This document shows, piece after piece, positions 1-64,000 of a DNA stretch of 64,000 nt. The DNA lies in NCBI GenBank assembly GCA_963717465.1, contig OY970340.1, positions 672,001-736,000 on the forward strand. The letters run 5' to 3'. Below the pieces are notes generated by a model that saw only the letters and a program-made list of their open reading frames with translations, searched no databases and was not told the origin of the DNA. The stretch's first letter is position 1; every line of letters begins with the position of its first letter. The stretch is from Candidatus Bathyarchaeota archaeon. GTDB taxonomy: Archaea > Thermoproteota > Bathyarchaeia > Bathyarchaeales > Bathycorpusculaceae. The position numbers and the translations under genes were made by a program.

Positions 1-527
1 TTGAATTGGCTAGGCTTCTTCAGGAAGATGTTAAAAATCGTATCGAGATTTAGCGAATCAGGAAACAGCTAGCATGCCTGATGAAATACAAGAGGATATT
101 GAAGAAATAAGAAAGGAATTTTTGGAAAAAGTGCCTAATGTCGATGAAAGTGAGAGATTAATCAAAGCTCAGGAGTCAGATTATCCTCCATGTGTAACTT
201 ACTTACTGAAGCAGAGCATCAAAAGGGGAGCATCTGTCACACACTGAAAGATTCACTTTGGTGACTTATTTGCTACATCAGGGAGTAAGTGTTGATTCAA
301 TAGTCCTTCTGTTTTCAAACGTTTCAGATTTCAAAGAAAGCAAAACTCGATACCAAGTGGAAAATCTAGCTGGAAAAACTGGAGGAAGAATCAAGGCGTA
401 TATAACATACAATTGTGACACTCTTCAAACGCATGGAGTATGTAAGAACCCTTCTGATCCGATATGTCGAACGATAAGGAACCCTTTAACATATCATTTA
501 AGAAAACAAAAATTGAATAGATTTTAA
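1..527 (+). CDS. priL: DNA primase large subunit, C-terminal Fe-S domain (5'-truncated by window, frameshifted)
   Basis: YPPCV at ~182-197 and HLSH at ~230, then LVTYLLHQG...TRYQVE...YNCDTLQTHGVC...PICRTIRNPLTY, the PriL-CTD Cys pattern; next to PCNA. Confidence 0.85.
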
Positions 528-592
528 GAATATTAAAAGTCTAAAAAAATACTTAAGGGGATAAATGCCCTTTAAAGGTTGAAAACGCTGGT

Positions 593-1348
593 TTATTCTG
601 TTTCGATTCGTGGAGCCAGGAAGAAAGTCAATTTTCCTTCTTTTGCTTGTTGGAAATCAATCCTAATAGGCATATCTGTTGAGAACTCGAGCGTGGCGAT
701 ATCAGATGTTGCTGCGGCTGCTTTTATGATTTCAGAAAGGTAGCTTAAACTGAAGGTTGCTTTCGCGTTTTCTTTTACTTCCAAGTCGAGGAGTGCATCG
801 TTTCCTTTTTGAAGAGTTATGGTTGCACCCATCAAATCGCCGGAAGCGCTGAGGGTTAACTTTTCTGGTTCAGCTTCTATGCGTACATGATCGCTTACTA
901 ATTGTGCGTCTTCGATTGCTTGGCTTAATCCTTGAGTTGTTGTTTTAGCCTTAACATTAAAAGTGACTTTGGGAGTTGGAACTTCTTCTTCTGAGGCTTC
1001 GAGCGTTGGCATAGTAAAGTTTCTACTGTATTTTCCAGCTATTTTTACTTGTAATCGACCAGTCTTGTCGTCTAAAGTTAACTCTACCGATTCATCTCTT
1101 CCCGCTCGTTTGAGAAGTTTTAGCAACTCGCTTATATTGATGCACATCTTTGTTGGTTCTTTGCATACGTATTCTTCAAAAAGGGTTTTAGGCCATTCAA
1201 AATCGATCATGGCAACCCGTGAGGGATCCATCGCCCGCAATTTTAGGCCTTCAGGCTCAATCTTGAAGGTTGCTTCATCAACTAAGATCGAGATTGCTGT
1301 TGACATGTCTCTTAAGAGTTTAGCGTCAGACACTTTAAGCTTAAACAT
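593..1348 (-). CDS. pcn: DNA polymerase sliding clamp PCNA
   Basis: 251 aa; LRAMDPSRVAMID and C-terminal LTFFLAPRIE motifs. Confidence 0.97.
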   Translation of the reverse strand: MFKLKVSDAKLLRDMSTAISILVDEATFKIEPEGLKLRAMDPSRVAMIDFEWPKTLFEEYVCKEPTKMCINISELLKLLKRAGRDESVELTLDDKTGRLQVKIAGKYSRNFTMPTLEASEEEVPTPKVTFNVKAKTTTQGLSQAIEDAQLVSDHVRIEAEPEKLTLSASGDLMGATITLQKGNDALLDLEVKENAKATFSLSYLSEIIKAAAATSDIATLEFSTDMPIRIDFQQAKEGKLTFFLAPRIETE

Positions 1349-1503
1349 GATACCTCTTCCTTGCTTAATGATATATTCTGTTATGTTATTAGATTTATGC
1401 TTTAATGTTTATCAGATAAATAAAGTGTTCTAAACTTCAAATTCAAGCTTAGCCAATCGGAAGTTGCATTGCATTTTTACATGTGAAAGAAAAAATTTGT
1501 GAG

Positions 1504-1989
1504 TTATTGTTTATCGTATTGTTCAATTTCATTATTCATTACGTCTAATTCAACGCCAGCTTCTTTGAACATCTGTATAGAATCTGCGTCAGCATGGTAT
1601 CGTTTTTCACAAACTACACGCTTAATTCCAGCGTTAATTATCATCATTGCACAAGTTCGGCAGGGCGTCATTTTGCAGAAAAGGGTTGCACCTTCTAAAG
1701 GAATGCCAAATCTTGCTGCTTGAATGATTGCGTTTTGTTCTGCATGAAGCGTGCGCACGCAATGCTGAGTTACATTCCCGCTATTATCAAAAACCTTGCG
1801 CATATCATGCCCAACTTCATCGCAATGAGGAAGACCTGCTGGAGCGCCAACATATCCTGTCGTCATAATTCGCTTATCCTTAACAATAACACAGCCACTT
1901 TTACCACGATCACATGTTGCACGTCTAGCCACTGCCTCGCAGAGGTCTAAGAAATATCTATCCCAATCGGGTCTTGCGGTAGTACTCAA
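1504..1989 (-). CDS. dCMP deaminase family protein (cytidine/deoxycytidylate deaminase)
   Basis: RPDWDRYF...ATC, HAEQNAI and TPCRTC zinc motifs. Confidence 0.92.
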   Translation of the reverse strand: MSTTARPDWDRYFLDLCEAVARRATCDRGKSGCVIVKDKRIMTTGYVGAPAGLPHCDEVGHDMRKVFDNSGNVTQHCVRTLHAEQNAIIQAARFGIPLEGATLFCKMTPCRTCAMMIINAGIKRVVCEKRYHADADSIQMFKEAGVELDVMNNEIEQYDKQ

Positions 1990-2080
1990 ATTCTTCCTAT
2001 CCTAGTGCTTTTTAAAATAAGCTCAAAACAAATTAATAAACAATAACCAAAGACAACTCTATGTCTGATTCTCGTTGCTT

Positions 2081-3382
2081 TCATTTTTTGAAAATGTGAA
2101 TTTCTCTTCCAATTTTATGCCGCTCATCTACTTCAACCAATGAGTCAAGTTGAAGCAAATCTTTCCTGACCTTTTGCGCTTTCTGAAAATGATTCTTTTT
2201 TAAATGGTGGAATTCTTTGGAAGCCAACTTTTTCAGCTTTTTCGCCTATTGGCATGGTCGTTGGGCGTCCAGAACGAGTTATTATGTAAGGAGTAACTAA
2301 CACTAATCGGCCGATTATTTTGAGTACTTTGTAAGCTTCTTCCACGAAACTGAAGAATAATGGTTTAAGTTTTTCAATAATCTTTGCAGCAGTAGGGTCC
2401 TGTTGGTACTTGGCGTAGAGCTGGACCTAAATCTGGTTCAGAGACTATGCAGTCAACGGTTTCTTGACCGATTTTACTTGCTAACTTTTCAACATTGCCT
2501 TGTACAACACGGAACTCAGCATTCTCAAGGTTGTATTCCTTTTCAAGCCACAATAGATTATCAATCGTTGCTTTTACGCACCATGGGTTGATGTCCATGC
2601 CTAACAACTTTAGCTTTGGATAATAGCGCTTCTTGAAGAACCGTGCCAACACCACAGAAAGGATCAAGCAGAGTTTTGCCAGGTGCGCATGAAGATAAGT
2701 TAACCATTATTCGAGCTATTCTCGGAGGCATGCCAAAAATTTTTCTTTGGCTCGGTTTGTAAATATCCCGTTTTTGAAATTCAAAAGGGTTATGAACCCC
2801 AGCGGTTGATGCAATCCAAGTTTCCTCTTTACCTATGCAGAACAGTATTTCAGCCTTTTTCTCAACAAGATTTTTCTTGAGAACTTCAATATGGCTTAGC
2901 TGGGCGGTTCTTCGATCCTTGGAGAAACCCATAAATTTCGAGTTTCTTCCAAAATCTGCTAACTCATCCTTAATGGCGCTTCCAATAAACCTTTGAATAT
3001 TTCCAGATAAAGGTTGTAACTGTTTTTCAGGGCAATAGACGCTGACGCCGAAAAATACTTTACCCACTGACAAGTCTTTCATATCTTCACTTAAACCACT
3101 CGATTTAAGTGAATCCTTAATTTGCGCTTTTGCGTCCTTGTTTTTTTCAATAAATGCTTTTTTCACAATGTCTGTTGGAAGGCTTGCAAGTACAGTTCCA
3201 CTTTTTATTGTTCCGCCTAAGCTGGAAATTTGAGCACTTACATTTTGCTCTTCATTAATTATGAAGTAGTCCTTTGAGAAAAAAGGCACTTCGAACTTTA
3301 CTTTATTATTTTCTAAGAAGAAAATTAGCTCCGCTAACGAGAGATTCCAGTTTTTTCCTGAAATAAACACTTCTTTGAACAT
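2081..3382 (-). CDS. Trm11/TrmG10-like tRNA (guanine-N2) methyltransferase, split by frameshifts
   Basis: Consecutive ORF pieces give MFKEVFISGKN...MPPRIARIMVNL...LLDPFCGVGT...GMDINP...CIVSEPDLGP, ending HKIGREIHIFKK-stop at 2081. Confidence 0.75.
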
Positions 3383-3507
3383 TCTCAAAAAATACAAGTT
3401 AATTAAATATATAAGCAAATGATAATTAATTAGCAAGAAAATAGCCTATAGAGACTGCAAATCGTTTAAATAGCCTGCTGATTTTATGCTACAAAAGGGA
3501 TTGTATT

Positions 3508-4053
3508 ATGCACGCTAAAAATTACAGGCACGTGAAAAACAGAGCGTATACGAGGAAAAAATACGCTAAAGGCTTTCCACCACCCAAAATAGTAAAGTTC
3601 ACAATGGGTGACACGAAGGGAACTTTTGAAATTGAAGCTAAACTGATAGCTTTAGAGCGAGCTCAAATACGCCATAGTGCCTTGGAAGCGGCCCGTGTAG
3701 CAACAAACCGTATCTTAATGGATAAGCTCATAAATGATTACGTGATGGTTGTTCACCCGTATCCTCACATTATTCTAAGAGAAAACAAAATGATTTTTGG
3801 AGCCCATGCAGACCGGCTTCAACAGGGAATGAGACGTTCATTCGGAACAGCAATTGGTACTGCAGCAAAAGTAGAAGTAAATCAACCCATAATAACAGTA
3901 AAAGTGAAAGCTAACGCGGTTGAAACAGCTAAAGAATCCCTAAAAAGAGGAAGCGCGAAACTTCCAATTCCTTGTAGAATAGTAGTTTCTAAAATAGAAG
4001 CATCTCCAGAGACAACCAATAAGGTTATTGAGGAGACGGATAAAATTGAGTGA
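3508..4053 (+). CDS. rpl10e: 50S ribosomal protein uL16 (L10e)
   Basis: AYTRKKY, ALEAARV, YPHIILRENKM, ADRLQQGMRRSFG. Confidence 0.97.
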   Translation: MHAKNYRHVKNRAYTRKKYAKGFPPPKIVKFTMGDTKGTFEIEAKLIALERAQIRHSALEAARVATNRILMDKLINDYVMVVHPYPHIILRENKMIFGAHADRLQQGMRRSFGTAIGTAAKVEVNQPIITVKVKANAVETAKESLKRGSAKLPIPCRIVVSKIEASPETTNKVIEETDKIE

Positions 4054-6484
4054 AAACAAAAAGGATCTTGTTCTATGGTTTGATGATTTAAGAAAGAATG
4101 ATGTTTCCATTGTTGGCGGCAAAAACTCCAGCTTCGGTGAAATGATTCATGCTGGTTTACCTGTTCCGCCAGGATTTGCCGTAACTGCTTATTCTTATGA
4201 AAAATTTATCGTTGAAAAAAAGATAGCTGAAAAAATATATAAAATAATCAGAGAAACAATAAAAGATCTAAACGATCCAAAGCAGTATGAGGTTGCTTCA
4301 AAGAAGATACGTGAACTTATCGAGAAAACTTCAATGCCGAAAGAAATTGAAAACGCAATTAAGAACGGCATACGAGGACTTAAACAAGAGACTTGGGTTA
4401 AAAGATATTTTCGTGGCTGTCAGGTCAAGTGCTACAGCTGAAGATTTACCTGATGCATCTTTTGCTGGTCAACAAGAAACTTTTTTGAATGTTAAAGGTC
4501 CTGAAGACCTTCTCGATAAAGTCGTGAAATGCTGGTCGAGCCTGTTTACTCCTAGAGCTATCTTTTACCGCAACGAAAAGGGTTTTGCTCATGACAAGGT
4601 CTTCATCAGCGTTGGAGTTCAAAAGATGGTTAACTCCAGAGCTGCAGGAGTTATGTTCACAATAAACCCTGTAACAGGCGATCCAAACGAAATCGTAATC
4701 GAAGGCAACTATGGCTTAGGCGAAACAGTCGTTTCAGGCGTTGTCAACCCTGACGATTTTGTTATCGACAAAGAAGCCATGAAAATCAAGGAGCGAAAAC
4801 TCGCAAGGAAAACAATCAAGTACGTACGCGACTCCTGATACAGGTAAAACAATTCATCTTGATATACCTGAAAAAGAGCAAAAAGTAACCTGCGTAAACG
4901 ATCAAGAAATTATGACCCTTGCAGAACTTGCAAGGCGAATTGAAGCGCATTATGGCAAGCCTATGGATATTGAATGGGCAATTGACCAAGACTTATCATA
5001 TCCTCAAAACATGTTCTTGGTTCAAGCACGCCCAGAAACAGTATGGAGTACTAAGAACTATGGAAATAGAAAAACCCAAAGTAGAAGAAAAGAAGGAAGT
5101 CTTAAAAATAGTTGTAAAAGGTCTACCAGCTGGTAAAAGAGGGTACGGAACTGGTATTGCCAAAGTTGCTTTAAGCATCGATGAAGCCTCCAAAGAAATG
5201 CAAAAGGGCAACATTCTCGTAACGGATATGACGAATCCTGATTTTGTACCATTCATGAAGATGGCAAGCGCTATCGTAACAGATAAAGGCGGAATAACAT
5301 CACACGCTGCGATCGTTAGTCGTGAACTCAACATTCCATGCGTCGTTGGAACAGAAACTGGAACTAAAATGATGAAAACCGGTGTGGAGTACACTGTTGA
5401 TTCAAGAAACGGAATCATCTATGAAGGAATTTTGGCACAAGCAGCTCAACCCATCGTAACACCAGGCATAGCAAACTCTGCATTAGCAGTTGATCCACCC
5501 GCTCCTGTGACAGCTACAAAGATATACATGAACTTGGCTATACCTGAAAAAATAGAAGAATACAAGAACCTGCCTTTCCAAGGCATAGGATTGATGCGCA
5601 CGGAATTTATTTTCGCAAGTTACATAGGTGAACATCCTCTTTACCTGGTTGAAACAGGTCAAAATCAGAAACTCGTTGATAAATTAGCTGACGGCATCGC
5701 TACTGTAGCCCGCGCAATTCAACCTCGACCAGTTGTTGTTCGATTCAGCGATTTCAAAACTAATGAGTACCGACGACTCTAAAGGGTGGAGAAAAATACG
5801 AAATCGTTGAAGAAAACCCAATGCTGGGTTGGAGAGGTTGCAGCCGTTACATAAGCAAATGGTATGAGAAAGCTTTCCGACTTGAATGCGCAAGCCATCA
5901 AAAAATGTCGAGCTGAATGGGGACTGAAAAACGTTTATGTCATGCTTCCAATGGTTCGCACAGTCTGGGAAGCAAAAAAAGTTCTTGAAATCATGGCGCA
6001 AGAAGGTCTTGAAAGATCTCGCGATTTCAAAGTTTGGTTCATGGCTGAAACACCCTCAATAGCAATACTTGCAGACGAATTCAGCAAGTTGGTTGATGGT
6101 TTCTCAATAGGCTCAAATGACATGACACAGGGAATTCTAATGATTGACCGAGACTCTGAACGCTTAGGTCAAATGGGCTATTTCGACGAAAGAGACCCAG
6201 CAGTAAAAAGAATAATTGCACACTTAATCAAAGTAGCACATGAAAACGGATGCACAGTATCCATTTGCGGAGAAGGTCCATCAAACCTTCCAGACTTCGC
6301 AGAGTTCCTTGTACGCGCTGGAATCGATAGCATTTCAGTAAACAACGATGCGGTTATAACAACTAAGAATAATATTGCAAGCGTAGAACAGAAAATCATC
6401 CTAGAGCGATTAGCTGAGCAAGCTGCAATAGCTAGTGGACGACCACTCAAGAAACCCATTCCAGATTGGGAATGGAACCCCTAA
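4046..6484 (+). CDS. ppsA: Phosphoenolpyruvate synthase, broken by about four indels
   Basis: [58 protein letters not shown] (phospho-His), [19 protein letters not shown] across successive ORFs. Confidence 0.93.
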
Positions 6485-6540
6485 ACAACTGATTTTTTCT
6501 TATTTCAATTTTAAGAAATTCCAAAGATGGGAAGGGAAGA

Positions 6541-7541
6541 ATGAAGAAATTCGATTTTGAAGAAGAAAGAATAAAAAGTGAAATTGCCAGTCTTGAAGCA
6601 AAACGTGTTCTGCTCCAGTTGCCTGAGGGATTAAACCTGAAGGCCCCCGTTTGGCAAAAATCGTTGAAAAATCAGGCGCTCTTCCAATAATTTCTGCTGA
6701 TCCGTGCTATGGCGCTTGTGATATAGGTTTCAACGAAGCGGAACGTTTAGGCGTAGATTTGATAGTGCATTTTGGGCATTCTAAACTCTTAAAGCATGAA
6801 CAAATTCCAACAGTTTATGTTGAAGCACGAGCAACAGTAACGGTTGATAAGGCTGTTGAAGAGGCAATTTCACTTCTTAGCAAGTATACAAAAATTGGTT
6901 TAGCAACTTCAGTGCAGCATTTACAAATGATTAATGAAACAAGGGAAATGCTTGTTAAAGCTGGAAAAATAGTCATCGTAGGCGATGCCGGGAAAATGAG
7001 TTATCCTGGACAAGTAATTGGATGTGATTACAGTAACGTTAAATCAATAGCTGATGAGGTTGAAGCATTCCTCTTTGTCGGCGGTGGAATGTTCCACGCG
7101 TTAGGCATTGCTTTAAGCACTTCTAAACCCACAGTCATTGCTGATCCATACGATAACAAGGCTTTCTCAATAGATAACGAAGCTAAAAAAATAATTAAGC
7201 AACGCTGGTCATGTATCGAGAAAAGCAAGCATGCAAAGACTTTCGGCGTACTAGTCGGATTAAAACCTGGCCAAAAGAAAATAGAAACAGCGCTAAAAGT
7301 TAAAGAGATAGCTGAGAAACAAGGCAAATCAGCTTACATATTGGCTGCAACGGAAATCACTCCTGAAGTGCTCTTAGAATTCCCATCAATTGATTCCTTC
7401 GTAAACACTGCTTGCCCAAGGATTTCTCTGGATGCTTCCTCGAAATTCTTAAAGCCAGTGCTTACAGTTAATGAGTTCATGGTTGTCTCTGGCGAATCAA
7501 CATGGGAGAATTTGCTCAAAGAAGGATTATTCGAAAATTAG
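6541..7541 (+). CDS. dph2: Diphthamide biosynthesis radical-SAM-like enzyme Dph2 (frameshift near 6635)
   Basis: ATG at 6541 gives RVLLQLPEGL, then DPCYGACD, VHFGHS, GQVIGC, NTACPRI. Confidence 0.93.
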
Positions 7542-8208
7542 ACCTGGAATTATTTCTTTCCAAAATAAAACCGCAACCCACTCCTAAAGTAAGTCTTGAG
7601 CAATATACAATTTCAGAATCAATTGCAGCAACCTTACTCCACATTGCCACCTACACTAACAATGACATTGTTGGAAAGAATATCATAGATTTAGGCTGTG
7701 GCACTGGCAGATTAGCTTTAGGTGCAGCGTACATGGGCGCAAAATCAGTTATCAGGAATTGATATCGACAAAAATACCCTGAGAATAGCCGCTGAAAACG
7801 CACGAGAACTGAGAGTATTTGCCAACACTCAATTTGTTGTCGGCGACATTTCCACAGTTAAGGGCGAGCTTCGATACGGCTCTGCAGAATCCACCGTTCG
7901 GAGTGCAAACCCGCGGTGCTGATCGGGCGTTCTTGGTGAAAGCCTTAGAGATTGGCAAATCAATCTATTCTCTGCATAATCATCCGCAGGTAGATGAACA
8001 ATTAATTAAGCGATTAAAATCTTCAAAGGGATTGCTAGAGGTTCCTCCTTCTGCTTTTTTAAAAAACTTGATTGAGAAACATAACGGTATTGTTAATGTG
8101 GTTTACGCCTTGCTTATGACTATTCCACGCATGTTCGATTTTCACACTAAGGCAAAGCATGATTTTGTTGTTGATTTATACATTATAACCCGAAAAGACA
8201 ATCGATGA
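7502..8208 (+). CDS. METTL5-family SAM-dependent methyltransferase (frameshifted)
   Basis: PKVSLEQYT, DLGCGTGRL, GIDID, QNPPFG...ADRAFL, IYSLH, IPRMFDFH. Confidence 0.88.
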
Positions 8209-8325
8209 ACATCAAATATAAGAGGAAGGGTAATGCAAAAGGTTTATTGAGAAGCATGGAAACTAAGCATAATGCATTTAGCTAATGCGGTTATTCAGTT
8301 TATTTAAGGTTAAAAGGGAAATTGT

Positions 8326-8907
8326 ATGAGTGTTAAAGCCCCTGAACAAAAAAGTGGTCATTTAGTGCTGCCTGGAGAACGCTTAGGCGTCATCGAAGAG
8401 TTTATTCCAGATTCTGGAACCTACGTTAAAGACGGCGTTATTTATTCAAAAATAGTGGGTCGTTCACTAATGGATTTACTGAACAAACGTGTTTCCGTTT
8501 ATCCATTAATTAATGGTGCAGTAACGCCCAAAGTATCAAGCATAGTTATTGGGCAAGTTGGCAATTCACAATCAGACAATGTCTTAGTCAGAATTTCCAA
8601 AGTTGGAAAAAAGAAGATCTTAGGAAATTTCTCAGGAATCCTCCACATTTCTGATGCTCAAGACCGATATGTTAACTCGATGAGTGATGTATGCAAAACA
8701 GGAGACATAATAAGAGCTAAAGTCATAAGCGAAAAAAATCAAATATACCACTTATCCACTGCAGATAAGGGTTTGGGTGTTCTATATGCAGCTTGTTCAC
8801 GTTGCGGCGGTTTACTTGAGCAGAAAAATCATGACTTACAATGCCCTAAATGCAAAAACATAGAAAATCGTAAGATAGCTCCAGATTATGGAGTCGAAGT
8901 CCTTTAA
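8326..8907 (+). CDS. csl4: Exosome RNA-binding subunit Csl4
   Basis: VLPGERLGVIEEF N-terminus, S1 domain GILHISD...GDIIRAKV, Zn ribbon CSRCG...CPKC...ENRKIA. Confidence 0.95.
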   Translation: MSVKAPEQKSGHLVLPGERLGVIEEFIPDSGTYVKDGVIYSKIVGRSLMDLLNKRVSVYPLINGAVTPKVSSIVIGQVGNSQSDNVLVRISKVGKKKILGNFSGILHISDAQDRYVNSMSDVCKTGDIIRAKVISEKNQIYHLSTADKGLGVLYAACSRCGGLLEQKNHDLQCPKCKNIENRKIAPDYGVEVL

Positions 8908-8919
8908 GGAGGGTAATGG

Positions 8920-9201
8920 ATGAAAATAAAAGTATTAAACAAAAATGGGAATGAACTAAAAATTGAGATTAACGGTGCTGGCCACGAATTATGTAACTTA
9001 CTTCAGAAAAAAATTCTTGAAGACGAAAAAGTGGATTTGGCTGGATACGATATACCACACCCCTTAGCTTCAAGTCCCGTAATTTACGTCAGAGCTAAGG
9101 GCAGAGTGAAGCCTGAAGATATCTTAATCAGAGCAGCCCAGAAAGCCATAGAAAATAACGACGCCTTCAGCAAAGAGCTAACAAAAGCATTAAAAGCATA
9201 A
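8920..9201 (+). CDS. rpoL: RNA polymerase subunit L (Rpo11)
   Basis: GHELCNLLQ...AGYDIPHPL; follows csl4 as is typical. Confidence 0.95.
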   Translation: MKIKVLNKNGNELKIEINGAGHELCNLLQKKILEDEKVDLAGYDIPHPLASSPVIYVRAKGRVKPEDILIRAAQKAIENNDAFSKELTKALKA

Positions 9202-9322
9202 ATCGTCAGTTAGGTCCGCCAACCCAAATTAATTTTGTTTTTTGAGGATTAATCTCAAATTTTGCTCAATGTTAAAGGTTAAATTATAAAAAGATAGTAT
9301 CATATTATTTCTGAGTGTATGC

Positions 9323-9922
9323 TTGAAAGAAAAATCCGCAAGTTCCACAGCGATAAAGCCTGAAATCCGTGTTATAGGCATCGATGATTGCGCTCATATA
9401 CCAAGGGTTAAAAGCCAAGTTCCTATAGTAGGCGTCATTTTCCGAGGCGGATTTTGGCTTGACGGAGTAATTTCTTCTAAAGTCAACGTTGATGGTTTTG
9501 ATGCGACAGAAGCCATTTCCAACATGATAACAAATTCAGTTCACTACAAACAATTGCGAGTAATAATGTTGAATGGGGTTACTTTTGCAGGGTTTAATGT
9601 TGTTGATATCAATCAACTTAACATGCTTACAAAGCTGCCAGTAATCGCAGTTACACGTCAAAAACCTGATATGCCAGCAGTAATCGCAGCAATTCAGAAG
9701 CTAAGTAACCCTGAAGAGCGCTTAAAAGTCATCTTGCGTGCGGGCGAAATTGAACCAGTTAAAATTAAAAAAGGTGCAAGAGCAATTTATATCCAAACCG
9801 CAGGAATTTTAAGGGAAGATGCCCAAAAAATAATAGAAATGACGTCTACACGAAGCAATATCCCCGAACCTTTACGTGTTGCCCATATTATTGCTTCCGG
9901 GATTAGCTTGTGCACATCTTGA
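9323..9922 (+). CDS. DUF99 family endonuclease V-like protein
   Basis: IRVIGIDD, VDGFDAT, GVTFAGFNVVD, IPEPLRVAHIIA. Confidence 0.9.
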   Translation: MKEKSASSTAIKPEIRVIGIDDCAHIPRVKSQVPIVGVIFRGGFWLDGVISSKVNVDGFDATEAISNMITNSVHYKQLRVIMLNGVTFAGFNVVDINQLNMLTKLPVIAVTRQKPDMPAVIAAIQKLSNPEERLKVILRAGEIEPVKIKKGARAIYIQTAGILREDAQKIIEMTSTRSNIPEPLRVAHIIASGISLCTS

Positions 9923-9986
9923 TTTGGAAAAAGTTTAATAGCCACAATGCTAAGGGAATCAAAAACGGATAACGGAGGAACAACGT

Positions 9987-10346
9987 GTGGAGTTCTGCGT
10001 AAAGTGTGGCTCTCGTCTTGAGCCAAAAAAGTCAAAGAACAGTAAGGAGTCTAAAAACGCCTCCTTAGTTCTCGTTTGTCCAAAATGCGGCTATAAAAAA
10101 CAGGAAGGAAACAAAAAAATCGAGCCACCAGCGAAGGTCATACAACATAATCCTCAACAATTTGTAGCCGTTATAGGCAAAGAAGAGCAAAAACTAAGCA
10201 CGCTACCTACAGTGCGGATTGAATGCCCAAAATGTGGAAATAACACTGCTTATGTTTGGCAAGTACAAACTAGAGGCGCTGATGAATCTTCAACACAGTT
10301 TTTGCGATGCACAAAGTGTAACTATACTTTCAGAGAATACAGCTAA
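9987..10346 (+). CDS. tfs: Transcription factor S (TFS)
   Basis: Two Zn ribbons, QTRGADE acidic hairpin, TQFLRCTKCNYTFRE. Confidence 0.96.
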   Translation: MEFCVKCGSRLEPKKSKNSKESKNASLVLVCPKCGYKKQEGNKKIEPPAKVIQHNPQQFVAVIGKEEQKLSTLPTVRIECPKCGNNTAYVWQVQTRGADESSTQFLRCTKCNYTFREYS

Positions 10347-10447
10347 AGTCACTATTTCTTCTCTTTATCAGCATTGCCGAGATTTTATGATGCCATTTTT
10401 ATGGCAAGCAAGCTCGTTTTTTAGGGTAACTTCAAGCAGTAAACCGC

Positions 10448-11420
10448 TTAAAAAACAAGGTCCGCCATGTCCACACTGTTTTCGTAAATCTGCTTTAAGA
10501 AAGACAGAGCTGCTAGGATTTGCGGCATTATTTCGACAGGATTAGCCTTTGCAATCTTTTCAGTGTTCGTGTATAAGGCTTCAATTTTTCCCCTCATTGA
10601 ACGCACGTTTTCAGCTAAAGCAATATCCTTATTCACGAATGATTTCAATGCCTGTTCATGCGCATCGCTGCAAACTGCCTGAAAATCAAACAGCAACTTT
10701 TGCAACTCAACTGAAGGCTTAACACCGTTAAGGGATAAAGTTTTGGCTGCAACTTGAACACAGGCATCCCCTATGGCTTCAATTATGCTTGCAGCTAAAC
10801 GATAATCTAAGCAGTCTATCGCACTAATTCCAAGTTTCTCGCCAAGCCGAGAATTTTGAATTACAGTTCGCAAAATTCTAACCAAGAGGAAATAGAGTCG
10901 GTTACTCTCATTGTCCCTAGCAATCACGCTTTTAGCCAGGTTCATGTCTGAATTGATGAAAGAAGAAGCTACGTCGCGAGCCATGCCGGCAACAATGGCA
11001 TAGTTTCTTCTTAGGATTTTTTCTGGTGCAAAACCCGAAGGTTCAAGGAGACACTGCAAAACAATTTGAGAATAGTTTTCTTCAACAATCTCTAAGACCA
11101 ATCAAAGAGCTAACAGTTTGTTTAACAAGGTCTCTAATGTCAAAATCTATGCGGTCTTTAGCTTCAATGCGAATGACGTCAAAACCAAGCAGATAACTCC
11201 CGATTACTTCACGACGCAGATAAGACCCAACATTCAAGGTAACTTCTTTTTGTTGTGGCTCCGCATTATATTTTGGGTCCACAATAAGTTTTCCGTCTTC
11301 AGTTAAGTCCAAATTAACCAAAGTTCCCTTCTTAAGACCATTTTGTGTAGCCCAAGACCTTGGCACACAAACAAAAAAAGTACCAGTTGGAGTGCGTTGA
11401 ACTTTGCGTAAATCACCCAA
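10448..11420 (-). CDS. AbrB-domain PhoU-family phosphate uptake regulator (frameshift ~11090)
   Basis: RKVQRT..GTFFVCVPRSW AbrB-type N-terminus; SYLLGFDVIRI; ARDNESNRLYFLLVR; EAIGD PhoU motif. Confidence 0.85.
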
Positions 11421-11690
11421 TCATATACACGCTCAGATATTCGAATCGAATTAAATTGAAAAATAAAAGGCTTATTTAAACCTGAATCCAAATTCTAGAG
11501 TTAAACAGCAATTATACAATTAGAGTATATTTTTGAAGCTCTGAATAAACGAATTTGCAGAATGCCAATATTGCTAATCTCCATTAAATTTTCAATTTCC
11601 AGTTGACAATGGTAAGAGTAAAATAAGCTAACAAAGCAAGAGCATATACGAAGGCTTGACATAAACAACCAGCCATCGCTAGGATAAAAT

Positions 11691-13266
11691 ATGCTATGAT
11701 GGAAGCAAGAAAAACTTAAAAAGGCAATCGAAGCAACCATTGCAGCAGGTTACCAATTAAACAGCGAAGCTTTTGAGTTTTTAAAAACAAACCCTGCAGC
11801 TGAAGATCCTGTTGAAGTAATGAATTTAGCGATTCAAAGAATGGAACAATTGGAGAATAAGCCTTTATTCATAGGCAAGGAACTTATCTAGAAACAATTT
11901 TACAACCATCAAGCTCCAGAGAAGAAACAATCTCTTAAAGTCAAACTCAACCAAGCCCAAGCATGGAACCTCAAAATCAGACTCACTGTAGAAAAGGAAG
12001 ACTTTTTTTACCCTTATGCTAAGTACATCCCAGCTCAAATTAACATTATTAGATGATTCAACAGGGAAGCTGAGTTCTAATGGAACGCTAGAGGAGTACC
12101 TTCGATACTTTCAAGATAGGTTTAAACGGATTGAACGTCTGCTGAGGCAAAGAATGGATGTTAAAGCTGCAACATCAATATTGGAAGCATTGAAATCTCA
12201 GCCTAAAACAAAGCTAAAAATTATTTGCATGCTAACTGAGAAACGCGAATCAAAAAATCAAATATTCTTATCAGTTGAAGATTTACATGGAAGCACCACT
12301 GTTCTAATCCCGCAAAAAGCGCCTGAAGAAGTGCATAAAAAGGCGGCTCAACTTACTGCCTGACCAGATAGTTTGCTTAGCCGTGATAAAAACAAGAACC
12401 AATCTCTTTCTAGCTGAAGACATAATTTTTCCAGAAGTAGGCAAGAAACCTCAACAGAGAGCTGATGAACCTGTTTATGCAGTATTAACTTCAGATATTC
12501 ATATTGGAAGCAACAAATTCCAAAGAGAAGCATTCAACCGCTTTATTCAATGGCTTAACGGCAAATACGGAAACCAAGAAATGAAAGAAATCGCTGGCCG
12601 CGTAAAATACCTTCTCATCGCAGGCGACATTGTTGATGGCATCGGAGTTTACCCAAACCAAGTAAAAGAACTTTTGATAAGAGATGTTCATAAGCAATAC
12701 AGGTTCGCAGCAAAACTTATGCAGCAAATTCCAGATTACATTCAAATCATAGTTTCACCGGGTAACCATGATGCATCAAGAAAATCCCTTCCGCAACCAG
12801 CTATACCACAAGAATACCTAAAAACGATAAATGAAAAAGGCAACATTTACTCCGTCGGTAGCCCCTGTGTGCTCACTATACATGGTGTTGAAGTCTTAAT
12901 GTATCATGGCCGCAGTTTAGATGACCTAATCGGCACAGTTCCAGGGATAGATCATGATCACCCTGAAAAAGCAATGAAACTGCTTCTTGCAAGCACGTCA
13001 TTTAGCACCAGTGTACGGTGGCAAAACAATGTTGTCGCCAGAAAACCGAGATTACTTAGTAATTGATAGAGTACCTGATATTTTCCATGCTGGCCACATT
13101 CACGTCTTAGGGCTACTGCAATTACCGAGGAGTTTTAGTCATAAATTCTGGCGGTTGGCAAGAGCAAACTGACTATATGCAGAAGTTAGGTTTGGTTCCA
13201 ACGCCTGGGAAAGTGCCAGTAGTTAACTTGCAAACATTAGAAACATCAGTATTATCATTTAATTAG
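11691..13266 (+). CDS. polB: DNA polymerase D small subunit DP1 (several frameshifts; start approximate)
   Basis: YFQDRFKRI, SVEDLHG, SDIHIGS, AGDIVDGIGVYP, PGNHDA, YHGRSLDD, RHLAPVYGG, PDIFHAGHIH, NSGGWQEQT...PTPGKVPVVNL. Confidence 0.92.
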
Positions 13267-13305
13267 CATCGAAAAAGGCAGCAGAAAAACATTCAGGGTC
13301 TTACT

Positions 13306-14538
13306 TTAAGTGTTCTTGGAATTAACAGTAGTTGGAGTATATTCTAGCAAATGGCTAAACCTGCTGTCACTTCCAAATACGTCTTTGATCAGAGAACGCG
13401 ATATTTCCAGCCTTATTTTTTTAGTTCGTCCATAGCGACCCATGCTCACTACTTTTGCATTCAAAAGACCCATCGAATCAAGTTCATTAATCAAAGTGCC
13501 TAATCGGCGTTGAGTTAAAAGCCCCGCGCCTTGTTCTCCGCAGAGTTCATTGTAAATATCGTATATTTCGCCAGTATTAGCGCTTGATTTGTTCAGATGA
13601 TAAACGCTTAAAAGCACCAATTTTGAGTGTAAAGTTAAGTTTTTGAGCGCTTCGACAACACGGTTATGTTCTATATGTCTTTCAGCTTGCCTTACATGTT
13701 CATCTGTAATAATTTTGTCTTTTTGTCGTTCTGCAACTTCGCCAGCCACACGCAGCAGATCCAGGGCGCGGCGTGCATCACCATGTTCAGCAGCGGCTAA
13801 AGCTGAACAGATACTTAATGCAGCTTCAGATAAAACGCCTTCTTGAAACGAAAGCTTTGATCTTTCCAAGAATATATTGCGAAGTTCACTTGCATCATAG
13901 GGTCTGAAGACCAGTTCTTCCTCGCTAAGAGAACTGAAAACTCGTGGGTCAAGAAATTCTTTCAACCGTAAATCGTTGGATATTCCAATTATAGATACCT
14001 TACTCTTGCTAAGCGTTTCGTTTATTCTTGTTAATTCATACATGAAGCCGTCTCCATGCTCTTTAATCAAAGCGTCAACTTCGTCCAAGACTATTATGAA
14101 AATTATTCTTGAAGCGTCTAATCCTGATCGGAACCTATCGAAGACTTCGCCGACAGATAATCCAGTAAAAGGAATAGTTAAGCCAACGCTTTGACTTAGG
14201 CTTGCAAAAACTCGATATTCTGAGCCTACCATCCTGCAATTAATATAGCAAAACTTTACAAAAGATCCATACTCTTTAGATTTAGATTCTAAATGACTTA
14301 AGACATACTTGGTAACTGCAGTCTTTCCAGTTCCAGTTTTCCCATAAATAAAGATGTTTGAGCAACGTGCATTTTTTAGAACAGGAGCAACAGTTTGACC
14401 TAAAAGACGGATTTGTTCTTCTCTATGAGGCAATTTTTCAGGTAGGTAATCATGCCTTAGAACTTCGCGGTCCTTAAAGAGACAAACGCCATTTACAAAG
14501 TTGTCGAATACATCATTTAAGATACTTTGATTACCCAT
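13306..14538 (-). CDS. cdc6: Orc1/Cdc6 replication initiator
   Basis: LPHREEQI, Walker A GKTGTGKT, Walker B LDEVD, GDARRALDLLR, C-terminal wHTH SMGRYGRT. Confidence 0.97.
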   Translation of the reverse strand: MGNQSILNDVFDNFVNGVCLFKDREVLRHDYLPEKLPHREEQIRLLGQTVAPVLKNARCSNIFIYGKTGTGKTAVTKYVLSHLESKSKEYGSFVKFCYINCRMVGSEYRVFASLSQSVGLTIPFTGLSVGEVFDRFRSGLDASRIIFIIVLDEVDALIKEHGDGFMYELTRINETLSKSKVSIIGISNDLRLKEFLDPRVFSSLSEEELVFRPYDASELRNIFLERSKLSFQEGVLSEAALSICSALAAAEHGDARRALDLLRVAGEVAERQKDKIITDEHVRQAERHIEHNRVVEALKNLTLHSKLVLLSVYHLNKSSANTGEIYDIYNELCGEQGAGLLTQRRLGTLINELDSMGLLNAKVVSMGRYGRTKKIRLEISRSLIKDVFGSDSRFSHLLEYTPTTVNSKNT

Positions 14539-14685
14539 TAGCCAGTCCCTTCCACTTTAGAGGGAACATCGTTATTCAAAATGGAACAGATAAAGCCTAT
14601 AGTACAAAAAACTGGTTTGAAGCACAATAATCCTAAAAATTAATGCAAGCAAGGGATGATAAGCAGGCAAACAGAGACTTACACG

Positions 14686-15169
14686 CACCCCAAGGTTTCT
14701 ACTGGAAAAATTTGTTAAAAAAAATTTAATTAAGAAAAACTTAGATATAATATATATAAATAATAATATACTCTAATAGTTAAAGAGAATATTTGTTTAT
14801 TAATTATTATTGTCAAGTATTTTAGACAAGTAGTCTGCAATTCTTTTTTCGAGAGTTTTTTAGCCGTTTTCATTGAAAAATATTTCGAGAGGAAATGTAG
14901 GGGTGTCGGCAAGTCCATGTGGTTGTCCATATAATTCCTCTTTTCCCTTTTTAAAAAAGATTTTAAACTTCAATTTTCTTGCCATGACTCTATATTGTAA
15001 AAAATATTATTCATTGTTAAATCTTAAGTCTCTTCTTTTTCCTTCACAGACTTGTGAACCAGTTGTGAAATTGATCATAAAATATCTCTTATTCAGCCTT
15101 TATTTTGTCATTGTATTCTATTTATGTCCTTTTTACTGTGAAGATGCCACCCCTGCATTTCTACTGGAG
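14686..15169. other. oriC: Replication origin oriC (three ORB boxes plus AT-rich unwinding element)
   Basis: 22-bp ORBs: 14686-14707(-) TTCCAGTAGAAACCTTGGGGTG; 14884-14905(+) TTCGAGAGGAAATGTAGGGGTG; 15148-15169(-) CTCCAGTAGAAATGCAGGGGTG; very AT-rich tract ~14710-14830; directly upstream of cdc6. Confidence 0.9.
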
Positions 15170-15345
15170 AAACAAGATCAGAATGAAGAAAAGAATTTTA
15201 AATCAATCAGAGATTGTGTGACCCTTGTAATTCTTAAAAAAATGAATTTTAAGCCTATTTTTAAAATTTAGTCATTATATCAGTCGTTTCACAAACTCCG
15301 ATTTCACCATAACAATTATAAGGTGTAAAGCTGTAAAGTTGTGAA
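15043..15345. repeat. Cluster of TTCAC/GTGAA motifs, including inverted repeat TTCACA-gact-TGTGAA
   Basis: Copies at 15043, 15054, 15065, 15138, 15288, 15303, 15341, plus TGTAAAG twice at ~15324-15338. Confidence 0.55.
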
Positions 15346-15367
15346 CGTCTCAAGGTGCACCGCAAGC

Positions 15368-15796
15368 ATGCCCGCTAGAAAAATGCGTGTGGAGTTATTC
15401 GATAACGAGGGAAATCGATACACTATAGCCTTTGAGGGACAAATCACTCGAGATAAAGCTTTGCGGCTCCTTGATCTTGTTGAATTGCTTGGTGGAGTGC
15501 CTGAGGGTCAACAGCCTTCTGGATTAGGAAATCTTCCAGGTGAGGCTTCTTCAAGATTTGAAAAAATGCGCTCAGTGATTCAGAAGAATTTTCCTCTTGT
15601 CTGGTTTTCATCCAAGGAAATTCAGTCGGTCTATGAGCAGGAACTTAAAGAACCCATAAGTTTGAGCACCGTTTCAACTTATTTAGCTAGAATGGCAGGC
15701 AAGGGCTACCTCCTTAGAACTGGCGGTGCCAACAATTTGAAGTACAAGATTTCGTCAGTGACTCCGCAAGCAGTTGTAAAACAAACAATGAAATGA
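15368..15796 (+). CDS. Origin-adjacent hypothetical protein with C-terminal winged HTH
   Basis: ATG at 15368; C-terminal FSSKEIQSVYEQELKEPISLSTVSTYLARMAGKGYLLRTG...KYKI has the helix-turn-helix-wing pattern. Confidence 0.75.
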   Translation: MPARKMRVELFDNEGNRYTIAFEGQITRDKALRLLDLVELLGGVPEGQQPSGLGNLPGEASSRFEKMRSVIQKNFPLVWFSSKEIQSVYEQELKEPISLSTVSTYLARMAGKGYLLRTGGANNLKYKISSVTPQAVVKQTMK

Positions 15797-15843
15797 TAAC
15801 TATTTTCCAAGTTGATTAATCTTTAGAAGATTATGAACTTCTG

Positions 15844-16558
15844 TTAAGCTGGTGGGTTCTCTGTTTTGTTTAAGAATTTTTCCATTTCTTTTTTAACGCT
15901 GTATCGGAATGGGATTTTGCCGGTTTCTCTTTCGAGGTATCCTCCTTCATACAGCTTCTTCATTAGTCTGGCTGTGTGCTCTCTGCTGAGTTTAACTCTG
16001 TCTTTAATTTCAGGCGCTGTTTTTGGCCCTTCAGAAGATAGCATTTCCAAGCACTGAAATTTCTGTATCAGTCAACGCAGCCATTGCTTTATCACGCCTA
16101 ATTGGTATAACTGGTTCGGGCTTGTTTTCAGTTGGGGATGCAAACTTTTGAATCTGTTCTTCGAAACCCGAAATTCTTGTCTTAAAACTTTCCTGAGAGT
16201 TTTCAATATCCTTAATTTTCAGTTCAAAACCATTTAGACTTGCCAAAACTTTTTCATTGTCCTCTATTGCCTTGGCGAATTGGTTTTCTATCGGGTTTAG
16301 CTTCTTTTCTAAAGCTTCTGCTTTTTTGAATCCTGCGTCAGCTTTGGCTGAATTTCCTTCAACTTTGTAAGCAATCAATTCTAATCTGCTTGCTTCGCGC
16401 TTGAGTTCTCTGTTAAAGCTAAGAACAATGTCCTGAACCGAGTTCTTTGCCTTCTCGTACTCTTTTTGTGCATTCTTAATTTGCCTAAGAAAGATAATAC
16501 ACGAGATAACTATGGCTGCAAGCAGTACAGTTAATAAAACTAAACTTACGTCAGTCAT
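15844..16558 (-). CDS. Membrane-anchored coiled-coil protein with C-terminal winged HTH (1-bp frameshift ~16048)
   Basis: N-terminal TM VSLVLLTVLLAAIVISCIIFL; long heptad-rich helix; removing one G joins it to LTDTEISVLEMLSSEGPKTAPEIKDRVKLSREHTARLMKKLYEGGYLERE (wHTH). Confidence 0.78.
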
Positions 16559-16573
16559 GTTTGTTCATACTCC

Positions 16574-16857
16574 GTGATTCGTGCGTGATTCAAACAGTGT
16601 TGCATCACAAATCACAGTTACCATGAAACTTTTAAGTTTTATGGTGATATCTCGCTTTATCTGTCCTCCACATCACAGGTCACAAAATAAATCACAGCTT
16701 CTATCTTTACATCTGTGATCAGTGTTAACGTTTTATATCTTAAATTTTAGCTTATTTTCAGCAATAAAGCTCTATTTGAGCTTTTAACTATGAACCTTAA
16801 ATTCATATGTGTAAAGTTTTCAAAACATAGCATCCTTATGTGATTTGTGACATCACA
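16574..16857. repeat. Array of RTCAC/GTGAY motifs with GTGATATCAC-like palindromes
   Basis: Half-sites at 16574, 16585, 16604, 16611, 16644, 16672, 16679, 16691, 16715, 16840, 16847, 16852; GTGATATCTC at 16644; TGTGACATCACA at 16846. Confidence 0.7.
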
Positions 16858-17332
16858 AAGGCTCTCCTGATGGACTAGAAAGCCGTTTTAAGCTCGTTTC
16901 AAGCTCTTCCCGGATGATTTCGACCAGTTTTAAGCGTTCTTTTAGCTCATCTTCCTTGTCTGGCACTTCCTGGTGTGCCTCCACATATTCCTTCAATTTA
17001 TTGCTTATTTCGAGATACGGGTCAAGAGTAGTCGTTTCAAACACTCCTAAGTAGCCTAAAAGCAGTACAGTGTATATGGATTTTATCACGTTTTCTTTAG
17101 ACTGTTTTAATGTCCTATTAAAGGAACCGCGACTTATTTTAGCCTTAGTTAGCCTTAAACAGGCTTTTTCATCGTACTTTAGCTGTTTGCCTGAAATATT
17201 CTCGGCTAAAATGTCTATTAACAGTGTTTCTAGCTGGATTTTTGTTAATTGGCTATTTTTAGCCAGTATTTTTACAATAGGGTCGTTTAATGCCCCGTTT
17301 AACCATGCTTGAACGCCTTCTTTTAGCTTCAA
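16853..17332 (-). CDS. Hypothetical protein with sigma70-region-4/HTH_10-like DNA-binding motif
   Basis: SQLTKIQLETLL...YDEKA.LR...KISRGSFNRTLKQSKENV followed by a C-terminal amphipathic helix. Confidence 0.65.
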   Translation of the reverse strand: MKLKEGVQAWLNGALNDPIVKILAKNSQLTKIQLETLLIDILAENISGKQLKYDEKACLRLTKAKISRGSFNRTLKQSKENVIKSIYTVLLLGYLGVFETTTLDPYLEISNKLKEYVEAHQEVPDKEDELKERLKLVEIIREELETSLKRLSSPSGEPL

Positions 17333-17702
17333 ACTGCTCTACTTCTCCGTATATTGAAATGGATACGCTTTTGTATACTATGCCTGCTTTTTAAAATTTT
17401 CCTAACAGAAAGCTAACCCTGTTTTAGTTCTAAAATGGCATTAATTGAGGCTTAAAATAAAAATTAACTACTTTTTGAGGCATTATTAGAGTTATACAGT
17501 CAATATGTTTGTGTTTGGCTTAAATATGCTTGTACTGCCCTTCTCTGACCCAATAAAATGGTTGAGATTAACTAGATGTTGGCTGAGTGTTTGCCTGAAT
17601 TATAGGTTCATTTTATCGATTGCATGTTAAGTTAATATAATTCACACAATTTACCTCTAAATTAAAAAGACTTTTCTGACGCTCCATTCTTTTTCTATGC
17701 GA

Positions 17703-17809
17703 GTGATATCATCATGAATTGTCTTCGTGATATCACCTTGTCACAAATAGTCACGTTGGATGCTCCATGGAATCTTTGATATCACAGCGTGATGTGACGC
17801 GTCTGTGAT
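17703..17809. repeat. Second array of RTCAC/GTGAY motifs with GTGATATCAC palindromes
   Basis: Nine half-sites in 107 bp; perfect GTGATATCAC at 17727-17736; one-mismatch copies at 17703 and 17776. Confidence 0.72.
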
Positions 17810-17824
17810 TTGCGAAATGATGGA

Positions 17825-18659
17825 TTAAAAAAGTTCAGCTTGCTTCATTAACTCTAAGAAAAGCTCTGGTCTGAGGTCTCTTAAGGTTGGGATGAATGTT
17901 TCAGCCCCAATTAGGTCTTTGAAGTCAACTTCACAGGTGACGAAATCCTCTTCATCATACTTTGCCTTGGCAATTACTTCTCCAGTTGGGCTTACAAGTC
18001 TGCTTCCACCCCAGAACTGCAAGCCATCCTCAACTCCGGCAAGGTTAACGTAAGCGAGAAAAGCAGTGTTTTCCAGAGCTCTTGCGCTCGTCAGGATTTC
18101 AAAGTATCCTCTGCGGACGGCAGGTGATGCTGAGATACAGACTATTAATTGGGCCCCCTTTAGTCGTGTAAGGCGAATTACCTCAGGGAAGAAAATGTCA
18201 TAGCAAATGCATAATCCTATTTTGCCTATTGCAGTGTCGAATGAGACGGTTTGGTATCCTGGGCGAAAATATCTTTTCTCTTCAAAAACGCTATGGGTTG
18301 GCAAGTAGAATTTACGGTATTTCCCTATCAAACCTTTAGGACCCACGAAAACTGCCGTGTTAAATATTGTTGCTTTGCTCTTTTCGCTAAGTTCAGGCAT
18401 TCCAAAAATGATATGCCTTCCAGTTTTTTTCGCTAACGCTGCAACCTTTTCGGTTGTCGGTCCAGGAATTGTTTCAGCTAATTCGTAGAGTTGATCCATC
18501 ACTACGTAGCCAGTCAAGGAAAGCTCAGGAAAAATCACTAAATCAGCCGCTTGCTCCTTTGCCTTAATTGTTACTTCTTCTATTTTGCGAAAATTCTGTT
18601 CCTTATCTTCGCGTCGACTGCTTATTTGGGCAAGGGCTAATTTTAATTTTATCTTTCAA
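17825..18659 (-). CDS. Carbon-nitrogen hydrolase (nitrilase family); N-terminal frameshift
   Basis: KLALAQI N-terminus upstream of the listed ORF; triad motifs FPELSLTGY (E), YRKFYLP (K), ICYDIFFPE (C). Confidence 0.9.
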
Positions 18660-18678
18660 ATTATTTCCCTTTCCTTTT

Positions 18679-19521
18679 TCAATAGTTATGCCTTGGAAGC
18701 CTAAAATCGTTTCCCACTGTTCTATAACCAGTTTTAGCTGCCAAGGGCATCCGCCTCTTATGCTCCACTGCCAGCCATCTGCTCTTCACTTTGCTAACGA
18801 CGCGTTTCTGGATGTTAAGTTGGTCGGCAATTTCTTCCACTGGAACAAAGCGTTCAAGTCCATAAAGAATAAGGTCTAAGAGTTCGTATTTTATTCCAAG
18901 TTCTGATTCGGCGAGCTGGTTTGGCCAAAGTGCTGGAGTGGAAGGCTTTAGTGCAATTTTTTCCGGGAAGCCTAAGTGTAGGGCTAGTTTGCGAACTTGG
19001 GTTTTATACAAATCCATTAAGGGTGATATATCTGCGGCTACGTCTCCCCATTTTGTGAAGTATCCCATCATGGTTTCTGACTTGTCTGAGCTACCGCAAA
19101 CTATGAGGTTAAGCTTGTTTGCAAAATAGTAAAGGTAAATCATTCTTGTTCTGGCTTTAATGTTTCCCTTGGAAAGTCTATCCTTTTTGTCAAAGACGGG
19201 TATTCCCTCATAAAACCTGTCTAGAATTTGTGTCATGTCACAAACGTGGGTTTTAATTTGGAATTTCTCTGCTATTGTTTTCGCGTCGTCTATGTCTTGT
19301 TGATTGAATGTTTCTTTCTCAGGAAGCATAAGTCCAATCACCCGTTGCCCTCCTATGGATAAGCTTGAAAGTGCCGCAACCATGCTACTGTCAATTCCAC
19401 CAGAGAGCCCAAGAACTATCCCTTCAGCCCCTGCGTTCTCAACGTACTCTTTTATGAAACGCGTTATCCTTTTTTCAACCTCTGGAAAATTTAATTCTAA
19501 GCAGGAAGAAGTTAACTTCAC
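18679..19521 (-). CDS. nadE: NAD+ synthetase (synthetase domain only)
   Basis: LGLSGGIDS, GNIKARTRM, GYFTKWGD, DLYKTQV, HKRRMP. Confidence 0.95.
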   Translation of the reverse strand: MKLTSSCLELNFPEVEKRITRFIKEYVENAGAEGIVLGLSGGIDSSMVAALSSLSIGGQRVIGLMLPEKETFNQQDIDDAKTIAEKFQIKTHVCDMTQILDRFYEGIPVFDKKDRLSKGNIKARTRMIYLYYFANKLNLIVCGSSDKSETMMGYFTKWGDVAADISPLMDLYKTQVRKLALHLGFPEKIALKPSTPALWPNQLAESELGIKYELLDLILYGLERFVPVEEIADQLNIQKRVVSKVKSRWLAVEHKRRMPLAAKTGYRTVGNDFRLPRHNY

Positions 19522-19607
19522 AACTAGCACCCTACTGAATTTCTTGGTAGGCAAGTATTTAAGGACAAAGTATGAATATAAAATGAATCGTTTAGAAGGC
19601 TAACAAT

Positions 19608-19874
19608 ATGGGGCGAAGGCGAAAGAAAGTTGTTCATATTCCTAAGAAGCGATTGCCCAAATTCTTTTCCTGCCCCAGATGTGGAAAAGAAACTGTTAGA
19701 GTTGAATTATTAAGGGAAGATGGTCGGGCAACTGCTCGTTGTAGTAGCTGTGGACTTCAAGAAGAATTCCCTATCAAACCTGCTCAAGGTGAAGTTGACG
19801 TTTACTGCATGCTTACCGACAGAGTTTATAGCACTTCAAGAAAGACTCCCATCACAAAGACAAAGACAGATTAG
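19608..19874 (+). CDS. elf1: Transcription elongation factor Elf1-like Zn ribbon
   Basis: MGRRRKK...LPKFFSCPRCG...CSSCG...VDVYC..TD. Confidence 0.9.
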   Translation: MGRRRKKVVHIPKKRLPKFFSCPRCGKETVRVELLREDGRATARCSSCGLQEEFPIKPAQGEVDVYCMLTDRVYSTSRKTPITKTKTD

Positions 19875-19888
19875 TCGAAGGATTATTC

Positions 19889-20641
19889 ATGGTAGGACAT
19901 GTCGAAAACTACTTGCTAGAAAAAATTAAAGCTGAAGGATCAATTCACATAACTCTTCTGGATCCAGAAAAAATAACACCTGATCAAGCAGCTCTTGTAG
20001 CTGAAAACTCCAAGAACAGCGGAACCTCAGCCATAATGATTGGCGGTTCAACCTCTATTTCTCAAATTCATCTCGATGAAGTTGTTGTAGCCATTAAAAA
20101 GACGGTTAAAATCCCAACTATCCTTTTCCCGGGCAACATAAATGGAATAAGTTCACACGCAGATGCTTTATGGTTCATGTCTCTGCTAAATTCAGTTGAC
20201 CCCTACTTTGTCATAGGTGTTCAAACGTTAGGGGCTCCACTTGTCAAGAAGTTCAGTTTAGAACCAATCCCGATGGGCTACATTATTGTCGGCGATGGCG
20301 GCACCGCCGGCATAATTGGCAAAGCGATTTCAATTCCGTATAATAAGCCTGAGTTGGCAGCTGCTTACGCACTTGCTGGTCAATATCTTGGTATGCGCTT
20401 TATCTATCTTGAAGGCGGTTCAGGAGCTGCGGTTTCTGTTCCACCAGAAATGATTCGCACCGTCAAGAGTGTTATCAATGCAACCCTTGTTGTCGGTGGA
20501 GGAATAAGAACTAAAGAACAAGCGCTAGTTGCAGCGTCCGCAGGTGCTGACATCATAGTTACAGGGAACATCACAGAGACTGCTGATGGTAAGCAGCGGA
20601 TTACTGAAATAGTCGAAGGCGTAAAGGGACTAAGAGTTTAG
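19889..20641 (+). CDS. Geranylgeranylglyceryl phosphate synthase
   Basis: HITLLDPEK, IMIGGST, ILFPGN, SLLNS, YLEGGSGA, VGGGIR. Confidence 0.95.
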   Translation: MVGHVENYLLEKIKAEGSIHITLLDPEKITPDQAALVAENSKNSGTSAIMIGGSTSISQIHLDEVVVAIKKTVKIPTILFPGNINGISSHADALWFMSLLNSVDPYFVIGVQTLGAPLVKKFSLEPIPMGYIIVGDGGTAGIIGKAISIPYNKPELAAAYALAGQYLGMRFIYLEGGSGAAVSVPPEMIRTVKSVINATLVVGGGIRTKEQALVAASAGADIIVTGNITETADGKQRITEIVEGVKGLRV

Positions 20642-20710
20642 CGGTGGCTACCTTGCTTTTTTAGAAAGCCAAAATAACCCATCTCTTTATTATCTAACCG
20701 GGAACAGTCT

Positions 20711-23700
20711 TTGAAAATCAGCCTAGGCTATCAAAGCTATATAGAAACGATGGAAAATCAGCTTAAAGAATTGTACGCTTTAAGCGATAGCGCTAGAGCT
20801 AAGGGCCTTGATCCCTCCTTGAAGACTGAGTGCGTAATTGCAAAGGATATTGCAGACCTCGTTGAAGGCTTAGTGGGTCCTAAAGGAGTAGCCTTGAGCA
20901 TTCGAGAATTGAGCTCTAAGATGCAACGTGAAGAAATCGCTTTTAAAATCGCTGAAGAAATCGCTCATGGCAAATTCGGTCACATGGAACCTGAAGCTTC
21001 AGCAGAGCAAGCAATCCGAACTGCATTGGCGATTTTTACTGAAGGCTTGACCGCAGCCCCTATACAAGGCATAGCCCAAGTTAAAATAAAAACTAATGCG
21101 GACAGAACAAAGTATCTTGCCATTTACTTCGCTGGTCCAATACGGTCTGCTGGAGGAACTGACCAGGCACTCACGCTTGTTGTAGGCGACTTCGTTCGTA
21201 TACTGCTCGGATTAGATAAGTATAAGCCTACTGAAGAAGAAATCGCGCGTTTCATAGAAGAACTAAGACTTTATGAGCGGTCAGTAGGCAGATTTCAATA
21301 TCACATCCCTGACGATGAATTAAAGAAAGCACTAAATTATTTGCCAGTTGAAGTTACTGGAACAGAATCAGATCCAGTGGAAGTTTCTTCGTACAGAAAC
21401 CTCGAAAGAGTTGAAACAAACCGGGTAAGAGGAGGCGCTCTAAGGGTAGTCAACGACGGGATAGTTGGGCGAGCTCAAAAAGTCCTAGTAATCGTAGAAA
21501 AAATTGGCTTCCAAGGATGGGATTGGCTTAAAGAATTTCGCAAAAAGTCTGAAAAAAAGTCAGGCGGCTTCATGGACGACGTTATCGCCGGACGCCCAAT
21601 CTTCTCTTTTCCCTCGAGACGAGGAGGTTTCAGGCTAAGATATGGCAGATCACGAAACACAGGTCTATCCGCTGTTGGAATTCACCCAGCAACAATGCTT
21701 GTTTTAGAAAGTTTTCTTGCAGCTGGCACTCAGATGCGTCTGGAGCTTCCTGGAAAAGGATGCGTTACTGTACCGGTGGATACACTTGAACTACCCGTTG
21801 TCTTGTTAAAGGACGATTCAGTAATCAGAGTATCAACCGAAAACTTCGACGATGTTAGAGACAAGATTAAGAAGATTCTATTTTTAGGGGACATTTTAAT
21901 CAGCTTCGGAGACTTCCTCTATACTAGCAAAGGGCTTTCACCTTCAGGATATGTTGAAGAATGGTGGGTTAAAGACCTCAAAAAATCCATAATAGAAAAA
22001 TTCTCTAATGATTTAAGTCGTGCATCAAACGCAACCAAGATTTCTGCCTTGAAGCTTGAGGGTTTTTTGAATGACCCCTTCACGGATAAACCCACAGTCA
22101 AAGAAGCAATAACTCTGAGTATGACTCTTGATGTGCCTTTGCATCCAGCTTTTACATTCTTTTGGTCAAGCTTATCATCCGCTCAAGATGTTGATTCTCT
22201 TAGGAAGTGGCTAGCGGCTTCTGAATTAACCTTTGAAGATGGCGTCGTTATCAGAATTATTGGCGCCGCAGATCCTGGAATTATTGCATTATTGAGAAAA
22301 ATTCTTGCTCCCCACAAAATATTGAATGACAAAGTTGTGCTTGAGGGTGAAGACGCTGTTGCTCTTGCCTTTAGCCTAGGTAACGGCGGATCAAAGGATG
22401 CTGAAATATCACAGGTTGATTCTGTGCTTAAAGCAGTGAGTCAACTATCCAGAGTAACTATCAACGATAAAGCGCCTACTTTTGTCGGTGGCCGCATGGG
22501 GAGACCTGAAAAGGCGAAAAGGCGCGAAATGAAACCTTTAGTACATGTTCTTTACCCCGTTAGCTTAGCTGGAGGCTCTCACAGGGACATGCTAGAAGCT
22601 GCAAAGCAAGGTCCAGTGTTCGTTGAACTTGCCAAACGAAAATGCGTAAACTGTAAAACTTTCACATTAAAGTTAAAATGTCCAAATTGCGGGTGTGACA
22701 CTGAACCTGAGAATAGTTGCCCTCGATGTGGAAAAGCTTTAAGGGACAAAACATGTCCAACTTGCAAAGCGAAAGCTGTGCAATATCAAAGGCAACCGGT
22801 AAACTTTAGAGAGTTGCTTGATGTCTCCTGCAAATCTCTTGGTTACCCAGTTCCCAAAGCCTTGCGAGGCGTCAAAGGATTAACTAACGAGGATAAGACT
22901 CCTGAAATTATTGAAAAAGGCGTCTTGCGGGCTAGATACGAATTATCAGTTTACAAAGATGGGACTATCCGTTTCGATGCCACAAATGCTCCTCTTACGC
23001 ATATTAAGCCGGGCGAAATTGGGGTCTCAATCGATAAAATGAAGCGGTTAGGTTACACTTCTGACATTCATGGCAAAAGCCTAACTGATCCAGATCAGGT
23101 TTGTGAACTAAGAATCCAAGATGTAGTAATCCCCTGGCGTGCAGGCGAATATTTTATTCAAATAGCCGCTTTCGTCGATGACCTCCTCGCAAGAGTCTAC
23201 AAGCTTCCCAAATACTACAACATAAAGAAACCCGAAGAACTTGTTGGACAATTAATCATGGGTTTAGCCCCTCATACTTGCGTGAGCATTTTAGGTCGAG
23301 TAGTCGGCTTTACAGACCGCAACGTAGTTTACGCTCATCCCATATGGCATTCAGCTAAGCGGCGTGACTGTGATGGCGATGAAGATGCAATCATGCTTGC
23401 CCTAGATATACTGCTTAATTTTTCTCGTAAGTATTTGCCTGCGCAGATAGGCGGAATCATGGATGCACCCATACTGCTGATTCCGTTCGTTAATACAAAG
23501 GAGGTGCAACGGCAAGCGCACGATTTTGATGTTGATGCTGATTACCCTGTTGAGTTCTACCAAAAAACTCTGGAAAAAGCTGAAGCCAGACCAGTCGGGT
23601 CGATTATGGATATTATTAGTCATAGGCTTGGGACAGAAGCGCAGTTTGAAGGGTTCAACTATACAACACCCGTTTCAAACATTAATCTGGGCAACGCTAA

Positions 23701-24121
23701 CAGTTCTTACAAGCAGTTTAAAACGATGGTTGAAAAGCTAAACATGCAGTTAGCTTTAGGCGAAAAAATTGAAGCCGTGGACGTTAGGCGAGTCGCATTA
23801 AAAGTATTAACAACCCATTTCCTAAGAGATATTGCTGGCAACTTGCGTGCTTTTTCAACGCAAGCCTTTAGATGTAAATCATGCAACAAGCGTTTTCGTC
23901 GATTACCTCTCAAAGGCAGATGTCCTTTTTGTGGTGGAATGCTAACTCTTACCGTTTACCGAGGGGGTATAGAGAAATACTTAGATGCAGCTCAACAACT
24001 GGTCGACAAGTATGGATTACCCAAATACTATACTCAACGCCTCGACATGGTGAAAGAAGAAATAGTTTCCATGTTTGACAACAAAAAACCAAAACAGGCA
24101 AGCCTTTTTGACTTTCGCTAA
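20711..24121 (+). CDS. polC: DNA polymerase D large subunit DP2 (no intein)
   Basis: 1136 aa; AGPIRSAGGT, GFRLRYGRSRNTG, RMGRPEKA, KDGTIRFD, catalytic KRRDCDGDED. Confidence 0.98.
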   Translation: MKISLGYQSYIETMENQLKELYALSDSARAKGLDPSLKTECVIAKDIADLVEGLVGPKGVALSIRELSSKMQREEIAFKIAEEIAHGKFGHMEPEASAEQAIRTALAIFTEGLTAAPIQGIAQVKIKTNADRTKYLAIYFAGPIRSAGGTDQALTLVVGDFVRILLGLDKYKPTEEEIARFIEELRLYERSVGRFQYHIPDDELKKALNYLPVEVTGTESDPVEVSSYRNLERVETNRVRGGALRVVNDGIVGRAQKVLVIVEKIGFQGWDWLKEFRKKSEKKSGGFMDDVIAGRPIFSFPSRRGGFRLRYGRSRNTGLSAVGIHPATMLVLESFLAAGTQMRLELPGKGCVTVPVDTLELPVVLLKDDSVIRVSTENFDDVRDKIKKILFLGDILISFGDFLYTSKGLSPSGYVEEWWVKDLKKSIIEKFSNDLSRASNATKISALKLEGFLNDPFTDKPTVKEAITLSMTLDVPLHPAFTFFWSSLSSAQDVDSLRKWLAASELTFEDGVVIRIIGAADPGIIALLRKILAPHKILNDKVVLEGEDAVALAFSLGNGGSKDAEISQVDSVLKAVSQLSRVTINDKAPTFVGGRMGRPEKAKRREMKPLVHVLYPVSLAGGSHRDMLEAAKQGPVFVELAKRKCVNCKTFTLKLKCPNCGCDTEPENSCPRCGKALRDKTCPTCKAKAVQYQRQPVNFRELLDVSCKSLGYPVPKALRGVKGLTNEDKTPEIIEKGVLRARYELSVYKDGTIRFDATNAPLTHIKPGEIGVSIDKMKRLGYTSDIHGKSLTDPDQVCELRIQDVVIPWRAGEYFIQIAAFVDDLLARVYKLPKYYNIKKPEELVGQLIMGLAPHTCVSILGRVVGFTDRNVVYAHPIWHSAKRRDCDGDEDAIMLALDILLNFSRKYLPAQIGGIMDAPILLIPFVNTKEVQRQAHDFDVDADYPVEFYQKTLEKAEARPVGSIMDIISHRLGTEAQFEGFNYTTPVSNINLGNANSSYKQFKTMVEKLNMQLALGEKIEAVDVRRVALKVLTTHFLRDIAGNLRAFSTQAFRCKSCNKRFRRLPLKGRCPFCGGMLTLTVYRGGIEKYLDAAQQLVDKYGLPKYYTQRLDMVKEEIVSMFDNKKPKQASLFDFR

Positions 24122-24186
24122 ACCTAAAGCTTTTCAACCAATAAGCCAATTATCCTTAAGAGGAATTAGCCATCATTAAAAATAAC

Positions 24187-24441
24187 TTGCATCCGAACGC
24201 TTACTTACATCAAATAAAGAATGTTGCCAAAGGTCTCAAAACTCGAACTCTCATACTTACAATTCTTGAAGCCAAATCCGTCACTGCTTCAGAAATATCA
24301 AAAGAAACATCTCTAACATACGGGGTAATTATGCACCACTTAAAACTTTTAGAAAACGAAGGAATAGCCCAACGTAAGAATAAGGGTAAGCGCCAGTTTG
24401 TTTGGTCACTTTCTGGGCTTGGACAAAAACGTCTTAGTTAA
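24187..24441 (+). CDS. Small ArsR-like winged-helix protein
   Basis: TRTLILTIL...TASEISKETSLTYGVIMHHLKLLENEGI. Confidence 0.8.
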   Translation: MHPNAYLHQIKNVAKGLKTRTLILTILEAKSVTASEISKETSLTYGVIMHHLKLLENEGIAQRKNKGKRQFVWSLSGLGQKRLS

Positions 24442-24726
24442 GAAAGGACATTGGCAAGGGGATTGTCCACATTTAGGGCACTTGTTATTGTACTTATTCA
24501 AGGTTGCTTTTTCAAGGTCTATTCCTGTTATGTTGGCTAAAGATGCAAGCCACGCTATAACGTCAGCAAACTCTTTTTCAATAGCCTCTTTATCAGTTCC
24601 CTCCAAGGCATCTCCTAGTTCTGCCAACTCATCAGCAAGCCAATCATAAGTTCTAACCATTCCGCGTTGCATGTCTCTTTCAAAGTAAAGACGCTTCATC
24701 ATCTCCTGAAATTCACTAATATGCAT
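24406..24726 (-). CDS. MazG-like nucleotide pyrophosphohydrolase
   Basis: WLADELAEL, EKEFADVIAWLASLAN, C-terminal CPKCGQSPCQC. Confidence 0.88.
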   Translation of the reverse strand: MHISEFQEMMKRLYFERDMQRGMVRTYDWLADELAELGDALEGTDKEAIEKEFADVIAWLASLANITGIDLEKATLNKYNNKCPKCGQSPCQCPFLTKTFLSKPRK

Positions 24727-24893
24727 CAAACTCACCTGAACAGTCACTGCTTCTCAGTTGCTTTCATGGTTTAAACCTAATTGTTCATGACCTGATTTTA
24801 CGCATCTTAATTGCGAAAGTAATTGCATAACATTAATATTAGGAACCAATTATAACGTAATATAACCTTGAAAAAGCCATCTATGGGATGTCG

Positions 24894-25058
24894 ATGAGTA
24901 AGAAGAAGAAAGATAAAGCACCAATGCCCGCGGCAAGTGCAGGCTTACTTCGGTTTTTTGAAGAAGAAACCGAAGGTATTAAGATGAGGCCTGAATTTCT
25001 CATAGTCTTTGCCGTTGCTTTAATCGTTGTTTCAGTTCTAATAAAAGTGTACGTATAG
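24894..25058 (+). CDS. secG: Preprotein translocase subunit Sec61-beta (below ORF-track cutoff)
   Basis: Hand translation MSKKKKDKAPMPAASAGLLRFFEEETEGIKMRPEFLIVFAVALIVVSVLIKVYV (54 aa); AGLLRFF and KxxP motifs followed by one TM. Confidence 0.93.
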   Translation: MSKKKKDKAPMPAASAGLLRFFEEETEGIKMRPEFLIVFAVALIVVSVLIKVYV

Positions 25059-25093
25059 TAAAATTGCTCTTTCTTTGTTAATTCTTTTAGCTT

Positions 25094-25414
25094 CTATCGC
25101 CTTGGAGATGTTGGGTGAATTACTTCTATTCTTTGAACCGAATTAAGGTGAAGGAATAGTTCGCTTCTTTCTTCCCTGCTTGCAACTTGGGGAATGGGTT
25201 GGGCAATCGTTGATCTTAGGACTATTGCTTCTGCGTCTGAAAGCCAGATTCCTGCTGGGTCATGAGTTACAGCGGCTAATGTGCCCTCAAAACCGTATGT
25301 CGGGTCCAAAATAACCCTTATTTTTTTGCCCACGTTCCTCTCCAACATGTGAAATATCGAAGGCGGTAAGTCCGGGTCTGGCATATGTTTCGCAAAACTA
25401 GTATAATGTGTCAT
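25094..25414 (-). CDS. Divergent Sm/LSm-fold protein
   Basis: LERNVGKKIRVIL...FEGTLAAV...IWLSDAE (Sm1-like) and ELFLHLNSVQRIEVI (Sm2-like). Confidence 0.65.
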   Translation of the reverse strand: MTHYTSFAKHMPDPDLPPSIFHMLERNVGKKIRVILDPTYGFEGTLAAVTHDPAGIWLSDAEAIVLRSTIAQPIPQVASREERSELFLHLNSVQRIEVIHPTSPRR

Positions 25415-25626
25415 CTAAAGATAAAACAATTCCCCTAATGATGCATGTTACATCCGACAGCCTTTGCGCTCTTTCAATTGAACTTATTCACTTTTTTGGC
25501 CGTTTATGCTAAATTTTTTGGTAATTAAGCTTTCAATAGTTGAGTTTTTGTGTTTATTGTCAACCGTTTTATTAGTTAGATTTTAATACAACTTTAATTC
25601 CATAAGGAAGGCAATCTTGTGAGAAC

Positions 25627-27444
25627 ATGGTAAATGAGGATTCACTAAATGATATGATTAACAGTGCTCAGAAGCATTATTCGTCCATGTTCTTCTTGCC
25701 AACATACAAGAAAGCGCTATTGGCCATAGCAGTTATTTGTATAGGTGTAATCGGGCTTTCGTCTTTAATTTTTTATCCGTCAACTGAAGGGTTAATTGGC
25801 AGTCTATCTCTTGGCATTTCCTTATTCTTGGTAACGTATATAATGGATATTTTACTGAGCAAAATAATCCTCAAAGACCCAATTTACATTTTAAGAAGGG
25901 CAGTTGCCTTATCCCTATTCTGCTGGATCGTATGGCTGTTTTTCATCTTGTTAGGCGTAGTAATAGGCGCTTTTTACGGACCAATTTGGTGGATAAGACT
26001 TTGTTTATTAGGCTTTGCATCTGTCCTAACTTTTCGCACAACAGTTTTCATTGCAACATCAAGAACAAGCATCTACCGACGTTTGGCATCGTCTTTGCTT
26101 CAACCTGTCTTCTGCATCATAGTATTCACTGCTTTTTGGTTTGTAAGCTCAAATTCTATTATTCCACAGTTTTGGCCATACTTGATTATCTCACCAATAA
26201 TTGCGTGCGTTTCAGCCTATCTTTTCCTTTTGCCGATTGACCGTGTAGGATACCAAGTTTACGGCTGGGCTTCGCTGCCTATATTCAGAGCGTTTATGCT
26301 TGATTGGGTAGTAAATCAAAATGCGCCATTGGAAGAGTTTTTTGAGAAAATAGGAGAAACCACTGATGTTGAAGTTAATCTTCTAAAGTTTGATTCTTAC
26401 AAACCTAAAGCTGCAATTATTATGCCCCTCGTGCATCCTGGTCCATTCAAGAACGTTGGTAGCAGTGTTTTGCCCTCTCTGCTTAAGCATGAATTCGAAA
26501 AGGCATTTAGTTGTGATACTTGTGTTCCCTTAGGGATTCTTGGTCATGAACTCGATTTAGCATCACAGGAGCAAAACATCAAAATAATTAATCATATAAT
26601 TGAGTCTGCTAAATTCTCAGCATCTGATGATACTGCCACTCCTTTAGTAAAGGTAAAAGAGAATTATGCTGTAGCCTCATGCCAGATTTTTGGGAAGTCT
26701 GCATTGCTTTCTTTTACGCTTGCCCCAAAAACCACTGAAGATTTACCTCAAGAGTTAGGACGCATGGTTCGAGAAGAAGCGAAAAAACTGGGATTAACCT
26801 GTACAATGATAATTAATTCTCATAACAGCATAAACGATGTAATTGACACTGCTGAATCTTTAGGCGACTTGGAAATCGCCGCTTCAAAATGCCTAAAAAA
26901 AGCAGTTACAATGCCTACACATAAGTTTAAAGTTGGATCAGCAACTGTTTATCCCAGTGAATTCTCCGTAAAAGAAGGTATGGGTCCAGGCGGAATCACG
27001 GCAATAGTTGTCCAGGTGGAACAGCAAAAAGCAGCCTATACCATCATTGATGGAAACAACATGATTTCCGGATTACGCGAAAAAATTATTCCCGCCTTAG
27101 CCGCGGCTGGTTTTGATGAAAGCGAAGTTTTCACCACGGACACTCATGTAGTTAGTGCAGTAATCACTGGAAATCGAGGTTACAACCCTGTAGGGGAAGC
27201 AATGAATCACGAAGTCTTAATCAAGTACATTACTGATGTTGCGAAGGCAGCAGAGGCAAACATGGAAGAAAGTAAAGCAGGATGCCTAAGTCTAACTGTT
27301 CCCAACGTTAGAGTAATTGGAAAAGAAATGATAGGTTCTTTATCTCTTCTTGTCGACAAAGCATTGAAGAAAGCAAAACAAACAATACTGCCCGTCTTTG
27401 GTTTAGAAGGACTGTTATTGATTTTGTTATTAGTCCTTCTATAA
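25627..27444 (+). CDS. DUF2070-family membrane protein
   Basis: Multi-TM N-terminus; VHPGPFKNVGSS, HELDL, NSHNS, IDGNNM, TTDTH motifs. Confidence 0.85.
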   Translation: MVNEDSLNDMINSAQKHYSSMFFLPTYKKALLAIAVICIGVIGLSSLIFYPSTEGLIGSLSLGISLFLVTYIMDILLSKIILKDPIYILRRAVALSLFCWIVWLFFILLGVVIGAFYGPIWWIRLCLLGFASVLTFRTTVFIATSRTSIYRRLASSLLQPVFCIIVFTAFWFVSSNSIIPQFWPYLIISPIIACVSAYLFLLPIDRVGYQVYGWASLPIFRAFMLDWVVNQNAPLEEFFEKIGETTDVEVNLLKFDSYKPKAAIIMPLVHPGPFKNVGSSVLPSLLKHEFEKAFSCDTCVPLGILGHELDLASQEQNIKIINHIIESAKFSASDDTATPLVKVKENYAVASCQIFGKSALLSFTLAPKTTEDLPQELGRMVREEAKKLGLTCTMIINSHNSINDVIDTAESLGDLEIAASKCLKKAVTMPTHKFKVGSATVYPSEFSVKEGMGPGGITAIVVQVEQQKAAYTIIDGNNMISGLREKIIPALAAAGFDESEVFTTDTHVVSAVITGNRGYNPVGEAMNHEVLIKYITDVAKAAEANMEESKAGCLSLTVPNVRVIGKEMIGSLSLLVDKALKKAKQTILPVFGLEGLLLILLLVLL

Positions 27445-27520
27445 ACATAAAAACCGCTTAGTCAGGTTTTTATCGAATTGTAAATTCTTAAAAAAAGTTG
27501 CTTATCTTCTGCTTAAGGGA

Positions 27521-28042
27521 TTACTCTGCCTTAATTCTCTTTATCGTTCTTCGAGGTTTTCTCTTAAGTTCCGTTCCGCAAACTTGGCATTCCTTGAAAG
27601 TTGAATTAACTGGGTATTCTCTGTGGCAAGCTGGGCAGTATCTGACCCAGTTTAACAGACGCTTTATGCCGAAAGTTGCGAGCGCTAAAAACTCTATTTC
27701 TAATTGTTTTGCGACGTTCTGAATGGAATAGTCATCAGTGACTATTTGTGGAGAATAACCTTTTGCTTTGAATTCTAAAGCTAAAGCCAAAAGTTGCTTG
27801 TCCGTTTCTGATAACAAGTAAGAATCGCCAACCTTACTTGCTGACGCTTGAATTCGATTCCAAAATTCTTCCGAGGGCGCTATGACCTTCAGTTTTCCAC
27901 TTTCAACGGCTGTTTTAAACCTAGTAAATGACATGGAATTAATGGATATTTCATCTTCCACTTTAGGAGCAGTTACTTCTTCTTCACTTAAAGAAAACGG
28001 GTCAAGTCCTGCCACAAAGGCAGATGTATCAAGCACTAGCAC
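27521..28042 (-). CDS. nob1: Nob1-like PIN-domain endoribonuclease
   Basis: VLDTSAF, LSETDKQLLALA, VTDDYSIQNVA, Zn ribbon CPAC...CQVCG. Confidence 0.93.
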   Translation of the reverse strand: MLVLDTSAFVAGLDPFSLSEEEVTAPKVEDEISINSMSFTRFKTAVESGKLKVIAPSEEFWNRIQASASKVGDSYLLSETDKQLLALALEFKAKGYSPQIVTDDYSIQNVAKQLEIEFLALATFGIKRLLNWVRYCPACHREYPVNSTFKECQVCGTELKRKPRRTIKRIKAE

Positions 28043-28084
28043 ACGTTTAGCTTGTTTAACTGGATTGTTCGATTGGATTTTTAA

Positions 28085-28933
28085 TCACATTCCCTTAAAC
28101 AGCAATCTGCCTCTCAATCGGCGATAAAAATCATTTTCAAACCTAATGAAAGAACTCACGTTTTTAGACCTCGTAATTTCTACAACAGGGTCATCCTTCG
28201 CATCAACCACTTTATGGTAATTGCCGTCGATTGAAACACGTATTTTCTTTGGTCGAACTACGTTCAGAGCAATCGTTGAATCTTTTGGAAAAACAAGCGA
28301 GTGAAATACAGTTAATGAGCAGATCGGCGTAAGGACGAAACCGTTGATTTCCCGATCCAAAACTGGTCCCCCAGCAGAAAGCGAATAAGCCGTTGATCCA
28401 ATTTGCGTTGCAACGATTAATCCATCAGCTTGACAATTCAGTATCGGCTTGCCGTCCTTACATACTTCAGTGTAAACCAGTTTTAATGGTTCACTATTGG
28501 TAATAACAACATCGTTCAAAGCGTCCGGTAATACTTCATCGCCTAAAGAAGTGGCTAGTTTATCGCATTTCTCAATCTTGTATTCGCCATTTAAGCATTT
28601 TTCTAAAGCTACGGACGCATCTTTTGGTTCAATCTCGGTTAAGAAGCCTCTTACACCCATGTTTATGGCTAAAATTGGCGGTTCAGGATTTGGCAGAGTA
28701 ATACACGTTCTAAAAATTGTTCCGTCGCCGCCGATAGTGATTACAAAATCAGTTTTCATTCTTGAAAGGGGAACCATATTTGCCTTGGCACTTATTTTTC
28801 CGGCTAAAGTATCTTCTACGTAAACCTCCAAGCCTCTATTCTCAAGATTCTTAGCCAAGTTATCTGCAAGTTTCAATGCAGGTTTCTTGTCGTAGCGGGC
28901 GACTAACCCCACGCTTTTGAACACTATCTTCAC
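28085..28933 (-). CDS. nadK: NAD kinase
   Basis: IGGDGT, INMGVRGFL, ALND, ADGLIVATQIGSTAYSLSAGGP. Confidence 0.95.
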   Translation of the reverse strand: MKIVFKSVGLVARYDKKPALKLADNLAKNLENRGLEVYVEDTLAGKISAKANMVPLSRMKTDFVITIGGDGTIFRTCITLPNPEPPILAINMGVRGFLTEIEPKDASVALEKCLNGEYKIEKCDKLATSLGDEVLPDALNDVVITNSEPLKLVYTEVCKDGKPILNCQADGLIVATQIGSTAYSLSAGGPVLDREINGFVLTPICSLTVFHSLVFPKDSTIALNVVRPKKIRVSIDGNYHKVVDAKDDPVVEITRSKNVSSFIRFENDFYRRLRGRLLFKGM

Positions 28934-29148
28934 CGTTTCAGGTTAATACCGTTACCTTATTCTATATTACCCTTTCAGTGGCAAAGTCTCCAATTCTTCG
29001 CATTCTTTATCTTTTTCCACAATTGTTTCTTAAAACGTTTTTCAGGTTATCTAAGAGTCGAACCAGTTGCAACTGCAAAGCCAACCACGCTTTAGTTTAT
29101 TAAGTCATTTTTCTAAAGAATACATGTGGACAGGAATCGGAATCTAAG

Positions 29149-30184
29149 TTGGACGAAAACCTAAGTCTTAGTTGTTGTGGGTGCAGGAGCAATTGGTTCA
29201 AGCGTGACTGGATGGGTTGCGCCAAAGTATGATAAGTTGCACTTACTTGCAAGGGGAGAAAGTGCCGATATTATTAGAAAACAAGGATTAAAGTTCTACC
29301 TAAAAGGTGAACAAGCAAGCGCAGTCCCTATCCCTATTAAAATTATCGAATCTTTAAAAGAAATTTCACCTCCAGATATAATGGTAATTGCCGTTAAAAA
29401 CTACGATTTGGAGTCAACGGCAGCATCGCTTAGGGAACAGCTTGGTACGCATCAACCTATTATTGTTGCTTTGCAAAACGGCATTGAAAACCAGCGTGTC
29501 CTTCCTAAATATTTTGCTAAAATCATTTACAGCGTAGTTTGTTTCAACGCGTGGCGAGACGAACCAGGAAAAATAGGACACCAAAAACATGGTTACCTTA
29601 TACTCGGTACACCCTTGAATGACCTCCAAACCGAACAGCAACAGGTCGCAGCCATCTTGAACATGGGAATGATTTGCACCCTAACAAACCGTTTGGAAGA
29701 TGCCGTCCATTGTAAACTGTCAACTAATTTATCAAACGCTTTAGCCGCTTTAATCGGCTTCCAGGAGCTACCCATGGCGTCTTTCGATGCTTTTACTCAC
29801 ATGATTGCAAAGCTCATCTGGGAAGGAATTACAGTCATTAAGGCAAACGGTTTTAAGGAGCACAAGTTAGGGAATTTGCCGTCTTGGCGTGCCCTTAGAA
29901 TGAGCGCTACTCTGCCTGCTGTTTTAATCAGTGCCCTTTACAGATTCAGGGCGCTGGAAGAAGTCGGGCTAAATAGTACAGCGCAGGACCTGTTAGCAGG
30001 CAAAACCACTACTGAACTGGAATCCCTCAACGGTTACATGCTGACCCTTGCCAAAAAGGCTGGGCTTTCAATGCCTATTAACCAAGCAGTCTACGAAATA
30101 GCCAAAGAACGCTTTGGACCCAACTTTCAACCGATGACTAAAAGGGAACTGTTAACCGACATTCACAAAAGGCTCCAAAAATAA
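29149..30184 (+). CDS. panE: Ketopantoate reductase family protein (start region frameshifted)
   Basis: VVGAGAIGS, VKNYD, LQNGI, KLSTN, STAQDLLAGK..ELESLNG. Confidence 0.8.
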
Positions 30185-30208
30185 ACACAAAATTCTAAAA
30201 ACTAAATC

Positions 30209-31213
30209 GTGTCGAATTTGAATAGGACAGACGGAAATTCAAAGGAAATTCCAAATCTAGCACGCCAATGGCTAGATTCAGGCAGATTTTTCAAGTGGAC
30301 TTCCACTTTAGATGAGAATAAATCCTTTGGCGAATTGAACATTTTCTTCATTCAAAAAGGCGATGTCAACAAACCTGCAATTTTGATGATTCACGGTTAT
30401 CCCACAAGCAGTTTTGACTTCATGGAGCTTTTTGATTTGCTCAGCATGGATTACTTTGTTTGTGCTCTGGATACTCCAGGATACGGATTCTCAGATAAGC
30501 CAAGAAACAGCTACAAATATTCGATTGAAGATGATGCAAAGCTTGTAGATTACTTCATAAATGAATTGTTAAAAGTTAAAAAGTTAACATTGGTCACTCA
30601 CAACAAAGGAGACAGCGTCGGATTAGCCTTACTTGACATTTATAAAAACCAAAACCGATATGTCATCGACCATTTCATAATTACCAACGGAAACATTTAC
30701 TTGCCATTAGCTAACCTGACAAATTTCCAAAAAGTTATCTTAGACAAATTCATCGGCCCCTTGGCAACCAAATTTGTTACAGGCAAAATGTTAGCTAACG
30801 GATTGGACAGAACAACCCATAACGTCAAGGAGTCCAGAGAAAAGCTGGAATCTAACGCGTTCATTTTGGACTATAAAAATGGCGGAAGCGTTCAACACTC
30901 AATTATACAATACTTGAATCAGAGAAAGAAAAACGAGATTCACTGGCTGGAGAATCTAAAAAACAGTAGCGTACCTGCAGCACTAGTTTGGGGTGAATAC
31001 GATAAAATTGCTCCAACCCAGGTCTCAGATTACGTTTGGAACAACTACCTAAAAGACAGAACCGCAAAATCAGACTACTGGACAATTCCCAACGCAAATC
31101 ACTATCTTCAAAATGATAAACCCCGTGTGATGAGCATGCTGATTCGGCAACTACTTGGCGAACAAGTGGATTTCAAAGAAATCGGCGAGAAAGAAAGGCC
31201 TATAAGCAAATAG
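30209..31213 (+). CDS. Alpha/beta hydrolase, epoxide hydrolase/MEST-like
   Basis: HGYPTSSFD, DTPGYGFSDKP, HNKGD elbow, WGEYD, NHYLQ. Confidence 0.85.
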   Translation: MSNLNRTDGNSKEIPNLARQWLDSGRFFKWTSTLDENKSFGELNIFFIQKGDVNKPAILMIHGYPTSSFDFMELFDLLSMDYFVCALDTPGYGFSDKPRNSYKYSIEDDAKLVDYFINELLKVKKLTLVTHNKGDSVGLALLDIYKNQNRYVIDHFIITNGNIYLPLANLTNFQKVILDKFIGPLATKFVTGKMLANGLDRTTHNVKESREKLESNAFILDYKNGGSVQHSIIQYLNQRKKNEIHWLENLKNSSVPAALVWGEYDKIAPTQVSDYVWNNYLKDRTAKSDYWTIPNANHYLQNDKPRVMSMLIRQLLGEQVDFKEIGEKERPISK

Positions 31214-31420
31214 TCCTAAAATTTTTTCAAAATAAGCTGGAAATTAGCTTCAAAAGCCAGCTAATTCTTCCATCGTTCTTCACTTGATAAGCATGGATCG
31301 AAAATGGGCGTTAGACGATTTGGGTTAATACTTAAATACACTCTTGTGTTAAGAGGAAATTTAATTGATTGTTAAACTGAAACAGATAATCTTAAATTAA
31401 TTACGAATGGAGGCAAATTA

Positions 31421-31918
31421 TTGTTTGATGGCGGCGGTCAAGGGCAAATGCGCCAAAGGCTTCGTTGGGTAATCGAAAAGTTTCGACAAAAAGGAGCCAC
31501 AAGCCCTGATAAAGCCATGACTATTCAGGAACTCGAGTTGCCGCCGCGGTTTGAAGTAGCAATGCATCGTAGGCTTGGGCAGTTAGGCATTTTTGTTGAG
31601 GTAAACGGCAAATACTATTTGGATGAGGCAAAGCTTAAGCAAATTCAAGAGGAACGGGCAAAGGCAGGATATGGACGCAATAATGTAGGTGGATATGGAA
31701 GGCCAAATCAACCTTCATGGTACCGGGTTGTTGGAATTTTGCTTATGCTGCCCATCGGAATCATTGTCGCCATTGTGCTGGTTTATTTTTTTGCCTTTAA
31801 CGGCGGTTGGTTTCCAGGGGAAATTCTACTAATATTGCTGGTTATTGCGTTGATTTTAGCTGTGGCTAGACTGCTTTTATGGAGATCAAGATGGCGGTAC
31901 ATGCGTGGATACTTGTAA
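31421..31918 (+). CDS. Hypothetical membrane protein (soluble N-domain, two C-terminal TM helices)
   Basis: GGAGG RBS upstream; KFRQKGATSPDKA...GKYYLDE domain; two hydrophobic helices. Confidence 0.7.
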   Translation: MFDGGGQGQMRQRLRWVIEKFRQKGATSPDKAMTIQELELPPRFEVAMHRRLGQLGIFVEVNGKYYLDEAKLKQIQEERAKAGYGRNNVGGYGRPNQPSWYRVVGILLMLPIGIIVAIVLVYFFAFNGGWFPGEILLILLVIALILAVARLLLWRSRWRYMRGYL

Positions 31919-32095
31919 TTAATAGTGTAAGCGTGGTTTCTTAACTTAAGTGGGGCTTACTTTGACTTTTGACGGTATTAAATTGTATATTTATCGATAA
32001 TCAGTATCGGTAATTAGTAAGTATTAAATGTACTTAGGAAAAACACCAATTTAGGTGAACTCCAAGTTTAATAACTCAAACCCGGAAGTGAAAAA

Positions 32096-32314
32096 ATGAA
32101 CGAAAAATTTTTTGCTATCATGCTATTAGCTGGTGTAGTTCTCCTAATTGTAGGTTCTATCGTGGTCTTTTCCGCCATGAATCAAGTGGTCGAAAGTCCA
32201 TTCATTACAGATGTTAACAGCATTTGGAATGCTGAGCTCTATGGTTTAACAACATTAATGGCTGGAATTCTTCTAACCCTCATAGGAACCCTTAAGATTT
32301 TCAAGTACATGTAA
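32096..32314 (+). CDS. Small two-TM membrane protein
   Basis: 72 aa with two clear hydrophobic segments. Confidence 0.6.
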   Translation: MNEKFFAIMLLAGVVLLIVGSIVVFSAMNQVVESPFITDVNSIWNAELYGLTTLMAGILLTLIGTLKIFKYM

Positions 32315-32397
32315 ACTGTGCTCTTTAGATGAAAAGGCTAAACTTAGCCAATCAACACGTCCAATTTTCTACCTTTTTCAGTAATGGTTAATCTTTT

Positions 32398-32413
32398 AGG
32401 TGACTAGTCACCT
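32398..32413. promoter_or_regulatory. Perfect 16-bp palindrome, putative operator of the second nadE
   Basis: AGGTGACTAGTCACCT, about 45 bp upstream of ATG 32458. Confidence 0.5.
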
Positions 32414-32457
32414 TGGCATATAGTATAGTTTACAGAAGGCTTAGTGGGGTCTTCAAT

Positions 32458-33354
32458 ATGGAGAAATTTGAAGAATTATCTTATTCAATTGAAAATTTCA
32501 TTAAGACCAACGTTGAAAAACTGGAAAAGATGGCGCAATAATCGGGGTATAAGGGGAGGAATAGATTCTTCAGTTGTTGCTTTTCTCTGCGTTAAAGCAC
32601 TGGGCAAGGGCAAAGTTTTCGGCTTAATAATGCCTGAAAAAGAAAGCTCCCCCGAAAATATAAGAGACGCTGAAGAAATCGCAAAAATTCTTAAAATAAA
32701 ATATGAAAAAATAGACTTGACTCCCCTTTTGGAGAAGATAGGCGTCTACAAGCATATACCACCAGTTACTTTGAAGAACAAATTTTTAGTCGAAAAAAGC
32801 TTTGAAACTTATATTAAAAGCAAAGGAGGCAAAATGCTTCACAGCGCGGGCGCATTTGGCATGACAACTTCTGACCGCTTAGCTCAAAGAGTCACACAGC
32901 TACCATGTTGCCAAAACTGAGACTAAGAAGCATGCTCCTGTACTATCGCGCTACGCTGAAAAATTATCTAGTAGTTGGGACAACAAACAAAACTGAATAT
33001 CTACTTGGTCACTATGATAAGTACGGCGATGGAGCCTGCGACATAGAACCTATAAGAAAACTCTACAAGACAAATGTAAAAAAGATTGCAAGATCCTTGG
33101 AAGTGCCAGAAAAAATAATTGCAAAACCGCCAACCCATTACTTACTCGCCGGATTCGTTTTAACAGATGAAAAAATGATGGGATATACTTTTGAAAAAGT
33201 TGATCCGATACTAGCAAAAATCGAAAAAGGAGAAAACACAGAAAAAATAGCTAAGGAATCAGATATTGACATTGACTCAGTAAAAGAGTTGGAAAAAGCG
33301 ATACAGATTCAAGAAACACACAGAGAAATGCCTCTCTATCCCAAATTAACTTAA
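32458..33354 (+). CDS. nadE: Second NAD+ synthetase paralogue (frameshifted)
   Basis: MEKFEELSYSIENFIK at 32458; GGIDSSVVA, LIMPE, KLRLR, GTTNKTE, YDKYGDGACD, LYKTNV. Confidence 0.82.
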
Positions 33355-33598
33355 TATAACCTACCTTTGTTGCGCGAAAGAAAAAAAGAAGCTTTCCCCG
33401 CATTTCTTCTTCCTTTTTCTAATTTGTTTAAAATAGATTCGAATTATGACACAAATTAGTTGCAAAAAACTATCCATATGACGCGAAAAAAGCCTCGAAA
33501 ATGTAAAAAACTTATCAACAGCGAGAAATGCCAATCACTATCTATATATTGGTGTTGTTTAGAAATGCATTAAATAGAAAATAAACTGTGATGAGTGT

Positions 33599-33991
33599 AT
33601 GAGCAAGCCAGTTGATGTTGGAAGTTTACGTGTTGGAGGCTACATGATTATCGATGGCGAACCATGCCGAATAGTGGACATTGCAAAATCAAAGCCTGGA
33701 AAACACGGTTCTGCAAAAGCAAGAATAGTAGCCATCGGCGTATTTGATAATCAAAAAAGACAATTCGTCAAACCTGTCGATTTAGGAGCTGAGGTTCCAA
33801 TAATTGACAAAAGAACTGGACAAGTTTTTGCAATTAACCCAACAGGCGTCCAAATAATGGATTTAGAAACCTACGAATACTTAGACGCGCCTTTCCCTGA
33901 CGAAGAAGACCTGAAGGCTAAGCTGGTTTCTGGCGCAGAAATAGAATACTGGAAGATACTTGGCAAGGTCAAAATTGTTAGAGTAAAATAA
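33599..33991 (+). CDS. eif5a: Translation factor aIF5A
   Basis: SKPGKHGSAK hypusine motif. Confidence 0.97.
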   Translation: MSKPVDVGSLRVGGYMIIDGEPCRIVDIAKSKPGKHGSAKARIVAIGVFDNQKRQFVKPVDLGAEVPIIDKRTGQVFAINPTGVQIMDLETYEYLDAPFPDEEDLKAKLVSGAEIEYWKILGKVKIVRVK

Positions 33992-34099
33992 ACCGATCGA
34001 TTTCTTTCCAACTTTTACATCGTTCTTTATTATTCAAACACAAAGATTCGGCAGAAGATTCCATGAAAGTTTATTTCTTAGCTTATTGCTTTTTTGATG

Positions 34100-34169
34100 T
34101 TGAAGCCAATGATGCATGAAGAGCCGTCTGAATTTGTGAAGAACATTTTAATGGGGACTGAGGCTTCAA
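34100..34169 (+). ncRNA. Box C/D guide sRNA
   Basis: 8-bp terminal stem TTGAAGCC/GGCTTCAA; C ATGATGC 34109; D' CTGA 34128; C' GTGAAGA 34136; D CTGA 34158; guides of 12 and 15 nt. Confidence 0.82.
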
Positions 34170-34274
34170 AACCCATTATCTAACCAAAAACTCATCTTCT
34201 CATTATCCTGTTATTAAGTATCATTCTAGCGATTATTAATGTAAAAAAATTACTTGGGATACAGAGATATGATG

Positions 34275-35378
34275 CTAATCTTCTCTCCAATTGAACAATT
34301 TTGTTGCGGCTACAAAGAGCACAATCGTAATTATTGCAATAACGGCAATATCGATCATAGCCTGTGTATAGTTACCGTATATCATTACAGCGCTTAAGCC
34401 GTCAATTACGTAGGTTAATGGAAGGACGTGTGCTACGTATTGCAGATACAGTGGTAGAGAGGTTACAGGATAGAATACGCCTGAAAGAAGCATCATCGGA
34501 ATTAGTATCAAGTATAGTATCGTGTTAGCTGATTCGGGGTCCTTTGTTAAAGTTCCCGCTAGCATGCCTAATGCGGCGAAAAGTATCGGCCCCAAGATTA
34601 GGAATGGAATAAGCCAGACTGTTAATGAGATGTGTGCGCCGAAGACAAGTATTCCGACGGCAACCATCGGCAGGAAAGAGAGGGCATTCAAGAAAGTGCT
34701 CCATAGTGCTTTTGAGGCAAGCCATTCTGTCTTGGTTAAAGGGGTTAGCGATAGCTGTTTGAAGAGTTTTGTTTTTTTGTATTCAGATGAAACGCTTATT
34801 ATAGCCTCCATCGGGGTCAAGCATAAAGAAAGGCCGATGAGTCCGGGGACAAGAAAATCAATGTATTTGTGCACTTCGGGGTTAACCGTGGTTTGACTCA
34901 TTTCTATTATCGCTGAACCATTATAACGATTCAAGTTGAATGCGTTTATGACCCCGTTCACAGTTTCACTTACAATCGCGCTGGAGCTTGAAGCGGGATT
35001 CCCGTAAACGGTCACGTTGATAGGCTTGGCATCCTCATAACTCGAAGAAAAATTCGCAGGAATAACAATTCCGTCAGATGCCGATTGAGATGAGAGATAC
35101 TGGGCGAAGTTATCAGAAGGATTCACCAGCAATATGTGAATTGTGCCTGTGCTATTAAGAGCGTTAATGAATTGGGTTGAAACTTGACCGTTGTCTTGGT
35201 TCTGAAGGTAGACATTTACTTGTCCGGAGGAGCTTCCAGAGAAAAAGGAAAAAATAGCGCCAAAAGCGAACATCATGATTAAAGGAGAAATTAGAGCTGC
35301 AAGCAGAAAAGTCCTGCTTCTTACAACTCCAAGACCATATAAATGCAGATCACCAAAAATTCTCTTTGCGCTGGTCAT
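34275..35378 (-). CDS. ABC-2 type exporter permease
   Basis: YIDFLVPGLIG, LSLTPL, LSGVFYPV..LP, PLTYVIDGL. Confidence 0.92.
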   Translation of the reverse strand: MTSAKRIFGDLHLYGLGVVRSRTFLLAALISPLIMMFAFGAIFSFFSGSSSGQVNVYLQNQDNGQVSTQFINALNSTGTIHILLVNPSDNFAQYLSSQSASDGIVIPANFSSSYEDAKPINVTVYGNPASSSSAIVSETVNGVINAFNLNRYNGSAIIEMSQTTVNPEVHKYIDFLVPGLIGLSLCLTPMEAIISVSSEYKKTKLFKQLSLTPLTKTEWLASKALWSTFLNALSFLPMVAVGILVFGAHISLTVWLIPFLILGPILFAALGMLAGTLTKDPESANTILYLILIPMMLLSGVFYPVTSLPLYLQYVAHVLPLTYVIDGLSAVMIYGNYTQAMIDIAVIAIITIVLFVAATKLFNWRED

Positions 35379-35380
35379 CT

Positions 35381-36349
35381 TTAGTGTCTCCTTTGACCTC
35401 CATGATTGTTGTTGCCATGCTCTGCCATGATTGTTCCATGCTCATCCATCTTTCCACGCACCAACTTGACGAACACATCGTCTAAGCTATCCTCGTGGGT
35501 GTGTATTTCTCCCCAATCAAGCCCTGATTGTTTAGCTGCAGTTAAAGCTGTTAATGCATCAGTTTTTTCGCTAAGCCGTATACGGATCAAGCTTTTGTCC
35601 TTATCATATTCAACATTTAGACCCGTGTTCGCAATGATGTAATTTGCCAGATTTTCAGATGCTTGGATTTCAAGTCTTTCCCCTGAACCATGCTCCTTAA
35701 TGATTTCACCTGAAGTTCCCATCGCCATTATTTGTCCATGATCCATGATCGCTACTTCGTCCGAAAGTTGCTGAGCTTCATCCAGGTAGTGCGTAGTTAG
35801 AATTACTGTTTTCCCTTTGCTCTGCAACCCTTTTATGACTTCCCAGATTGTCCTTCTCGCGTTTGGGTCAAGTCCCGTGGTCGGTTCATCGAGAAAGAGA
35901 AGTTCAGGAGAATTCACAAGTGACAGGGCAAGCCCAACCTTTTGCTTCTGACCTCCAGAAAGATTCTCGTACAATACGCCTGCAGAATCCTCCAACAAAA
36001 CTTCATTCAGGATGTCGTCTGGATTCACTTCTATGCCGAAAAGAATTCCATAGTATTTCACCGCTTCTCTTGGGGTTGCTTTGTTGAAAAATGTAAAGTT
36101 TTGAGGTATAACCCCGATTCTTTTACGAAGCAGGTTACTGTTTTCCCAAGGATCAAGACCGAATATTTTCACGATGCCTTCGTCTCTTTTCCGTAAACCC
36201 TCCAGAATCTCTATCAGAGTAGTCTTGCCTGCACCGTTCGGGCCGAGGAGAGCGAAGATCTCGCCCTCGTCTACTGAGAAGGAAACTCCATCAATTGCTT
36301 TCAGATTACCGTAAGACTTTTTGATTGAAGAAATTTCAACTGGAAGCAT
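35381..36349 (-). CDS. ABC exporter ATP-binding protein
   Basis: GPNGAGKTT, LSGGQKQK, LFLDEPTTGLD, TTHYLDEA. Confidence 0.95.
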   Translation of the reverse strand: MLPVEISSIKKSYGNLKAIDGVSFSVDEGEIFALLGPNGAGKTTLIEILEGLRKRDEGIVKIFGLDPWENSNLLRKRIGVIPQNFTFFNKATPREAVKYYGILFGIEVNPDDILNEVLLEDSAGVLYENLSGGQKQKVGLALSLVNSPELLFLDEPTTGLDPNARRTIWEVIKGLQSKGKTVILTTHYLDEAQQLSDEVAIMDHGQIMAMGTSGEIIKEHGSGERLEIQASENLANYIIANTGLNVEYDKDKSLIRIRLSEKTDALTALTAAKQSGLDWGEIHTHEDSLDDVFVKLVRGKMDEHGTIMAEHGNNNHGGQRRH

Positions 36350-36395
36350 CCAAATGGCCTCTGATTTATTTGTCAAGTATGCCTGAGCTGTTTTA

Positions 36396-36442
36396 TTTAG
36401 GTTAGCCTAATTAATAAGCTTTTAGGTTAACCTAATTAATAA
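36396..36442. promoter_or_regulatory. Tandem palindromic operators (TTAGGTTA[G/A]CCTAA), DtxR-family-like
   Basis: 22-bp direct repeat TTTAGGTTA(G/A)CCTAATTAATAA at 36396 and 36421, each holding a 14-bp palindrome, just upstream of the ABC ATPase. Confidence 0.7.
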
Positions 36443-36623
36443 TCTTCATAAAACTTCATTTGCTTTAACAAAAATTTCAGCCGTTGTGAGATTTAAGCGT
36501 CATTCCACCAAAAAATCATAACAAACAAAAATGAAACCGTCAAAATGTGAACGTTTAATATTCTATGTTGTTGTGTAATCTTTATCTAAAAGCGCAATAG
36601 ATGTTTAAGGGCTGGAGACACTG

Positions 36624-37973
36624 ATGGCTTTAGACCGTTTAGGATCCTCACTTTACGATGCCTTAAAAAAGGTTTTTAGAGCTTCTGTAGTTGATGAGGC
36701 TACAGTTAAGGAGCTTGTTCGTGACATTCAAAGAGCTTTACTTCAGGCAGATGTTAATGTTCAACTTGTACTTGCAATATCTAAAAGCATTGAGGACCGA
36801 GCGCTGAAGGAAAATGTGCCGCCTGGCATTTCAAGACGAGAGCACGTTATAAAAGTTGTTTATGAGGAATTAACCAAATTTGTCGGCGATAAACCTGTTC
36901 CACTAAAAATGGAGCCTGGAAAAAAGAAGACTATCATGCTTGTCGGAATTCAAGGTTCTGGAAAAACCACTCAGGCCGCTAAACTTGCACGATATTTTCA
37001 GAAGAGAGGCTTAAAGCCCGCGTTAATCTGCGCTGACACTTATCGACCTGGTGCTTTCGCGCAGCTTCAACAGTTAGCAAACCGAATAAACCTACCCATT
37101 TACGGTGAACCCAACACTAAGGACCCCGTTAAAGTGGTCAGGGAAGGGTTGAAACAGTTTGATGACAAAGACTTGATAATCGTTGACACAGCTGGTAGGC
37201 ATAAGGAAGAGAAAGAATTAATCAAAGAGATGAAAGAACTCGAGAAGAACATTAAGCCCGACGAAGTTATCATGGTAATAGACGGAACCATCGGTCAACA
37301 AGCGCTTATCCAAGCGAAAACATTCCATGAAGCAACACCAATAGGCGCAATAATAGTCACAAAACTCGATGGCTCCTCACGAGGCGGAGGAGCACTTTCA
37401 GCTGTCGCAGCAACCGGAGCACCGATAAAATTCATTGGCACCGGAGAAAAAATTGAAGATATTGAATCTTTTGTTCCTTCACGTTTTGTTGGACGCCTCT
37501 TAGGAATGGGTGATTTGGAGACTCTTCTGGAAAAAGTGAAAGACGCTCAGGTGCAGGTTCCCAAAAAGAAAGCCAAGGAAATTCTCAGCGGCAACTTCAC
37601 TTTAACGGACATGTATGACCAGTTTGAAGCAGTCAAGGGCATGGGTCCATTCAGGAAAGTCCTCAAGATGCTGCCAGGAATGTCGTACGATTTACCTGAA
37701 GACATGCTTAACACTGCTGAAGATCGACTTGAAAAATGGCGCGTAATCATCCAATCAATGAGTCCTAAAGAGAAAGAGAATCCTAAACTGTTTAATTCTT
37801 CACGAATTCGACGCGTAGCTCGTGGCTCAGGAACAACTGAAAGAGACGTAAAAGACCTTCTAAAGCAATACGTGATGATGCGCAAAATGCTAAAGACATT
37901 CAAACACAAAAAGAAGTTACCCTTCGGCTTAGGCGGAATGGGCGGCAAGGGATTTCCAAAAGATTTCAAGTAG
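36624..37973 (+). CDS. srp54: Signal recognition particle protein SRP54
   Basis: GIQGSGKTT, DTAGRH, TKLDG, M-domain RIRRVARGSG. Confidence 0.98.
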   Translation: MALDRLGSSLYDALKKVFRASVVDEATVKELVRDIQRALLQADVNVQLVLAISKSIEDRALKENVPPGISRREHVIKVVYEELTKFVGDKPVPLKMEPGKKKTIMLVGIQGSGKTTQAAKLARYFQKRGLKPALICADTYRPGAFAQLQQLANRINLPIYGEPNTKDPVKVVREGLKQFDDKDLIIVDTAGRHKEEKELIKEMKELEKNIKPDEVIMVIDGTIGQQALIQAKTFHEATPIGAIIVTKLDGSSRGGGALSAVAATGAPIKFIGTGEKIEDIESFVPSRFVGRLLGMGDLETLLEKVKDAQVQVPKKKAKEILSGNFTLTDMYDQFEAVKGMGPFRKVLKMLPGMSYDLPEDMLNTAEDRLEKWRVIIQSMSPKEKENPKLFNSSRIRRVARGSGTTERDVKDLLKQYVMMRKMLKTFKHKKKLPFGLGGMGGKGFPKDFK

Positions 37974-37982
37974 GCTTAACTG

Positions 37983-39311
37983 ATGGATGTTTTAGAAAAA
38001 GCGTTTGAGCTTCTCAGCACACACCCTCTATGCGACAATTGCCTTGGAAGACAATTCGCATCACTTGGTTACAGCATGGAAAACAACATTCGCGGAACAG
38101 CAATAAAAATAAGCTTAACCATGCAAACAAGCGACTTAGCACAAACAAAAACAACTGAAGCTACCAAGCGCCTTAAAATTTTAGCAACAAATGGCTTTTC
38201 AAGAGAAGCTCAAGAAACCCTAAAGCACATGAAAAAAAAGGTTCCAAAAACAAGTACTGACTGCTTTTTGTGCGAAGGCAAGTTTAAGCTAATTGATAAC
38301 ATGCTTCCAAAATCTTTAGCTGCCCTAGCAAATTATGAGTACTCCACCTTTTTGGTTGGCATAGAGTTGCCCATGAAAGTAGAGGAGCGGGAAGATGAAC
38401 TTAAAGCCCAATTTAACCTTTGCTATGGAGAAAGCATTAGACATGAATTTGGGCGATTGTTCGGAAAAGCCTTAGCTGAAAAGACGGGCAAAGAAGTTGA
38501 TTATCTAACGCCTGATATCGTCGTGGTTATCAACCCTTTTTCTGAGAACTTTAGACTTCAGGTCAACCCCCTATTTGTTGCTGGTCGATACCGTAAACTT
38601 GTCAGGACTATTCCTCAATCAAAATGGTTCTGTTCAAACTGCCGTGGAAAAGGCTGCGAAAAATGCGGTGGAACCGGCAAACTGTATCCTGAATCCGTGG
38701 AAGAGTTAGCTTCAAAGCCCCTGCTTGAGGCTGTTGAAGGAGAAAAAACTGCTTTTCACGCTTCTGGAAGAGAAGATATTGATGCTCGGATGCTAGGTAC
38801 GGGTCGACCATTCGTAATTGAAATTTCAAAACCCAAAAAACGATTTGTTGATTTGAAAGAAATTGAAGCAGCCATAAACGCAAATGCTGTTGATAAAGTC
38901 AAAGTTTCACGTCTGCATTTTTCGAGCAAGAACGCTGTTAGACGACTAAAAAAAGGTGAGGGCGCACAAAAAGAGTATCGGTTGCTTGCTAGCTTCGAAT
39001 CTGACGTTTCAGATGAAGGCTTATGTATGTTAGAGGAAAAGCTCAGCGGCTGTTCAATCAAACAACAAACGCCCTTACGCGTTCTGCATAGAAGGGCAGA
39101 TTTAACCCGAGAAAAGTACATATATAAGGTTAAAGTTAAGAAGGTGTCACCTAAAAGGGCTCTGTTGGAAATTCGTTGCCAAGGCGGCCTTTACGTTAAA
39201 GAATTGGTGTCTGGAGATGAAGGTAGAACCATACCAAACGTTTCGGATTTGCTTGGAAACAGAGCGAAGACGCTTAAACTTGATGTTTTAAACGTTATAA
39301 TTGATGATTAA
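37983..39311 (+). CDS. pus10: tRNA pseudouridine(54/55) synthase Pus10
   Basis: LCDNCLGRQF, GRYRKLVRTIPQ, FHASGREDIDARMLG, GGLYVKELVSGD. Confidence 0.96.
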   Translation: MDVLEKAFELLSTHPLCDNCLGRQFASLGYSMENNIRGTAIKISLTMQTSDLAQTKTTEATKRLKILATNGFSREAQETLKHMKKKVPKTSTDCFLCEGKFKLIDNMLPKSLAALANYEYSTFLVGIELPMKVEEREDELKAQFNLCYGESIRHEFGRLFGKALAEKTGKEVDYLTPDIVVVINPFSENFRLQVNPLFVAGRYRKLVRTIPQSKWFCSNCRGKGCEKCGGTGKLYPESVEELASKPLLEAVEGEKTAFHASGREDIDARMLGTGRPFVIEISKPKKRFVDLKEIEAAINANAVDKVKVSRLHFSSKNAVRRLKKGEGAQKEYRLLASFESDVSDEGLCMLEEKLSGCSIKQQTPLRVLHRRADLTREKYIYKVKVKKVSPKRALLEIRCQGGLYVKELVSGDEGRTIPNVSDLLGNRAKTLKLDVLNVIIDD

Positions 39312-39325
39312 ATGGTGAATGTTGA

Positions 39326-39622
39326 ATGAGAGGTTCAAAAGGATATTACGCTGGAACTCGTAGTCTATTAAAGAAACCTAATCGAGAAAAAGGTAAACCA
39401 CAGATTAGCAAATTACTGTATGAATATACTCCAGGCTCTCAAGTAATTATAAAGATGAACTCTAGCGTACAAAAAAGCATGCCTCACAAACGTTTTCACG
39501 GAAAAATAGGCAACATAGTCGAAAAGCGGGGTCGAAGCTACGTGGTAAGCGTGGCCCAAGGCAACGCAGTTAAGGAAATCATTGTTCGATCCGAGCATCT
39601 TGAACCTTACAAGGGTAGTTGA
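39326..39622 (+). CDS. rpl21e: 50S ribosomal protein eL21
   Basis: SKGY..GTRSLL, MPHKRFHGKIG, VRSEHL. Confidence 0.96.
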   Translation: MRGSKGYYAGTRSLLKKPNREKGKPQISKLLYEYTPGSQVIIKMNSSVQKSMPHKRFHGKIGNIVEKRGRSYVVSVAQGNAVKEIIVRSEHLEPYKGS

Positions 39623-39626
39623 GAAA

Positions 39627-39965
39627 ATGAGCAAGAGAGAATTAAGCGAAAGCCGCTTGACGCTGCCCCAAGTAAAAAAAGCCTTGGAATCCATAGGCGA
39701 AGAAAACTTGGACCAGTTTCAACGCAGAACCCTTGATTACGTTAGCAAGTTTTCAAAAATTAGCCCTGAAAAAGCAGAAGAACTCAAGGAAAAATTTGTG
39801 AAGGAATACGAACTTGATGAAGTTGAGGCTGTCCAAATCTTAAATTGCATGCCTGAAACAGTTGACGAATTACGCGTTTTTCTAGCCGGCGGACGCAAAA
39901 TCATTGAAACATCAAAATTAGCCACTATAGTTGCACTTTTGAATGAGAATAAGACGCTTAAATAG
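39627..39965 (+). CDS. rpoF: RNA polymerase subunit F (Rpo4)
   Basis: QRRTLDYVSKFSK, AVQILNCMPETVDELR; position between rpl21e and DUF655. Confidence 0.92.
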   Translation: MSKRELSESRLTLPQVKKALESIGEENLDQFQRRTLDYVSKFSKISPEKAEELKEKFVKEYELDEVEAVQILNCMPETVDELRVFLAGGRKIIETSKLATIVALLNENKTLK

Positions 39966-40042
39966 CCTCCGAGCAACTAAGTATTTTTAAGCAGTAAATG
40001 CCAATAGAATACAGGTAGAATACAGGTTAGTGTGGCAGTTTA

Positions 40043-40609
40043 ATGGAAAAACGATATGAGGAATACGCTTACGTACTAGACTTCTTGCAACATGGGAAGC
40101 CAGGCCTGCATCCGACTGGACGAGCAGGATACCGAGCTGGAGCTCTAATTCAATGTGTAGGCGAAGAATTCTTCACCATTCTGGAAGCCCTTGTGAAAGA
40201 AGGCTTAATTCTAAAGCCAGGTGACCGCGTTTACGTGGGGAAAGATTCACGCGAAGAGGTAACCTACATCATCGGACGCATAAATTTTGAAGAATTAACT
40301 GCCTCAGCGAAAGCGGAGCTTTCAAGCGTTATTAACCGTATAGTGTTGAACCGTGAGGCATGGTTTGTACACTTCTTTAATACTTCACAAGCTATTACTC
40401 CCCGAATGCATGCGCTAGAACTGGTTCCTGGCATTGGCAAAAAGTACATGTGGCAAGTAATCAACGAACGCACTAGAAAACCCTTTGAAAGCTTTGATGA
40501 CTTGCAAAAGCGCACAGAACTACCCAATCCATCAAAGTTGATTACCAAAAGGGTTATGGAGGAGCTTGAGGGCGACAGTAAATATCGTTTATTCACGCGT
40601 GCGCAGTAA
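40043..40609 (+). CDS. DUF655 family protein
   Basis: EEYAYVLDFL, GEEFFTILE, ITPRMHALELVPGIGKK. Confidence 0.92.
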   Translation: MEKRYEEYAYVLDFLQHGKPGLHPTGRAGYRAGALIQCVGEEFFTILEALVKEGLILKPGDRVYVGKDSREEVTYIIGRINFEELTASAKAELSSVINRIVLNREAWFVHFFNTSQAITPRMHALELVPGIGKKYMWQVINERTRKPFESFDDLQKRTELPNPSKLITKRVMEELEGDSKYRLFTRAQ

Positions 40610-40618
40610 GGTTCAGAG

Positions 40619-41437
40619 ATGACCCTTGAGGAAACGAAGCAGCTGCTTCGAACTTACCGAATTACACCGAACAAGCTTCTTGGCCAAAACTTCATGGTTG
40701 AACCAGCATTTTACCCAAAACTATGCAATTACGCTTCACTAAACGATTCTGATGTTGTGCTTGACGCCGGCGCAGGCTTTGGTTTTTTAGCACGTTTCAT
40801 GGCGGCAAAATGTAAAACGGTAATCGCAGTTGAGAAAGACCCACAAATTGCCAATGCATTGCGTGAACAACTAGAAAACGTTAGCAACGTGGACATTATA
40901 GAAGGAAATGTGTTGAAAGTCAAGCTGCCCGCGTTTAACAAGGTCATTGCTATTCCCCCTTACTACTTATCCTCTAATTTGATAACATGGCTTATTGAAA
41001 GCACTATTGCTTGTTCCGTTTTGATTTTGCAAAAAGAATTTGCTCAAAGACTTATTGCACCCATTGGAAGTGAGGATTACAGTTGGCTAACAGTAGTCAC
41101 CTACCAAAAGGCTGAAGTGGACCTTTTCGACAAGGTTTCGAAAGCATCGTTTTATCCTCAACCAGAAGTCGATTCAGTAATTGTGCACCTAAAACCATGG
41201 AGCAAAACACCATTCAAAGTTAATGACAGCAGCTTTTTTAGGCGAATGGTTAAATGGCTTTTTACGCAACGAAACAAAAAACTCAACAATGCACTTGCCC
41301 CATTTGCCAAAAATGAATTTAAAATTGACAAAATAGAAGCAAAAAGAATAGTTGATAATCTTCCTTTCCAAGATAAACGCGTTAGAGACCTTTCACCTGA
41401 AGATTTTGGAGCTATTGCCAATGCCCTCAGTCGTTAA
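40619..41437 (+). CDS. rsmA: 16S rRNA adenine dimethyltransferase RsmA/KsgA
   Basis: LGQNFM, DAGAGFG, LQKEFAQRL, FYPQPEVDS, FTQRNKKL. Confidence 0.93.
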   Translation: MTLEETKQLLRTYRITPNKLLGQNFMVEPAFYPKLCNYASLNDSDVVLDAGAGFGFLARFMAAKCKTVIAVEKDPQIANALREQLENVSNVDIIEGNVLKVKLPAFNKVIAIPPYYLSSNLITWLIESTIACSVLILQKEFAQRLIAPIGSEDYSWLTVVTYQKAEVDLFDKVSKASFYPQPEVDSVIVHLKPWSKTPFKVNDSSFFRRMVKWLFTQRNKKLNNALAPFAKNEFKIDKIEAKRIVDNLPFQDKRVRDLSPEDFGAIANALSR

Positions 41438-42038
41438 ACGAGTTAACTTCGACGACTTGAAATTCGACGTTAACGAGAACGTTTACGAACCTTCTGAAGA
41501 CACTTTTCTTTTCGCCGAAAATCTTGATGTAAAAACTGGCGATCAAGTACTTGACATAGGTACTGGCTGCGGCATCCTAGCGATAATAGCAGCAAAAAAA
41601 GCAAACAATGTACTTGCAATAGACGTAAACCCTTATGCTGTTCAGTGCGCCAAAGAAAACGCGATATTAAACAAGGTTCACAATAAAATTTCTTTTATTC
41701 AAACAGACTTGTTCTCGACCTTAAACGACAATGCAAAATTCGACTTAGTCCTCTTCAACGCTCCATACCTGCCCTCAGAAGAAAAAGAAATGGATACTTG
41801 GATAGGCCGATCATGGGCTGGAGGCAAAACAGGTCGACAAGTTATTGATAGATTTATCCCAGCTAGTCCAAAGTATCTGCATTCTTCGGGGCGAATACTT
41901 CTTTTACAATCTTCCTTAACAAACGTTGAAGCGACATTACGCAGGTTTGAAAAATGCCGCCTCAAACCAAGCATTAAGGCAGAGTGTGCCCTGCCTTTTT
42001 TTGAGACAATTGCCTTAATAGAAGCTAAATGGGAATAA
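41421..42038 (+). CDS. prmC: HemK2/MTQ2-family release-factor glutamine methyltransferase
   Basis: VYEPSEDTFL, DIGTGCG, FNAPYLP, SWAGGKTGR. Confidence 0.9.
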   Translation: MPSVVKRVNFDDLKFDVNENVYEPSEDTFLFAENLDVKTGDQVLDIGTGCGILAIIAAKKANNVLAIDVNPYAVQCAKENAILNKVHNKISFIQTDLFSTLNDNAKFDLVLFNAPYLPSEEKEMDTWIGRSWAGGKTGRQVIDRFIPASPKYLHSSGRILLLQSSLTNVEATLRRFEKCRLKPSIKAECALPFFETIALIEAKWE

Positions 42039-42093
42039 AAAAGCAAATAAACCAAGGTAAATCATTCTATTCAGCAGTGAAGGAGACTAAAAA

Positions 42094-42423
42094 ATGACTC
42101 TTTGGTTTTATGTTAAAACAAGCGATGACCCACAAGTAGTTGGGGAAACTGTTTGTAAATTCAACTTTACGTTAGGCTTGCATCCTGAGGATAAATACTC
42201 ATGGATCTTGGAGAAAGGAAAGGATGAGCCTGGCTACTGGGAGATAAAAGGCAAATACTCAGAAATAAAGGAGCTTACTGTTATCGGCATGGTTTACAGA
42301 ACCGGTGACACAGTGGTGGTATCGGAGATAAATGACGCCTTAGCCCCAGACGTTATTGACCCACTGCTGGAGACGTATGGCTTCGATAACGTTAAATGGC
42401 TAGTTGTCCCATCAAGACATTAA
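42094..42423 (+). CDS. Hypothetical protein
   Basis: 109-aa ORF with GAAGGAG RBS; no recognisable motif. Confidence 0.65.
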   Translation: MTLWFYVKTSDDPQVVGETVCKFNFTLGLHPEDKYSWILEKGKDEPGYWEIKGKYSEIKELTVIGMVYRTGDTVVVSEINDALAPDVIDPLLETYGFDNVKWLVVPSRH

Positions 42424-42486
42424 AACAGCCTTCTTTTGATGAAAGACTGAAAACTCTTTTAGCATGCATTGTAAATCATAGGTTAA

Positions 42487-42612
42487 GCCGGGGTGGCGGA
42501 GTGGTTATCGCGCTGGCCTCGAGATCTAAAACAAAAGAGGGCTAAAGCCTAAAAGGCAAGTTAGCCAGTGGGCTTCGTGCTCGCAGGGGTTCGAATCCCT
42601 TCCCCGGCGCCA
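42487..42612 (+). tRNA. tRNA-Ser(CGA) with 39-nt intron at 37/38 (42524-42562), encoded CCA
   Basis: Acceptor GCCGGGG/CCCCGGC; anticodon stem CTGGC/GCCAG with CT-CGA-G; long variable arm; GTTCGAAT T-loop; G discriminator plus CCA. Confidence 0.93.
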
Positions 42613-42675
42613 AATTCGCTAAAGCATACCTAATTGAGATTAATCTTGATGTATTCAAATAAAGAATTAAAGACA

Positions 42676-43221
42676 TTAAGCTGTTATTGCTTGGAATATT
42701 TCAAATGTTTTATCTTTTTTAGCCCGTTTTTTCACCGCTTCAATATCCACTTTAGTAAACGCCAAAATCGCTTTCACATCTTCCTTATCTTTGACCGCCC
42801 GTTCAGGAGGTAAAGTTGCCTTAATCATTCGTAGTTTAGCTATAATCAAGCCCTCAGGCGATTGAAAAAAAGTTTTAACACCATTTATTTTCCCAGAGAT
42901 TCTCTCAAGTTTACCTCTGAGCATGATGATGTCGACGCTGTATGGCGTTTTTTTGTCCTTGAATGTAGCTATTGAATAGTCTGATGTTAAAGCCATTTCA
43001 ATTTTTCGTCCATCAACTTGCAGACCTGCTTTTCCTAAAACGGCTGCAATTTTGCTTTTTGCTTCGGTTTCGTTGCTCACCGCAATGATTATGTCAACGT
43101 CTGTGGTTGTTCTCGGAACACCGTAAAAACTTGCAGCTAAAGCGCCAGTGAAGGCATATTGTAACTCTTCACTTTCAAAGGCATCGATTAGTTTCTTTAC
43201 AAAAGAGTAATATGCTTCCAT
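42676..43221 (-). CDS. Nucleotidyltransferase-superfamily protein (putative toxin or TA component)
   Basis: YAFTGALAASFYGVPRTTTDVDI, VDI, SPEGLIIAKL, KDKEDV. Confidence 0.8.
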   Translation of the reverse strand: MEAYYSFVKKLIDAFESEELQYAFTGALAASFYGVPRTTTDVDIIIAVSNETEAKSKIAAVLGKAGLQVDGRKIEMALTSDYSIATFKDKKTPYSVDIIMLRGKLERISGKINGVKTFFQSPEGLIIAKLRMIKATLPPERAVKDKEDVKAILAFTKVDIEAVKKRAKKDKTFEIFQAITA

Positions 43222-43412
43222 TACTTTTCAATCCAACGATTGCGTTTAGACCATTCAAACCGCTCACGAAGTTTACCTATAAGTTCTTCGTCGGAGATAT
43301 TTGGAAACTGGTTTCTTATTCCATCAGTGCATATCTGAACGCACCCCTCCGTCATATCTATGCAAAGCAACACTTTTTCTTCAGGTTTTAGTCTACCAAG
43401 ATACTTCCAGTT
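43221..43412 (-). CDS. Small helical partner protein upstream of the nucleotidyltransferase (start uncertain)
   Basis: LKPEEKVLL...GIRNQFPNISDEELIGKLRER; TAATG stop/start overlap with the downstream gene. Confidence 0.65.
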   Translation of the reverse strand, partial: NWKYLGRLKPEEKVLLCIDMTEGCVQICTDGIRNQFPNISDEELIGKLRERFEWSKRNRWIEK

Positions 43413-43832
43413 CTTATCCATACGAAGCACTTGTTTTCAGAAGAATATTACGGGTCGATGTTAAAATAATCTTGTGCTGGCCGATCAAACTTTTAGCTTT
43501 TAACAGTTCAATTTTGATTCAAATGCTAATAATTTTTGAAATACCTCAGCGCCTAAAAAGGTTGAAGTAGATAAAAACTTGGCACCTCTCTTTTTTTTCG
43601 TAATAGTAAACATGTCGGAAACCTTTGGCAGTTTTCGCGCTTTATTGAATCCAGGTATCTTAAGCACATAGCGCTGCTCCTGAAATCTAAAAAGCACGCG
43701 ACTTTCAATTCATTGAATAACGTATGCTCAATGCCAAATTGCTATTTTTTTAGCGCGTTTGTATCTGGAAAAAAATAAGTAAAGTTTTTTTAGCTTATCA
43801 GTAAACGAGCACTATGATGTAGCGTGAAGTAA

Positions 43833-44930
43833 ATGGCAGAAATCACTGCAGAATATTCCCAGAGGGTGGTGGAAAAGCTTGAGGAGTTTATGCGTTATTG
43901 CCAAAGAGTGAAACATGGTGATGATTATATCCTTGTTAACCGAAGCGCCCCTTTATTGACTAAAGCAGCACTAAAAGCTGTGGAAAATTGCGGTCTAACC
44001 GTTCATGCCTTTAATTTGACAGCAAAGAAGCCGTATAAACACTTTCCAAAGGAACTTGTAAGATTACTTCGCCAAAAAACTCCGAAAGCTGGAATGGGTC
44101 TTTTTGATTATAGCTTAAATCCCGACTGGAACCTAAAAGAGGTCGGAGCAAGAATTGAATTACTGCATCAAACCATTGAGGAGGTTCCTATAAGCTGGGC
44201 ACATTCACCAGGCATCACATTAGACATGGCAGTAAATGGACCATTGCAATGCAATTATAAAAAAATGGGTGAAGAGTCAGAGAAATTGCTACAAAAATTG
44301 CAGAATATAAAAAGAATCCACATAACCTCTCCGGCGGGGACAGATATAGAAGTTCAGGTGCCGCTTGAAGTTAAGTTCGACACGGATTGTACGATTGTAC
44401 CGCCCAACATTTATGGTAAAGCTGGAAAGTTTGGCAACCTCCCCGTTGGAGAAGTCTGGTCACAGAAAGGTGAAATAATTGGAGTTCATAACAAAACAAC
44501 AGGCAAAATAGAAAACCAGAATTACCCTGTGAAGCAAACTGCTAATGGCAGAATCGTATGTGACGTTACGGCAGGTGGATACTCTGGAAGAATAAATCCT
44601 AACAAACCACTAATTGCCGAATTTCACGATGGCATCTTAACGAGGTTGCATTGTGATGATCCAGCGCTTGATAGCCTTCGAAAAGAAATGATGAATGCTC
44701 AATCATTATATGGCTTGCCGACGGTTCTGGAGGAAGTCGGTATAGGGCTAAACGAGAGGGCAAGGGTGACTGGAAACATGCTGGAAGATGAAAAGATAAA
44801 GGGAACATGCCACCTTGCCCCAGGCAACATCAGATGCCACGTTGACATGCTGATTAATAAGCCAACAATCGTCGGCTGCTACAGTGATGGAACAATAAAA
44901 GAAATAATGAAAAACGGAATTTTAGCTTAG
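43833..44930 (+). CDS. Thermophilic metalloprotease (M29)/aminopeptidase-like protein
   Basis: ITSPAGTD, GNLPVGEV, EVGIGLN...TGNMLEDEK..GTCHLA.G, HVD. Confidence 0.82.
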   Translation: MAEITAEYSQRVVEKLEEFMRYCQRVKHGDDYILVNRSAPLLTKAALKAVENCGLTVHAFNLTAKKPYKHFPKELVRLLRQKTPKAGMGLFDYSLNPDWNLKEVGARIELLHQTIEEVPISWAHSPGITLDMAVNGPLQCNYKKMGEESEKLLQKLQNIKRIHITSPAGTDIEVQVPLEVKFDTDCTIVPPNIYGKAGKFGNLPVGEVWSQKGEIIGVHNKTTGKIENQNYPVKQTANGRIVCDVTAGGYSGRINPNKPLIAEFHDGILTRLHCDDPALDSLRKEMMNAQSLYGLPTVLEEVGIGLNERARVTGNMLEDEKIKGTCHLAPGNIRCHVDMLINKPTIVGCYSDGTIKEIMKNGILA

Positions 44931-44951
44931 CTTAGTCTTGGTGTTGATTAC

Positions 44952-46310
44952 TTGCCTGACAATTCACGAAGCGACAATGCTTCAGTTTCACAGGTCACTG
45001 CTGAAAGCTCAAAAAAGAATTCGGCAGACTTCACGCGGGTAGTCAACTCTGAAACATCAACAGATGTTGGGTGGGTTAAATCCGTTGTTCCCTTCAGTAT
45101 CGCAACTGGTCCAATTAGTACTCTTGTTGTGCTTCTAATACTTAGTTTCAATGGAACCGTGATAGATGTTGGATATGCTGTTGCCATATTTAATGCAGTT
45201 AGCATACCAGCCTCCATATTCTGGGGGTTTGCCACTGACCGTTTTCACAGAAGAAGGCTAATAATCGTTGCAAGCTACTTAGCGACAGCTTTAGTTCTTA
45301 TCTTGTTTCTGTTCGCAAGCAACCTATATTACGTCATATTGTTGTACGCTTTATTCTCTTTCGTAACAACTGCGGTTACCACACCTCTTAACCTCCTCGT
45401 CATGGAAACAAGCCCTAAGAAGAAATGGAGTAGCGCGTTCGCCTGGTTTTCCATGCTATCGAGCATCGGAACGACATCAGGGTTAATCCTGAGCACGGTC
45501 TGGGCATCCTTTCTTCTTCTTACCTACCTTCTAATTCCTTTATCGATTCTCTCAATAGCATCAGCAGTCATGTCTGTGATGTTGATTAAAGAGCCCTCAT
45601 CCGTTTTTGAGGGCCAAATGATAATTCACAACAAACACAGTTTTTTCGATAGACTCCAAAGAGACCCCGTCATCTTCCTTCGAATTCCTCGATTAACTGA
45701 TTTCAAAAGAGTTTTTAGAGCCCTAAAGTTTGACCTCACCAGGAATGTGCCAATTCTATATTTTTCCATCTTCATATTTTGGGTTGCAGCTGGGCTCTTC
45801 AACACCTCGATTATCCCGTCGATGACAGCAAACAAAATTTCAAACATCACAATTTTCTTTATCATAACAATAGTGAATATCATTCAAATTTTTTCATTCG
45901 AATATGCCGGATCATACACTGAAAAAAACTCCTTGATTAACGCATCAATTTTTGGACTTACCCTTAGAAGCATAGGTTACGCGTTACTGGGCATTTCCTT
46001 TTATTTCATATCTGGCATTTGGTATGCACTTTTAGCCTTGGTTTTCTACTCCCTCGCAAGCGGATTCGCATTCACCATATATTACACCGCCTCTAACACA
46101 ATGGTTTTTAACACCATGGGAGGCAACAGCCAAGGATCTTCCCTAGGCGTTTACAGCGCCTTGGTAAGCATCGCCACCACAGCAGGCTCGTTGATCTCTG
46201 GATTCTTATCATTCTACCTCAACTTTAGTGCAACATTCATTATAGCCAGCATATGCTTGGCCTTTTCAATTTGGCTCATTTTCCTTTTGCGTGAAAAACC
46301 TCAAAATTAA
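44952..46310 (+). CDS. MFS transporter
   Basis: About 12 TM; motif A WGFATDRFHRRR. Confidence 0.9.
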   Translation: MPDNSRSDNASVSQVTAESSKKNSADFTRVVNSETSTDVGWVKSVVPFSIATGPISTLVVLLILSFNGTVIDVGYAVAIFNAVSIPASIFWGFATDRFHRRRLIIVASYLATALVLILFLFASNLYYVILLYALFSFVTTAVTTPLNLLVMETSPKKKWSSAFAWFSMLSSIGTTSGLILSTVWASFLLLTYLLIPLSILSIASAVMSVMLIKEPSSVFEGQMIIHNKHSFFDRLQRDPVIFLRIPRLTDFKRVFRALKFDLTRNVPILYFSIFIFWVAAGLFNTSIIPSMTANKISNITIFFIITIVNIIQIFSFEYAGSYTEKNSLINASIFGLTLRSIGYALLGISFYFISGIWYALLALVFYSLASGFAFTIYYTASNTMVFNTMGGNSQGSSLGVYSALVSIATTAGSLISGFLSFYLNFSATFIIASICLAFSIWLIFLLREKPQN

Positions 46311-46447
46311 CACGCAAATTATTAGCTTTTATTTTATCAGTTTTCAGCGCAAATTCAATATTCCAGAGTATTTATCTGGCTAAAATAAGGAAATCGTTGC
46401 GTTAAATTTAAGAGAACCTAAGAAATAAAGAAGGTTGGCGATAAAGT

Positions 46448-47545
46448 TTGAACTGTAAATCGTGTGGTACCCAAATATCGGATGATGCAGCTTTCTGCTC
46501 TAAGTGTGGAGCAAGCACCGGATTAAATGCATCTAAGCAGGATTCTTCCTCAAATCAACCTGCTACTCCAAGTCAACCTGTTATTGCAGCTTCAGGAGTT
46601 ACTGCTTTAAAATGCCCGAGCTGTGGAGGACCTATTGCTCCTAAATTCGGAGAAATGGTAATAACCTGCGAGTACTGCGGCAACGCTGTTACTCTGGGTG
46701 CCCAAGGCTGGACTAACATTCAGAAGCAGACAATGCTTTCTTTGAAGGTTGCCACAGTTGACCAAGTAAATTCAATAATTATACCTCTAATGGATAAGGG
46801 TCTATTACATAGGCATCTTCATGAGGATTCAAAACAGGAAGAAATGAGCCTGACGTTTGTGCCTTATTGGATTGTCAGCGTCTCTGCACGCACAAGTATT
46901 GTAGCTGCGGATGAAACTGCACAGGTGGCGCAGACCGCGACAACGGCCGCTTTATTGGGTGTCATCTTCGGCGGGATGGGAGGTGGCGGTGGCTATGGCG
47001 GTGGTGGTCGAGGTGGCGGTTTCGGAGGGGGAGGACGCAGACGAGCCTTCGGAGGGGAATTAAGGGCAAGCGACCCCTTTGCTGGAATTCTCGGGTTAAA
47101 ACGATTAAGAATAATGGCTTTCGGAATGGGAATGGGCTACGGGGGCGGTAATAGAAAGACGATGCAGATGGATGAGAATTACAACTTTCCTGTGATAGCA
47201 TTAAAAGCGTTAATGGATTATCAGCCTAAGGATTACCAATTCAATCTAGCAGGCAGAGAACTGTTTGACATTTCCAAGCTACCTAAGAACGTAAAGGTTC
47301 TTAATGGCGACATCAGCGAAGAATCAGCTAAAGCTCAGGCGAAAACCCTGGTAGATCAGCTCCAATCACAAAAAGCACACGCCAAGTATCATATGATCCA
47401 GCAGATACATACTGATTGCGATATTGGAGATGTCGAGCTACTACATGCACCAGTATGGTTCTCAAAGTTTGACCATAAAGGGAACAAAATTGTGCTAATT
47501 ATCGACGCCAACTCTGAAAGAGTAATCAACAGCTTCGGCCTCTAA
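46448..47545 (+). CDS. Double zinc-ribbon protein with Gly-rich insert
   Basis: CKSCG...FCSKCG and CPSCGG...CEYCG; FVPYW; HAPVW...IDA. Confidence 0.75.
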   Translation: MNCKSCGTQISDDAAFCSKCGASTGLNASKQDSSSNQPATPSQPVIAASGVTALKCPSCGGPIAPKFGEMVITCEYCGNAVTLGAQGWTNIQKQTMLSLKVATVDQVNSIIIPLMDKGLLHRHLHEDSKQEEMSLTFVPYWIVSVSARTSIVAADETAQVAQTATTAALLGVIFGGMGGGGGYGGGGRGGGFGGGGRRRAFGGELRASDPFAGILGLKRLRIMAFGMGMGYGGGNRKTMQMDENYNFPVIALKALMDYQPKDYQFNLAGRELFDISKLPKNVKVLNGDISEESAKAQAKTLVDQLQSQKAHAKYHMIQQIHTDCDIGDVELLHAPVWFSKFDHKGNKIVLIIDANSERVINSFGL

Positions 47546-47814
47546 AAACGAACCAAAATTCATCGATCAACACGAAAAACTGTGAAGTCAAAAGGAAACG
47601 GCGTCACCACTCTCACCATCATTCAAATTTCACGCCCAGAAGAAGTCGAGCATTGGGATCAACCATGTGTACGCGTTTTTGAAAATGATGCTTTGAAATG
47701 TGCGCTTTATGACCTAAGTATATTAAAATTTGTTATTGCATCGAAACTACCACATAAAATTATATAGAATTTTAGTTTTATTAGTTAGAATAAACTCAAA
47801 GGGTGGATATATTT

Positions 47815-47958
47815 TTGGCAAAAAAACAAAAGAAACTAAAACCCAAAATGACAAAAGATGGAAAATATCAGTGTCCATATGACGACAAAGTATTTGACAC
47901 CGTAGAAGGCGTAAAAACCTGCATCGAAAAGCACATGGCTAAAATTGTACCAGGATAA
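47815..47958 (+). CDS. Small basic C2H2-like zinc-finger protein (47 aa, below ORF-track cutoff)
   Basis: GGGTGG RBS then TTG; MAKKQKKLKPKMTKDGKYQCPYDDKVFDTVEGVKTCIEKHMAKIVPG. Confidence 0.55.
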   Translation: MAKKQKKLKPKMTKDGKYQCPYDDKVFDTVEGVKTCIEKHMAKIVPG

Positions 47959-48303
47959 ATAAGCATCTAACTAAAGGATTTTTGTACTTTACCCTTTTTC
48001 TTTAGAAACGAACCGTAAAATTACTATTTATCAACAATTCTTTTCCATGTCTATTTGCAAAAATGTTGCTAGCGAAAACAGGGATTGATTAAATCGGGAA
48101 TAATATCGGGAATAATCCTGTCCGTGGTAGTCTAATTAAATCATCAATGTTTTAGTTGTTAATTGCTTTTGAAACCATATTTCTAATTTGTAGTTAGCGT
48201 TAACAACTTTAATTTACCCCTCAAAGCATTAAACAGCAGGTAAGGTATAGCAAGTAAGCTGATTTACGACAGATTCAAAAACCACTTTGGGAGATAAAGA
48301 TAG

Positions 48304-48792
48304 ATGTCGCATGAAAAAATTGACAAAAAAGGTTCTCTAAAGACCGTTAATGTAATGGTCAAGAAAGTAGTTACAGTTGATGAAAAAGCGTCAGTAAAAG
48401 AAGCGGCTGATTTGATGAGTCATTTCGAAATAGGATCTATTATTGTAACTCGGAAAGGTAAAGCGGTTGGAATAGTTACTGAGCGTGACCTTTTGAAGCG
48501 GATTGTCTCAGAAGGTAAAAACACAAAGAAGACGAAGGTTAATGAAATAATGTCAAGTCCACTGCTCGTCATTTCCCCTGATACAGCCTTAGAGGAGGCG
48601 GCACGCATAATGTTCGAGAAAAACATAAAGAAGCTGCCTGTAGCCGAACAAGACCACTTAGTCGGCGTGCTCAGTCTAACGGACATTGCTCGTCATCAAT
48701 CGATGTTAAACGTTCTGTATAAACTAGCTGAGGCTCAACCCAATTCAAATAAGCTACAAGACGTCTTAAACAGTTGCAGTTACATCGTTTAA
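48304..48792 (+). CDS. CBS-domain pair protein
   Basis: VGIVTERDLL...IMSSPL; IKKLPV...LVGVLSLTDI. Confidence 0.92.
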   Translation: MSHEKIDKKGSLKTVNVMVKKVVTVDEKASVKEAADLMSHFEIGSIIVTRKGKAVGIVTERDLLKRIVSEGKNTKKTKVNEIMSSPLLVISPDTALEEAARIMFEKNIKKLPVAEQDHLVGVLSLTDIARHQSMLNVLYKLAEAQPNSNKLQDVLNSCSYIV

Positions 48793-48795
48793 CCT

Positions 48796-50304
48796 CTATT
48801 GTTGGCGGTTATAGCTGGCTGTAAAGTAACCAAGTTTTTGAAGAACTTGCTCAGCCAACTGTTGTGATGTGACTCTCCACTCCCAGCTAGGGCACGATCG
48901 ACCTGGGCTGTTCATTCTAGCTTCGGAACCCAAGGATAAAGCATCTTGAATGGGAATAATGCTCAAGTTCGCTTTTGATGACAATGCTAGTTTTATAACT
49001 TCAAAACTTACTTCTTCAGTTGAGACTTTTCTGCCGATTTCTTCAAACAACTTTTGCTTTTTCGTTTCAGACGCTTCATCTAAAAACCAGCCTTTAACAG
49101 TGTTGGTGTCATGAGTGCCACTGTAAACTACCGCGTTTTCAGGATGACGACTTAAAATGTTTGGGTTGTCGTCGGTTCCGTCAAAAGCAAAAAGCATAAC
49201 TCTCATGCCTGGGATTCCTAATCTTGTTATTGCCTGTTTTACTTCTTCATCTATTGAGCCTAAATCTTCGGCTATAAAGGGAAGGTTTGGAAACGTTTTT
49301 CTTGTGTTCTCAATGAATGCTTCTGGTTCAGATCTGACCCACTTTCCATTTTTCGCTGTCATGTCGTTAGCAGGAATTTGCCAGTATGCAACAAAACCCC
49401 GGAAATGGTCAAGACGGACTTTGTCATAAAACTTTAAGTTGTGAGCTAACCTATCCATCCACCATTCAAAACCCGTTTCCTTAATTTTTTCCCAATTGTA
49501 AACTGGGTTTCCCCAGAACTGTCCTGTGCTGCTAAAGTAATCAGGGGGGACGCCGCCTACAAATTTTAACTGTTTATTTTCTGTTAAACTAAAGAGTTCG
49601 GGGTGCACCCAAACATCAGCGCTGTCATGTGCAATGTAAAAAGGTATGTCCCCGACAATTTTCACTTGCCTTTCCTTGCAGTAATCTTTAAGCGAACACC
49701 ACTGACTGAAAAAAATGAATTGAGCAAACTTTTCTTGTTCAATATCCTCTTTCAACTCCTGTTTTTTTTTCTCTAAACTATTTTTTTCGCGATCACGCAG
49801 CGAAGAGACCCAAGAATACCAAAAATTTCTATTGTTCTTCCTTAAGGCAATATACAAGGCGTAATCGTCTAGCCATTTTGTGTTTTCCGAGCAAAAAACT
49901 TCGTAGTCAGATTTTTTTTGACCTGTTTTCTTGAAATTCTCATAGGCATCTTGAAACATTAACCTCTTATTCCTATAAACCGCTCGATAATCGACTCGGT
50001 TATAAGACTGGCTTTTGATTTTCTCAAGGTATTCTTTAGCAAGAAAGCCATCTTCAACCATTTTCTCAGGACTTACAAGCAAAGTATTACCCGCAAAAGC
50101 AGAGCTTGTTTGGTACGGCGAGTTATCAACATCCGTATTTATAGGCGTAACCGGTAGAATGCTCCAGTAATGCTGCCTAAGATTTGCTAGTAGATCGATA
50201 AACTTGTAACTCTCCGGTCCCATGTCTCCTATGCCATACTCTGATGGAAGAGATGTGACATGAAGCAAAATGCCGCTAGCCCTTTTTTCACTCATAAAAA
50301 TCAT
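48796..50304 (-). CDS. malQ: 4-alpha-glucanotransferase (GH77)
   Basis: RASGILLHVTSLP, GVPPDYFSSTGQFWGNP, RLDHFRG, IAEDLG, GTHDTNT. Confidence 0.96.
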   Translation of the reverse strand: MIFMSEKRASGILLHVTSLPSEYGIGDMGPESYKFIDLLANLRQHYWSILPVTPINTDVDNSPYQTSSAFAGNTLLVSPEKMVEDGFLAKEYLEKIKSQSYNRVDYRAVYRNKRLMFQDAYENFKKTGQKKSDYEVFCSENTKWLDDYALYIALRKNNRNFWYSWVSSLRDREKNSLEKKKQELKEDIEQEKFAQFIFFSQWCSLKDYCKERQVKIVGDIPFYIAHDSADVWVHPELFSLTENKQLKFVGGVPPDYFSSTGQFWGNPVYNWEKIKETGFEWWMDRLAHNLKFYDKVRLDHFRGFVAYWQIPANDMTAKNGKWVRSEPEAFIENTRKTFPNLPFIAEDLGSIDEEVKQAITRLGIPGMRVMLFAFDGTDDNPNILSRHPENAVVYSGTHDTNTVKGWFLDEASETKKQKLFEEIGRKVSTEEVSFEVIKLALSSKANLSIIPIQDALSLGSEARMNSPGRSCPSWEWRVTSQQLAEQVLQKLGYFTASYNRQQ

Positions 50305-52844
50305 CCTTGACAAAGCAGTGCGACTGGAAAATCACTTAACGCTTCTTTAAGAAAAATCCTACCAGATATAGATTTAAGGTTTTTTCCCGTAAAAATGTTT
50401 GCCCAACTCGAAGGCTTACTGTTTGGAACTGAAATGTATGTTTCCTTCCAATCTACCGTTCCCCATTTAACTGGATATTTTGCTAAACTGGACAGAAACC
50501 TAGGTACAATAACGATGACGGACTCTTTGCCTTTTTCCCTGCAAAAAGCGATTACATGCTCCTTTTCTTCCCCTTCAACTTTTAACGGAATATATTTGCC
50601 TTCGTTAAACAGGCTTTTTGCCTTTCGCCTAAATCGTAACGATTTATTTATCAAGTATAATTTAGCTTTTCCATCCTCGAAATTCCCTAAGAGTTCATTG
50701 GTTTCTTTTGGTTTTAGCTTTGAAATTTCCGACAGCAGTCTTTGCCTTTTTTTGAAATCTACAAGTCTACGGTTATCGGGATCAACGAGGTTAAGGTCCC
50801 AAAGTTCAGCGCCTTGATAAAAGTCTGGGATTCCTGGGCTTGTAATCTTGAGTAATGTTTGCGAAAGAGTGTTAAAAAACCCGTAAAATGAGATTTTCTT
50901 TTGGAAGGGTAAAAAATCATCCATAAATCGTTGATTATTAATGATTTCAGCGGCGAAAGCAGTAACTGCTTCTTCGTAATTCAAGTTCGGAGAGATCCAA
51001 TTGCTGTTAACCTTGGCTTCTCTCAAAGCCTTAACCATATGCGCTTTTATTCTAACTTCAAATTTAGGATCATCGCTCATAAAAGGGTAAGCGCAAAGAA
51101 GTGTTTGGTAAATGTAATATTCCTCGTTACTGCAAGGAACAAGGTTGTTTTCGATTTTTGTTTTTAGGTTTCTGTTTACTCCTGCCCATTTCCAGATTCG
51201 CTTATTGAATTCTCCTGGAATTTCGCTAATTACGTTTAGCCGGGCGCGTGCGTCTTCGCCTCTTTTAGTGTCGTGAGTACTCGTAGTGTTAAGCGATAAA
51301 GGCCAATTCTGTTGGCGTATTTTGTTGAATTCGTGAAAAAATTCGACAGTGGAGCCGAATTTGTCCGGATTGCTGCCGACTTCATTGAGCGATAATAGCC
51401 TATTATAACGGTAAAATACGGTGTCTTCATAGCCCTTAGCCATAATAGAGCCAGTGAACTGCTGGAATCTCATTATAGCGTATGATGCTTCAGGTGAATT
51501 TGGGATTTTTTCAAGCAAGTAGTCTATAGCCGCAAATTCAGTCTGCAAATCTTTATTTTTTTGTTCTGCCAGCTTTAACGCTTTTTTGAAAAGCTCGCCT
51601 TTTTCTTTTGTGGATGCGTCATCTAAGTAGGTTCTGTAAACGGAAAAGCACGCCAGTAATTCAGCGACTGCTTCAGTAAGTTTTAAGCGGTTAATTTTTT
51701 TTGTGTACCGCGCTCTCTGTAACGATTGAATAAGTAAGCGAGTAAGATTTCTGACATCTCCCAAAAAGAAATTTTCAATAATCAGTCTTTTGCTTTCACA
51801 TGATGATTCATTGAAGGTTTGTGTGTTGCCAGTGAATTTCTTGTATATGAAATCAATTTTTCTTTTATTTGGTTTTTTCAGGAAAATCGCATTTACATGA
51901 GCTAGGAAATCGTAACCTGTTGTGCCTTCGACAGGCCATGAATCAGGCAATCTCTCTTCGTCAGATAGAATTTTCTCCACAACTGTATAAGTATCCGGTA
52001 AATGATTCCTAAGTTTTTGCAAGTATTCTTTGGGCTTAAATAACCCATCAATGTGGTCTACTCGTAATCCAGATATTTTTCCTGTTGCAACTAAATCAAA
52101 AATTAATCGGTGGGTTTCATTAAACACCTTAGGGTTTTCCATTCGGAGACCAATCAAATCGATTATGTCAAAGAATCGTCGATAGTTAATTTGTTTTAGT
52201 GCTGTTTTCCAGTATGTGAGCGTAAAGAACTGTTTTAAAAGCAAGTCGCCTAAAAGTCTTCGATTGTTGTTGTATCGCTTAATTGTTGCCTCAGTTGAAT
52301 TATTTTTCCGCAGGCTTTTCGAGATGTTATCGCTTGCTGGAAACTGAATGTCACTGTATTTAATTTTAAGGCCATCGTCAGGGACAAGTGATATTTGCCC
52401 CTGTTTTAAGCATTCTTCATAGGTGTTCGCAAGGAAAGGTGCAAGAATTTTTCCTTTCAATCTGTGAGTAGGATGATTCCAATCGATGTCTAAAAAGGAA
52501 GAGTAGTCAGAGGCAACTCCCTTTCTCATTAAATCGTTGACTATTTTGTTCTCGACTGAATATGAAACGTGGTTCGGAACAATGTCTTGTATCCATTCTA
52601 AACTGTAATCGGCGAGTTTTCCGATTAAGCTTTCAAAGTCTCTTGCTCCGCCAAGCTCGTCGCTTATCTTGTTGTGATCAACTATGTCGTAGCCGTGTGC
52701 GCTTCCCTTTTTTGCTTTAAAAATTGGTGAAGCATAAACATGTGAAATCCCCAGCTGCTTCAAGTAGGGTAGAACATCCTCTAAGGATTTAAAATTAAAT
52801 TCCCTGCCTAGCTGGATTCGATAAGTGGCTACAGGAATCTTCAA
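50301..52844 (-). CDS. treY: Malto-oligosyltrehalose synthase
   Basis: PVATYRIQL, GSAHGYD, DIVPNH, INYRRFFDI, GLRVDHIDGL, STHDTKRGED, LVDPDNRR. Confidence 0.96.
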   Translation of the reverse strand: MKIPVATYRIQLGREFNFKSLEDVLPYLKQLGISHVYASPIFKAKKGSAHGYDIVDHNKISDELGGARDFESLIGKLADYSLEWIQDIVPNHVSYSVENKIVNDLMRKGVASDYSSFLDIDWNHPTHRLKGKILAPFLANTYEECLKQGQISLVPDDGLKIKYSDIQFPASDNISKSLRKNNSTEATIKRYNNNRRLLGDLLLKQFFTLTYWKTALKQINYRRFFDIIDLIGLRMENPKVFNETHRLIFDLVATGKISGLRVDHIDGLFKPKEYLQKLRNHLPDTYTVVEKILSDEERLPDSWPVEGTTGYDFLAHVNAIFLKKPNKRKIDFIYKKFTGNTQTFNESSCESKRLIIENFFLGDVRNLTRLLIQSLQRARYTKKINRLKLTEAVAELLACFSVYRTYLDDASTKEKGELFKKALKLAEQKNKDLQTEFAAIDYLLEKIPNSPEASYAIMRFQQFTGSIMAKGYEDTVFYRYNRLLSLNEVGSNPDKFGSTVEFFHEFNKIRQQNWPLSLNTTSTHDTKRGEDARARLNVISEIPGEFNKRIWKWAGVNRNLKTKIENNLVPCSNEEYYIYQTLLCAYPFMSDDPKFEVRIKAHMVKALREAKVNSNWISPNLNYEEAVTAFAAEIINNQRFMDDFLPFQKKISFYGFFNTLSQTLLKITSPGIPDFYQGAELWDLNLVDPDNRRLVDFKKRQRLLSEISKLKPKETNELLGNFEDGKAKLYLINKSLRFRRKAKSLFNEGKYIPLKVEGEEKEHVIAFCREKGKESVIVIVPRFLSSLAKYPVKWGTVDWKETYISVPNSKPSSWANIFTGKNLKSISGRIFLKEALSDFPVALLCQG

Positions 52845-52846
52845 AA

Positions 52847-55288
52847 TTAATCCAACCGTACGCCAATTAATTCGCATAATTGCTTGAAAGCTAAAACCCA
52901 GGCTTGGGAAACTTCATCTTTCTTGTTTTTGATATCTTTATATTGGTTTTCAGCTATTTTGAAGGCAATGTTCTGCGATTGCCAAAGATTCAAGTTAACC
53001 GGCAACTTGCTAACTGTTTTTATTAGACCATCAATCTTTTTTAGCGTTTCAATACTTTCTGGTTCTTTTGAAAGCTTGGCAAATTCACTATCAATTTTTT
53101 CGCTTGCTTTAAACGCTAAAAATCTCCAATCAAGGTTTATTGACAAGCTTTTAGAGTTATCAATTAATCTCTGCAGTGTTTCCAAATCTAAATTCTCAGA
53201 TGATAACGCTTGATCTATTTCACTACTTAATATCACCTCTGCTGCTGTCCTAAACGGTTTAGGAGAAGGCATCCTATTTTCCTTCATAAAACGCAGCATC
53301 GCAGAGTTATCATGATAAACTATTCCAAACAAATCTTTAGCTTTTCTTAATCTGTCAGCAACAATAAAATCAAGAATTAAGCGTTGATCATCCTTAAACA
53401 TGTCTTTAAGAGAATAATTATTTTGACCAAAATACTTGGATAAAACAATAATTATCTCATTTATCTGTCCCTTCTCAAAACATGAGAGCACCTCGTTACG
53501 CATAACGTTGAATGCTTCTTCCTGCATGTTATGCATGGCACCGCAAGAAACATTATGATCTCCAAGCCAAATTGCCGCGCAGCCAAACGACTTCTTCATC
53601 TAACGTTATGCCTGAATGAACTTTGGACAGGTTTGTTACTAGCCTAAATTTTCCATCATCGCGTTTTTCAATATTTTCCACTGTAATGGTAAAATAGCAA
53701 TTTGCCAGTTGGGTGGCATCGATTTAATTTTATGTGGTCTGAAAAAAGATTCATTATAGTGTTTTGGGCACTTATTTTCGCAAAGTCAACTATTGACGGC
53801 TCTACAAAAATAGAGTATATTTTGCCTCCATTCTCAAATTCAGGTATATTGCTTGGTGCCTTCTTGAGAAAATTGACGTATTCATTTTCAAGTTCTAAAC
53901 CGAAGACTTCGCGAGCCAACTGCATAGCTCTAGCAGCGTACATCATTACCTGCACCGTTTCTATCCCTGAAATTTCATCAAAAAACCAACCGCAACTAGT
54001 ATACATGAGCATGCAATGTCGTTGAATTTCAAGTAGTTTTATTACGTGACGTTTTTCATCGTCGCTGAGAACTTTTTTTGCATGTTCTGCAAGAAATTTC
54101 TCTACATTTTCTTTGGACCTATCCAGCACAACTTTAATGTAATTGTTGCGTGCTTCCCATGGGTCTTTCAAGTATTCTTTTGCTTCGCGTTCGAAATTTG
54201 TCGCTAACGTGTCTCTTAGCCAATCCATAGCCTCTCGAAGAGGTTTTCTCCATGCTTGTTTCCAAGGCCTTTTGCCCATGTTACATCCGCAATCGTTTCT
54301 CCACCTTTCTATGCCATGTATGCAACTCCATGAAGTGTTCTCTTTGATTTGTATCTCGTATTGTGGCGGCGAATTTTTTTCCAGAAATTCAGCGTAGTTA
54401 GTTATTCTCGCCAGGTTGTTAGCTGTTATGTAGTAGAGGCAGTACGCTAAAGTCATGTCTCCATGAGTGATGATGATGACCGTATAACTCTCCGTCGCTT
54501 GCAACGCTCTCTAAGAAATTTTCTCCATTAGTCAATTTAAACACGTCAATTAACCGCTTAGCAAATGCCTCACCGCTATCAAGCAAATTTCCAAATGCAA
54601 TGTCACTTGCTGTCGGTTTATCAAAGAAGAAAAGGTTAATCGATTTGCCTGAAGGTAGATTGCATAAATAAAATCTTCTTGATTCAAACTTGCTGCCATT
54701 TGGAAACATCAATCCACTCTTTCTCGCCGATTCTCCTTATCTTTGCTACTTGATGCGGACTCAGAAGAGTAAATTTTATTTTATGTTCAGCTAAAACTTC
54801 CAGCGTTTCAATGTCAACCGCTGTTTCGGGGAGCCACATGCCTTCAGGATACCGATTGAATCTTTTTTCAAAATCAAATATCGCCCATCTGACTTGTGTC
54901 TCCTTGTCTCTTCTGTTAGCTAAGGGCATAATCATGTGATTGTAAACTTGGGCAATTGCCGATCCGTGTCCTGAAAAGTTTTTTATGCTTTCTTTGTCAG
55001 CGTCAAGAATTGACTGATAAACTGGCTTATTATGTCTCTCAAGCCAATAGAGAAGTGTAGGGCCAAAGTTAAAACTGATTTTGAGTAATTGTTGATTAAT
55101 CCAATTATCCTCCATTGAGGATCCATTATTCGTGAAACCGCGTTAGGCGCGTAGCATTCAGCAGTTACTCTTTCATTCCAATCATGATACGGCAATGCTG
55201 ATTCTTGAAATTCCACTTCCTCAAGCCAAGGATTTTCACGCGGAGGCTGATAGAAATGACCGTGAATACAAATGTAGCGTTCAACCAC
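52847..55288 (-). CDS. GH57/DUF3536 glycoside hydrolase, split into five pieces by frameshifts
   Basis: CIHGHFYQPPRENPW, SFNFGPTL, GMWLPETAVD, ASDGELYGHH, SWSCIHGIERW, MYTSCGWFFDE, LNLWQSQN. Confidence 0.88.
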
Positions 55289-57110
55289 GATTATCTCCTC
55301 CAGCAAGCCTTCTTTTCAAGTAAACCGCGATATTGCAGCCTTGAATAACCTGTTTGTCGCCAAATGCCGCTTTGTCTGATAGGCTTGCGCCTGGGCCATC
55401 CCAAACAAGATCTGCGGAATCCAAAATCTTTTCATATTCACCTTTAAATGGAAAAACAATTTCCTTAGGTGACTGTGAAAAATTAATTAAAATGCAACCA
55501 GTAAAATCTGCTTCTCTTCTTTGAACAAACAGTAACTTTTCTTCTTCACTTGAGAATACCTCAATTTGCCTGTTGCTAGTTGGACTAAAAACTGGTAAGC
55601 TCCTAAGTTTTATTAACGCTTGATAGTAAGCTGCAATTTTCTTGTTTTTTCCCTGATATCGCAGTTGCCAATTAAGCTTTGACTTCTCAAAAGTCTCAAT
55701 GCTTTGAGGGTCTGGCGCTTCTGTTTTCCATTTGAAAGAAGCAAACTCTTTTTTTCTGCCTTCCCGAACTGCTTTTGCTAACTCTTTAGTTTGATAATCG
55801 GTGAAGAACAAGAAAGGAGCAGTTTCTCCGTATTCTTCGCCCATGAAAAGCAAGGGTACAAAGGGTGAAAGTAGCACTATTCCCGCAGCTGTTTTTGCTG
55901 CTTCAAAACCTGAAAGGACCGTTAAGCGTTCGCCAAGTCGTCTGTTTCCGACTTGATCGTGATTTTGAGAAAAAACCACAAATCTCTGAGTTGGAATGTG
56001 CCTGAAGGATTCATCTGGACTTCTGCGTCGAAGGTTCTCTTTATCCATGTAAACGTATGTTTCGGTTATTGCTTCAGCCAAGTCCTGAATTGTGCCGTAT
56101 TTATTGTAATACCCTTGTTTTTCTCCGGTTAAAAGCACATGTAATGCATGTTCAAAATCCTCGAGCCATTGTGCATCGAACCCATCACCGCCCTGATTGG
56201 TAGGAGTTAAAGTCTTCTTTTCGTTAAATCCGCTTTCGGCAATAAGATGCAATCTTTTTCCAGTTTCTTTTGAATAATTGTCAATGGTGTCATTTAACTC
56301 GCTGAGAAAGCGTCTTGGGCTTGAATCCACGATTGCAAAGACTGCGTCTAACCTTATTCCGTCAATGTGGTAGTCTCGGTACCAGTGAATTGTATTTTCA
56401 AGAAAATAGTTTCTTACCAGCTCGTTCCATTGTCCATCAAAATTGATTACAGGGCCCCAAGGAGTCTTCTTTTCTGAAGAGAAATATGGTCCATAATCTA
56501 TGAGGCAGTTTCCTTCTGGTCCTAAATGATTATAGACAAAATCTATGAATACCGAGACGTCGTTCAAGTGGCATTGGTTTACAAGCTTTTTTAGGTCCTC
56601 AGGGGTTCCATAGGTATTTTGAACTGCAAACGGGAAAACTCCATCGTAACCCCAGTTTCTTTTTCCTGAAAACTGTGTTATCGGCATCAATTCAAGCGCG
56701 TTTATTCCAAACTCAGCTAACTCTTTAATTCTTCTTGTAATAGCTTCAAAAGTGCCTTCTAAAGTGAAGGTTCCAACATGAACTTCGTAGAATACTAATT
56801 CCTTAAGGTCAAGTCCACGCCAACTCCTGATCTTTCCATTTAAACGATTCGTGGTCGATGACTGCTGATGAGCCGAAAACACCGTTGGGTTGAAAATGTG
56901 AAGCAGGATCAGGTCTACTTACTTGATCGTTTAGCAGGTACTTGTATGTCGTATTTGGCTTTAGCCCTTCCACACTAAGCGAAAAGTAGCCCTTTTCTGT
57001 CGCTTCCATTTCGCATTTTTCTTTTCAAGCAGCAATGAAACTTTCTCGTGGTATGGCGCCCAGACTACAAAGTCGCATTTTTTTTGCTTAAAACTTGCTC
57101 CAACTTGCAC
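55281..57110 (-). CDS. treZ: Malto-oligosyltrehalose trehalohydrolase (GH13), frameshifted near 5' end
   Basis: FVVWAP, RPDPASHFQPNGVFG, YEVHVGTFT, RNWGYDG, GIRLDAV, QNHDQVGNR, LFMGEEYGE. Confidence 0.93.
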
Positions 57111-57327
57111 GTTGAATCCTGCTTCTCTTGTTGAGTTACAGCAAGAAGCTTGCTTCGAGCCTGAAGTTATAGAAAACATGGCCTGAATCTGTTGCACTTT
57201 CGAAAAGGCGAAGCTTCGCTTGCTGTTTAATCGTTAAAACTCTAACAACATTATTATGGGAGCACACTAATAATAATTTTGTCTTAGATCTTTCTTGTAA
57301 GCGGCTTTTTATTGGTGAATTTTTTTA

Positions 57328-58575
57328 ATGTTACGAGTTGAATTATCGAGAAAAGTGGAGCTTGAAGATTATATAAAAATTGTCGGGGAACAGCAGATAG
57401 AAAACATTAGGGCGATTGGTGATAAATTAAAAGGTAAATCTGTTACTCATGTTAATTCTACTTCTTATGGGGGAGGAGTAGCGGAAATTTTACACAGCCT
57501 TGTTCCGCTAATGAGAGACGCTGGTTTAGATGTGCACTGGGAAGTAATGAAAGGCTCTTATGAATTCTTTAATGTTACAAAAAAAATTCACAATGCCCTG
57601 CAAGGCTTGAACGTTCACTTAACTAGAGAGGAAGAATACACTTACTTGGAATATAATCGTATGAACAGTGAATTAACAATTGTAGATACCGATCTTGTAA
57701 TGGTTCATGACAATCAGCCTGCAGCCTTGATCCAATTCTTCCCCAACAAATATAACAAGTGGGTTTGGCGATGCCACGTTGACCTCTCTACCCCCAACTT
57801 AGGCGTCTGGAGCTTTCTTGAACAATACATTATGTCGTTATGACGCTGCAGTTTTTACAGCTAAAGAATATGTTATTCCAAGCCTTAAAATTCCTGAGAT
57901 TGCTATTCGTCCCCCTTCTATAAATCCTATTAGCGAAAAAAACATGGACATATCAGAGAGCAAAACGAACGAGATTCTCCGTCAGATACGAGGTTAACCC
58001 GGAGCATCCGATAATCTCTCAGGTAGGACGTTTTGATCCATGGAAATGGCAACTCGGCGCAATCGATGTTTACAGGCTTGTTAAAAAGCAAATTCCAGAA
58101 GTTCAGCTTATACTGGCTGCAGGCATGGCTTCAGATGATCCTGAAGGTTGGCTGTACATGGAAAAAACTGCCAGGCACGCAGGCGAAGATCCGGATATTC
58201 ACTTATTAACGGATTTAAAAGGTGTTAAAGACCTTGAAATCAATGCCTTTCAACGAGCTTCACAGGTTGTACTTCAAATGTCAACTCGCGAAGGCTTTGG
58301 ATTAACCGTTGCAGAAGCACTCTGGAAAGGCGTGCCCGTTGTAGGACGTAAAGTCGGTGGAATTCCCCTTCAAATAATCGACGGGGTAACGGGTTACTTA
58401 GTGGACACAGTGGAACAAGCTGCTGAGAAAACACTTTTTCTGTTAAGAAATAGGGAAGAGGCAAAAAAGATGGGTGTAAACGGCAAAGAGCATGTAAAGC
58501 AAAACTTTTTAATAATCAATCATATGAAGAGACTACTTAATTTTATTCGCCGATCTTCTGCAGATCAAGCTCTAG
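57328..58575 (+). CDS. treT: Trehalose glycosyltransferring synthase TreT (GT4), frameshifted; 3' end approximate
   Basis: HVNSTSYGGGVAEIL, FFNVTKKIHNALQG, WRCHVD, QVGRFDPWK, MASDDPEG, REGFGLTVAEALWKG. Confidence 0.9.
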
Positions 58576-58975
58576 TCAACTTGGAATTCGGTTCACTATC
58601 TTACAGTCAACGTATCTTATAGTCAACGTAACCACATATTAGACAGTAATGATTTCAGATTGAAATTAGATAGATACAAAGCTTTTTAAGCCGAAGATAT
58701 CTTTTCAAAAAGTTCAGTTTGCCAAATTTAAGCGGTGGCTTTGGCAACTTCAGCTACAAAGCAATAGTATACCGATATCACTAGCAAATTGGGATGGAGG
58801 GGAAAACATTTACCGACATTCAAATAACCAACGTTGTAAATCAAGCGCAGCAATCAAAACAACCTGCTTATGCTTCAAGGTTTTCCCAATCAACAAAGAC
58901 TTTTTCAATTGCCCGTCTGACTTTTAGGAGGCACACGGAATAACACATGCAGCTCTTTCCAAGAATTTCGGTGAA

Positions 58976-60141
58976 ATGTTCAAAGAAACCTCATTAACAT
59001 ACCTATTTGATATAACGGGATTAATCGCTGGTTTCCTGATTGCCTTCCAACTTGGCATATTTCGACTTGCACCTTGGGCTATAGCTCTATATCCCGCCGT
59101 TTTAAGCATAAAAAGCTTAGTTAGCGGTTTGCTTAGCGGGCGCTTAAGCACCGCAGTTGCATTTGGGCACGATTTCTCCGTGTTTTCTCAAAAATTCTAA
59201 AAGTTTTTATAGAATTGTTGAAAGCATGCTTGTCTTGACTTTAATTATGAGTCTAACAGTGAGCTTGTTCTCGATAATTTTTGGTCAATTGTTCTGGAGA
59301 ATATCGGTATCCGATTATTTTCCAATTTTTTCAGTTTTGGTTGCGACAATAACAATAAGTCTTATCATTGTATTATTAACGATAAAATTAGCTTTTTTTT
59401 CGTTTAAACGCGGTTTGGATCAAGATATGTTGGTTTATCCCGTGCTGTCTACTGCTGCCAGCATTTTGGGGACTTTGTGTTACGTTGTCGTGCTCAACAT
59501 TTTCTTTTCCGGATTCATCGGCAACTGGATAATCAACATTATTACTATAGTAAGCATACTTCTTGCTTTATGCTTGTCATTTAAGAATATTCATCAGGCT
59601 GAATTTATAAAAACAATCAAAGATTCTCTGCCAATAATTTTGCTTGTCAGCTTTATGGTTAACATAACTGGAACCCTGCTCAAAGAGATAGGTGACTTTA
59701 CTCAGAATCTCAAAGCGGTCTACACTGTTTATCCAGCTTTGGTTAACGTTGTAAGCGATGTTGGGTCAATCGTCGGTTCAACAGACGTCTACACAAATTG
59801 CCTTAGGTCTTGTTCCACCTTCTTTTTCTTCAATGGCTAAACATATAAAAAACGTTCTTAGCGCTGCTACTGCTTCACTTATAATGTTTATCCTGTTCGG
59901 GGTCTTATCCTTATTTATTAATGGAATATTTTCATTTCAGAGCATTACAAGCTTTATCTTGGTGATGATTATTTCAAACATAATTTCAGTTCTTATGATG
60001 GTCATTATTTCTCATGCAATCTCGATACTAAAGTTCAAAAAGGGTTTAGACTCTGATAGATTCGTCACGCCACTTGAAAGCTCATTTGCATATCTAACTA
60101 CAACTATTGCTTTGTTATTGGCTTTGCTTTTACTGGCTTAA
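58976..60141 (+). CDS. mgtE: MgtE/SLC41-type membrane transporter (two MgtE membrane repeats), frameshifted
   Basis: YPAVLS...GLLSGRLSTA.HLG, KRGLDQD, YPALVNVVSDVGSIVGS, KKGLDSD. Confidence 0.75.
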
Positions 60142-60183
60142 AAATCAAAAGAACATAAATATTTAATCGCCTATTATTTTATT

Positions 60184-61401
60184 ATGGGGACTCTTTTAAG
60201 TATGTCTCGGATTGAAAAAATAAAATATAAACCCATACCAGTTCGCGATCTTCTACTTGAAATGAAGAACCTCTCTGAATTAATGATCGACCTATCATAC
60301 TCCTCAGCTTTATATAACGATAAAGATCTTGCTAAAGACGTTCTTGAACTTGAAGGCAGGATAGACACTTTAGCATATCACTTAAACATGGAAGTCATGG
60401 TTGCTGCCCGAGGAGACCCCAAAGCAGCTGAGGACTTGTTGGGCATTTTAATAGTAGCCTCTGCCACAAACAAAATCTCAGATGCCGCTGCTGATATAGC
60501 TGCAATTGTAACACGAAACATCGGAGTACACTCTGTTGTAAGTGAAGTCTTCGAAAAAGTTGAAGAACATTTAATGAAAGTAACAGTCAAAGAAAAATCC
60601 GAAATTGTCGGCAAAAAAATATTCCAACTCAACTTAGCCGCAAGAATGGGCGTTGACATTATTGCAATCCGCCGAAACAATGAGTGGATTCTAAATCCAA
60701 AAAAAGATGAACGTGTATTAAAAAATGATATATTAATAACGCGTGGTGCTCCAAAAGGTATTCAAGCTTTCAAAGATTTAGCTGAGGGCTCCCTTGCAAA
60801 ACTTAATCAATCTCAAATACTCAAGTTTGCGGAAATAGTTACGAGGCTTGTTGAGCTTAAAGACACTTCTGAACTGATGATTGACTTAGCCTATTCATCG
60901 TTAATGCTGGACAGTAGGGATCTGGCAGAAGAAGTGCAGATGCTTGAGGAAAGAGTTGATGAAATGCATACTGCTTTTGAGTTGCTTTGCTTGACGAGCG
61001 ATTTTGAAAAGGCTGAGGCTTCTGGTTTTCTTGGCTTAATCAGGTTGGGTGTTGCAACAGAGAAAATAGCTGATGCTGCTGCTGATATGGCTGAGGTTGT
61101 CCTCAGAGGAATTGAGCCTCATCCAGTACTGCAACTAGCCATTAAGGAAGCTGAAGAAACAGTGGTTCAAGCATGCGTTGACTCAAATTCAGTATTAGTA
61201 AATAAAACTTTGAAGGAATCAAGAATAAACGAAGAGACTGGAATGAGAGTCTTAATTATTAAACGCGGCGACAAATGTTTACGTCCAAAAGGTGACTCGA
61301 GAATCCAAGTTGGTGATGCATTGATAGCTTCAGGTTACGCTGAAGGTGCAGAAGCTCTAAAACGCCTTGCCTCTCCAAAACAAAAATGTGTAGCTACCTA
61401 A
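60184..61401 (+). CDS. Tandem PhoU + TrkA-C (RCK_C) domain protein
   Basis: Two repeats of EMKNLSELMIDLSYS / ELKDTSELMIDLAYS and KISDAAAD / KIADAAAD, each followed by a TrkA-C domain. Confidence 0.85.
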   Translation: MGTLLSMSRIEKIKYKPIPVRDLLLEMKNLSELMIDLSYSSALYNDKDLAKDVLELEGRIDTLAYHLNMEVMVAARGDPKAAEDLLGILIVASATNKISDAAADIAAIVTRNIGVHSVVSEVFEKVEEHLMKVTVKEKSEIVGKKIFQLNLAARMGVDIIAIRRNNEWILNPKKDERVLKNDILITRGAPKGIQAFKDLAEGSLAKLNQSQILKFAEIVTRLVELKDTSELMIDLAYSSLMLDSRDLAEEVQMLEERVDEMHTAFELLCLTSDFEKAEASGFLGLIRLGVATEKIADAAADMAEVVLRGIEPHPVLQLAIKEAEETVVQACVDSNSVLVNKTLKESRINEETGMRVLIIKRGDKCLRPKGDSRIQVGDALIASGYAEGAEALKRLASPKQKCVAT

Positions 61402-61721
61402 TTTTATCTCTTAATCTTCCATGTTGCATCCAATAATACTATAATTTCATTTTCCCATAAATCTTCATGAATCAATTAAAGCAGTGCTAATTAAAAATTG
61501 AATTGATATTGGAAAAACTTGGGAAATTCCTCAAAAATTTTGTCTCCGCCATCATATAGGCTACCGATTGAATGGATACAGATAGAATTCCATGCAATGC
61601 ATAGATTTTAGGGATAGTTGATTGCATTGTTAAGAAATGAGGCTATAGTGCATGTTTTTTGAGACACACATTCACTTTTAGCCTGTATAAGTGATTTTTA
61701 AAAACAGATTAGGAAAGTAGA

Positions 61722-62130
61722 TTGGAGACGGTACGGTTGTCCACGACCCTTCAAGAGCCTATGCCAGGTGTTGCCATTACTCCAGAGGTTGCTACTACTT
61801 CAGATACCGTACCGGCTAAACCTTTGAATGCTGAAGAAGTAACAATCATGGCCTCTGAGTTTTTGAGGCGGATCGGTCACAAGGGTAAACTAAAGCCTAA
61901 GCGGGTCTCCTTAGAGGAAGAAATTTACACGGTGGAGATTGAAACAAGCAAGTTAATGGCTGTGGTTAAGGTTAGCACTCAAATCACGCGAAATAACAGA
62001 ATTCGATGTTCAACCTAAAAATGAGGAAAGTTCTTCTCCAATAAATCCAAAAATCATTATAACTATGCTGGTCATCTCTGCAATTGTTGATGTAGGACTG
62101 TCTTTCATTCTTAAGATATTTGGGCTCTAA
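61722..62130 (+). CDS. Hypothetical protein, PepSY-like segment and C-terminal TM (frameshift ~61980)
   Basis: ORF continues in another frame as EITEFDVQPK...IIITMLVISAIVDVGLSFILKIFGL-stop at 62130. Confidence 0.55.
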
Positions 62131-62223
62131 AATCATTACACGCGTAATAAAATCATTAGATTAAAAATCAAATTAGAAATAAAAAAACTAAAGAATTGGG
62201 ATTTTAAAGAAAAATATTGTTCT

Positions 62224-62562
62224 TTATTTCTTTTTCTTAGCTGGTGCTTCTGCAGGTGCTTCTGAAGTTTTCGTTTCAGCTGGTGCTTCTGTTTTTGGCT
62301 CTTCTTTCTTGTCCTCTATTTCAGTCGTGATTTCTTCGATTGGTTTCGGTGGAGGTGTTGTAGCCATAGTCCAGCCTATCCATGCCCCGATTAACATTAT
62401 AGCTACGAAAGCTACAAAGACCGGGATAGCGATTAGCCAGAATTGAACGACTGACGCACTACCTAAGTAATATGGATAGAATAATGTTACAACATAGAAT
62501 ACTGCAACGATAACGCACACAGCTAGTATTGCTGCACCTATAGCTTGATCTTTGCTTACCAT
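62224..62562 (-). CDS. Small two-TM membrane protein with acidic/Pro-rich tail
   Basis: SKDQAIGA..., two TM helices, AWIGWTMATTPPPKPIEEI; GGTGA RBS. Confidence 0.8.
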   Translation of the reverse strand: MVSKDQAIGAAILAVCVIVAVFYVVTLFYPYYLGSASVVQFWLIAIPVFVAFVAIMLIGAWIGWTMATTPPPKPIEEITTEIEDKKEEPKTEAPAETKTSEAPAEAPAKKKK

Positions 62563-62909
62563 TATGATTCACCACTTTATAGGCATGTATTATTTCAAAC
62601 CTTTTAAAGTTTGCCGTTTAGTATACCCGTCGAACACCCAATAGACTGCTGTAAAGAAGGTTCTGAATGGTCCATCTAACGTATCCAATGAGAAGCATGT
62701 TGGGAGAACTCATCGATAATGCCTGGCTTGACGCCTTCGCATAGGCGTGTAATATTGTTAATTTCATAAATTGTAAGTCAAATAGCCAAGTGGTTTGTGT
62801 CTATGGTTTACACTTATTATTCCTGCTTTAAACCAATCTACCTTTGTATAACTATTATATTATGCCATTCCACTTAGAAAGTGGATAAGACAAAAAGAGG
62901 CGAAACGGG

Positions 62910-63692
62910 ATGGAATTAATTTTCTTAGGAACCGGAGCTGGAAATGGTGTTCCTTTATTTTATTGTGATTGTACAGCGTGCAAAGAAGCTAAAGAAAACC
63001 CTGCATTTTCAAGGATGCGATCAGCAATTTTAATAAAAGGTCCTGAAGAAAATACGCTCATTGATACTCCACCTGATATTAGATCTCAACTTTTACGGCA
63101 AAACATTTCTGATGTAGAGAGGGTGTTCCTTACACATGATCATTATGATCATTTTGGTGGAATGGGTGATTTACATTATTACGTTTTTCTTAAACGGAAA
63201 AAACCCTTAGACGTATATCTTCACAAGGAAGTTACTTCTATTTTTACAGATGCATTCGGGTTTATGACAGAATCCGTTAACCTGATACCCTTATCTATCT
63301 TTCAAGACTACACTTTTAAAGACTTGACAATTACTCCTATAAAGGCAAATCACGGTGTCAACGGGCTTGGCTTTATTATCAAGTCAAAACTGAAAATTGC
63401 TTACTTGCCGGATACTTATTATGTTCCAGAAGAAACAAGAAAATACTTGCACGATGTAGATATTTTGATAGCGGATTCCACTTTCTTTGAAGAAAGCTTG
63501 TTCAAGAAACGTTCCCATATGACTGTCGATGAAGCGATTGATCTTGGTCAGCAAATAGGAGCAAAAACCACTTATTTAACTCATCTTTCGATGCATTTCA
63601 CCAAAACAATCACGAGCAAGTTCTTGGAAGAATACATAAAACAAAAAGGAAATGTTAAGGTAGCATACGACGGATTAACGCTTCAAATATAG
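62910..63692 (+). CDS. MBL-fold metallo-hydrolase, PhnP-like
   Basis: FLGTGA..GVP..CDC..C, LTHDHYDHFGG, AYLPDT, HMTVDEA, THLS, VAYDGL. Confidence 0.9.
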   Translation: MELIFLGTGAGNGVPLFYCDCTACKEAKENPAFSRMRSAILIKGPEENTLIDTPPDIRSQLLRQNISDVERVFLTHDHYDHFGGMGDLHYYVFLKRKKPLDVYLHKEVTSIFTDAFGFMTESVNLIPLSIFQDYTFKDLTITPIKANHGVNGLGFIIKSKLKIAYLPDTYYVPEETRKYLHDVDILIADSTFFEESLFKKRSHMTVDEAIDLGQQIGAKTTYLTHLSMHFTKTITSKFLEEYIKQKGNVKVAYDGLTLQI

Positions 63693-64000
63693 CATCATTA
63701 GTGAAGCATTATATCTCTTTGATTTGGTGGCGCAGTTACGCTTAGGTTTAGTTTTTTAATAAATGACAGCGTGTTTTTTGGCACGTTGAGGTTTGGTTGA
63801 AATCCAGAGGCGTAGTCGATAGATCTTAAATTTACAACTAAAGCGGCCAGGTCGGATGGAATATCAACGTCGGTAACTAATTCAAGAATGGCAAAAGGAA
63901 CATGCTTATCCATTAGCCTTTTTTGTATAAATTTCTAAAGATGTTATACCCTGCGCGTTGTAGAAAACATCCTTGAAATCAACTGGTATATTGCTTGTTT

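Follow-up and report, generated by a model that had tools for sequence, protein, structure and literature searches.

Three conserved genes and their sequence motifs beside an archaeal ORB origin, with predicted roles at the origin

We find that the predicted replication origin of this Bathyarchaeota genome is flanked by three genes, A, B, and C, which form a real and conserved module whose function we predict from sequence. The window, by which we mean the whole 64,000-nt stretch analyzed, carries the origin, the module, and three motifs that accompany the genes (Table 1). The arrangement cdc6 - ORB origin - A - B - C recurs in 103/103 order-level loci and in 19/20 Nitrosopumilaceae-type (f31) loci; related genomes among these are not independent observations. 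Both the placement of the three genes directly beside the origin recognition boxes (ORBs), as given in a preliminary description of this DNA, and their conservation next to cdc6 and the origin in relatives, a check that it had named, are thus confirmed. Nitrosopumilus-labelled records, too, contain A, B, and C together with their three motifs. The reading that we favor, to which we give nearly an even chance, is that A would be an accessory factor of the origin, B would bind a compact patch of motifs and tether it to the membrane, and C would bind a single operator on its own promoter.

Table 1. Features of the origin and of the A-B-C module (positions in the window)
Feature	Position	Strand	Basis
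orc1/cdc6 initiator, origin type	13306..14538	-	TIGR02928 (413 bits), Cdc6_C, Cdc6_lid
ORB1, with G-string	14686..14709	+	sequence pattern
AT-rich stretch between inverted ORBs, predicted unwinding element	14710..14884	.	sequence; putative role by analogy with ORB-DUE-ORB origins
ORB2, inverted	14885..14905	-	sequence pattern
Motif 1 cluster TTCACA-N4-TGTGAA-N5-TGTGAA, predicted A sites	15043..15069	.	tracks A and origin
Motif 1 site abutting the ORB3 G-string	15137..15142	+	conserved offset
ORB3	15148..15172	+	sequence pattern
Motif 1 sites 15288 and 15340 around TATA-like TTATAA of A	15288..15345	.	putative promoter
Gene A, 142 aa, small N-terminal domain and predicted winged helix	15368..15796	+	Penicillinase_R, E 0.011
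Gene B, ~240 aa, N-terminal membrane helix, coiled coil, winged helix	15844..16558	-	profile and sequence comparison
Motif 2 array 1, 9 RTCAC half-sites straddling TATA-like element of B	16574..16719	.	
Motif 2 array 2, palindrome GTGACATCAC and 7-bp direct copy, overlapping C stop codon	16840..16856	.	
Gene C, 159 aa, without family assignment; distant homologues weakly resemble HTH_10/sigma70-r4	16853..17332	-	
Motif 3, single palindrome GATAC-N6-GTATAC between C TATA-like run and start	17359..17380	.	predicted operator
Motif 2 array 3, 9 half-sites, two palindromes, ~370 bp upstream of C start	17703..17809	.	

Origin elements and motif density

The strict ORB pattern has two matches genome-wide, both at this origin, and the predicted unwinding role of the AT-rich stretch follows the ORB-DUE-ORB layout described in PMC12141716. 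GC skew does not mark the origin in this genome. An Rfam search of positions 14400-18000 gave no match, and scans with sigma-70 promoter models, which are unsuited to archaea, remained at chance level. A literature search that took in few subscription papers returned no description of the A-B-C module.

Dense arrays of two related motifs had been reported around the genes. The density does exceed chance, and the motifs number three, since a single palindrome (motif 3) had been overlooked beside motif 1 (TGTKAA) and motif 2 (RTGAYRTCAY). A genome-wide scan, likewise a check that the preliminary description had named, places the highest densities here: for RTCAC, the motif 2 half-site, the two densest 150-bp windows of the 3.05-Mb genome begin at 16574 and 17703 with 9 sites each (next 5; expected 0.34), and the densest TGTGAA/TTCACA window begins at 15043 with 6 sites (runner-up 4).

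Independent loss of the three genes

The genes do not constitute one obligate system, since A, B, and C have been lost or moved separately. About three clades of Bathyarchaeia and two further families have lost B; in a FastTree tree the Bathyarchaeia without B occupy three separate clades, and all 10 of them retain C and motif 3. B and its arrays persist in a clade where origin-type Cdc6, ORBs, and A were not found, and A is dispensable at the ORB origins of families f11 and f25. Such independence, together with the unrelated genes that share the neighborhood (DP1, DP2, GGGP synthase, Elf1, NurA-HerA, and hypF), would suit a reading in which the three are unrelated housekeeping regulators, found together only because the origin neighborhood rearranges slowly. 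We consider this very improbable, because A and B remain neighbors through inversions and C loss, the arrays are rebuilt in whichever gene adjoins C, and in three genomes whose cdc6 lies 90-190 kb off gene A adjoins ORB-like boxes, tracking ORBs more closely than cdc6 does.

Gene A and motif 1 at the origin

Gene A is present in 166/251 genomes of the phylum, with a single match per genome among the matches listed, and is called "hypothetical" where databases name it. The earlier assignment of a helix-turn-helix (HTH) to each of the three genes stands for B, whose winged helix exceeds the Pfam cut-off (HTH_27, 23.4 bits vs 22.2), whereas the assignments of A and C rest on weak profile matches, to Penicillinase_R for A and through homologues for C. 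A PDB sequence search with A gave nothing significant, PHROGs had no match for A or C, and the ESM Atlas returned hypothetical clusters only. Comparison of A with B and with the Cdc6 winged helix found no relationship beyond a weak match.

Motif 1 is tied to A and to the origin by gene-loss patterns. Where A is missing, motif 1 falls to background (5/5 origins, z -0.8 to 0.7); where A lies at a distance, it is still enriched at the origin (4/4, z 3.3-7.3), and relocated copies of A leave it at the origin and not at their own promoter. TGTKAA sites occur among the ORBs. The site abutting the ORB3 G-string lies 20-21 bp before the ORB core, an offset that is the same in 88/93 family loci and variable in 43 others, and the two spaced pairs within the 15043 cluster are each unique in the genome. 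Several A-bearing origins have no enrichment (f3, f29, f52, most f34, locus L325, and one ORB pair of locus L339), and the ORB span of the present genome reaches a z of just 1.4 with a loose 5-mer of the motif. A was mostly not found in the clade that has no origin-type Cdc6. Together these patterns suggest that A is likely an origin-binding accessory factor; by binding TGTKAA sites among the ORBs it would assist Cdc6-dependent initiation, and it may also repress its own promoter.

A known protein of this kind is UBP of Sulfolobales and Desulfurococcales, described as a non-initiator with its own short motif (ucm) inside an ORB origin, which it contacts with beta-hairpins, both in the unwinding element and at hundreds of other sites (PMC12141716). 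Like UBP, A is a small non-initiator with its own motif in an ORB origin; unlike UBP, it has a predicted winged helix, and its sites are found around ORB3 rather than in the AT-rich stretch and cluster at the origin only. No UBP entry appeared in PDB sequence searches at E up to 1. The UBP paper closes with the question whether proteins analogous to UBP exist in further archaeal lineages (PMC12141716), and by analogy A fits that slot, so that A with its predicted sites would be one candidate for a UBP-type origin protein in other archaeal lineages. WhiP of Sulfolobus oriC3 is likewise encoded by a winged-helix gene adjoining an origin and is presented as the initiator of an origin that has no ORBs (PMC4010727); A is set apart from it by context, as it sits at an origin with three ORBs and an origin-type Cdc6 of its own.

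Gene B encodes a predicted membrane-anchored winged-helix protein

B had been drawn as one gene combining a transmembrane helix, a coiled coil, and a winged HTH. These parts stand as predictions; the single reading frame does not, as the sequence holds two ORFs, 16031-16558 and 15844-16050, separated by one extra base near 16049-16050 relative to 4/4 aligned relatives. Because B is an intact single ORF in 194/196 relatives and DP1 in the window has four frameshifts, the extra base is likely an assembly error. A look-up of sequencing runs listed one DNA run with a small share, which contained relatives only, and listed no RNA run.

The coiled coil is supported by profile matches, and the REHxxR recognition helix hardly varies. 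At 179/193 B loci the protein starts with a hydrophobic helix that has basic residues after it; this helix is kept in 23/28 families, including the Nitrosopumilaceae-type loci, and missing in 5/28. Among the helix-less families is f29, whose motif 2 arrays are strong, and several helix-less B proteins have at their start a short hydrophobic-basic stretch (LFGK or FGW, for instance), which, judged by eye, may be membrane-targeting. Of 74 matches of B in a PDB sequence search, the 60 that were listed were generic coiled-coil matches only.

Motif 2 forms a compact patch tied to gene B

Gene-loss patterns tie motif 2 to B: RTGAYRTCAY lies near the C stop codon in 192/195 B-bearing loci vs 1/20 B-less loci, compared with 0.018 occurrences per 2.5 kb in the present genome. 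Two B-bearing loci that have no C show half-site clusters without a perfect palindrome. The half-sites have a 7-bp direct spacing peak and form two to four clusters, with gaps that range from a few hundred bases to ~1 kb, reaching no further than ~1.5 kb from the C stop in a patch that spans ~2 kb. Within 5 kb of the origin there are 18 paired sites per 10 kb, against 0.9-1.4 elsewhere. We also considered a broader spread like that of ram: 3 copies of TCACANNTCAC occur at 5-50 kb vs 0.4 expected, a signal that failed with paired sites and was unclear in 10 other genomes, and we rejected it. In families whose B helix has changed, the data hinted at a move of the motif to ATGAY; the pattern was not clean, and we do not claim it.

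We found that the arrays are written into unrelated coding genes through codon choice. In a whole-gene test, they beat synonymous recoding in 18/18 adjacent aminotransferases, 8/11 hypF genes, and 8/12 adjacent nadE genes, against 1/33 distal nadE genes; the aminotransferase control consisted of 28-37% paralogues in genome G000 (0-1 sites), there being no true distal orthologue. Families f31 and f34 have no array upstream of C (0/14 adjacent GGGP synthase genes). In loci with a gene between B and C, the B start has 0-3 sites in 15/16 cases and the C-stop patch is at least 2.8-fold over background in 13/16, and in 8 loci with an inverted hypF there the arrays lie at least 1.3 kb from the B start. 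These arrays inside unrelated genes and away from the B start lend support to a centromere-like role for motif 2.

The same arrays could belong to a purely transcriptional circuit, in which A, B, and C regulate their own promoters, B represses, as a membrane-bound or soluble one-component regulator, by looping between arrays that flank the promoters of C and B, and contact of the DNA with the membrane would be incidental. Motif 2 straddles the TATA-like element of B as an operator would, motif 1 flanks that of A, and motif 3 sits between the TATA-like run and the start of C; in databases B appears as a MarR or winged-helix regulator, and it has weak matches to TrmB and Lrs14. Auxiliary operators within genes are known for the loop repressors lac and gal and provide a precedent. 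We nevertheless hold this reading unlikely, although worth weighing, since motifs 2 and 3 have no other targets in the genome, the inverted-hypF loci keep their arrays far from the B start, and motif 1 does not follow A to its promoter.

B could alternatively be a coiled-coil DNA bridger that folds or insulates the DNA on this side of the origin, for example as an SMC-loading or boundary site, with the membrane helix a lineage-specific extra. The retention of coiled coil, winged helix, and arrays in families such as f29 that have no membrane helix is consistent with this, as are the separate array clusters and the presence of SMC in this genome. The breadth of families that keep the helix, Nitrosopumilaceae-type loci included, and the possible targeting ends of helix-less B proteins argue against it, and we regard it as quite improbable.

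In the tethering reading that we prefer, B would bind the compact RTGAYRTCAY patch and, by its predicted N-terminal helix, keep DNA that lies 1.5-3 kb from the origin attached to the membrane; its coiled coil might pair B proteins and so bridge separate arrays. The patch would then position or segregate the origin passively, with no ParA motor, as in RicO, and B may repress its own promoter as well. The preliminary description had proposed a segregation or tethering module, and synteny, motif density, the co-loss of motifs with A and B, and arrays in unrelated genes away from the B start bear this out in part; the idea of one obligate system does not hold, B often has no membrane helix, and the sites are not widespread like ram or ricS. 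The roughly three losses of B in Bathyarchaeia, the helix-less families, the lack of a ParA partner, and the small extent of the arrays argue against a dedicated segregation machine.

No ParA-family match occurs in the window, as the preliminary description had stated, and eight occur elsewhere in the genome; none was found among the neighbor clusters scanned. ParB, SegB, and AspA gave no Pfam, NCBIfam, or PDB sequence match. A MinD/ParA-like gene, G000:2207926, the best ParA/MinD match of the genome, was rejected as a trans partner because it was found in 8/10 B-less Bathyarchaeia and in 0/4 f31 genomes and is therefore not co-distributed with B.

Gene C and its single predicted operator

No HTH profile matches C itself; Pfam HTH_10 matches 3/54 homologues below the cut-off (best E 0.0043), and a PDB sequence search with C gave nothing significant. 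The motif 3 palindrome has a profile score of 22.2, the next best in the genome being 12.4, and occurs with at most one mismatch in 199/221 loci. A genome-wide search for a regulon of C found none. C is likely an autoregulator that would bind motif 3 as the one operator on its own promoter, and overall A, B, and C probably bind their respective motifs.

Relation to known origin anchors and segregation systems

The closest parallels for B are bacterial. RicO of Staphylococcus aureus is reported to have an N-terminal HTH, a coiled coil, and a C-terminal amphipathic helix, to use nine ricS sites over ~700 kb, and to act in a host whose partition system is incomplete; the same paper describes RacA/ram of B. 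subtilis (bioRxiv 10.64898/2026.03.06.710092). With these two origin anchors we group RocS of S. pneumoniae (PMC13042908). Like RicO, RocS, and RacA, B unites an HTH, a coiled coil, and a membrane anchor with a specific origin-proximal motif. Unlike RicO, its order is reversed, with an N-terminal membrane helix and a C-terminal winged helix, and unlike ricS its sites are packed in ~2 kb beside its own gene. The RacA profile matches B in the coiled coil only (E 0.042, 13.9 bits vs a cut-off of 165), and no homology was found. Should B act as a tether, archaea would have in it a counterpart of RicO and RacA that is not homologous to them.

In the portions of two reviews of archaeal segregation that we draw on, only SegAB, AspA-ParBA, and ParA/ParB homologues are named (PMC7617429, PMC5120986), and B with its predicted sites would be one candidate for chromosome positioning or segregation in Thaumarchaeota and Bathyarchaeia. 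We tentatively entertain the broader reading that B and its arrays could serve archaea as a ParA-free, origin-anchoring point centromere that brings its own membrane tether, common to Bathyarchaeia and ammonia-oxidising Nitrososphaeria, with A a widespread winged-helix counterpart of UBP marking ORB origins across much of Thermoproteota; it is possible, at clearly less than an even chance. Because Nitrosopumilus-labelled records carry all the genes and motifs and the genus has cultured species, DNA-binding, ChIP, and localisation tests would be direct.

SegAB of Sulfolobus and AspA-ParB-ParA of pNOB8 are described as having palindromic sites beside their own genes that may serve as centromere and operator, AspA having a winged helix (PMC5120986). 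The A-B-C locus resembles them in its archaeal palindromic sites beside the gene of a predicted winged-helix binder and differs in having no ParA. In plasmid pSM19035, the WATCACW heptads, which are 7-bp direct and inverted ATCAC-type repeats, act as both operator and centromere for omega, a ribbon-helix-helix protein with a ParA partner. Motif 2 shares the 7-bp direct spacing of ATCAC-type repeats with these heptads; unlike the omega system, its core is a 10-bp palindrome and its likely binder is a winged-helix protein.

A conserved three-gene module at the origin

Genes A, B and C, beside the origin marked by cdc6 and the origin recognition boxes (ORBs), form a real, deeply conserved and uncharacterised origin-side module. 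The window covers 672-736 kb of one 3.05-Mb contig, whose relatives carry the label Bathyarchaeia, and both genome-wide matches of the strict ORB pattern are at its origin, where AT-rich DNA separates the first two ORBs. C is present in 55/61 family, 130/151 class and 125/251 phylum genomes and A in 166/251 phylum genomes; the genes first described beside the ORBs hold up as real and conserved. Where databases name them, A and C are "hypothetical" and B is a "winged helix/MarR regulator"; a literature search, mostly outside subscription journals and without supplements, found no account of the module.

The preliminary description gave each protein a predicted helix-turn-helix (HTH). This stands for B, whose winged helix exceeds the Pfam cut-off and is accompanied by a coiled coil and, at the N-terminus, a hydrophobic helix with basic residues after it; A has a weak profile match, and C an HTH match in 3/54 homologues only. 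An extra base near 16049-16050 splits B in the window. Since DP1 and PhoU are also frameshifted there (four times and once), this split is likely an assembly error; B is a single ORF in 194/196 relatives. The genome has an SMC gene, and breaks in SMC and hypF, together with those in DP1 and PhoU, point to frequent indel errors in this assembly. A fourth small winged-helix gene, ArsR-like with HTH_5 over cut-off, comes after DP2 both in the window and at many Bathyarchaeia loci.

Features of the window, its genome (G000) and related loci
Feature	Coordinates	Strand
cdc6 (Orc1/Cdc6 initiator)	13306-14538	
ORBs, three	14686-14709; 14885-14905 (inverted); 15148-15172	
Gene A	15368-15796	+
Gene B	15844-16558	-
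Gene C	16853-17332	-
Frameshifted DP1	11700-13270	
Frameshifted PhoU	10448-11420	
Frameshifted SMC	G000:C1:321264-324790	
Frameshifted hypF	G000:C1:2521832-2524094	
Fourth winged-helix gene	24187-24441	
Distal MinD/ParA-like ATPase	G000:C1:2207926-2208726 (L331:2927-3727)	
Tandem P-loop ATPases	G000:C1:597138-598700	
hypF, module neighbour	L138:7494-9821	
HTH-CBS gene, module neighbour	L126:6094-6702	
Endonuclease dU gene, module neighbour	L117:10073-10660	

We sampled 220 C-anchored loci, comprising the best 80 of 172 relatives and 140 chosen for long contigs and breadth. The preliminary description had staked its proposal on the trio being conserved next to cdc6/oriC, and this is what we observe: cdc6, A and B share the C locus in 103/103 order-level loci (10 short loci left out) and in 19/20 loci of the family-level group f31, the remaining one being cut by a contig end. 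The same holds for 13/45 other Bathyarchaeia (2 left out) and 8/32 other phylum loci (8 left out). About 30 loci (e.g. L002, L087, L144) have a NurA-like and HerA-like pair between A and B that is absent from the window. Three genes turn up repeatedly in or beside the module in deep-branching Bathyarchaeia: hypF, one of HTH-CBS type and one for endonuclease dU.

Three motifs and their conservation

Two related short motifs had been reported; their arrays stand, but there are three motifs: TGTKAA among the ORBs (motif 1), the palindrome RTGAYRTCAY with arrays of RTCAC half-sites (motif 2), and a single palindrome upstream of C (motif 3). The arrays are denser here than elsewhere in the genome. 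The two richest 150-bp stretches for RTCAC half-sites, at 16574 and 17703, have 9 each where 0.34 would be expected, and the runner-up has 5. For TGTGAA/TTCACA the peak is 6 copies over 310 bp at 15043, against 4 in the runner-up. Because the motifs were picked after sequence inspection, conservation is the real test.

Motif 2 has a palindromic core of 10 bp with direct extensions at 7 bp and 10-11 bp. RTGAYRTCAY lies within ~1.2 kb of the C stop in 192/195 B-bearing versus 1/20 B-less loci, with 6 unclassified; B-less loci had no B in place and no match to its winged helix in the genome, and 8 of the 20 had coiled-coil-only matches. The one exception comes from an 86% complete genome (G098). 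Ten other B-less Bathyarchaeia fall into three clades in a FastTree tree of 82 of 111 loci (29 left out, including f51, f54 and G098), which implies about three to five independent losses of B; all ten retain C and motif 3. Upstream of C, motif 3 has at most one mismatch in 199/221 loci, and it is unique in the window's genome (score 22.2, next 12.4).

Motif 1 is at background at 5/5 A-less origins and enriched at 4/4 origins with a distant gene A (z 3.3-7.3); in families with a distant A, few copies usually lie upstream of that gene. The site abutting ORB3 keeps a fixed offset in 88/93 family loci and not in 43 others. Its form is TGTGAA in the window and mostly TGTTAA in f31. Enrichment is absent at f3, f29, f52 and most f34 origins, at L325 and at one L339 ORB pair.

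Close relatives of the f31 proteins carry the labels Nitrosopumilus and Nitrosarchaeum. All 61 full-length loci of f31-protein relatives (19 short left out) have the motif 2 palindrome and motif 3, with a dense motif 2 cluster in 58 and at least 5 motif 1 sites upstream of A in 56. The origin of N. maritimus lies at cdc6. A single origin has been mapped in this organism (PMC4010727).

Gene A as a putative origin accessory

Cdc6 and ORBs are kept without A in f11 and f25, so A is dispensable. In the clade f18+f28+f12, we found only a distant Cdc6 paralogue (about 30% identity) in 7/7 genomes checked, saw no ORB cluster in the loci (e.g. L106, L117, L100, L139), and did not find A in 12/13 genomes, with a partial match in one. 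These groups are candidate archaea replicating without an ORB origin. In G208, G270 and G272 (relatives of the G272 family are labelled Thermofilaceae), A adjoins ORB-like boxes although cdc6 lies 90-190 kb off. L338, L339 and L325 show this arrangement, and A may be the better origin marker in these lineages. Such a pattern is the one expected of an origin accessory factor. A would work much as UBP of Sulfolobales does and likewise goes with a motif of its own inside an ORB origin; no UBP entry came up among the PDB sequence hits at E up to 1. UBP is described as a recent acquisition, and the authors ask for analogues elsewhere (PMC12141716).

B arrays, self-repression and the membrane

Array 1 straddles the TATA-like element of B, so B likely represses its own promoter as one part of its function. 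A loop-repression circuit, which this placement would suit, is less likely than the reading favoured below. Three results go beyond self-repression. First, arrays are embedded in the coding sequence of whichever gene adjoins C. The whole-gene site maximum beat synonymous recoding (P < 0.05) in C-adjacent aminotransferase (18/18), hypF (8/11) and nadE (8/12) genes, which represent three inherited events, not 34, and in 1/33 nadE, 1/14 nitrilase and 1/14 GGGP synthase distal controls; adjacent GGGP synthase (0/14) and nitrilase (0/2) genes did not beat it. Second, where a gene separates B from C, 15/16 loci have 0-3 sites at the B start and 13/16 keep the patch at the C stop; in eight of the 16 the intervening gene is an inverted hypF, making a shared operon promoter unlikely. 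Third, a scan of the window's whole genome found no second motif 2 target. In L101 (G067), small motif 2 clusters span the whole 6.7-kb B-C gap.

The most likely reading, which we hold tentatively, joins an origin accessory A, a membrane-anchoring array binder B and a self-repressing C. A would bind among the ORBs and modulate initiation. B would pair by its coiled coil, bind and bridge the arrays, repress its own promoter and tether the DNA beside the origin to the membrane, which would support passive segregation together with SMC. C would repress itself via one operator, and no target other than this operator was found for it. Among the remaining alternatives, DNA bridging by B with an optional membrane anchor is unlikely, and mere neighbourhood of the genes more so. 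By construction, membrane-inserted B on its arrays would pin DNA located 1.5-3 kb from the origin to the membrane; this pinning may be the selected function of B. B would work in the manner of RicO and RacA and likewise unites an HTH, a coiled coil and a membrane anchor, but it does not qualify as a member of their group by RacA sequence homology, domain order or spread of sites.

Several findings argue against a machinery dedicated to segregation. The membrane helix is missing from B at 14/193 loci and in 5/28 families, including f29 with its strong arrays, and visual inspection shows no such helix at two C-less loci; the short hydrophobic-basic N-termini of some of these proteins might be membrane-targeting. 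B has been lost repeatedly among relatives, and B with its arrays persists in genomes where an ORB origin was not found. The motif 2 patch is limited to ~1-1.5 kb on each side of the C stop, unlike ricS with its nine sites over ~700 kb (bioRxiv 10.64898/2026.03.06.710092). Profile matches agree with the preliminary description that the window has no ParA/MinD ATPase: none to the ParA family fell there.

The best ParA/MinD match in the genome does not follow the distribution of B, and the distal MinD/ParA-like ATPase, considered as a partner of B, was rejected as not co-distributed with it. This ATPase gene occupies a position almost diametrically opposite the origin, with an HTH-like and an Sso10a-like gene upstream; in G131 and G008, too, the homologues sit roughly across from it. 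The tandem P-loop ATPases, which belong to the ParA/MinD superfamily and are encoded ~90 kb away from the origin, resemble CooC.

Follow-up and report, generated by a model that had tools for sequence, protein, structure and literature searches.

Reviews describe little of archaeal chromosome segregation beyond the SegAB system of Sulfolobus (PMC7617429, PMC12858884). The closest described systems in domain make-up to the protein reported here are RicO of Staphylococcus aureus (bioRxiv 10.64898/2026.03.06.710092), described as a DNA-binding domain, a coiled coil and a membrane anchor that act at specific ricS sites spread over the origin region and beside SMC, and RocS of Streptococcus pneumoniae (PMC13042908), described as a helix-turn-helix, a coiled coil and a membrane anchor, with a short hydrophobic-basic targeting peptide and ParB as its partner. 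Sites with a double use as promoter operators and centromeres are known from omega/parS of pSM19035 (PMC2441792), where heptads with an ATCAC core form direct and inverted arrays, and the same double use is suspected for SegB sites (PMC5120986). Both AspA-ParBA of pNOB8 (PMC5120986) and SegAB of Sulfolobus (PMC12858884) are described as archaeal site-specific binders with a site upstream of their own gene, AspA being a winged-helix (wH) protein. Transmembrane transcription regulators, defined broadly, combine one transmembrane (TM) helix with a DNA-binding domain (PMC10269533).

Here we describe a bathyarchaeal gene, found in a window of 64,000 nucleotides (the whole stretch of DNA that was analysed), that encodes a protein with an N-terminal TM helix, a coiled coil and a C-terminal wH domain (TM-wH). 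The gene lies beside a likely replication origin and two dense arrays of the site GTGAY. We found no description of this family in the mostly open literature covered.

A single protein behind a split reading frame

The features of the gene are as follows.

15844..16558, minus strand: TM-wH gene, 237 aa (TM helix, coiled coil, winged helix), split in the assembly
16047..16050, minus strand: surplus base, either a G of GG or a T of TT, a likely assembly error
16484..16543, minus strand: membrane helix, residues ~6-25, predicted N-out/C-in from hydropathy and flank charge
15872..16070, minus strand: winged-helix domain, residues 164-229, MarR-like by model, profile and Foldseek

As the initial annotation had reported, the gene appears as two minus-strand open reading frames of 175 aa (16031-16558) and 68 aa (15844-16050). 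The single excess base that it proposed also stands, as does the restored length of 237 aa; its choice of a G at about 16048 is unproven, the extra base being either one T of the TT at 16049-16050 or one G of the GG at 16047-16048, and removal of either yields L-E-M and 237 aa. In a DNA alignment the window is one base longer at 16047-16050 than all four correctly oriented orthologues (the row of L004, on the wrong strand and uninformative, was left out), and two contigs, both from relatives (~85% alike, one DNA run), cross the break with one letter fewer. The homologues are undivided and about 220-260 aa long, and 118 of the 119 top ones have the N-terminal part and the wH motif in one chain; the remaining record is labelled as partial. 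All 11 genus- and order-level loci and all 20 class-level loci likewise carry one reading frame.

The source genome (G000) is one contig of 3.05 Mb. Since frameshifts are present in 4 of 28 compared genes of this assembly, including three in DP1, the essential small subunit of PolD, the break in the TM-wH gene is likely an assembly error, and in itself an ordinary one. The ScpB and HypF genes are likewise split. Genes frameshifted only in the source assembly are a PhoU-like gene, DP1 and one more (window 10448-11420, 11703-13263 and 2163-3421). We regard it as very improbable that the source organism carries a true pseudogene or two true genes: a second genome (G199) also shows the gene split and some lineages dispense with it, but each half matches intact homologues at 74-88% identity, both GTGAY arrays are intact and DP1 has suffered the same fate.

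The domain layout first proposed was largely borne out. The TM helix has a hydropathy (KD19) of 3.2 from residue 6. Under the positive-inside rule, the excess of K/R in the C-flank over the N-flank in 40 of 40 TM-bearing orthologues (51 orthologues examined; mean 3.8 versus 0.5) predicts an N-out/C-in orientation and therefore a cytoplasmic wH. The coiled coil is visible as a hydrophobic period of 3.5 residues and as long helices, residues 2-86 and 101-140, modelled with low confidence (mean pLDDT 66) in the 237-aa protein; the same model shows a loose linker between the long helices and the wH. The linker described as Pro-rich holds three Pro in eight residues, so that the prolines are there and "rich" is modestly earned. 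Across orthologues the spacer ranges from ~68 to 205 residues and is therefore not a fixed ruler. The homodimer prediction scored 0.18 against a mark of 0.42 and is counted neither for nor against a dimer.

The C-terminal wH resembles MarR/TrmB/Lrs14-type regulators, with PF01047 (MarR-type wH) scoring 27.8 bits over a cut-off of 24.6 and MarR wH domains as the best Foldseek matches. These structural matches are limited to the wH, and the whole-chain TM-score against MarR structures is at most 0.30. All 25 diverse orthologues that were aligned share the recognition-helix pattern E-H..R..K without change. Canonical MarR proteins are soluble, single-domain and ~140-150 aa long, and repress until a ligand releases them, whereas the protein here shares their wH profile within a different layout (237 aa, TM helix and coiled coil). 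Regulators of the ToxR/CadC type have an N-terminal cytoplasmic wH and a C-terminal extracytoplasmic sensor; here the wH is C-terminal and, with the TM helix starting at residue 6, nothing lies outside, in agreement with the sensor-less architecture claimed at the outset. Pfam and NCBIfam matches to CENP-F and EzrA were below cut-off and were discarded as coiled-coil noise.

Gene order at a likely replication origin

The neighbouring features are as follows.

13306..14538, minus strand: cdc6/orc1 initiator gene
14686..14710, minus strand: ORB-like box 1, upstream of cdc6
15148..15172, minus strand: ORB-like box 2, upstream of cdc6
15043..15345, no strand: GTGAA cluster on the origin side, which stays where the TM-wH gene is missing
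15341..15796, plus strand: wH151, a winged-helix gene in its own right, linked to the origin; GTGAA is likely its motif
16853..17332, minus strand: o159, a conserved all-helical neighbour between the two arrays, with no family known

The gene order is thus cdc6, two ORB-like boxes (called with the ORB consensus), wH151, the TM-wH gene and o159, with the TM-wH gene ~0.7 kb from the ORB boxes. The annotated position next to oriC was upheld, in that the gene adjoins the boxes and cdc6 at what is, by sequence, a likely origin. GC skew did not locate the origin of the source genome, Rfam returned no matches in 14400-18000, and a sigma-70 promoter scan, a model unsuited to archaea, was at chance level.

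This position is conserved. An origin-type cdc6 lies within 4.2 kb of the TM-wH gene in 26 of 31 Bathyarchaeia loci, and the same gene order is found in all eight Nitrosopumilaceae-type loci (cdc6 is visible in five; the other three end at a contig edge). Several TM-less forms still adjoin ORB boxes where cdc6 has moved off. In the family f24, all four genomes tested are without origin-type cdc6 and wH151, yet the TM-wH gene and its arrays are kept (genomes G163, G154, G053 and G189; loci L055, L058, L068, L069 and L073). In f24 the best cdc6 match has ~30% identity and the DP1-DP2 locus showed no ORB box; this family of Bathyarchaeia may have lost its canonical origin.

The GTGAA motif is distinct from GTGAY; it persists without the TM-wH gene and tracks wH151, and is therefore likely the motif of wH151. 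The conserved GTGAA cluster of wH151 overlaps the origin and is replaced by GTTAA in Nitrosopumilaceae-type loci, and wH151 is a candidate origin accessory factor. After wH151, five loci carry a gene of 330-340 aa without a Pfam match together with a gene for a HerA/CedD-like ATPase (L011 8979-11514; also L023, L054, L062 and L063), both missing from the source genome. The o159 model is a confident all-helical fold (pLDDT 89), with no PDB structural match at E <= 0.001 and no Pfam family. In Nitrosopumilaceae-type loci (L080 ~8100-8360 and others), GTGAT sites lie within the 3' end of o159, where they encode a tail with many D-V-I and S-V-I. No ParA-type ATPase was seen in the cassette of the window, and the nearest AAA_31 matches in the source genome are ~90 kb off; a pair of neighbouring ParA/MinD-like genes (G000:C1 597432-598682) is separated from the origin by ~90 kb. 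ScpB was considered as a discriminator and rejected, as it is found both in genomes that carry the TM-wH gene and in others that do not.

Dense, phased GTGAY arrays accompany the gene

Two arrays flank o159 in the window.

16574..16857, no strand: GTGAY array 1, 12 sites, the densest in the genome, covering the likely promoter of the TM-wH gene
17703..17809, no strand: GTGAY array 2, 9 sites in 107 bp, the second densest, just past the nitrilase stop

Array 1 surrounds the start of the TM-wH gene and its TATA-like box (16628-16640), as an operator would. Both arrays lie within 1.3 kb, 1.4-2.6 kb from the ORB boxes. Counted per 400 bp they hold 12 and 10 sites and rank first and second in the source genome, where the next densest stretch has 8 and the mean is 0.92. 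The 3.05-Mb genome has no other site cluster that would suggest a regulon, and GTGAY sites are not enriched farther from the origin. This genome-wide ranking covers the source genome, searches for triple or palindromic patterns in other genomes being too noisy.

At least one array is present in all 31 class loci and at least two in 22, array 2 usually beginning ~450-700 bp upstream of o159. In 36 arrays with 459 sites in total, the spacings between direct repeats have their maxima at 7, 10-11, 21-22, 32-33 and 42-43 bp; repeats at 7 bp and at multiples of 10.5 bp are helically phased. The palindrome GTGAYRTCAC occurs 44 times among the same sites. By comparison, the count per 400 bp does not exceed 3-5 sites in eight origin loci from genomes without a detected TM-wH gene. 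These loci represent about six lineages, some of their genomes being fragmented; all keep cdc6, ORBs and wH151, five keep o159, and in four wH151 and o159 abut at the expected position of the TM-wH gene. L105 and L106, whose contigs end at that position, were left out of this set (L105 has arrays of 7 and 11). In six genomes where the TM-wH gene and cdc6 are apart, the arrays track the TM-wH gene.

Arrays are also found inside coding genes. In three loci of one genus an array lies within hypF, 1.3-1.6 kb from the start of the TM-wH gene, beyond what synonymous recoding produces (0 of 500). Another lies inside nadE in three of four f24 loci (1 of 300 recodings or less) and in none of 14 nadE genes of other families, and a third inside an aminotransferase gene in two loci (0 of 500 recodings). 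In the recoding test, enrichment was not clear for nadE of L073 or for hypF of L072 and L073. The arrays in coding genes probably represent three or four events, not eight.

Presence and absence ruled out both o159 and wH151 as the GTGAY binder, the arrays persisting without o159 in L086, L087 and L094. Because the arrays are genome-unique and phased, co-occur with the TM-wH gene and outlast the loss of o159, it is likely, on sequence grounds, that the wH of the TM-wH protein binds them. There are departures from the pattern. In f41 (L219-L225 and L091) the recognition helix is altered and 1-3 sites form no array, with cassette and ORBs intact; f49 has the TM helix and just 5-6 sites, and L169 is an intact TM-bearing locus with 3 sites. 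A motif that might take the place of GTGAY was looked for in f41, f47 and f49, without success.

Family spread and changes of the membrane anchor

The family forms a compact set, with 711 clusters at E <= 1e-10 rising to 895 at 1e-3; its closest homologues are Bathyarchaeia by their NCBI names, and it is single-copy in Bathyarchaeia and Nitrososphaeria. We found the gene in 153 of 201 class genomes, a few of which show two full-length matches. Among 251 phylum genomes 147 have it, always as a single match except in the source genome. It was not found in 48 of the class genomes, some of them 98-100% complete, and phylum families scoring zero include f45 (0 of 20) and f39 (0 of 11).

TM-less relatives bear the names Methanomethylicia, Culexmicrobium and Methanosuratincola in public records. 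The clade that includes Methanomethylicia has neither TM helix nor N-terminal peptide (0 of 17), and many of its members keep arrays. A short hydrophobic-basic N-terminal peptide is present in TM-less f41 (8 of 8), f34 g63/g74 (6 of 11) and f47 (1 of 2), against a background of 28 in 2380 ORFs for a pattern that was tuned on these same sequences after the fact. At least two origins of the peptide-bearing TM-less state are forced by a 90-column tree. The peptide is possibly a substitute membrane anchor in these three lineages. Of 35 TM-less loci, 28 have an array of at least seven sites, as do 50 of the 56 loci with a TM helix (some counted twice; 92 of 98 loci used, L134 and five edge-cut loci being dropped, as was L127, a 100-bp stub). 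As most TM-less loci have them, the arrays are independent of the TM helix.

Possible roles of the TM-wH protein

The initial annotation read the architecture as a physical DNA-to-membrane tether. This reading gains from genome-unique arrays that track the gene and from the possible substitute anchor, and loses from the anchorless clade and the gene losses; it is still a proposal. In the form that we favour, a RocS/RicO-like origin-to-membrane tether that also represses its own gene, it seems to us evenly poised between right and wrong. The N-terminus would sit in the membrane and the cytoplasmic wH on the two arrays; the coiled coil would dimerise, and dimers would bind the palindrome and the phased half-sites cooperatively. 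Many anchored copies could then form a point-centromere-like complex that holds the origin region at the membrane, and the same binding would repress the gene's own promoter. Sister origins would be separated by cell growth, SMC-ScpAB or a further partner. The reasons for this reading are the top-ranking arrays with no regulon-like cluster elsewhere, the conserved position by the origin cdc6 and ORB boxes, the presence of arrays with the gene, their absence from the eight gene-less loci and their writing into coding genes, the phased and palindromic sites, the uniform topology with no extracellular domain, and the peptide of TM-less lineages together with the three parts shared with RocS and RicO in reverse order. 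Against it count the place of array 1 on the gene's own promoter, the anchorless forms with arrays independent of the TM helix, the absence of the gene from several lineages, the weak or missing arrays of f41, f49 and L169, a cassette without ParA, sites that are not spread as ricS is, arrays that follow the gene and not cdc6 where the two are apart, and f24, which keeps gene and arrays without the origin cdc6. A broader proposal, somewhat less probable than the tether itself, is an ancient point centromere in Bathyarchaeia and ammonia-oxidising archaea that works without ParA and in which a self-regulated wH protein would coat and anchor phased GTGAY arrays, its TM helix having been swapped for a targeting peptide at least twice.

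The main rival is a membrane-bound transcription repressor that would act on very few nearby genes, its own and o159, and that might be freed by proteolysis or by the state of the membrane. On this view the arrays would serve as operators or for looping, and the linkage to the origin would reflect inherited gene order. Array 1 lies on the gene's promoter and array 2 usually upstream of o159, soluble orthologues are known, the gene outlasts the loss of the origin cdc6, and the protein fits the definition of transmembrane transcription regulators given in PMC10269533. We nevertheless hold such a repressor to be rather unlikely: 10-20 phased sites are many for an operator, the arrays in hypF, nadE and the aminotransferase gene lie apart from the gene's own promoter, the genome has no further target cluster, there is no sensor domain, and some holders of the gene are without o159. 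More doubtful still is a coupling to the cell cycle, whereby arrays by the origin would restrain or time initiation through membrane sequestration, or bar the site from the division ring, with no part in segregation. The tight ORB linkage even where cdc6 has moved would agree with it, and archaeal origin accessory proteins are described (UBP/ucm, PMC12141716), but the origin-side GTGAA cluster is independent of the TM-wH gene and tracks wH151, and in f24 the gene is still there although the origin cdc6 is gone.

Should the tether reading be right, this would be the first archaeal origin-to-membrane tether. The module offers a named protein, a predicted site and natural deletion controls, and its hosts are cultured or have complete genomes (Nitrosopumilus, and Methanosuratincola for the anchorless form). 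With protein, site, controls and hosts at hand, the question of an archaeal origin at the membrane becomes directly testable, for example in cultured Nitrosopumilus.

Comparison with known systems

The TM-wH protein falls within the broad definition of transmembrane transcription regulators (PMC10269533) and differs from those described there in having no extracytoplasmic sensor, a long coiled-coil spacer, a single copy by the origin and no distant target clusters. AspA-ParBA and SegAB, as described (PMC5120986, PMC12858884), are soluble and need a ParA-type ATPase, whereas the cassette here does not form a ParABS system. The omega protein (PMC2441792) is a soluble ribbon-helix-helix protein that acts with a ParA ATPase on unspaced heptads, in contrast to the wH candidate and the spaced, phased sites of a cassette without ParA.

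All three parts of RocS and RicO (DNA-binding domain, coiled coil and anchor) are predicted in the TM-wH protein, in reverse order. Pfam, NCBIfam and PDB gave no RocS- or RicO-related match and we saw no homology to RicO, so that the likeness rests on domain make-up. A tether of the RocS/RicO kind is expected to leave origins misplaced and cells anucleate when it is lost. RicO has its specific sites near the origin, as the predicted sites are here, and between RicO and the TM-wH protein it is RicO for which function has been shown (bioRxiv 10.64898/2026.03.06.710092); the anchor here is a TM helix, and the sites are two arrays within 1.3 kb and not dispersed as ricS is. RocS partners ParB in the published description (PMC13042908), and its targeting peptide resembles the N-termini of TM-less orthologues. 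With membership in either family not claimed, the TM-wH protein would, by analogy, work like RicO or RocS.
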